A stretch of 64,000 nt of DNA from Octopus vulgaris (taxonomy: Eukaryota). Positions 1-64,000 of the stretch are shown here, in pieces; within the stretch, counting starts at the first letter, position 1; every line of letters starts with the position of its first letter. The DNA lies in assembly GCA_951406725.2 (NCBI GenBank), contig OX597820.1, forward strand, positions 109,244,001 through 109,308,000, in the 5' to 3' direction. The notes below the pieces were generated by a model, which saw nothing but the letters and a program-made list of their open reading frames with translations, did not search any database and was not told the DNA's origin. Position numbers and translations under genes: made by a program.

Positions 1-16884: not shown

Positions 16885-17300
16885 TTTACTCTCTCTTTTT
16901 ATTTTTTTTTTTACTTGTTTCAGTCATTTGACTGTGGCTATGCTGGAGCACCGCCTTTAGTCAAGCAAATCAACCCCAGGACTTATTCTTTGTAAGCTTA
17001 GTACTTATTCTATTCATCTCTTTTGCCGAACTACTAAGTTATGGGGACGTAAACACACCAGCATTGGTTGTCAAGCGATGTTGGGGGGACAAACACACAC
17101 ACACACACACACATATACAAGCACACATATATATATATACAACAGGCTTCTTTCAGTTTCCGTCTACCAAATCCACTCAAGGCTTTGGTCGGCCTGAGGC
17201 TATAGTAGAAGACACTTGCCCAAGGTGCCACGCAGTGGGACTGAATCCGGAACCATGTGGTTGGTAAGCAAACTACTTACCACACAGCCACTTCTATGCC
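16885..17300 (-). mobile_element. tRNA-derived SINE, near full length
   Basis: Matches 48248-48656 including the internal (CA)/(TA) tract. Confidence 0.88.
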
Positions 17301-17599
17301 TTTTGAAGAAATAGAAAGAAGTGCTTCTAATTTGCTTATGTCATTTGGACACATGTACACAAGTATACCTCTCCCTACTGATTTTGTTTGCTTTAAATTT
17401 CAGAAGGATGGATATTATTTCATGAAATTTTCTATAAATATCCTTCAGATTGTTTAGATTATAATTATAGCAGAATTTGTTATAAAAAACATTTTCAGAG
17501 GTGGCAGGAGAGGAGTTTAAGATACTTCACATGCCTCCTTGACTCTCTTTCCTTACAAGGTTTAGGAAAATGGGCATCTTTTGATGAAATTTTCTTTGA

Positions 17600-17945
17600 T
17601 GTAGGCTTGGCTGTGTGGTGAGAAGTTTGCTCTGGATTCAATTCTACTACATGGCATCTTGGGCAAATGTTTTCTACTATAGCCTTGGGCCAACCAAAAC
17701 CTTGGGAGTCAATTTGGAAACTGAAAGAAGCTTGTTTTGTGTGTGTGTGTGTGTGTGTGTGTCTTTGTGTCTGTGTTTATGTCTACATAACATAGCTGTT
17801 TGGCAAAAGAGAACAATAGATTAAGTACCAGTCCTTTAAAAGATATTACTGGGGCCGATTCATTTGACTAAAATTCTTCAAGGTGGTGCCCCAGGAATAC
17901 CACAATCAAATGCCTGAAACAAGTAAAAGATAAATGATAAATACT
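17600..17945 (+). mobile_element. tRNA-derived SINE, diverged, opposite orientation
   Basis: ggctgtgtggtgagaag..cttgggcaaatgttttctactatagcc..ctgaaagaagc (GT)n ..ctgaaacaagtaaaaga. Confidence 0.75.
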
Positions 17946-18032
17946 TTTCAGATGGTGTAAGTTCTGATTATACAAGAGTTTAGTGTGAAAAGCATGGGGA
18001 GGGGGATATTTCATGTATCTCAATATAATTTG

Positions 18033-19471
18033 AATGCTGAGTCACTATCAGAACTAGAGAAGTTTCAGGTGTGGAAGCAAAGATTAGAATCGAAGGGCCT
18101 TAGAGTCAACCTAGCAAAAACCAAAGTCTTAGTTAGCTGGAAGGCAGTCAAACCACAAATCCCTTCATGTAGACGGCCCTGCTCGATCAGTAGAAAAGGC
18201 GTAGGTAGAGACTCCACAAGATGTACCCAGTGTAAACTATGGACACATAAGAAGTGCAGTAATATCAAAGGAAGGCTAACTGGGAAGATAGTTTTTGTAT
18301 GTGGCAGATGCTCAGGAGCAATAAACACTGAAAATGTGCAGAGAACAACTTTCGCCACATTCCAGGAAGAAAAACTAGAAGTAATTGATAGCTTCCATTA
18401 CCTAGGTGCCCAAATCAGTAGCAGGGGAGGGTATGCTGAAAGTGTAGCTGCTAGAATAAGAATAGCCCGGGCAAAGTTCAGAGAGCTCTTATCTCTGCTG
18501 GTGACAAAAGGCCTCTCACTCAGAGTAAAAGGTAGACTGTTTGATGCATGTGTACGAACAGCCATGCTACATGGCAGTGGAACATGGGCAGTGACTGCTG
18601 AGGACGTGCGTAAGCTTGCAAGGAATGAAGCCAGTATGCTCCGATGGATGTGTAATGTCAGTGTGCATACTCGACAGAGTGTTAATACCTTGAGAGAAAA
18701 GTTGGACCCAAGAAGCATCAGATGTGGTGTGCAAGAGAGACGACTGTGCAGGTATGGTCATGTGTTGTGAATGGATGAGGAGAGCTGTGTAAAAAAGTGT
18801 CACACCCTAGCAGTTGAGGGAACTAACGGAAGCGGTAGACCCAGGAAGACCTGGAATGAGGTGGTGAAGCACAACCTTCGAACATTAGGCCTCACTGAGG
18901 CAATGACTAGTGACCGAGACATTTGGAGATATGCTGTGCTTCAGAAGACCCAGCAAGCCAAGTGAGACTATAACCATGCCAGTGCTGTATAACCAGCTCA
19001 TTTAAGAGTACCCTTCAATCATTGGACAATGAACTCTGCTTGCGAAGACCTGTTGAGGCAAGTGAAAATGCTGTTGTGGCTGATGACAGTATTGCCTGAT
19101 TGGCACCCATGCCAGTGGAATGTTAAAAGCACCATTTGAGTGTGATCGTTGCCAGGGCTGCTGACTGGCTCTCATGCCGGTGGCATGTAAAAATAAGCAC
19201 CATTTGAGCGTGGTTGTCACTGTGTAGACTGGCTCCTGTGTAGGTGGCACATAAAAAACACCATTTGAACATGGCCAGTGCCAGCACTACATGAGTGGCA
19301 CGTAAAAGCACCCACTACACTCTCAGAGTGGTTGGATTTAGGAAGGGCATCCAGCTGTAGAAACTTTACCAGATCAGATTGGAGACTGGTGCAGCCTTCT
19401 GGCTCGCCGACCCTCATTCAAACCATCCAACCCATGCCAGCATGGGAAACGGACGTTAAACGACGATGATG
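18033..19471 (+). mobile_element. RTE-clade LINE, 5'-truncated, with PHD-like insertion, 3' UTR sub-repeats and (GAT)n tail
   Basis: AESLSELEKFQVWKQRLESKGLRVNLAKTKVL..SFHYLG..KGRLFDACVRTAMLHGS..; premature stop at 18768-18770; tail as in other copies. Confidence 0.92.
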
Positions 19472-20785
19472 AATTTAATTACAGTTATGTTGAAAAAATT
19501 ACTTTTGAGAACTACTCCACCCTTTCTCAAAAAGGCTCTGAAAGAAATCTTTGTAGAAAGGATAGTACAATGCTAACACTAATTATTGAATACATGTTTT
19601 TCATTATTTTATTGCAATCTTAATCTCTCTCTTTTAAACAAACTGAAATGTGGGTCATCCTCTATGCGGTCATTAAGTATGCTAGAAGTAGCTGTAATCA
19701 CATGGGTCTCAAAAGTAATTATTTTTTTTTTCTGGCAACATAATTGTAATTAAATCATCAAAGTGTATCAGAAAAGCAAAGCTGAGATGCCTAAAATCTC
19801 TCTCTCTCTCTCTCTCTTTCATACACACACACATACACGCACTTTTTACCACATTAAATTCTTATATATAAACATTGTCTAAACCATCTGGAAGTTATTT
19901 GTTGAAAATTTTATTAAAAAATATCTATTCTTCTGAAAGCTATGAAGAAACAAATTCCTCTCCCAAAAAGAAAAGTTTTTCACAACAAATTCCAATATGA
20001 TTGTAATCTACACCATCTGAAATGTATTTGTAGAAACTTCCATTAGTAAATATCCATTTTGCAGAAAGTTATGAGAAAACAGATTCAGAGGACACACTTC
20101 TGTAGTTACACCCTAAATTTACTGGGGGAGTGAGTACTGTTAGATGACATAAAGGAAAATTTCATGTAGTATACAAGAAAAATTACTCAAATGTGTAAAT
20201 ATCACTTAGCAACTGACAGAAAACAGTCCAGAGGGCAACCTTTCTGCTAGTAACAGTAATGAACGTGTTGTGTATAATGCTTAGGTTCATTATGACTCAT
20301 TGGGAGGGCAGAAAGCAGTAATAAGTGGAGAAAGATAGCAATGGTTCCTAAACGTAAATGCATAGTACACAGGATAAAACACCAGACATCATCATTTTCA
20401 CTATTTTAATGTCTACTTTTCTGTGATGGATAGGTTCATAATGGCATATTTTTGTGTGTACCATTCATTTCATTACAGCTTTGACTTATCTATAACACTC
20501 TACAACTAAGATCTGATCTCACCATCTTTTCTCTTGTCTTCTTTGATTTGCCTCTATCACTGAGCCAACAGCATATCTAACCTTGTTTTGATGTAAAGAA
20601 GGAGAGTTGAATGGTGAGAGGAGTCAAATATCATGTTGATAGTGCTAAACACTAAAAAATAAAACTTTGGGAACCAGAACATTCTGATCTTTGGAATACA
20701 TAACTAATGTATCAGTTAAGACTTTTAAAATATATGTTGACAATTTCATAAGTATTCTAATTTGTCTTTCTTCATTTCTCTGTAG

Positions 20786-20915
20786 AATGGTAAAAATTTA
20801 CAACCGGCTGCACCGAACATTGGGCATACTGACATATTTTACCTGTCAGTCCTGGGAATGGACATTCAATAATCCAGATATGTTGAAGAACCAGCTCTCT
20901 TCAGAAGATAGAAAA
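20786..20915 (+). CDS. FAR1: Fatty acyl-CoA reductase exon (MVKIYNRLHRTLGILTYFTCQSWEWTFNNPDMLKNQLSSEDRK)
   Basis: ctgtag acceptor, gtatgt donor, 130 nt, phase 2/0; YFT..W.W and L..ED.K motifs. Confidence 0.95.
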
Positions 20916-21397
20916 GTATGTCAGAACTGTTTTATTGATATTTTATGTTCTATTTTCTGTTAATTAGTTAATTAGAAGAAGTATTTTTTTTTAGTTTCTT
21001 TTTAACTCTAATGTGTTCTGAGAGCTTTTTAAATAGCTAGTAGCGCTTCTATGATTATGGCCACGATATTAGTTTATGCACTGTGGTATATTCTAATAAG
21101 TTTGTTTCCTTTTCATCAGTTAATATTGTTGATAATGTAGCTTTATAAACACTGTAGTGTTCTCTTTATAAATGATATATGATTAACATATACATATTTT
21201 TTTAGTTTTACTTGTTTCAGTTATTGGACTACGGCCACACTAGGGCACTATCTTGAAGGGTTTAGTAGAACAAATTGACACCATTTTAAGCTTGCTATCA
21301 GTCTCTCTTTGTTGAACCACTAAGTTACAGGGATATAGACAAACTAACCCCCATACACACAAAGGTGACTTCCACCATATATATATATATACATACA

Positions 21398-24300
21398 CTT
21401 TATTTAAAAGCAGCAGAAATATAACAAAAGCTGTTACTCAGAGTTTCATGTTCTTGTTCGTTTGACATCATCATCATCATCATTGTTTAATGTCCGCTTT
21501 CCATGCTAGCATGGGTTGGACGATTTGACTGGGGTCTGGCGAACCAGATGGCTGCACCAGACTTCAATCTGATCTAGCAGAGTTTCTACAGCTGGATGCC
21601 CTTCCTAACGCCAACCATTCCGAGAGTGTAGTGGCTGCTTTTACGTGCCACCGGCATGAGGGCCAGTCAGGTGGTATTGGCAACGGCCACGCTCAAATGG
21701 TGCTTTTTATGTGCCACTTGCACAGGAGACAGTCCAGTGGCACTGGCAACAACCTCGTTCGAATGTTTTTTCATGTGCCACCAGCACAAGTGCCAGTAAG
21801 GCGATGCAGGTAACGATCACGCTCGAATGGTGTTTTTTATGTGCCACCGGCACAGAGGCCAGCTTGTTGCTCTGGCAACAATCATGCTCGTATGGTACTC
21901 TTTGCGCTCCACTAGCATGGATGCCAGTCATCGAATTTGATTTCGATTTCACTTGTCTCAACAGGTCTTCCCAAGCAGAGTTTAATGTCCAATGAAGGAA
22001 AGGTATGCATAAGTGGGCTGGTTACACCCCTGGCATAGGCCACGAGGTTATGGTCTCACTTGAGCTTACTGAGTCTTCTCAAGCACAGCATATTTCTAAA
22101 GGTCTCGGTCACTAGTCATTGCCTCAGCGAGGCCCAATATTCGAAGGTCGTGCTTCACCACCTCATCCCAGGTCTTCCTAGATCTACCTCTTCCACAGGT
22201 TCCCTCAACCGCTAGGGTGTGGTACTTTTTCACACAGCTATCCACATCCATTCTCTCCACATGGCCATACCAGCACAGTCGTCTCTCTTGCATACCACAT
22301 CTGATGTTTCTTAGGTCCAACTTTTCTCTCAGGGCACTAACACTGTCGAGTATGAACACTGACATTACACATCCATCGGATCATACTGGCTTCATTCCTT
22401 GCAAGCTTACGCATGTCCTCAGCAGTCACAGCCCATGTTTCATTGCCATGTAGCATGGCTGTTCATACACATGCATCATACAGTCTACCTTTTACTCTGC
22501 GCGAGAGGCCCTTTATCACCAGCAGAGTTAAGAGCTCTCTGAACTTTGCCCTAGCTATTCTTATTCTAGCAGCTACACTTTCAGCGCACCCTCCTCCGCT
22601 ACTGACTTGGTCACCTAGGTAACGGAAGCTATCAATTACTTCTAGTTTTTCTTCCTGGAATGTGGCGGAAATTGTACTCTGCATATTTTCAGTGTTTATT
22701 GCTCCTGAGCACCAGTTAGCCTTCCTTTGATATTGCTGCACCTCTTATGTGTCCATAGCTTACACTGGGTACATCTTATGGAGTCTCTACCTACGCTTTT
22801 TCTATAGATCGAGCAGGGCCATCTACCTGAAGGGATTTGTGGTTTACCTGCCTTCCTACTTATTAGGACTTTGGTTTTAGCTAGGCCCTTCAATTCTAAT
22901 CCTTGTTTTCACACTTGAAGCTTTTCCTCTAGTTCTGATAGTGACTCAGCAATTAGAGCAAGGTCGTTAGCATAGAGGAGCTCCCAGGAGCATCCTGTCT
23001 TGAATTCCTCCGTTATTGCCTGGAGGACTATGATAAATAGGAGGGAACCTTGGTCAACAGTTTTGTTAAAATGGAACAGAAATAACGATATAATCAAAAC
23101 TAGTTAAAGGAGACACCCTTAAAAATGGATTCGTTTCATTGGTCCTTTCAATTAACGGTCTGAAGCATACAATGGACAAAATAAATGAATTCAATATAAA
23201 TTCATCCTACTGTAAAATCAAAGAAAACTTTAAATTGAAGAGTGGATTTGAAGTGCATATTGTAAATAATTACATAGGAAATACAAATCAATTAATACAC
23301 TAAAATTAACATTTTCATACTGCATGACATAAATATTTTACAACAGTATATACCCATACTAGACCAGCTATAATATACATATATACAGCAAAATACACAG
23401 ATGCATGCACATAGTTACATACATATGCAGGCATATATGTAAGACATAAATATACGCACAAATACACATATACATATATGCACACAACCATACGCATGTA
23501 CAAAAATCTCTATGTCACGTTGAAAGGCCAGGTTTCATTTTCTTTTAATTCCCAGACATATTTTGCCAGGCTGGTCTTTGTCCTATTTTTGGGGTATTGG
23601 AAGAAATTTCTATGAGAATAAAATCGGTACTTGAAAGTATTTTCAGAAGCCCCTGTGTAAGTTCTATATTCATGTGAGCCTTCTATTTGCACTTTGGCTC
23701 TATACACAATTCCTCTCCAGACATTTTCCTTCTAACAGACAGGAGGTCCCATCTTTGCAATTGTAATTCTTGGGAAAAGAATCGGCAGTGTGGTTATTTG
23801 CAATTATCTTATTGTTGTGTTGGTTAATGAAAGAGGCAAAGTTTTTGCAACAAGAATAGCTGATCTTAAGCATTTTTCTATTAAATATTCTATAAAACTT
23901 ATGGTTAGCTTGAAATTGTCTAGAGAGTAATTCTAAGAATTCCCTACCTACATTTGTTTTTACAGCCATATTAACAGCTCGGTTGAACCACAAAACCCTC
24001 CTTGTCATAGTTCTATGTGTTGCATTAATGGTAGCATCAAGTTGGTTATACTGGATCTTCTCAGAGAATCCACTATTCCTTAATGTGCTATTATAAAAGG
24101 GTGCAGCATTTTGAAATGCTGCCTCATGTGAAGAAATTGACAATATTCGTCTACCAACGTTACTAAGTTCCTAAGAATAACTGGCAGATGATTGGATTCT
24201 TTGCTAATATAAGATAACTTATCATTAGGCTTACAGTAAGGTTTGAATTTATCTGACTGTAAATCTAAATTTATATCTAAGAAATCTACACTTTTATGGT

Positions 24301-24423
24301 TAGTATCTATCGTAATCCATAAGCTCATCCTTTGGAAGAGAACAATTAGATCCTTCGTAAGCTTATCTAATTCATGGCCATTTAAATTCTGGGTGACTAT
24401 AAGGCCATCATCTCTATATAATC
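21398..24423 (-). mobile_element. Penelope-like element (same family as 6741-9172), interrupted by an RTE at 21466-23050
   Basis: 21398-21466 and 23055 onward join to reproduce 6741-6840; ORF pieces YRDDGLIVT, WFNRAV, NCKDGTSCLLEGKCL, RTYTGASE. Confidence 0.88.
21466..23050 (-). mobile_element. RTE-clade LINE, 5'-truncated, nested in Penelope
   Basis: QGSLLFIIVL..WELLYANDLAL (degenerate YADD), KTKVL, Cys-rich insertion, SFRYLG, GRGRSRKTW; (CAT)n tail at 21466. Confidence 0.92.
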
Positions 24424-24437
24424 ATGGATTATATAGA

Positions 24438-25337
24438 AGACGAGCCCCATCCTGAAAGATCTATAGAGCTCAATGAGGATGTCCTGCAAACCCTGGTGTA
24501 ATTGTTGAGGAACTAGGGGAAAAGTTTGGATTTGGTCATTCAACCATTCATTGACACCTGTGTGCCATTGGGAAAGTCAGCAAATTGAGTGAATGGGTTC
24601 CTCACAAATTTTCTGAGTCTAATAGCATGCAGAGAGTGAAGGTGTGCTCTTCTTTTCTATCATGTCTTGCGAATGAACCTTTTTTGGACTGAATAGTGAC
24701 TGGTGATGAGAAATGGGTTCTCTGTAAAAATGTCAAGCACCAAAGACAGTGGGCAGGAAAAGAAGAAGCACCAGCACCCCAGGCTAAAGAAGGTCTTCAC
24801 CCATGTAGGGTGTTGTTATCGGTTTGGTGCGATATGAAAGGTTTAGTCCACTTTGAACTTTTAAACCCAAACCAAATGATAACAAAGATCTGCTGTGAGC
24901 AGCTTTAGTCAGCGCTAGAAGAAAAACAAACATCTTTGGTTTCAAGATGAATGGTGTTCTTTCATCAGGGTAATGCTCGGCTACATACAACAAGGATGAC
25001 ATTCCAAAAGCTGGAGCAGTTTGAATGGTAAACAATGCTTCACCCACCATATTCACCAGACATTGCCCCATCTAATTCTGATTCTGCAGTCTTCAAAATC
25101 ATTTGGACAGAAAAAATATATATTCTGCAGACGAGGTCAGAACAGTATTTGAAGAGTATTTTTCATTACGGACAAGTGAATTTTGGAAGAGGGGCCTTGC
25201 AAGTCTACCAGATAGATGGAAGAGCGTTGTAGAAAATGAAGGAAAATATATTTTAGATTAAAAAAGAACTTTGTTTATCTTAATTTTGAAAAATAAAAGA
25301 AGTATAAAAACACTATTATTTATGGGGCGAACTAATA
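24438..25337 (+). mobile_element. 5'-truncated mariner transposon remnant
   Basis: WVPH, IVTGDEKWV, HPPYSPDIAPS motifs in broken frames; right end ttatttatggggcgaactaaTA. Confidence 0.85.
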
Positions 25338-25574
25338 TATATAATATATAAATGTAACCACATGTGAATCGTTGGTGATTTTCTTCCTCCATCTTCCTTT
25401 CTATTGTTTCCAAAGAAGAGCGTTTGCTTGAAACGTTAACCCATCTTTCTTTCCTTCCCTGAGCGTCTGCTAATAATTTACATGTACCACATCCTCATGT
25501 TGTTGTTTTTTTTGTGTTTGTTCTTCTTTTTTTGGATTTACTATATATATGTGTGTGTGTGTGTGTGTATGTGT

Positions 25575-26135
25575 TCTTTTACTTTGCAGTCATTTAACTA
25601 CAGCCCTTATTATATGATGGGCTTCTTTTAGTTACAGTCTACCAAATCCACTTGTTAGACTTTGATCAGCTCAGGGTTATAACAGAAGACACTTGCTCTA
25701 GATGCCACACCTGGAACCATGTAGTTGAGAAGCAAACTTCTTACCACAGAGCTATGCCTGTATATATTATATATAGGTGCAAGTATGAGTTTATGATTAA
25801 AAAGTCTGCTATGTAATCACATGGTTTCAAGTTCAGTCCACTGCACAGTAGCAAGTAGCTTCTTTAGTTTTGGGTTGACTAATGCCCGGTGAATAGATTT
25901 GGTAAGCAGAAACTGTGTGAAAGCCTACCATGTATATGTATGCAAGTGTTTGCATTTGTCCTCCCCTTCACCACCTGAAAGAGTTTATATCATTGTAACT
26001 TAACAGTTTGGCAAAAAGACACTGATAGAATAAGTATCAGACTTAAAATATATAGTAGGGTCAGTTTATTCAACTGAACTCTTCAAAGTGGTGTCACAGC
26101 TTGGTTGCAGGCCAGTGACTGAAACAAGTGAAAAA
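25575..26135. mobile_element. Two diverged SINE copies back to back (- then +)
   Basis: 25575-25760 matches the SINE on -, 25775-26135 matches it on +. Confidence 0.65.
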
Positions 26136-26304
26136 TCTCCAATTGAGGTTTCACTTTTTTCTTCCACAGTAGACATTAGAAATCCAAACTACACTGCAAA
26201 GATGATGTGATCTTGTGACATGTACATACTTCTTTGAAAGACATTATGTTTTTTTGCATTAGTTAGTTGGTTACTTCTATTATTATTATTATTATTATCA
26301 TTAA

Positions 26305-26515
26305 GGTGGCAAACTGGCAGAATCATGAGCATGCTGGGTAAAATGCTTAGCGGCATTTCATCTGTTTTTATGTTCTGAGTTCAAATTCTGATGGGGTCAA
26401 CTTTGCCTTTTGTCCTTTTGGGGTCGATAAATTAAGTACCAGCGAAACACTGGGGTCAATGTTAAAACTAGTTCTCTCCCCTTAAATTTCAGGTCTTGTG
26501 CTTATAGTAGAAAGG
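26305..26515 (+). mobile_element. tRNA-derived SINE, second family (Deu/Nin-like central domain)
   Basis: A-box-like tggcagaatc, B-box gagttcaaattc, then gtcaactttgccttttgtccttttggggtcgataaattaagtaccag; domain assignment is from memory of Deu/Nin SINEs. Confidence 0.7.
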
Positions 26516-27291
26516 ATTTTTTTTTTTATTTAATCCAAGGATTAAGGTCATTAGCAAAATGCTTGTAACTTTGACTTGCTTTCCAAAGCTTTTGCAGTCA
26601 ATACTCAACTTGAGCTTTGTCGGCTGATTGCATGTAGGGAAAGCATCAGCAAAGAGTGTTTTACCAAGGATTTGCAGTTTTGAGAAGGAAAGGTTATCTT
26701 TAGTAGAGGTGAGGGGAATGATGAGAAAAGGAGAAGTTGCATCAGATGATACAGAGCTTGTTAGCTAAGTGGAGTAAGAAACGTAGTAGTGCCTAACTGC
26801 AGATACAGTTGTGTACTGGTGACAAGTTAAACATCTCCCTTTTCTGCATCTCCTGCGTCTTCTTGCCCTTTCTGTTTTAAAACTCCCTCCTCCTCTGAAC
26901 TGCCTATGTATGTACTTTTATTTACCTTGTATGTGCTTTATTTACCTTCCTCTTCTACTCTACCCTTAAATTTTCTCACACCATGATGTAAATCGCTATT
27001 TTGCCAATAATTCTACCCTGGTTAAGGAGGCTGGTGTTATAATATTTATACAAATCCTCTGCTGGTTGCATATACTTGACTTTTTGTGCACCCCATTACA
27101 ACTATTATGTAATTCCAAGCACCCAGAAAGAGTTGTTGGACTTAAAATACCATGCCATTTCCTGTTAGTTTTCTGTATTTTTTGTACTCCATGTAAATTT
27201 ATTTTGTAAATATATAAACATCTATATGCTCATACATGAGTGTTCATCTGAATATTTTTCAGTTTCTCTCTCTCTCTCATATATATGATGA

Positions 27292-27334
<43 letters not shown>

Positions 27335-27358
27335 CATACACACACACACACATATATA

Positions 27359-27545
27359 TGAGAGAGTACTGAAAAGTTTCTGGTTTGAAGGGAACCTTCT
27401 GAGATCTTTACAGAGCTTAGAGAAACTGAAGGACTGCTGCAATAACTGTGTGAATCTAAAAGGGGAATATGTTGAATAAAATCATAATTAAATGATTCTC
27501 CTATATTTTATTTTACCCAAGTGGGGAACTTTTCAGCACCCCTCG
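27359..27545 (+). mobile_element. Internally deleted mariner derivative
   Basis: Imperfect TIRs (gagagagtactgaaaagttt / aacttttcagcacccctcg) resembling the 15092 element; retains transposase C-terminus KGEYVE*. Confidence 0.65.
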
Positions 27546-27807
27546 TGTGTGTGTGTGTATGTATGTTTTTTTCATATATCAAGCCCTGTTTGTAGCCATC
27601 ACTAAAGCCATATCATCTCACATGCATTTTTCTTATAACCACTCTTTACCTACAGACTTAATCTTCGATAAAGACTTCAGAGTATAACTTCAAATCATTT
27701 GAGTTCTACTATGTACTTTCTATAGTGAGGATTTCTGGATCTCACCTATTGACTGTTTGTCTCTCTCTCTCTCTTTCATATATATATATGTGTGTGTGTG
27801 TATATGT

Positions 27808-28150
27808 CATCATCATCATCGTTTAACGTCCGTTCTCCATGCTAGTATGGGTTGGACGGTTCGACCGGGGATCTGGGAAGCCAGAAGGCTGCACCAGGCT
27901 CCGGTCTTATCTGGCAATGTTTCTACAGCTGGATGCCCTTCCTAACGCCAACCACTCTGTGAATGTAATGGGTACTTTTTACGTGCCACCTGCACTGGTG
28001 CCAGGCGAGGCTGGCATCGGCCACAGTCGGATTGGTGCATTTTATGTGCCACCGGCACGGAAGCCAGTCGAAGCGGCATTGGCTTTGGCCACGATTCGGA
28101 TGGTGCTTTTTACGTGTCACCGACACAGAAGCCAGTCGAGGCGGCGCTGG
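27808..28150 (-). mobile_element. RTE-family tail fragment
   Basis: (CAT)n followed by gtttaacgtccg..ctggatgcccttcctaacgccaaccactc and sub-repeats. Confidence 0.85.
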
Positions 28151-28200
28151 CTTCTGTGTCTGTATATATATGTGTATATATATATATATATATGTATTTG

Positions 28201-28235
<35 letters not shown>

Positions 28236-28238
28236 ATA

Positions 28239-29848
28239 TCTCTTATTATAAAAGGCAGATTTTATCTGCCTCCCTTTGGGAGTTATAGAAATCTACAATA
28301 TAGGATTTCTTCAATTACAATTTACCTAGCATTTTTAAGAGTAGAATGCATCGCGTCATGCCAGGTCCAGTTTTTAAAATTTAAACTCCAATTAAGCAAA
28401 ATTTACAGAAAACTCACATTCTGGTGTGTGTGTCAAATGCTTTTCTTAGTCTGGTTTACACCACACGCAAACGCACACACACAGTGTGCAACGAATAAAA
28501 TGAAAGTAAATAGCAACAGAGTGATTTGAGGAAGACTAAACTGAAAGTATTTAAACCACTACTCAAAAAATAAAAAAACACAGCAAACAGAAACAAATAA
28601 ATACATAACCATTTACTCCTCACACAATTTCTTCAATTAGAATTTACCTAAGATTTTTCAAAGTACTCCATTCGCTCATGCCATAATATATTTCTTTCAA
28701 TTTCACCCCCAATTAAGACAAAATTCGAGAAAACTCAATATTTTAACATATCACTCCGAAAGCATTGATGTACATGTGTGCGTGCGTGAGTGTGTGTGTG
28801 TCATTCCTCACACACACGCATACACATACATATACAACTACATACACATACAACTACATACAAACACGTGTGTGTTTGTTATTAGTAAAAAAGGCGCCAA
28901 AACACCAAAACACAACTCACTTATCATTCCAACACATTTGCAAAGACACACGGACGGACAGAAAAGGTAAATTGGTTTTTATTTTACTCTGTATATATTT
29001 TATTATATAATATTATATATAGATATATGTATATATAATTGCAGTATGAAACAGTGTTTATGTATAAACAGACGACACTTATATATAGTTATTATAATAA
29101 GAGATTAATAAATGTATGCATCCGTTTAACCCTTTCGTTACCAAGCCGCCCGAATTTACCTATTCATATTTAAATGAGAATATCAGAGCAAATCTCTTTA
29201 GTACATTCGTGAAAACACGTATTATACTTCGTAAACACTTCAACTACTGTTTTGTACAAAAATCGAAGTGTAATTTTAATTCCGTGAATTATGGGAGATT
29301 TTTTTCCGAAATTTGTTCCTATTGTGTTTTCAAAATTTGTAATTCTGACAAAAAATGGATACGAATTTCATTATATCAAGCAGCGAGTCAGAATTCGAAG
29401 GATTTTCTACTGAAGACCTTCATAAATCTAACTCTATGACTGAAAAAAAAAAGCATCTTTATATAAGAGTGAAGTTGTGTGTCTGTCTCCTACAATTTAG
29501 ATTTGTAACTACTCCCACATTTTGCGGTGCAGTTTAACCAAAAGCGGGTATCTTATAGTCGTGATTCATATCGAGCCCTTCTGGGTATTAGCGTGCGTCT
29601 ACAATGAGTCTACGATTTAAAAAAATTTACCATCATATTTTTCCATTTTAATGCATTTTTTCGCTTTTATATAAGGGAAGTAACTCTCTAAAAATATCTA
29701 CGATGTGTCAACGATTTAAAAAAAAATTTACCTTAATTTTTTTTCAATCTTTAATGCATTTTTTTGCTATTTTTTGGCTTTAACTCTCTAAAAATACTTA
29801 TATAGTTATTTCCCTTACAACCCGAGCAACGCCGGGCGATACTGCTAG
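28239..29848 (+). mobile_element. Composite non-autonomous Helitron-like element containing a piggyBac 5' end
   Basis: A|TC starts at 28239 and 29456; 3' hairpin cccgagcaacgccggg then CTAG|T at 29845-29849. Confidence 0.65.
29130..29455 (+). mobile_element. piggyBac left-end fragment
   Basis: TTAA|ccctttcgttacc; nearly identical to 44512-44890 apart from a deletion near the TIR; no right TIR. Confidence 0.88.
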
Positions 29849-29864
29849 TATATATATAAGTATG

Positions 29865-29897
<33 letters not shown>

Positions 29898-30000
29898 ATC
29901 TATATGTATATATCTTTATGTATATATATATGTGGATATATATATGTATATATATATGTGGATATATATATGTATATATATATATGTGTGTGTGTGTATA

Positions 30001-31628
30001 TATTTTGTTGGATGGCCATTGACTGTTCAGGAGTTCATCCACCTTCTGATGGGCCTTATTTTTCATCCCATAGGGTGTCCAACAACACCCTCCTCACTAA
30101 GCAAGCCTGGTGGGGTTGCCAGTTTAGTCGACGATGACCAGACCTTGTTAAAAGTTGTACTGGATTATATGTTATCAGTAGCTCTTAAGAGTAACCTGAC
30201 AGAATATGTGATCCAGTACAACTTCTTGCATGGTCAAATCATCGGCGACTAAACTGGCAACCCCACCAGGCTTGCTTGAATGAAAAATAAGACTTGTCAA
30301 AGGGCGAATGAACTCCTGAACAGTCAAATCTTTATTAACCATGAGGTTGAGAAAAGGAGGGGACAATATGAGGATAGACAAAACAAACATTGGGGTCAGG
30401 GGATCGAATGGGACGAAATGTATGAATAAACAAACAATTAAAATACATACGTTTAAATGAGAATGAGTGATTTACAAAAAATGAAGCAGAGGATGTGGTC
30501 AACCCCACAAACCACATACTCATACTGAAGACTTTGCTTTGTCCTCTTTTTGTTCTCATTTAGACAGGTTCTTTCAGTCGCAACATACTTGCTACAGACT
30601 TCCATTTTTTATGAAACACACTTTGCAACAGGCATTTCTTCTCCAGCCTTATTTTCTATTTCATGTGGAAAACGAAAAAGTTGATTAGCTCAAGACTGGA
30701 GATGAACATGCCTGTTGCAATTCCTTTCACTCTCGTCTTCCATACTACCTTTTTAACAACAGCAACTACCAAGAGAAAACAGGGAGGGCAGCGGAATGAT
30801 CTTAATTACAGATTCACTCGACTGTTGTAGTCTTCTTGAGTGCAACAGCAGGTGTTTGACATAAGCCCAGAGTTCAGTCACTTTGGGGCATTGCACAATT
30901 GCGTGCAGGACAGTTTCACTGTCCTGCTCGCATCTTGCACAAACCAGCAAAGGCGCACACCCATGTCTAAACAGCTTATCTTGAACCAGTAAAGCTTCTA
31001 TGTAACATTGCCTGGCCAGGGACTTTTGGTAATTATTCATATGCCCTGGCCCGAATGTTCTTTGGAATAGGTTGGCCAGCTAACTCTACAAACCCTACAA
31101 ACGAGGTAGTACCCCTGCCACCGGCATTGTCCAACTGGGAGAGAAGCACAAGTGCCTGATGGCACTCTGCATGCCACATACCCAACCTCAGTCTACACTT
31201 GATCCATGGGTCCAGTTCGGTAAACAATGTGAACTGTGGAAATAACAGCTTGATGAACGGAGACCATACTTGCTCACCATCCCGGTAAAGCCAGAGGTGC
31301 CTAAGCCTGAGTGCATTTTTTGCCATGGCATCCCTAGCCCACCCTTCAGCGGCTTTTGGCAGCAGATGGAGCGCCTTACAAGAGGTCTGCTGCCCCTTCA
31401 CAAATAGCGAAAGAGTATGTGTTCCAGCTTGCTCAGCCACGAATCAGGGCAAGGCACGATGGTCAGGTGGTAAGTAATTAGAGAAGCGATAAACACCTCT
31501 GCAACTTCTGTCCTCCCTTTCAAGGACAGCCTCCGCTCAGACCAGGTGTGAGTTAGGAGAGCTACCTTGCTTGCCACCTCGCTCCAATTCTTCTCTATCT
31601 GAACAGTCAATGGCCATCCAACAAAATG
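30001..31628. mobile_element. Palindromic foldback MITE whose right arm is split by a LINE
   Basis: Termini ttttgttggatggccattgactgttcag / ctgaacagtcaatggccatccaacaaaa; arms mirror about a central ctcttaagag at about 30182-30191. Confidence 0.85.
30328..31598 (-). mobile_element. Tx1/L1-like LINE, 5'-truncated, with 12-bp TSD
   Basis: [32 protein letters not shown] and zinc-knuckle CARC..ETVLHAIVQCP; TSD ctgaacagtcaa at 30316-30327 and 31599-31610; AATAAA at the 3' end. Confidence 0.85.
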
Positions 31629-31667
31629 TAAGTAAATATTTATATAAATCTTTAAAAGATATAAAAT

Positions 31668-34930
<3,263 letters not shown>

Positions 34931-35489
34931 TGTGTATATATATATATATATAGCAAATTTCGGCTGTTCAATTCTGATATTTGCTCCAACTCGGCCAGCC
35001 CCAAGAAAAAAAACTAAGCTGTAAGCATTAGATTTCTTGGTAGAAGACAGGAATGTGAACGCACAAGACGGATGTAAATACAAGAGACGAAAACGAAATT
35101 GAAAACAGTAATGAATAAACAAAAATATATATAACGGTGGTTGTCATACGACTTTAGACCAAATGAGACAGAAACAACAACAACATAGCAGCTGGCGTAG
35201 AAATAATTACCGTTTCGGTAGCGGGGACACATGTTGGTTGAGATACGATGGCCAACAGAATGGTTTAAGAAGCAGCAGGTTGCAGGAGAGAGAGAGAAAG
35301 AGAGACAGAGAGAGAGGGAATCAAAGAGGGTGGAAGGCAGGGGACAGAATCAGTGACCAAGAGAAAAGGAGAAAGAAGGGATTAAGGAGGATGGGAGGAA
35401 GAGGGGAGGAGGATGGGAGGAAGAGGGGGGAAGAATCGGAGGGCGCCAAAAAGTTTAGTGAAGAAGCAATGGCAGGTAGGAAAGACAGT

Positions 35490-36457
<968 letters not shown>

Positions 36458-38625
36458 GAATAAAAAGAATTCCAACCTTGTCTGATTTTCACGTTTTATT
36501 TACAATCTTATAATGATATATTATAAGATAATATATTATAATTGAATAAAATAAAATGAAATAGTAGAATGTTAAATATTCATTCTGATTGAACTAGTAC
36601 TTTCATGCATTGAATTCTGCAATCTTCGGGTTCATGTAGTAGTGTTGACAGTCATGCTTCACAATTTTTGACTGTAGCAAGATGAGTGATTCTGTGCTAT
36701 AAATACAGCTGGGTAGGCTCCAGAGTGCTAGGTTTTGCAAACTGTATTCTGACCAATCAGTGTGTAGTATCACTCAATTACTTAAGCTGATTGGTTGGTT
36801 GAGCTGATTGGTTTAGGCATCACGCTTTGTTGGATAGGTCAAGAGTCCTGTATCTTGACCCTGGCCGAAGCAGCAATTGTTGGGTTGTTTTTAGAAATGT
36901 TGTAAATATCCTTTGTCAGAGATTTTTATATTTTTATATTTCAATTGTCATCATCATCATTGTCAGCACCTTAATTATTGTTGCTAGTGGTGATGGTGGT
37001 GGCAATAGAACTTTTAACCCTAAATAAGATAATTTTCCTGCTATCTTCGTCTTGATCACCTTTAGTATTGTTGTTGTTGTTAGTGGTCATGGTCGTAGCA
37101 GTGGAAGTAATACCTCTAAGTATTATTATTATTGCTTATTTAGCTTGGGTTCGAATTTATCAATAAAATTCTTTTCTCTGATTTTCCTCTCGATTTCACT
37201 TGGGCTGTGTAATTTGTAGAATGGAAATATTATATATATTTTCCGACCACATGTTGCTAGGTGGTTACTCAAAGGTATCTGACGGACCTCTGGGTCTCTA
37301 ATCTGTTGCCGGTGTACACGTGAGCGTTCTAATAGTGCGTTTCCCGTCTGACCTACATATATTTCTTCACAATTTGGGCATTTGATGCAGTAAATTAAAT
37401 TTCTGCTTTTGCAGTTCATATTCGCGTTTGTGAATATTTTCCCGGTTTTTGTGTTTATATATTGACCGGTATGTATGAATTGGCATGTGCCACATCGGCT
37501 ATCATTGCATTTAGATACCGTGAATGTTTGGTCTTTGTTGCTGAGGTCAAATTTTGCCTTTGTTAGTAATGTTTTCAAGTTTTTAGGCTGTCTTTTACTA
37601 AGCACCATAGCTCGATCCTTGATTATGTCTTTTAATTCATTACTTTGGGCAATGATTGGTAGGTTTGCTTTGGCAATGTTGAAGATATTCTGGTGACATG
37701 GGTTGTGTGTCACTATGAATGGTATGACTTGTTCTTGTTTTCCTCTTCCTTGGGTTGTCCTAAGTTGTTGTATAGGTATTTTTATAGCCCGCTGTATGCC
37801 ATTTTCTATAAGTAGAGATGGGTATTTTTGTTTGAGCAAAAATTCTCTTAGTTCTATTAGGCGTTTGTTCCTGATATTTGCATCTTCTACAATAGTACAA
37901 ATTCTTCTGGCTAGGCAGTATGGGATGTTACGTTTTGTATGTGGTGGATGGCACGACTTAAAATTTAGGTATTGATGTGTGTCTGTGTGTTTATAGTATA
38001 TATCTGTGGTGATGGTGGTGTCTTTTTTAATTACCATTATATCCAGGAATGGTAATTTGGTACTACTCATCTCCTTTGTAAATTTGAGAGATGGGTGTAG
38101 GTTGTTCAGGAGGATATTGAACTCTTCCAGAGTATTTAGAGATTCTGTCCAGATTATGAAACAGTCGTCTAGGTATCTCTTCCATGCCTTTTCAATATAC
38201 TTTCTAAATCCAGTGCCATAGTTTACCTCCACCTCTTGGTAGAGTTGTTCTTCTAAGTATCCCATTACAGAGTTGGCGTAAACGGGAGCAAACCTCGTTC
38301 CCATCGCCGTGCCTCTAATTTGGATGTAATTCTTTCCATTGAAGAAGAATGTGTTATTTTCTAGAATAAGTTTGACTGTGTCTAATATAAATGGCACTGT
38401 GAATCTGCTGGGAATCACTTCTCTATGTTTTTCTAACCAGTATTTAATCGCCTTTATTCCTAAATCGTGTGGAATATTGGTGTAGAGGCTTACCACATCA
38501 AAACTTAGCAAAACTGAATTTGTTTCTGTTGTTTTGGGAAGATGGGACAGGAAGTCGATGTCATCCCTGATGAAACTTGGTATGTAAGTACATAGTGGTT
38601 TCAAAACAATGTCAATAAAATTGAC
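36458..38625 (-). mobile_element. Young Penelope-like element (Neptune-like), 5'-truncated, uninterrupted RT + Zn-linker + GIY-YIG
   Basis: About 498 aa open frame: FDVVSLYTNIP, GTAMGTRFAPVYAN, RYLDDCF, PFLDI, CNDSRCGTC, NLIYCIKCPNC..YVGQTG; stop at 37129. Confidence 0.95.
36590..36634 (-). ncRNA. Minimal type-I hammerhead ribozyme motif (U4C core variant)
   Basis: Minus strand: UGAAC CCGAAGA u UGCA gaauucaa UGCA u GAA AG ua CU A GUUCA; perfect 5-bp stem I. Confidence 0.72.
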
Positions 38626-38626
38626 A

Positions 38627-42152
<3,526 letters not shown>

Positions 42153-43502
42153 GTTCATTCACCCGCTCTCCTATGCTTCTTGCTGTTTCCCCTACGTATG
42201 TTACTGTCTTGTTACTGCATCATCCCTCTATACATCTTATACTATAGACTACATTTCTGGCTTTACAGTTTGTTTGTGGGCTAAATCTACATACAGTGCA
42301 ATAGTTATCCATACAGAGGGTTCTACTAAAAGGATAGGTTCTACCAATTATAGATTTGATAGGGTTGCCTGGCTTTTCAACAACCTTAATTCTTAGTTTA
42401 AGTTTATCTAGGGACCTTCTAAAGCCGTACGCCAGTTCACCTCCAGGGGTGGTGTCAACGAACATGACACTCTGGTATTTATGGCTATCATACCAAGAGG
42501 TGGCCTTCCCTATTTTCTTTTTTGTCCTTTCTATAGTGTTCCATGACTTGTTCCTATAGAGTGGGCAAATCCCATTCCTATCATTACATAATATCTTATC
42601 AAATTTCTTCAAGGCTCCTTTGTATACTCTGATCCTTTCTTTATGGCTGTAACCTGAGAACTGCATGCGGTGAATGAAATACTGTATGTGTCTCTTTAAT
42701 TCTGTAGGCTCGCACATGCGTGACACATTTCTCATTATTCTGACGAGGTCTGCCATCAAAATATTGAATTTGGCATTGCCCGCAATGGCTGAGTTCCGGT
42801 GGATCAGGTATTTTGAGGCCATAGGTTTTGCATAGTATGAATGAAGGATTTGGGTTTTATTTTTCACAATTTCTAGCCAAAGTTCAGTGTCTAGTACTGG
42901 TAGTCTATGGTTGGGGTGTTTAGTGGGGTAGTCTATTGTGACCTTAATACTCTGGTGGATGGAGTTAGCTATTTGCTGGATGCTCTCTATAGTATTAGTT
43001 TCTATTACTATATCAACATTACTCTCTTGTGGGGTTGCCTTTACTACTATGTTGATATCATCAACATAGCGAGAGTACATGTTTACGAGTATGGATTTCT
43101 GCAGTAGGCGTTCTTTAAGCCTTCTGTCCCATCATACCATGAAAAGGTTGGCCACATCACCAGCGATACTAACACCGATGGCTGCCCCCTTGTCCTGGGC
43201 ATATATTTTATTATTAAATTTAAATGTGTGGCCTTTTAGGGTAACTCTTATACTAGCTCCTAGTGCATGTGCGATCATTTTCTTTACCTGATGGACATTT
43301 GCGGGGCTCCGTATGGCTCTGGTCCATCCGCGCCATCTTTCTATATGTGTCTTCCTAGCCATAGAAGTAATTGTAGGTGGTCTACCTCTTAAACATCTAC
43401 TGGGGCAGAAACTACTAAGATTATGTTTATCTAAGTATTCATTATTATATGTCAGTCTAAGTAGGAGGCCCAGTTCTTCTGTGTTGACATTACAGAACAA
43501 TG
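42153..43502 (-). mobile_element. Penelope-like internal fragment (third RT family)
   Basis: [63 protein letters not shown]; both ends in TA arrays. Confidence 0.88.
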
Positions 43503-43536
<34 letters not shown>

Positions 43537-43604
43537 GTATATAGCATGGATTCTATTGAATGTATGTAACAATTATGAACTTTTCCATTATACTGTTTAT
43601 TATA

Positions 43605-43653
43605 AATTGTTTTGATAAGGTTCGTTATTTCAAGAACCGAAACATGTAAAATT
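43605..43653 (+). ncRNA. Minimal hammerhead-like motif with compensatory U3:A8 core
   Basis: UUGAUAA GGUUC guuauuucaa GAACC GAA AC au GU A; stem I weak. Confidence 0.6.
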
Positions 43654-43731
43654 AAAATTTATCTAATATAGTGGCGTTTTCAAACTTCTTTTTTACAAAT
43701 ATATACCCACTCGTATACAATCTACTCTTAT

Positions 43732-43780
<49 letters not shown>

Positions 43781-44511
43781 ATTATATAAAATTTGAAAAT
43801 ATATAAATATAAATATATATAAATATATACTTGCAAAGCTAAGTATATATTTATATTTAAGATTTTTAAAGTTTAATTTTTAAATATTTTAATAAGTCGT
43901 ATTGTATAATTTTGTATTTTATATAAATACTGATTGTTATGTAATGACTTAGTTATCGTAGTTTTTCTATATAATTATTAGATTTTAACCCTATGTTTAT
44001 TCGTAAGACTTTTCTTAGCCAAAGGGATATATAGATCGTTAACAGTTATACGAGTTTTTTTAAAGTTAGGTTTCTTGTATATACATGTATTGTTAGCATA
44101 AATTTTAGTCTTTAATAACTATATTTGTTGATAGTTATTTTAAATATTTTATAATTGTTATTATAACTTATATATTGCTTTTTACAATTGATAATTGGTA
44201 GTAGTATTTTTTCCATTGATAAATATATTTGTAGTATTTATTGGATACTATATAACTACGGATTGATTATTTCATTAAGTATTTCATTATTTCATTTTAG
44301 TTCTTAACTATACGGTTTTTGTAAGTTATTAATTAGCCAACGAGATATATGGATCGTTATTTAGTTATAGCGTTCTTTTAAGATAGTTTGCTTGTTTACA
44401 ATTAGCTTTTTCGTCTTTAATCTTTTAATATATTTATAAGTAATAACGAATAATTAATTTATTACGTCTTTATTGTACGTGCATATATATTTATTGATAG
44501 AGATAATTTAA

Positions 44512-45597
44512 CCCTTTCGTTACCAAACTGCCCGAAACTGCCCGAAAAAATTTTGGTTAATGTGACCAAGCCGCCCCAAACCGCCCGAATTTACCTATTC
44601 ATATTTAAATGAGAATATCAGAGTAAATCTCTTTAGTACATTCGTGAAAACACGTATTATACTTCGTAAACAGTTCAACTACAGTTTTGTACAAAAATCG
44701 AAGTGTAATTTTAATTCCGTGAATTATGGGAGATTTTTTTCCGAAATTTGTTCCTATTGTGTTTTCAAAATTTGTAATTCTGACAAAAAATGGATACGAA
44801 TTTCATTATATCAAGCAGCGAGTCAGAATTCGAAGGATTTTCTACTGAAGACCTTCATAAATCTAACTCTATGACTGAAAAAAAAAAGCATGTGGTATTT
44901 GATAATGAATCTGATGTTTCATTTTCTGAAAGTGAAAACAGTGAATCTGAGAGCTCTGACAGCGATAAAGAAAATGAATTGGCACCTGAATGGAGTGAAA
45001 ATTTAAAAACTGTTTCTTTCGGTGATTTTTCTGAAGAAACTGGACCAAGCCACAGACTTTCCCTGAAGAGTAAAGCCTTAAACTATTTCTTTTTACTTTT
45101 TCGAATGAGCCTATTTGAAATCATTACAGCGGAAACGAACCGTTACGCTAAACGTAAACAAAGCGAAAGAAAGGATAGTTTGTTATTTCCCACAACCTTA
45201 AATGAAATTAAGGCCTATTTTGCCATAAATATTATTATGGGTATCAGAAAGTTACCCAGAATAACAAATTCTATCGTAAAATTTTGTTGTATACCCAATT
45301 GAATATTAGCTAATAACCCATTTTCTATAGTGATGTTTGAACAAAATTTTAATAATTTTATATATTGTTGAATTTACCTGTATCTACCTGCAATTAGAGT
45401 CACTTTGTGACAAAAATTACAGTATAGAATTGGTTGAGAACATTTCATTAACTTATCTTCCAAAATTCATGTTAATATATTGATAAATAAAAAAGTTATA
45501 GTTGTTTAATGAAACCAGACTAAATTTATGATTACGTTAGAAATTAATTGAAACACATAAGGGGTGTATTTTGGTCAGAAATATAGTAACGAAAGGG
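44512..45597 (+). mobile_element. Internally deleted piggyBac transposon
   Basis: TTAA|ccctttcgttac ... gtaacgaaaggg|TTAA; ORF 44790-45302 is a PGBD4-like N-terminus (acidic tract, TAETNRYA, EIKAYFAINIIMGIRKLP). Confidence 0.93.
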
Positions 45598-45981
45598 TTA
45601 AGATCTTAATTCTTATATTTATATACATTTATATATATTCATTGATAATTTAATTATTATTCAAATATTATATAATTATTTGACTTGAAATTTAATTTAA
45701 TAATATGAATAGTGATTTTTATTTTTTTTTGCTAAATATTTAGGTAATTAGATATCGACGGTAACTGAGATTAGATTATTTAAATTTTGAATTATATATT
45801 TTATATATTTTGTATATTATATTAATTAATTTATTTCTATGTTTTGGTTTATGTTTTTCACTGTTTGATTTGCCTGATAGTGGTTTTATCTCTAATTTAA
45901 TATATATATTTATACTGTAAAATTAGATTTAATCCTAAATCTAATTTTTCCCTGTAAGTTTGGATTTACTCCTAATAATAT

Positions 45982-46050
<69 letters not shown>

Positions 46051-46209
46051 TGTATAGCTGTATATCTATAGATATATGTACACATCTATGTGTAGATGTA
46101 TATATATATAGAGAGAGATGTACATGTAATATATACACATATATATACATATATATACATGCTTACATATATACACACATACCCACTCACACACACACAC
46201 ACATACATA

Positions 46210-46530
46210 GGTACCGGTGTGGCTGTGTCGTAACAAACCTGGTTCCAAAACACATGGTCCTCAGTTCAGTCCCAGTGTGTAACTTGGCATATATCTTCTG
46301 CTATAGCCTCAGACCAACCAAAGCCTCGTCATTGGATTGTGTAGGCAGAAACTTAAAGACATCAATTGTATATATATGTATGTATATATGTAAGTCTATG
46401 TGTGTGCCTTTCTGTTTCTCCCTCATCACTGCTTCTCAACTGGTGTCCGTTTATTTACATCCCCATAACTTACTGGTTTCACAAGAAGAAACTGATAGAA
46501 TAAGTACTTGGCTTATCAACATAAAAAAGC
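46210..46530 (+). mobile_element. tRNA-derived SINE, diverged
   Basis: ggtgtggctgtgtcgtaac..cagttcagtcccagtgtg..ctatagcctcagaccaaccaaagcc. Confidence 0.7.
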
Positions 46531-46661
46531 ACTAGGCTGTGTCTCATATTTATCTTGCCCACTCAGTTGTATCTATCAGTTTGTGTGTGTGTCTGTGTAT
46601 CTTCCGTTTTTTGTATTGTCTACTTGAATGTTTTGCGTTCTTGTCCCATTTTGTATTTTTA

Positions 46662-46709
<48 letters not shown>

Positions 46710-46711
<2 letters not shown>

Positions 46712-47950
46712 CACCCTAATGGTGTTAACTCCCAAATTTTAGTCATTTCTTTTATGATCCAAAACTAAGTCAAAAGTACTGAAGGATCATAACCCCCATG
46801 ACAATTCATATATTTTTGCTGTTGATGAAGTTTTAACCATAGATATTAGACACAAATGAAGTAATATTTATAAAATTTCACCTTATAAGTTAGAAAGACC
46901 CCTCCATGGGGACTTAACACCCACAATTTTGTCATTTTATCTAAGCAAAAATGAATACAGTTGTGTTCTTGGAAGCTGTTAGGTTACCGGAGCATAAAAG
47001 ATGAGCATTATTTGTAATTCAATGGTACAACAGTGTAACAGTTTGCTTTGACATACACTTACATTGTGATTTCTGCAATGTGGTGCATAAATTGTCAAGT
47101 AAATGAGAGGCATCTTTGCCTCCACTGATTCGGTTGCTAAGTGTTGAGTAAAGTTATTTGATTGCAGACCTCCTTTTCAGTCTTTTTATTATCACTGGGT
47201 CACACATAGTCCCCAGATGGTAACATTGATTTCAAGGCCTACCCACATGAGTGACCGGTTATTCAAAGACATTTATAGATTGTAAATTTATTCTGTCCAC
47301 TTTCATATCAGTATAGAGGTGACACTTTCATTTCTCGTTAGCCCTCACGTCACACAGTTGTTAATATTCATTTCAGTTGGGTCACGCCCTTCCAATTGCT
47401 ATAGATTCGTAATGCATCTTATGGCTGTGCCTATCACCTGGATGGTGAGGAATCCTACATTGGGAGTGGTAACGACTAGGGTAGGGTAGCTGACTGTTTA
47501 TTGTAATCATTTGTCTTTTGGTTTCATGTAGCTTTGCTCTCTTTTACAAACTCAGTGAACATATATTTCCTATTTCAAAGAAATTCAAACAATAGATATA
47601 AGACCCAAGTTAAAAAGATTCTCAACAATTCAACTTCTCTGGTTGACATTAAGATGCCCACCCCCAACAGGGGCCTTAACTCTCACATTTTAGAGCTCCA
47701 TGACCTTCACTTTTCAGGAGCAAAATCGCTTTAACAGGTTCAATATGACTGTAATTTTGGAATATGCGCATAAAAATCAGTAGTATGGGATACATGTGGC
47801 ACAATTACAATTTTGTTAGGGTGTGTAAAGAGGGAAATAACCTTCATCTGCAATTTTGATTAAATTCGAAACATAGATATTCCAGTTCATTAAAAAGTCT
47901 AATTCTTCAATTGCATGTAACACGGGCAACGCTGGGTATCTCTGCTGTTT
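46710..47950 (+). mobile_element. Probable non-autonomous Helitron-like element
   Basis: 3' end cacgggcaacgctgggtatctctgctgt resembles the hairpin+CTAG ends at 29821-29848 and 63903-63931; internal diverged repeats; 5' boundary uncertain. Confidence 0.45.
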
Positions 47951-48035
47951 ATATATATAAATACTTTCTTTAATGAACTGGAATATCTATGTTTCGAAGT
48001 TCATCAAAATTGCAGATGAGGGCTATTTCCCTCTT

Positions 48036-48080
<45 letters not shown>

Positions 48081-48247
48081 TATATATATGTATGTATATT
48101 ATATATATATGTATGTATGTATATATATATATGTATTTATGTATGTATGTATATATGTATTTATGTATGTATATATATATATATATATGTATGTATATAT
48201 ATATGTATGTATATATGTATGTATGTATATATATATATATATATGTA

Positions 48248-48656
48248 TACTCTTTTACTCTTTTCATTCATTTGACTGCAGCCATGCTGGAGCACCGCCT
48301 TTAATCGAGCAACTCGACCCCAGGACTTAACCTTTGTAAGCCCAGTACTTGTTCTATCGGTCTCTTTTGCCGAACCGCTAAGTGACGGGGACATAAACAC
48401 ACCAGCATCAGTTGTCAAGGAATGCTAGGCTGACAAACACAGACACACAAACATACACGCACATATATATATATATATATATATACATATATATGACGGG
48501 CTTCTTTCAGTTTCCGTCTACCAAATCCACTCACAAGGCTTTGGTCGGCCTGAGGCTATAGTAGAAGACACTTTCCCAAGGTGCCACACAGTGGGACTGA
48601 ACCTGGAACCATGTGGTTGGTAAGCAAGCTACTTACCACACAGCCACTCCTGCACC
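48248..48656 (-). mobile_element. Full-length tRNA-derived SINE with CORE-like domain (best-preserved copy)
   Basis: Minus strand: A-box TGGCTGTGTGG, B-box GGTTCAGTCCC, CORE-like gcaccttgggaaagtgtctt, internal (TA)/(TG) tract, short-repeat tail. Confidence 0.88.
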
Positions 48657-48703
48657 TATTATGTGTATATATATGTGTGTGTGTATATATATATATATGT
48701 ATG

Positions 48704-48734
<31 letters not shown>

Positions 48735-48757
48735 GTATGTATGTATGTATGTATATG

Positions 48758-48832
<75 letters not shown>

Positions 48833-48839
48833 GTATGTA

Positions 48840-50328
48840 CAGTGGGGGGAAATAAATATTCGTACATGTCAAAATTATTTATTTATTTAATTTCTAATGA
48901 AAATAAATGGGATATACCAATACTATATTTGCATACACATGCATGAACTAAGAATATGCAAAAGAAACTAATAAATTATAGTAACTAAGGAATTTATATT
49001 CAATTATAAATATCTAGGGATGAAAAAGTTTTCGTACAGAACATAAATAACTGATAATTTTGATTTAATACTTTGTAGCATAACCATTATTCAGTTCCAC
49101 TTCAACCAATTTCTTCTTGTAGTTCTTAATCACTCGCATGTTTCTTTAGGAATTTTTCTTCAAATCTGCAATGGACGTTGGGGCTCTTGAATGAATTTTA
49201 ATTTTCAAATAATGCCACAAATTTTCAATGGGGTTCAAGTGAGGTGACTAGCTTGGCTATTCTAATAATTTTATATTGTGATCGATAATCCACTTTTTGG
49301 TACTTCGCCGTGTGCTTAGGGTCATTATCCTGTTGTAAAACCAACCCTTCACAAAACTGAAGCTTTTCTACAGAGTCCCATAAATTATTGTTCAAAATAT
49401 TTTGGTACATCTCTGCATTCATTCTACCATCTATCACATGTAAATTGCCAGTACCATTTGCAGAGAAACACCCCCACACCATGATGTTGCTACCTCCAAA
49501 CTTTACGGTAGGAAATGTGTTTTTCGGTGAATAGGCAGTACCATCTTTCCTCCAAACAAGGCTACGCGAATTTCGTCCAAACAATTCAATTTTCAACTCA
49601 TCTGTCCATAGAACATTTTCCCAGAATGTATCAGATTTATCTTTATATTCATAAACAAATTTTAAACAGGCATCTCTATGCCTTTTGGTCAACAGCGGAG
49701 TTTTTCTAGGAGAGCGTGACTTCAGTTCATTCTTATGAAGTTCATTGCTGATTGTTCGTAGTGTAACAAATCTTCTTGCAACTCCTTTCTGGTGATCATT
49801 GCATTTTTTTCATTTCTTCACTTCATTTTTCTTAAAGATCTAGGGGAAATCTTGTGTGGTGCACCGGATCTTATTCTGTTTTCAACAGTTCCCAATTTTT
49901 TATATCTTTGAATAAATGAAGATATGGTAGAAAATGGAATACAAAGGGCCTCTGATATTTTCCTGTAACTTTTACCTGCTTTCCACTGCTCAATAATTAA
50001 GTCTTTCACTGAATTTGTGAGTTCTTTACTTTTCGCCATTATTACGATACTACTTTATGTTGTCTCAGTGCTGAATGAAGAAGCTAGCGTTTTGACACTT
50101 AAAAATGAAAACTGATAAGATTATTGGAACAAACGAGAAAGTTCTAGTAAAAAAAAATAATTTTAACAGTATTTTGTGGCATAGAAAATCATAAATTTAT
50201 TCTGTAGGAATACTTTTTAGTTTATGCATGTGTATGCAAATATAGTATTGATATATCTTATTTATTTTCATTAGAAATTAAATAAATAAATAATTTTGAC
50301 ATGTACGAATATTTATTTCCCCTCACTG
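48840..50328 (-). mobile_element. Full-length Tc1 transposon with long IR/DR-type TIRs and a frameshifted transposase
   Basis: TA|cagtggggg..cctcactg|TA, TIR over 100 bp, inner repeat ttttcgtacagaa; [44 protein letters not shown]. Confidence 0.94.
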
Positions 50329-50350
50329 TATGTATATATATGTATGTATG

Positions 50351-50393
<43 letters not shown>

Positions 50394-50452
50394 CTATATA
50401 TATATGTATATAGATATGTATATATGTATATATATATATATATGTATAGATG

Positions 50453-50497
<45 letters not shown>

Positions 50498-50730
50498 AAA
50501 AAATTTTTTCCTTTGCCCTCATTTATGAATTGTTTATAAATTTAGCCGTTAAAGATATTTTTTAATATGCTGGCCATTGATAAAATTCTTTTCGAAAAAA
50601 ATTTTATCCTACATTAGTTATATATATATATATGTATAGATGGATGTATATATGTATGTATATATGTATATATATGTATATATGTATGTATGTATATATA
50701 TATATATATATGTATGTATATATGTATGTA

Positions 50731-50766
<36 letters not shown>

Positions 50767-50780
50767 TGTATAGATGTATG

Positions 50781-50812
<32 letters not shown>

Positions 50813-51012
50813 TGTATAGATGTATGTATATATATGTATATATGTATGTATATATGTATGTATGTATGTATATATGTATGTATGTATATATGTATGTATA
50901 TATATATGTACATATGTATGTATGTATATATGTGTATATATGTATGTATATATGTGTATATATGTATGTATATACATATATATATATATGTATATATGTG
51001 TGTATTTATATG
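50329..51012. repeat. (TA)/(TATG) microsatellite arrays (one short unique interruption)
   Basis: Directly visible. Confidence 0.9.
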
Positions 51013-51013
51013 T

Positions 51014-51360
51014 ATCATCATCGTCATTGTTTAATGTCTGTTTTCCATGTTGTTATGCGTTGGACAGTTGAACTGGGATCTGGGAAGCCAGGAGACTGCA
51101 CAGGCTCCATTCTGATCTGGCAGTGTTTCTACAGCTGGATGCCCTTCCTAACGCCAACCACTCCAAGAGTGTAGTGAGGGTCCAGAAGAAGCTGGCATTA
51201 ACCACGATCGGGCGGTGCTTTTTACATACCACCTGCACAGAAGCCAGTCAAGGCGGCGCTGGCATCAGCCACATTCAGGTGGTGCTTTTTACGTACCACC
51301 GGTATGGGGATCACAACTACAACTTCCATTTGAATGCGATTTGATTTGATTTGATTTTGA
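51014..51360 (-). mobile_element. RTE-family tail fragment
   Basis: Same tail sequence as other copies. Confidence 0.82.
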
Positions 51361-51459
51361 TGTATAGCAATATATATATGTGGGTTTGTGTGTGTGTGTG
51401 TGTGTGTGTGCGTGTGTGTGTGTGTGTGTGCGTGCATGTATGTATATATATATTTTTTG

Positions 51460-51795
51460 TTTTATTCTTTTATTTGTTTCAGTCATATGACTGGCCATGC
51501 TGGAGCACCACCCAAAAGGGTTTTTTAGTCAAAGAACTCAACTCTAGGACTTATTCTTTTAACATTAGTACCTCTTCTATAGGTCTCTTTTGTTGAACTA
51601 CTAAATTCTGGAGATGTCAACACACCAACATTAGTAGGGAGAGAAAGCATAGACACAAAGACACACACATACATACATACATACAACAAGCTTCTTTCAT
51701 TTTCTGTCTTCCAAATCCACTCCCAAGTGGGACTGAACCCAGAACAATGTGGTTACGAAACAAGCTTCTTACCATACAGCCATGCCTTTGCCTGT
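51460..51795 (-). mobile_element. tRNA-derived SINE, diverged, internally deleted
   Basis: tttcagtcatatgactggccatgctggagcacc ... gtgggactgaacccagaac. Confidence 0.7.
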
Positions 51796-51834
51796 GTATA
51801 TATATTTACATATATGTATATATTATTATATTTC

Positions 51835-54207
51835 AAGATTTTCATGGGGGGGGGGGTAAATAAACACACACTATATATTCGTTTTTTATTGTTATCGTTT
51901 CACTTATATCTGTTGCCTGTAACTCTTTCGTCCCACAATTGTGACATCTTCAGCAACTTCTTCATCCTCTTATATACTCTTGTTCTGCCTAGTCCATTCT
52001 GTCCTTCTATGCATGCATTTGTGTCTCTGTCAGTGTGTGTGTGCACACATGTGCACGCACACATATGTGTGTGTATACATGTCCTGTTTTGCATGTGTAC
52101 TTATGTTTATGTATATGGGCTTGCTATATTGTATACTATTTGTATCCATGCTTTTTATATGGTTGTTACTGCTATTGTCATTGTTCTTAGTGGTCATCAT
52201 CATTGTTTGACTGTGGTCGAGACAATGGAATTTACCATGCTACGCCAGACTTCACGGTCCATCATAGCATTACGGAAGTCCTGTTGCTGAATGCCTGTAT
52301 CCCTGGAGATTACATCAGGGTAGGAGAGTGTGCGCCCTCTGGTATTGCGAGTAGATGGCTTCCAGAGGAGAAGTGTAGAAATTGCCTCGTTTTCAGCTCT
52401 ACAACAATATCCAGCAAACTGGACTCTCCTACCTTTCACAAGAAATGACACAGGTGGTAGTTTCCTATATATCTGCATTTTGGTTGGATGACGCTTCCAC
52501 GAGAGATTTTGAGCTCTCATAAGGAGGCGAGTGTAGGTTCCATCCAACTGCCTCTCGAGCTTCTTTGATAACGTTCAGGTTTCTGAGCCATATAGTAGAA
52601 TTGGTTCGACTGTGGCTTTGAAGATTTCAAGTTTGAAGTCTCTACTTAGATTTGATGACCAGATCTTATGCATGTCATTACAGGCTGACCAGGCCATACC
52701 CTTTCTAGTTAGAAGATCTTTTCTAGATGATAATATGTATGACCCAAGATATTTGTAATCAGAAACCATATTTAAGGGCGCATTGTTGTGAGTATGGATG
52801 ATGCAATCACTGTTGGACAGGCACTTGTTTATATATTCAGTCTTGGCCTCATTGAGGTAAAGACCTACACAATTTGAGGCTTGTTCGAGAGATTGTAAAA
52901 GAGACTGGGCATTGGAGAGAGAATCACTGATAAGAGCGATGTCATCAGCAAAGTCAGTGTCTGTCATGTATTCAGCTGGGTGTCTGGAACTTCTTCTAGG
53001 TTTTATTTCAAAGCCCTTGCCAGAAATGGTATCAACTGACATATGTAGCACATAGTCAACGACAATGATGCAGTATTCCGGCTTTGATTGAGAAAGTGGT
53101 ACCAATACTCGGTATGTTGACCCTCCCCTCACGTTTTCTCTTCTGTTGCTGTTGCTGCTGTTCTTGACCCTTATTTTGTTATTTTTCTTGTATCTTTGTG
53201 TGTTTATGCGTCTGTTTATGTTATGCCATCATAGTTGTTGTTGTTGCTCATGTTGTTGTTGCAACCATTTGTGATGTTACTGTAAGTGGGTTTGTGTGTA
53301 TGTATATGGGTTTGCTTACTCTATTGTTTGCATCCATGCCCTTTATTTTTTATTTTTTATTTACTTATTTATCTCTATTTCATCATAAGTTTGTGCATGT
53401 TTGTCTTTTGTGTGTATTACACTGTTTGTATCTCTGTGTTTTTTTCCTCCCTTCTGTCTTAGTTGTCATGTTGTGTGGTGGGAGTGAGTGTTCTTGTTCC
53501 ATTCATGTTTTTTGTTGAGACTCCATCTGTCTATTACTATGTGTGTGCCCTCCATAATCTGTCTAAGTGTCATGTTTGTTCTATGAATTGATTATACCTT
53601 AACCTCTATGTTATTAACTGAGCTTCTATGTTCTACTTGAGCATGTTGGTAGAGCACTGACGAGCTTTTCTCCTCTTTGTGCTCCTCCTTGCTGCATACC
53701 ATCTCCCCAATGTAGTTGTTGTCTTGTTTCTGCACTGTACTTTAGTACACTGTGAGCTGTAAACTACATTCCTAATCTTACAGTTAACCTGTGAGTTCAT
53801 CCTACATATTATACAATTGTTCTCCATACATGGAGACCTATTGAAAAGATAAATTCTACAGGCCAGGGATTTTATGGCCTTTCTGCTACTTTAATCCATA
53901 GATTTACCTTATCTAATGCTTTTCTAAAAAAAAGTATGCCATTTCGCCACCAGGGCTAACATTGATGAACATGACACTCTGGTATTTTTTGTTGTCATAC
54001 CATGAGTTGGCCTTATCTATTTTTTCTGGCCCTTTCTGTACTGTTCCAAGATTTACTAGTGTAGCAAGCAGATCCAATTTGGATCACTCTCTATGATGGC
54101 CTTGTAATTATCCCTGGCTTCTTTGTACACTCTAATTCTGTCCTTTTGGTTGTAGCCAGATAATTGCATGTGGTGGATGAAGTGTTTTATGTGTTTTTCC
54201 AATTCCA
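51835..54207 (-). mobile_element. Degenerate Penelope-like element (family of 42153-43502), interrupted by a LINE
   Basis: KHFIHHMQLSGY, SWYDNKKYQSVMF, CIICRMNSQVNCKIRNVVYS; low-complexity 3' UTR; hammerhead-like motif at 51912-51957. Confidence 0.7.
52195..53075 (-). mobile_element. RTE-group LINE (different family, no PHD insertion), 5'-truncated
   Basis: TDTDFADDIAL, GLYLNEAKTEY, YKYLGSYI, PILLYGSET, RRVQFAGYC; (TGA)n tail. Confidence 0.88.
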
Positions 54208-54254
54208 TTGGGTCACAAAAAAAAAACAACCCACAAAGATATTAAGGTTAGTCA

Positions 54255-54745
54255 TTCTAAATTAGTGGTCTCAGAGGTGGCATCATGCATAGAGCCAACC
54301 ACATCCACCAGTGCTCTCCATTGCTGGTGGTCCCATGCCAGCCCTTCTGCATCCTCCAAGGTGGTGTCGAACCTCTGGAGATCTTCTCCATCTGTCCCAA
54401 TCAGTTGCAGTCTAACCATCACTGCAAACACAGCTGCAATCAACGACACTTGCAGACTTGATCCTGTCACTCCTGATGAAATCAGTGCCGCCCTGAAAAA
54501 GTTTGACAACCACAAAGCTCCGGAATTTGCACTATCACTGTGGAAATGTAGAAATGGGTGAAGAAAACCTGGTCCAGCAGCTCGCATCATCAGCCATGTA
54601 TGGATGTTAGAGTGGCTCCCAAGTGATCAGACCTAGGGCTTCATCCTCCCTTTCTGGAAACAAAAGGGCATCCAACTCATCTACAGCAACCACAGGGACA
54701 TCACCTTCCTGTCCATCTTGGGGAAGCTCTTCATAAAGATACTGA
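54255..54745. mobile_element. RTE-like LINE fragments in inverted arrangement
   Basis: Minus: C-terminus EDLQRF..AWDHQQWRALV. Plus: VTPDEISAALKKFDNHKAP..ILPFWKQKG..NHRDITFLSILGKLF. Confidence 0.7.
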
Positions 54746-55032
54746 ATCATAATAAATCAAATATGAATATATAATAGTTCATTAATGTACAAATGTACCA
54801 AAATGATTTTCATTGAAAATGGATGTGAAATCATGAAAAAGAAAAGAAATGATAAAATTATTAAGGTTAGTCTTGATTTTTCCCTCTGGTGCTACTTTTT
54901 GGTTTAAATTTGCTCTGATTTTATGTCCTTTTCTATATTTTCCTTCTATTTCTCATCTGGATCAACTTTCAATGTTTATTAAGTGGGCTACTCAAATTTT
55001 TCCTTTTTTTTTTATGTTTTCAATTTTTAAAG

Positions 55033-55160
55033 ATATTCTACTTGGATCCCCGACCTTTACACTGGCCACGATACATAGAAAATTATTGTTTGGGTATCAA
55101 ACAGTTTATATTAAATGAAGACATGTCTGGCCTACCAGCAGCCAGAGCACACCTGAGGAA
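55033..55160 (+). CDS. FAR1: Fatty acyl-CoA reductase exon ([43 protein letters not shown])
   Basis: T-rich tract + aag acceptor, gtgagt donor, 128 nt, phase 0/2; [11 protein letters not shown] and E.MSGLPAAR motifs. Confidence 0.95.
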
Positions 55161-56273
55161 GTGAGTTTCTTTTTAAATTTTACGTTATTCTTCAGTCAAG
55201 TTTTAGTTTTGTTCTTTGCTTTCAGTGAATTAAAAGAAAAAAAACAAAGAAATTATTTGATGTAATTTTTTTCCATATTTACATGAATGGAATAGTTTTT
55301 TTTTTTTTTTTTTTTGTTGAAGTAAAGATTTTTACTGTTGCAATTTTTGAAGGATGCAGTGTTCTGACAGATAACAACTGATGTGGATAGTTTATTTCAT
55401 GTTGTAAGTAGTTTATTCCATGCTTCAAAAATTCTGAGCATGAAAAAATGTTTCCAAAAGTGCTGAACTGTTTCTTGATTTCATAATCTTCATGGACATC
55501 CAGAATTAGTTATCCAGTGTACAAATTTGATGACATGTACACCTATGTGAAAAATTGTGTAACACAAAACACGAATATAAGAATATATATTTGAAATTCA
55601 GAAGGGGATCAGGGACCAAATTGCAGATGTATGATGTAAGATTTTTAATACCTAATAATAGGTATTAGATTATTACATTTAAAAAAATGGTAAAGAAATA
55701 AGTTGAATGCAACTGCATATTCTTAATGACTGTACTGTGTTTTTGATGAGTACAATGATTCTATCATTAAAAATATATTTAGTCTTGCTACTCAAATGAT
55801 ACCATTTCTAGCAGGTCAAGTTACCAGTAGAGGTTGGAAGAATCAGTAGAGCATCAGACAATATGTCTTGCCATTTTTAACAGCCCTTTAATTTCTAGGT
55901 TCAAATACTACCCTCCCACACCATCTGAAGTTAACTGAGGGTTAATGGTTTTACCCCCTGGTACAAAGAAGAGCATATCACTAATCTATCATAGGTAACA
56001 TTTCCAGATAATCTGTTGTGGAGGGTAGTGTTTACAGGTAACATTTCCAGATGATCTGTTAACTGTTCACAGATGAACTAGAACACGGCAGAACAAACTG
56101 TTCTGCCCAGAAACAATGAAATACTTGCAATAGATTTGAATTCATGATCTATAGGTAAGGAGTTTAATGTCATATTTGGATATCTGGTCCATTTTGTTCT
56201 TTGTCTCATGTATTCACACACTCATATAGATAAAATTATATATATATATATTTCTTTATTCATTTATTTTCAG

Positions 56274-56436
56274 ATTGCGAAACATTCGTTACACATTCAA
56301 CACAATGTTGATAGTCGTCTTCTGGCGAGTTCTTATTGCCCGATCAGATTTGGCTCGCAATCTCTGGTACCTGATTATGGGGCTTGTGTCTAAATTTGTC
56401 AAGAACTTTTGGATAACTAGCACACTACGGCATTAA
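56274..56436 (+). CDS. FAR1: Fatty acyl-CoA reductase last coding exon (LRNIRYTFNTMLIVVFWRVLIARSDLARNLWYLIMGLVSKFVKNFWITSTLRH*)
   Basis: ttttcag acceptor, phase 2, TAA at 56434-56436; hydrophobic membrane-anchor tail as in FAR1. Confidence 0.95.
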
Positions 56437-56951
56437 TATTATTGAAGTAAAAAAACAAATAAGATTGAGATGAACAAAAAATGTAAAAAGCCTTGATACA
56501 CACATGAATACACACACTCATACACACACACACACACACACTCAAGCATGCTCATGCGCACAAATTTAATAAAAAATGCAGTATTTTTTTTTTATTTAAA
56601 GACTAAGCTTTACTTCTTCATTACTCTGTTTTCAACAATTCAGGCCATCCTTGTAACAGATTCTACAGGACCTGTTTGCAATATTCAACCTGTAATGCCA
56701 CACAGATTGTTGCTTAAATTCTTTCTTCATCTCTCTCTCTACACATTCTGTCGATGACACAATGTAACTGTTTGCTCTGCTACTACTAACTTAATACAGC
56801 TACTACTATTATTACTACTATTATTCTCTAAGACCGTTTACAATTAACAATTTTTTTAAACCTGAAAATTATTGTTACTAATTAAAATGTAAAGAAAAAT
56901 GTTTGGTTTCTATAAGAATGAACAGAGACTTTACTCAGAAAATGATTATAG

Positions 56952-57012
56952 AATAAACATAAACAAAAAAAATAAAAGGTAAAATGGTTGTAACTTCAAA
57001 TGTCTTTGTTCA
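56952..57012 (+). terminator. Candidate FAR polyadenylation region
   Basis: AATAAA at 56952 and 56971 followed by GT/T-rich tgtctttgtt; an alternative AATAAA lies at 56568. Confidence 0.4.
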
Positions 57013-57489
57013 TTTTATAAGAGATATTTGTTATTGTTTTATTAGTCAGCAATCACTAGAAATTCAAATATGTGTGTTTGTATGTTATATGTACACACAC
57101 ACACGTCTATACATGCATACGTGTTTTTGACACTAATAATTATATATATTAAAGGCAATAACCTGACAACATTTCATCTGTCTTTACATTCATCATCATC
57201 ATCATCATTTAATGTTCACTCTCCATGCTGGCATGAGTTTGACTGGAGCTGATAAGCTGGAGATATGCACCACATTCCAGTCTGATTTAGCATGGTTTCT
57301 ATGGCTAAATGCCCTTCCTAATATCCACCACTCCAGCAGTGTAATGGGTCTTTTTATGTGCCACCAGCACAGATGCCATTTACATGACACCATCAACGAC
57401 CACGATGAGTTCAAATTCTGCCCAAGTCAGCTTGCCTTTCATCCTTTTGGGGTTGATAAAATAAGTACCACTCTTGGAACCTTGAAAGG

Positions 57490-58123
57490 ATCTGCACATA
57501 GCCATCTGTCATTTCTTCTTTTAGTTTTCTGGTCCTGGTCAAAGTTTTTCTCATCTGAGAATAACCAAATCATACCATCTTCTGATGGATTTTAAAGTTT
57601 GTTCAAAAGACTTTGGGATCTGATTAAACAGTTTTCTCTTGTTTTGTTTTTTTAATATAAATTGACCTCTCCTCATCACATAAGATTTGTATCTGATGTC
57701 TTTGTGCACAACATTTCTGATTTTTTTTTTCTGACACATGAAATTTTTTTGAAATTGATCTCATTGATTTTCCTGGATAGTCTTCAATGTTTTGCTTAAC
57801 TTCCTGAATAAATTCAGGTGTCCTGTTAGAACCAGAGCATTTGGAATGTTTTTTTACATTTTGATACAGGTAATACACTTCCATCTTCTTTCTCTAACTC
57901 ACACCGAATCTTGTGGACAAAAGATCTTGCAACTTTCAGAAAACAAGAAATTTCTAAACCACCATGCTTAGCCTTCAAAGCCACAATCACAGCATACCTT
58001 TTCATTTCATTAGTAAGCATAGGGCCTGTCATTGTTATTTTCTGAAATAGAAGTTCAATAAAAATTATTCAAATAAAATAATGACTAAAAATGCATGTGT
58101 CCTCAGATACCATCTGCAACCTG
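57490..58123 (-). mobile_element. Tc1/mariner-superfamily remnant (transposase N-terminus)
   Basis: MKRYAVIVAL..EISCFLKVARSFVHKIR, RTPEFIQEVKQNIEDYPGKSMRSISKKFHVS, IRNVVHKDIRYKSY. Confidence 0.7.
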
Positions 58124-58269
58124 TATATATATAAAGTTATGAATAACAAGAGAAATATAGTATGATAACATTTATTTAACCATCAAAAATTCTTAATTAA
58201 TGATAATTAAAAAAAAACATGTATAGATATCTTATTTTATTATACTTTATAATAAGTACTAAATTACTT

Positions 58270-58947
58270 ACATGTGTGCATTAATATATACAATCTTCAA
58301 ATTAATGTAGATATTAAGCTAGCTCTTTGGATTAAAAAATAATGTTAAAAAATAATATCTTGACATAACATTTGAAGAACACAAAGTCAGTATTTGAAAA
58401 AGAACTTTCAATATGGAAGACAATAATAATAAGATTAATAGAAATTAATTACACAGCTTTCTAAAGATGGGGAGGGAAATTTAGTAAGATATTAAAAAGT
58501 AACTAGTAGATCATTTTGGTATAAGAAAAGGAAAATTGTATATTTATCATTACTAACCTAGAAAATAAAAGATTGCAAAGACAGAAAAAAATAATGACAA
58601 AGTGAAACCAAATAAAAGTTCTTAGAGACAATGTTTACAAAATATAGGGATTGATATCAACAAGAGAAATATGAGCAATATTAAATTAAAAATTATAAGT
58701 TTAAAGAAAAGAATCTTAAAACATATGGAAGACGATAAAAATAATATTAATAGAATTTAATAAGGCAGTTTTCTAAGTCAAGAAGGTTGAATTTAGTAAG
58801 ATATTAAAATGTAACTTGTAGATAATTTTGGTCTAAGAAAAGGAAAATCATATATTTATCTTTAATGACCTAGAAAATAAAAGATCATAAGTATGTATAT
58901 GTACATGTATTGCTCAATATTTTTGTATATGCTTATATTGGTTTTAC

Positions 58948-59000
<53 letters not shown>

Positions 59001-59310
59001 TTAAATATGTCATATATATTACTTGCATGTGTGCATTAATATAAACAATCTTTGAATTAATGTTGACATATTTTGGGTTAAAAAAATCCATGTTACAAAA
59101 TAATCCCTTGACATAACATTTCAAGAATGCAAAGTCAACGTTTAAAGAAGAATCTTAAGAAATATGGAAGTCAATAATGATATAATTAATAGACAGCTTT
59201 CTAAAGATATTAAAAAGTAACTAGTTGATAATTTTGGTATAAGAAAAGAAAAATAATATATTTATCATTAATAACCTAGAAAATAAAGATAGTAAAAACA
59301 GGAAAAAAAT
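58270..59310. repeat. Three diverged direct copies of an AT-rich unit of about 180-320 bp
   Basis: aagatattaaaa.gtaact.gt.gat.attttggt.taagaaaag.aaa recurs at about 58487, 58798 and 59204. Confidence 0.8.
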
Positions 59311-59339
59311 GTTTTTTGCATCCATAAACTGCTAAACTT

Positions 59340-61833
59340 TATAAACAACTCATCAGACTCTAATGGTGGGGGGGGGGGGCATAGCATATAACCTCATTTT
59401 TGAAGTGAGATTCATAATTGGAGAACCAAAAATCAAGCACAATATCAGTCAAAAGGAATGGCATATTATACATGAACTGAAAAACAATAACAACATAATA
59501 ATTAAGGATGCAGATAAGGGAAGTGCTATAGTTATTATGGATATTGAACACTACAAAAGAGATATACTATCTATATTACAAGACATGACCTACTATGAAA
59601 AGGTAAATAAATACCAAAAATCAAAGACAATGATTAAACTGAGCACACTCGTTCACAAACATCAGACAGGTTTAGCAAACAAAGAATGTTACTACCTAAC
59701 CCATTTTGATTGCAAGACTAGCTTACATCTATGTTCTCCCAAAATCCATTAGAATTCAACTATTAAGAATGCATGTAAAGAACCAACTTCAGGTTGCATA
59801 AACATACAGTATCCAACGACCTTAAATTAATGCCAATTCTAGCAGGCCCAAACTGTGAAACACACAGATTCAGCAACTTTTTAAATATATTACTGAAGTC
59901 TATATTAAAATACATACCAAGTCTTATAAGGGACGATCTGCACCTGTTAAACCACCTCCCAAAATCCATAAACAATGATATCATTATTGTATCTTTTGAT
60001 GGAGTTAACCTCTATATCCCAATCCTATATCAATATGGACTAGAGGCACTAAATTTCTGGCTTGAGAAGTTGCTTGATGAAATTCCAGACAGAATTGAAA
60101 AAAGTTTCATCCCTGAAGGATTAGAGTTTTCCCTTGAAAACAACTTTTTTTAACTTCGGTGGTAATATTTACAAACAAATATCTGGGACTGCATTGGGGA
60201 CAAAAATTGCTCCGGCTTATACCAGTTTAATCATGGCTTACATGGAGGTCCAGATATATGAACATCAAAATTAAAATATGGCTTGAACTTCCACAAATAT
60301 CTATTAGAAAACTGGAAACATTACCCATATGACTGCTTAATCCTATGGATGCACACATTTGAACAACTTATAGACTTCACTTGTGCCAGTGGCATGTGAA
60401 AAAACATTTGAGCAAGTTTGTTGCCAGTGCCACTGGACTGGCTCCTGTGCAGGTGGCACGTAAAAAACACCATTTGAGCATGGCCATTGCCAGTACTGCC
60501 TGACTGGCCCTCATGCCTGTGGCATGTAAAAGCACCCACTACACTCTCAGAGTAGTTGGTGTCAGGAAGGGCATCCAGCTGTAGGAAATCTGCCAGATTA
60601 GATTGGAGCCTGGTGCAGCCATCTGGTTCGCCAGTCCTCGGTCAAATCGTCCAACCCATGCTAGCATGGAAAGTGGACGTTAAATGATGATAATGATTCA
60701 CCATAGAATACAGTAAAACTCAATTATCATTCTTGGATATACTAATCATCAAAAGAGGTAAAATCATTGAAACAGATATTCACTACAAACAAACAGATAT
60801 ATTCACTACAAACAAACAGATTCTAAACAATACTTCTAAACAATACTCATGCCTTCCCAAATACATGAAGAATAATATTCCATTTAATCTAGCAAAAAGA
60901 ATCTGCACAATTGTCTGAAACCCTGAAACTCACAATAAAAGACTCCAAGAACTAAAACAAATACTACTTAAAAGATAATATCCATTAAAGTTAATAGACA
61001 ACGGAATAGAATGTGCCAAAGCAATAAATATCTAAGAACTATCATTGTTGTTTAATTGCTTTCTGTGCTGGCATGGGTTGGACAGTTTGACTGAGGACTG
61101 GCAAGCCAGGAGGCTGCTCCAATCTGATCTGGCAAGGTTTCTACAGCTGGATGCCCTTCCTAATGTCAACCACTTCAAGAGTGTAGTGGGTGCTTTTTTC
61201 ATGCCAATGGCTGAAAAACACTCCAGATATATCCAATAATCTACCCTTTATTACAACACACAACCCAAGAAATATAGAGGTTTACAATATTATCCACCAG
61301 AACATCTCACTACTAAGACAAGACCTAAAAATGAAACAAATATTTGAAATACACAAAATAATCAAAAGTAAAAGGAAATGAAAAATTCCTCACAAGTGCT
61401 AAATTACCTTCCACAGCTCCTACACCAACAGTCAAAAAGTGTGGCCACCCCAATTGTGGGACATGCATCAATCTTATTGAAGACACAACATACCAATTCA
61501 AAACAGAGCAGATTTTTACCATAAAAATCACTTTACATGTTCTTCAAGGAATTTAATAAATGCTATCAAATGTTAAGGATGTAATGAAGATTACATAGGT
61601 CAAACTAAGCTTACTATAAGAAATAGACCGACCATTTACCGACAACAAATAAGTGACCCCAGTACTAGACAGATTCCACTGAGAGGACACATAGACATAT
61701 GTGCAAAAAATAAGTCTCCCAAATTCCAGGTCTTCCCACTCAACCTATGTTCAGTGAATACTACAGATGATGCATGGATAAACAAAGAGAATACTTCCAT
61801 ACAAAAGTACAAACCCAGACATAACAAATTTTA
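59340..61833 (+). mobile_element. Degenerate Penelope-like element (family related to 36458-38625), with two RTE-tail insertions (60375-60697, 61045-61205)
   Basis: IIIKDADKGSAIVIMD, IPSLIRDD, SFDGVNLY, FLDILII, NNIPFNLAKRICTIV, KCGHPNCGTC, YIGQT in broken frames. Confidence 0.88.
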
Positions 61834-62399
61834 ACAAAATACAAACAACTATTTACATACAAAACTCATTCTCTCACTTAACATGAGGAACCTACAGAGC
61901 TAACAACCTAAACTTTAGCCATTGAACTACATACAAATGACTCCTGTCTACTCTCACCAGACAGATTAGATTTGGAGTACCTTGATTTTAACTTAACATG
62001 TTCACTCAATCGTGTTGACATTCATTTTAGGTACATTAATGCAGGGACATAGGAAACATACTGAAGGTTCTAAACTTAATCATACTTGACAGAAAGCATT
62101 CAGAGCATTGATTGTTTAGTACTACCACTGGACTTGTTCAGTCAGCTGTGTCAGCCTTAATTTACGACACTAAACATTGTCACTTGATACTAACACATGG
62201 ACGTAGTGGAGAACCTACAAAAATTTCTAAGACCTGTCATATGATTATCCTCTACTAATCAAAACCTATTCAAAACACATATTAATTTGAGCCATGAACT
62301 CCCAATAAAAATAGGGCAAGCTTCAAACATTAGTCAGAAGCAAAACAGCTGTGACATAAGCCATGTCTTTCTATTTCAAATTTTTGAAAATCAGTACAT

Positions 62400-62960
62400 T
62401 TTTCCTATACGTAACGAATGCACAAACACACACACACAAACATACACACTCATATACAAAATGTCCTTTGCTATGTCGTATGTAACGAATGCCCACACAC
62501 ACTCAGACACATGTACACTCATATACAAAATGTGTTGTAGTGGTGTTGTAAAATATCCTTTACTATGTCATACATAATGAACACAAACATACACACTCAT
62601 ATACAAAATGTATCGTGGTAGTGGTATAAAATATCCTTTGCTATCTCATGCATAATGCCCTAACACACACACTCATATACAAAATGTGTCATGGGATAAA
62701 ATGTCCTTTACATAATAAACATACACACACACTGACAGACACATACTCATATACAAAATGTGTTATTGTTGTCATATAAAATGTCCTTTACTATCTCGTA
62801 TGTAACACACACACTCACATACACATATACAAAATGTGTCATGGTGGTGGTATAAAATGTCCTTTAGTATGTCGTACGCAATGAATGTGCAAACACAGAC
62901 ACATACACACTCATATACAGAATCTGATGTTGTCATGGTGGTGGTATAAAATGTCCTTTA
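62400..62960. repeat. Minisatellite (about 70-95-bp units: cacactcatatacaaaatgtgtcatggtggtggtataaaatgtcctttactat)
   Basis: About seven degenerate units visible. Confidence 0.85.
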
Positions 62961-63189
62961 TGATAGTTGACTATAGAAATATTGTTTTAATCCAAATGAA
63001 AATAAAAATTACATGTTGACACTTGATTTGGTGGAGCCGTTTGAGAATGCATAGGGGACAGACAGACAGACAAAGAATTTTGTATAGAGAGAGATATAGA
63101 AAACACGTTTTTTATTCCACATGGGTAGAAATATAGGAAATGTATGTCTGTGTCTGTCTTAGTATATGTGTGTGAGAGTGTATGTGTGA

Positions 63190-63931
63190 TTGCCAACTAC
63201 ACTGATGAAAACTGGCTATGTGAAAAAGCTATACTGGCTCCAACTAATGAAATGATTGATAAACTCAATCATGAACTTCAAAAATTAACAGATACATCAG
63301 AAATGACTTTTCCATCAATTCACACAGAAGTTGATCAAGATCAGGCTGTTCAATACCCTGTCGAATTTCTGAACACACTTAAACTCACTGGAATGCTTAG
63401 GAATCTTGACCCACATTGCCTGTGTAATGGAACTCACATAATTGTTACTTCCATGAAGCCCCATGTCCTACAGGCAACAATCATAATAGGTAGTCACAAA
63501 GAAGAAAATGTCTTTATTACAAAATTTCCTCTCATACATTACAGATGTTCCATTTGGATTTTTCGAGGCTTCAGTTTCCAGTCAAACTAAGTTTTGGTAT
63601 TTCAGTTAACAAATCTCAGGGTCAGTTCCTCAAGGTAGTTGGACTTCATCTCTCTACTACATGCTTCTCCTATGGCCAACTCTATGTTGGTTGCTCAACA
63701 GTTCATTTGGACACCAACAAAAAATTACACAATGAATATTGTTTACCCTGAGGTGCTTCTAGATTGACAGATTTTCAGTTCTAAATTCTATTATCATTAC
63801 AATTAGGTTTTTCTTTAATAAAATATAGATATTTGAAATGATTATGAGAAAAATATATATCTTCATATTTATTGTTTACTAATCTGAATAAGAACAGCAG
63901 TAACCCTGGCAATGCCGGGTAATTCAGCTAG
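63190..63931 (+). mobile_element. Helitron 3' end with a PIF1-like helicase pseudogene fragment
   Basis: WLCEKAILAPTN, YPVEFLNTL, MLRNLDP..LCNGT, RLQFPVKLSFGISVNKSQGQ, FSYGQLYVGCS; hairpin accctggcaatgccgggt then CTAG|T at 63928-63932. Confidence 0.9.
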
Positions 63932-64000
63932 TCCTTGTATATATGTGTTTTAAATTACATGTATATGTGTGTGTGTGTCTGTAAATGATTTCAATAACAT

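What the first reader, a model, noticed from the sequence alone, without database searches (positions are those of the whole stretch)
18180..18311. PHD (C4HC3) finger inserted inside the reverse transcriptase of an RTE LINE family
Seen: three copies (6515-6646 -, 18180-18311 +, 22707-22815 -) give the consensus C-SI-C-RKGVGRNSIR-C-TQ-C-KLWT-H-KR-C-SNIKGRLTGKIVFV-C-GR-C. Each copy has lost different ligands, but together they recover all eight. The module lies between the KTKV motif and the FRYLG motif, just after YADD, where the other RTE here (52195-53075) has only a short linker. Known: this spacing, with W two residues before H and F two before the last CxxC, is the PHD signature, and that W helps form the aromatic cage in H3K4me-reading PHDs. 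PHDs in LINEs are usually described in ORF1. Inference: a histone reader grafted into the RT could steer integration by chromatin state. I cannot tell from here whether this is already described.
Basis: partly seen in the sequence, partly recalled or inferred. Interest (0 to 1): 0.82.

Follow-up and report, generated by a model that had tools for sequence, protein, structure and literature searches.

The report
PHD finger inside LINE reverse transcriptase
A young, abundant jumping-gene family in this genome carries a conserved PHD zinc finger built into its reverse transcriptase and sits mostly in CpG-poor, gene-body-like DNA, so the finger likely acts as a chromatin tether that helps choose where new copies land.

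Summary
Confirmed. The three window copies are decayed fragments of a young RTE LINE family with intact 1,040-codon endonuclease+RT frames elsewhere in the genome. The C4HC3 finger lies between RT motifs 6 and 7. From an intact copy it passes Pfam's PHD cut-off and is predicted to fold as a PHD on an intact RT. All eight ligands are kept in 103 of 104 distant near-full-length relatives, which form one clade. It is Pygopus-like: four of Pygo's five methyl-lysine pocket positions match, the aspartate is lost, and the finger is basic. In R2, an insertion at this site contacts target DNA. Young copies lie in CpG-poor DNA (flank CpG o/e 0.34, versus 0.60 for a PHD-less RTE and 0.67 for arbitrary regions), resembling host introns rather than promoters. 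Best reading: a nucleosome tether favouring gene bodies. Histone binding is untested, and the bias rests on one family against one. Seven literature searches found no description. The scan earlier noted a different module in a Perkinsus LINE RT.

The parts
18180..18311 (+). PHD finger (C4HC3) of a decayed copy; ligand 2 and the first pocket aromatic lost
18117..18128 (+). RT motif 6 end (KTKV), start of the predicted beta-stalk that carries the finger
18393..18407 (+). RT motif 7 (FHYLG; primer-grip label recalled), end of the insertion
18035..18966 (+). 5'-truncated RTE copy, RT end and thumb, 87% identical to intact copy L062; one in-frame stop at 18768-18770
19227..19472 (+). 3' terminal region of that copy, ending in short (TGA)n
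5860..6693 (-). second copy, 90% identical to L062; finger at 6515-6646; 3' end at 5396-5790
22051..23045 (-). third copy, 85% identical to L062; finger at 22707-22815 cut by a deletion; 3' end at 21466-21980
38628..39096 (+). fourth copy, truncated downstream of the finger (thumb only)
52200..53075 (-). PHD-less RTE of another young family, used as control; 26-residue linker at the same site

Best explanation
The element is a single-ORF RTE LINE whose RT carries a conserved Pygopus-type PHD finger between motifs 6 and 7, and the finger likely tethers the integration complex to a nucleosome beside the cut, which would steer copies into gene-body chromatin. Shown: architecture, conservation, young intact copies, and a bias of copies for CpG-poor DNA and (TA)n sites. 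Predicted: the fold, a finger on a beta-stalk of an intact RT. Inferred: (1) the finger faces target DNA upstream of the nick, as R2's 6a insertion at the same site does; (2) its conserved aromatic/Val/Ser/Trp pocket holds a methylated histone lysine while its basic surface grips nucleosomal DNA; (3) the mark is a gene-body one (H3K4me1/2 or H3K36me) rather than promoter H3K4me3; (4) this, not the endonuclease, causes the regional bias.
For: Conservation: 8 of 8 ligands in 103 of 104 near-full-length relatives (mostly 39-55% identical to the intact copy). The first half of the finger is as conserved (0.71) as RT motifs 0-6 (0.68), against 0.29-0.41 for the stalks. Pocket positions, of 104: W/Y/F 77 (His 9, Asp 16), Val 100, Ser/Ala 103, Trp 102, in register with Pygo (E 8.8e-6; pocket residues from PMC2726290 passages). 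A 15-member subclade has Asp for the aromatic; acidic residues before the first Cys mark readers of unmethylated H3K4 (PMC3241642 passages). Fold: RT model pLDDT 93.6, matching R2 and L1 (Z 24.9-20.5). The finger's top hits are Pygo (Z 5.1, rmsd 3.2, 53 aligned; Foldseek E 8e-3), and most listed hits are PHDs. Position: R2Bm 6a (residues 672-677) lies between motifs 6 and 7 and contacts target DNA (PMC10499050 passages); it maps to residues 769-774 here, just before the finger. Bias, in a set fetched after the first look: flank CpG o/e 0.34 (34 of 40 copies usable) against 0.60 for the PHD-less RTE (39 of 40), p 0.0014, and 0.67 for 20 arbitrary regions, p 0.010. It persists without microsatellite sites (p 0.03), at 1-3.8 kb (p 5e-4) and after repeat masking (p 9e-5). 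Family relics occur in 13 of 15 CpG-poor, 1 of 7 intermediate and 0 of 18 CpG-rich arbitrary regions. Flanks of 12 host PHD-gene exons have median 0.315.
Against: No binding data. Pygo's D352 and E360 are not kept and the acidic Pygo loop is replaced by a shorter Gly-rich one. The finger is net +12 with no acidic residue here and median +7 in relatives, against -7 to +5 for 12 host PHD exons, some partial; H3 tails are basic, so repulsion is a real objection. In the first, shorter-flank test PHD+ versus PHD-less was not significant (p 0.13). The two families also differ in endonuclease, C-terminus and slightly in age (99.4% against 98.5% identity among copies, different stretches). The PHD-less family is equally young and successful, so the finger is not needed for RTE mobility. 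CpG o/e is only a proxy for gene bodies. Finger fold scores are in the range that can arise by chance for small domains.
Confidence: 0.5

Rival explanations
1. The finger is a PHD fold reused as a nucleic-acid grip: it would hold target DNA like R2's 6a loop, or the element's RNA, standing in for the C-terminal zinc knuckle this ORF lacks; histones are not read.
For: Strongly basic, with 0-1 acidic residues in the pocket half of 97 of 103 relatives. Same site as R2 6a. The ORF ends about 190 residues after motif 7 with no further Pfam zinc finger. Young copies favour (TA)n-like sites: 16 of 34 against 5 of 39; background 4.7%.
Against: The pocket residues (Val, Asn, Ser, Trp) are more conserved than most basic ones, which vary in position. 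A DNA grip does not easily explain a bias that spans kilobases and holds for non-microsatellite insertions.
Confidence: 0.27
2. The finger is functional but binds a non-histone protein or supports the RT structurally; the regional bias would come from the endonuclease, the C-terminal AT-hook-like motif or germline accessibility.
For: PHDs can bind non-histone partners (PMC3241642 passages). A weak AT-hook match lies at residues 994-1003 (E 0.06). Only one control family was tested.
Against: Retention of the Pygo pocket positions across a deep clade; the PHD-less RTE follows the genome background (p 0.51).
Confidence: 0.15
3. The finger reads promoter H3K4me3 and would direct copies next to transcription starts.
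For: Trp and aromatic pocket positions as in H3K4me3 readers; hits include TAF3, BPTF and PHF13.
Against: 1 of 53 young flanks has CpG o/e above 0.75, against 15 of 40 arbitrary regions. Octopus promoters carry scant methylation (PMC9476566 passages), and histone loci here score 0.92-1.1. Selection could, however, purge promoter insertions.
Confidence: 0.08

Closest known systems
RTE-clade LINEs (single ORF, APE + RT, short-repeat tail)
   Same: One 1,040-codon ORF with Pfam Exo_endo_phos and RVT_1, 5' truncation, (TGA)n tail; nearest PHD-less relatives are 32-36% identical.
   Different: About 63 extra residues with a PHD between motifs 6 and 7; PHD-bearing RTs split from the 15 PHD-less relatives with support 1.0.
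PHD-bearing CR1/L2 LINEs (PMC4120745, passages)
   Same: PHD in a LINE protein; their top structural hits are also Pygopus entries 2vpb and 3zpv; the authors suggest a role in targeting integration.
   Different: Those PHDs lie in ORF1 or N-terminal to the endonuclease, in another superfamily; none is described inside the RT.
R2Bm RT insertion 6a (PMC10499050, passages)
   Same: Insertion between motifs 6 and 7 that contacts target DNA and is needed for nicking.
   Different: A short sequence-reading loop in a site-specific element, not a folded zinc domain.
Pygopus PHD (PMC2726290, passages)
   Same: Best sequence and fold match; Y341, V350, A356, I357 and W366 positions matched.
   Different: D352, E360, the acidic loop and the long BCL9-binding loop 2 are absent; surface basic rather than acidic.
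RTE-2_OV of Octopus vulgaris (PMC9115989, passages and one section)
   Same: Young octopus RTE with one ORF.
   Different: Reported as 1,109 aa with a C2H2 finger. Identity with either family studied here was not tested; the paper's O. bimaculoides RTE could be this family.
Chromodomain-bearing LTR integrases and RAG2-PHD
   Same: Chromatin reader coupled to a DNA-integrating or cutting enzyme (chromovirus example recalled; RAG2).

Membership tests
PHD finger | C4HC3 ligand pattern | tested here: met
   intact copies; 103 of 104 relatives
PHD finger | Pfam PF00628 over the curated cut-off | tested here: met
   26.9 bits for the isolated finger, 21.3 within the whole ORF; 24.3-32.7 for three relatives
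PHD finger | PHD fold | tested here: met
   model pLDDT 80-90 over most of the finger; PHDs fill most of both hit lists, with modest scores
PHD finger | binds two zinc ions, cross-braced | not testable with these tools
   inferred from ligands and fold
H3K4me2/3-reading PHD (Pygo type) | Trp divider, aromatic wall, Val/Ala base | tested here: met
H3K4me2/3-reading PHD (Pygo type) | pocket Asp and acidic binding face | tested here: not met
   no acidic residue in this family; median net +7 in relatives
H3K4me2/3-reading PHD (Pygo type) | binds methylated H3 tail | not testable with these tools
   needs a binding assay
RTE-clade LINE | single APE+RT ORF, short-repeat 3' tail | tested here: met
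RTE-clade LINE | RT groups with named RTE references in a tree | not tested
   tree holds unnamed relatives only; clade label rests on architecture and recalled motifs
RING or C1 finger (alternatives) | better profile score than PHD | tested here: not met
   C1_2 22.2, C1_1 20.8, zf-RING_16 13.6 bits, all under their cut-offs

The most novel reading that the evidence does not exclude
A widespread clade of RTE LINEs built a histone-methyl reader into the RT palm, at the site R2 uses to read target DNA, and uses it to integrate into the bodies of active genes: a chromatin-targeting LINE, with a subclade that switched its pocket from methylated to unmethylated lysine.
Probability: 0.35. Interest if true: 0.88.

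Novelty: new variant of a known kind. Interest (0 to 1): 0.72.

Why it matters
Target choice by APE-type LINEs is usually put down to the endonuclease. A reader inside the RT would be a second, chromatin-level route, testable with a 46-residue domain and young intact copies. It could explain why this very abundant family (62,822 first-look candidates, not a copy number) is packed into gene-body-like DNA of this genome. It also marks the motif 6-7 site as a tolerant place for targeting modules, relevant to LINE-based gene insertion tools.

Tried and rejected
Co-folding of the finger with zinc and unmodified H3 residues 1-30 gave no answer (score 0.03); no evidence either way. dN/dS of the finger among subfamilies was inconclusive: 0-3 synonymous and 0-4 non-synonymous changes per pair, while the RT shows pN/pS 0.04-0.20. 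RNA structure as the cause of low synonymous change in the finger: not supported (z +1.33). Chance cysteine pattern or artefact of merging broken copies: rejected. Host range could not be set: relatives are unnamed; the ESM Atlas gave only 'Eukaryota, commonest Mollusca, phylum known for 3'. Target-site duplications were not resolved. PMC3849965 (passages) was irrelevant.

Full report
Observation. The cited copy spans 18035-18966 plus a 3' end at 19227-19472, is 87% identical to an intact copy, and begins just downstream of YADD. The insertion lies between KTKV and FHYLG: 89 residues against 26 in the PHD-less RTE of the same window.

The family. The genome is 2.8 Gb in 227 contigs. The nearest named protein is from Octopus bimaculoides at 88%, so the host is likely an octopus (inference). 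A protein search scored 136 matches, 23 in open frames of 1,000 codons or more; 20 of 20 fetched have frames of 1,026-1,162 codons. Copy L062 encodes 1,040 residues: APE endonuclease (35-245), RT (564-764), PHD (780-823), then motif 7 and thumb. Among 88 copies there are young groups of 40 (99.4% identical) and 13 (99.6%), a pair, and 33 singletons. Between groups the RT is under purifying selection (pN/pS 0.04-0.20); the finger has too few changes to score. The family is recently active by this evidence; present activity was not tested.

Is it a PHD? The isolated finger scores 26.9 bits against a cut-off of 24; C1 and RING models fall under theirs. AlphaFold2 gives an RT-thumb model of pLDDT 93.6, with 88-96 across the finger, matching R2 and L1 RTs. 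Folded alone (mean pLDDT 71.8), its best matches are Pygopus PHDs, with modest scores (Z 5.1; E 8e-3) but PHDs in most listed rows.

Conservation. Of 150 representatives, many fragmentary, 132 cover the finger and 82 keep all eight ligands. Of 125 long relatives, 104 have the insertion, 15 a short linker and 6 do not span the site; 103 of the 104 keep all ligands. Both searches used PHD-bearing queries, so these shares say nothing about RTEs at large. A tree of 118 RT cores with the insertion removed separates PHD-bearing from PHD-less elements with support 1.0, which fits one gain (midpoint root, no named outgroup, fragments under 330 residues left out). CR1/L2 ORF1 PHDs also match Pygopus best (PMC4120745 passages), so shuffling from another LINE is a likely source; untested.

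The pocket. Pygo1's K4me2 cavity has walls W366, Y341, D352 and base V350, A356 (PMC2726290 passages). A relative's finger aligns to Pygo2 at E 8.8e-6 with these in register. Among 104 relatives the positions hold W/Y/F 77 (His 9, Asp 16), Val 100, Ser/Ala 103 and Trp 102. The Asp and the acidic loop are gone, and net charge is +1 to +11, median +7; +12 in this family. The Asp-for-aromatic variant forms one subclade of 15 (support 0.77), echoing the acidic patch of unmethylated-K4 readers (PMC3241642 passages). The pocket argues for a lysine ligand; the charge argues against a free H3 tail alone and for DNA contact. A nucleosome offers both, which is why I favour it (inference).

The site. In R2Bm an insertion between motifs 6 and 7 contacts target DNA upstream of the nick, and deleting it blocks nicking (PMC10499050 passages). 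The profile alignment places it at residues 769-774 here. I could not superpose coordinates, so the orientation is inferred.

Where copies land. A first look gave flank CpG o/e 0.43 (34 copies with 900 bp of usable flank, of 52 with a recognisable 3' end) against 0.57 for the PHD-less RTE (25; p 0.13) and 0.66-0.71 for arbitrary regions (p 0.007-0.03). I then fetched 40 new copies of each family and 20 new regions. Over 3 kb: 0.34 (34 of 40 usable), 0.60 (39 of 40) and 0.67; p 0.0014 and 0.010; the PHD-less family does not differ from background (p 0.51). The contrast holds for non-microsatellite sites, at 1-3.8 kb and after masking repeats (0.29, 0.66, 0.63). Relics of the family's 3' end occur in 13 of 15 CpG-poor and 0 of 18 CpG-rich arbitrary regions, though the relic itself is CpG-rich (0.83); some relics may be non-autonomous elements sharing that end. 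Flanks of 12 host PHD-gene exons have median 0.315 and six histone loci 0.92-1.1. In O. bimaculoides methylation is concentrated in bodies of expressed genes and scant at promoters and transposons (PMC9476566 passages), so CpG-poor likely means gene body. Copies also favour (TA)n-like sites (16 of 34 against 5 of 39). Limits: a proxy, hand-picked round-number control regions, copies chosen by search score, one control family, and no separation of targeting from later selection.

Mechanism. Endonuclease nicks, often at a TA repeat; the RT primes on the nick; the finger likely holds the neighbouring nucleosome through a methyl-lysine pocket and a basic face, favouring gene-body chromatin (0.5). 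Rivals: nucleic-acid grip (0.27), other partner with the bias from elsewhere (0.15), promoter H3K4me3 reader (0.08).

Novelty. Seven searches (listings seen) returned no paper describing a PHD inside a LINE RT. The octopus LINE paper reports a C2H2 finger (PMC9115989: passages, section 8, and 8 supplementary files searched with no 'PHD'; 4 files not searched and they may hold this element). Repbase Reports and most subscription journals are outside the library. The architecture is visible in automatic annotation: an ESM Atlas cluster of 262 is named PHD/RT, and many relatives carry both Pfam labels. It may therefore be known to curators. An earlier scan note describes a Tudor-like plus zinc-finger module in a Perkinsus LINE RT, not checked here. 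Verdict: real, a new variant of a known kind, interest 0.72.

Noticed in passing
L062:4874-5011 (codons 778-823): Synonymous differences between subfamilies are at or near their lowest in the finger window in all six pairs (1-3 of 29 sites, against 2-15 elsewhere). No stable RNA fold. Subfamilies look mosaic, so recombination may have spread one version of the finger.
   Followed up: partly
L062 residues 994-1003; window about 18830-18856 (+): AT-hook-like GRGRPR motif near the C-terminus (Pfam E 0.06); a candidate for the (TA)n preference.
   Followed up: no
L062:5650-6490: The 3' UTR of the young subfamily holds tandem units of about 165 nt; the family's terminal 300 nt recurs many times in the window without the ORF, as short truncations or SINE-like partners.
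   Followed up: partly
P0003, P0006, P0159: O. bimaculoides gene models (one named diacylglycerol kinase, one myosin) contain pieces of this element, including the finger; mis-annotation or exonisation.
   Followed up: no
window 37129-39096: A 553-codon frame on the minus strand that looks like a Penelope RT plus GIY-YIG (labels recalled) abuts the fourth RTE fragment at 38628.
   Followed up: no
window 15650-16280, 44784-45302, 49225-49809, 63129-63590: Fragments resembling mariner, piggyBac, Tc1 and Helitron proteins (labels recalled from motifs, untested).
   Followed up: no
L107-L126, L257-L276: CpG o/e of arbitrary regions is bimodal (14 of 40 below 0.45, 15 above 0.75), as expected for mosaic methylation.
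   Followed up: partly

Follow-up and report, generated by a model that had tools for sequence, protein, structure and literature searches.

A short island of DNA in an intron of the FAR gene is probably what 5' truncation has left of a Neptune/Nematis-type Penelope-like retrotransposon, namely the pseudo-LTR with its tail, and (TA)n was its probable insertion site. It encodes a hammerhead motif with a U3:A8 pair in the core, and it belongs to a repeat family that appears to share this core throughout. The copy in the FAR intron itself is likely inert, as judged from its sequence variants and predicted folding. The window below is the whole stretch of 64,000 nucleotides that was analyzed, and all positions refer to it. 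The features of the locus are as follows:

42151–43503, − strand: Penelope-like ORF fragment, cut at both ends and head-to-head with the island (451-codon frame)
43503–43543, no strand: (TA)n at the head-to-head junction (repeat search)
43544–43600, + strand: 5' module, repeated head-to-tail in some other copies (contig joints)
43608–43611, + strand: 5' strand of stem I, which pairs with 43649–43652 and is damaged by G43609 (run variants)
43612–43618, + strand: 5' core U3-U4-G5-A6-U7-A8-A9, U3:A8 variant (sequence, and constancy in four of four runs)
43619–43638, + strand: stem II of 5 bp with G10.1–C11.1 and a 10-nt loop (predicted pair probabilities 0.94–0.98)
43639–43648, + strand: G12-A13-A14, palindromic stem III, and the GUA triplet (sequence)
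43649–43705, + strand: 3' portion of the repeat, where many copies stop at 43705 in (TA)n (contigs)
43706–43731, + strand: optional 3' extension of ~26 nt, present in only part of the copies (contigs)
43732–43829, no strand: (TA)n at the 3' end of the island (repeat search), like the ending of other copies and of two related loci, L003 and L009

The hammerhead motif of the island

Sequence inspection places the hammerhead core at 43612–43648 of the + strand (TTGATAA, stem II, GAAAC, AT, and GTA). The strands of stem II, GGTTC at 43619–43623 and GAACC at 43634–43638, form Watson–Crick pairs at all five positions; they are followed by GAAAC (43639–43643), the palindrome ACATGT (43642–43647), and the triplet GTA (43646–43648), with the predicted scission point between 43648 and 43649. 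An earlier note on this DNA had described the motif, its 5-bp stem II, the ACAUGU palindrome, and the (TA)n flanks, all of which are as claimed, and had placed the island sense to a FAR intron of 34 kb, which holds as well: the exons stop at 20915 and restart at ~55030 on the same strand, leaving an intron of ~34 kb. The core fits the pattern YUGANRA...GAAA...NUH with a Watson–Crick 3:8 pair, as in type I hammerheads of Penelope elements, and the G10.1–C11.1 closure of stem II and the short palindromic stem III are likewise of the Penelope type. The note's reading of a compensatory U3:A8 core in such a type I hammerhead with a palindromic stem III is thus supported. The extra nucleotide between A9 and G10.1, usual in minimal hammerheads and not catalytic, is absent. 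Folding predictions give an intermolecular 6-bp duplex of the ACAUGU palindrome at −6.6 kcal/mol, and the predicted minimum-energy fold of the homodimer pairs stem III between the two strands, yet it is not the full active dimer.

With both a strict and a medium descriptor, the island motif is the sole match in the 64-kb window. None of 300 composition-matched shuffles gave a match to the medium descriptor, and the analytic expectation per window is 0.015 for the medium descriptor and 5e-4 for the strict one, falling to 3e-5 once the latter also requires the palindrome. It should be noted that these descriptors were composed after the motif had been seen, and evidence from the family was therefore required. 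A loose descriptor gave 2.4 matches per shuffled window; the weak hammerhead-like motif at 51900–51953 (−), which matches this descriptor only, is inseparable from chance and was not used. Rfam gave no hammerhead model at the gathering cut-off in the whole window or at E ≤ 10 in 43300–44000, folding z-scores were not significant (−0.02 to −1.2) and lend no support by themselves, and the exact motif pattern had 0 matches in metagenome contigs. Units that bear a hammerhead are not arrayed in tandem at the locus, and the window contains no further copy of the island family.

The repeat family in public sequencing runs

Part of the stretch is contained in 20 of 24 listed sequencing runs (nine studies, three organism labels), in several of them with few words. 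To characterize the island across copies, four runs (X1, X4, X10, and X2) were mapped onto it as contigs at 80% likeness. The island is a repeat family in all four, with 767, 354, 58, and 40 contigs; summed depth is not equivalent to copy number, and calling the family abundant rests on the count of distinct contigs. The earlier note had called the island unique, which is accurate for the window but not for the four runs. Of the three findings that it had named as speaking against its reading, two, a family that reads CUGAUGA and a single-copy island, were not encountered.

No alternative letter at 3% or more is listed at 43612 (U3) or 43617 (A8) in any of the four runs, nor in the rest of the 5' core, in both strands of stem II, or in 43639–43647; an unlisted variant is no proof of absence, and all bins were covered in all four runs. 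Since none of the four runs lists a variant at position 3 or 8 at the 3% level, the U3:A8 pair is, on this sequence evidence, the family-wide state and not decay of the FAR-intron copy. Variation is found elsewhere: loop II differs at 43627 (A>T, 70–89% of depth), 43648 shows A>T at 9–15% of depth in three of the four runs, and further variable sites include 43665, 43696, and many upstream positions.

The contigs also reveal how the family is organized. The 5' module is joined head-to-tail in other copies (43600 to 43564 in X2, 43579 to 43544 in X4), and loose contig ends after 43599/43600 match the start of the island. At the other side, loose ends of (TA)n follow 43705 in 20 contigs of X1 and 12 of X4, and other copies run on to ~43731; the family has two 3' ends 26 nt apart. 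We consider the 43706–43731 extension to be likely a Penelope "tail," and the (TA)n at 43732–43829 is likely the insertion target. There are two forms of the family, a short one, represented by the FAR-intron copy, and one that is 10–12 nt longer near 43650, just after stem I. Summed depth peaks in the 3' part, with a shape confounded by this length difference and by short contigs. No joint from the 3' end to the 5' start is listed, among contigs that are short and break at (TA)n, and none of the contigs listed, a set that leaves aside 63 loose ends and 1193 pieces, ties the island family to Penelope coding sequence; one contig runs 130 nt upstream of its island match.

Penelope-like neighbors and the origin of the island

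The island lies 40 bp of (TA)n away from the Penelope-like fragment at 42151–43503, which itself ends in (TA)n on both sides. The fragment contains two in-frame TGA codons and no frameshift, and spans the RT core and thumb, a CX4CX2C linker, and the beginning of the endonuclease. Its RVT_1 match (E 3e-4) is below the curated cut-off; among its 128 relatives, full-length identity reaches 53%, and a 70-aa stretch is 90% identical to a protein of Octopus vulgaris, which makes an octopus the probable host. The linker cysteines C397, C402, and C405 are conserved in the alignment of relatives, and the order of RT, linker, and endonuclease is that of Neptune/Nematis-type elements; a CX2-5CxxC linker is the mark of the Neptune and Nematis clades, and an association of this linker with (TA)n targeting has been described (PMC8557442). 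The earlier note had described the island as stand-alone, with no coding sequence of matching orientation attached. This is literally correct as to orientation, since the fragment is on the opposite strand, and fails as to the island standing alone.

Several features of EN+ Penelope elements described in the literature recur at this locus. An inverted 5'-truncated copy adjoining the 5' end of an element is common (PMC8557442, PMC3846280); pLTRs measure 181–218 bp, head-to-head junctions carry palindromes, and the linker-bearing clades have (TA)n targets (PMC8557442, PMC3846280). Optional tails of 30–40 nt occur (PMC8557442, PMC3846280, PMC11167929), and two start sites of reverse transcription account for the tail (PMC11167929). 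The island resembles these pLTRs in being ~190 bp long, in its optional short 3' extension, in its (TA)n target, and in its head-to-head position with a 5'-truncated ORF and palindromic sequence at the junction; its length, orientation, flanks, and pair of 3' ends thus agree with the published inverted-pLTR layout. Unlike them, the locus has no matching direct pLTR, the extension is ~26 rather than 30–40 nt, and there is no ATG. The geometry suits an inverted pLTR, but (TA)n lies between the halves and the fragment has lost the 3' end with which an inverted repeat would be compared; given this lost 3' end and the 20 TA tracts in the 64-kb window, two separate insertions would fit as well. Whether the stub is the inverted pseudo-LTR of the head-to-head RT fragment is an evenly balanced question, and even if the island originated as a pseudo-LTR, the chance that the neighbor's family provided its parent is about one half.

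Scanning of metagenomes yielded 13 loci of the neighbor's clade. Hammerheads were counted on the eight loci with at least 200 nt after a clear stop; L002, with 3 nt behind its stop, L006, whose end is frameshifted, and L011, L012, and L013, which lack a C-terminus, were left out. A sense type I hammerhead is found 32–106 nt after the stop in five of these eight, in a search that allowed one core mismatch (used by L003 and L005); antisense hammerheads behind the stop occur in none of the eight, and none of 2400 shuffled segments gave a match. The 3:8 pair is C3:G8 in L004, L005, and L009, and U3:A8 in L003 and L008. L003 and L009 run into (TA)n ~45–55 nt after the cleavage site. In all five motifs, position 9 is followed by an extra nucleotide and stem II measures 6 bp; the island shares neither feature. 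In a quick tree of the unnamed relatives only, the two loci with U3:A8 do not form a sister pair, and the neighbor groups with neither; the tree neither connects nor parts the island and the neighbor.

Comparison of the 3' part of the island with the ends of the five relatives revealed no significant similarity (p 0.14–0.97). The five are distant, with 42–47% protein identity to the neighbor, and the missing homology is for this reason weak counter-evidence. A second, more decayed fragment of the neighbor's clade, which covers the ORF end, is found in the window at 53496–54220 (−), and its flanks show no significant similarity to the island either (p 0.28–0.63). One of eight comparisons (36500–37128) gave p 0.015, which is not significant after counting tests. 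Two candidate similarities were rejected: a motif seen by eye downstream of the hammerhead in the island, L003, and L009 is not significant, and an 8-mer that the 5' module has in common with sequence flanking the second relative is present six times in the window, with alignments that are not significant.

Some further observations concern the relatives and the window. In L004, positions 1–60 repeat sequence found after its hammerhead (3290–3441), so that the ORF begins inside the pseudo-LTR, ~50 nt past the cleavage site; L007 has an open frame of 1632 codons (3–4901), about twice the usual length, with a repetitive region rich in Q/P/R/T upstream of the RT. Two other Penelope ORFs in the window have hammerhead-like motifs 500–590 nt after their stops. 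One of these motifs, at 36585–36637 (−), is a decayed hammerhead with a U4>C change in the core, a palindromic stem III, and a 5-bp stem I, 500 nt past the stop of the ORF at 37129–38790 (−), which has RT and GIY-YIG Pfam matches. The other, at 32330–32401 (−), resembles a hammerhead with C3:G8 and has a long stem II that is interrupted; it lies 585 nt past the stop of the Penelope-like ORF at 32986–35143 (−). Near the 53496–54220 (−) fragment lies a LINE fragment (~52200–53110), and the sequences on its two sides are alike (p 0.003). A piggyBac-like transposase remnant (DDE_Tnp_1_7) is located at 44510–45600 (+), a partial copy of it with 98.7% identity precedes it in the intron (29125–29456), and diverged direct repeats (43960–44081 and 44278–44398, 74% over 125 nt) lie just right of the island.

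Taken as a truncated Penelope-like element, the island would have arisen from a full element with the motif a short distance behind the stop codon of its ORF. When a transcript contains two copies in tandem, these would pair through the stem III palindrome (ACAUGU), and cleavage would follow GUA. AT-rich DNA would have been nicked by the endonuclease of the element. Reverse transcription would have begun close to the 3' end at either of two sites, which accounts for copies that end at 43705 or 43731, and would have stopped early to leave a 190-bp stub. At the level of the family, the motif would by analogy work like a Penelope-type dimer hammerhead.

Alternative readings, condition of the FAR-intron copy, and known systems

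It is less probable, though conceivable, that the family is a Penelope-derived non-autonomous mini-element (SINE-like or a retrozyme monomer) of 160–190 nt, which uses Penelope proteins in trans and is unrelated to the RT neighbor. There are hundreds of distinct contigs per run in the larger runs, animal retrozyme units cover the same range of lengths, (TA)n is present on both sides, the 5' module is in tandem in some copies, and there is no link to coding sequence among the contigs listed. The island indeed resembles animal non-LTR retrozymes in being short, AT-rich, non-coding, multi-copy, type I, and Penelope-related, and solo monomers are described for the Penelope-derived ones (PMC7229834; bioRxiv 10.64898/2026.07.22.740005). 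However, as described there, these retrozymes are defined by tandem hammerhead units and circular RNAs, whereas the locus has no tandem of hammerhead units and no 3'-to-5' joint is listed; stem I is short, AU-only, and not of the canonical retrozyme type. The 3'-biased depth and the optional tail suit truncated Penelope ends, and the contig that extends 130 nt upstream of its match also speaks against this reading. Of the two origins offered in the earlier note, a solo pseudo-LTR or a retrozyme-like element, the pseudo-LTR is therefore the best reading, and the retrozyme is not borne out. If the motif had come about fortuitously in AT-rich sequence, or through two independent mutations in a CUGAUGA hammerhead, this would account for the missing Rfam match, the unremarkable z-scores, and the ease with which the loose descriptor matches shuffled windows. 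Such an origin is nevertheless exceedingly improbable, given the 0 of 300 shuffles with the medium descriptor, the four runs, which list neither C at 43612 nor G at 43617 at the 3% level, and a core and stem II that stay constant in these runs while neighboring positions vary.

A third alternative is an active intronic ribozyme that cuts the FAR pre-mRNA, alone or with another family copy, and is possibly retained by the host. The island is sense to the intron, every core position is intact, a distal 7-bp helix (43602–08/43656–62) is possible at a predicted p of 0.2–0.4, and U3:A8 cores have been reported active in vitro (cited in PMC3088659). Against this, the condition of stem I weighs heavily. 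Position 43609 is G in this copy and T in 99% (X1), 78% (X4), 100% (X10), and 70% (X2) of depth, while 43608 is A in 58%, 45%, 0%, and 70% of depth in the same runs. By inspection, stem I has 2 bp here and 3–4 bp in most of the family, as against the 4–5 bp of Penelope-type hammerheads; the earlier note had already called it weak. G43609 also permits a competing helix (43608–43613/43639–43644) with a predicted p of ~0.5, compared with 0.001 for the active stem I, and this helix would bury U3, U4, and G12–A14. The FAR-intron copy is therefore likely inert, or too damaged to cut, because the rare G43609 shortens stem I to 2 bp and the modeled competing helix covers the core. Metazoan minimal Penelope hammerheads have been reported not to cleave in monomeric form and to cleave weakly as dimers (PMC4209133), and one required the protein of its element (PMC11167929). 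With a damaged stem I, a core that is predicted to be sequestered, weak cleavage of published minimal hammerheads, and no second copy in the window, cutting of the FAR pre-mRNA by this copy is unlikely, as is any effect on the FAR gene; no sign of conservation of the locus was obtained. We consider an active ribozyme at this site very improbable, and the note's suggestion that the island could cut the FAR intron is not upheld. It is similarly improbable, if marginally less so, that octopus genomes contain a non-autonomous, (TA)n-targeted mini-retroelement of 160–190 nt with a U3:A8 hammerhead at its center, whose intact sense copies in long introns use their common palindrome to pair in trans and cut host pre-mRNAs.

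The truncated Penelope-like element favored here has close counterparts among known systems. A U3–A8 hammerhead core in Penelope elements was published in 2014 by Cervera and De la Pena (PMC4209133), and natural U3:A8 covariation is reported in PMC3088659; the pair was thus already on record and is no surprise. The island shares with the pLTR hammerheads of metazoan Penelope elements, among them a U3–A8 variant in Schistosoma Cercyon, the type I fold, G10.1–C11.1, a short stem I, a palindromic stem III, and U3–A8. In Schistosoma mansoni, the U3–A8 motif of Cercyon has about 1,300 matches, mostly single and ascribed to truncated elements, with some paired on opposite strands (PMC4209133). Literature listings and passages of the papers cited here contained no description of the island family in octopus; PMC6962438 gives only a count of Rfam hammerheads in squid.

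The island family adds an abundant, apparently unreported octopus family to the class described in 2014. Within a single Penelope clade, that of the relatives of its neighbor, the 3:8 pair switches from one state to the other, with C:G in three and U:A in two of five (ungrouped on the quick tree). If intact copies cut host transcripts, a family of this size could show, by the depletion of sense relative to antisense copies in introns, whether Penelope hammerheads are active in vivo, and if they did so in trans, the family would be expected to be scarce at sense positions of introns or to have a function there.
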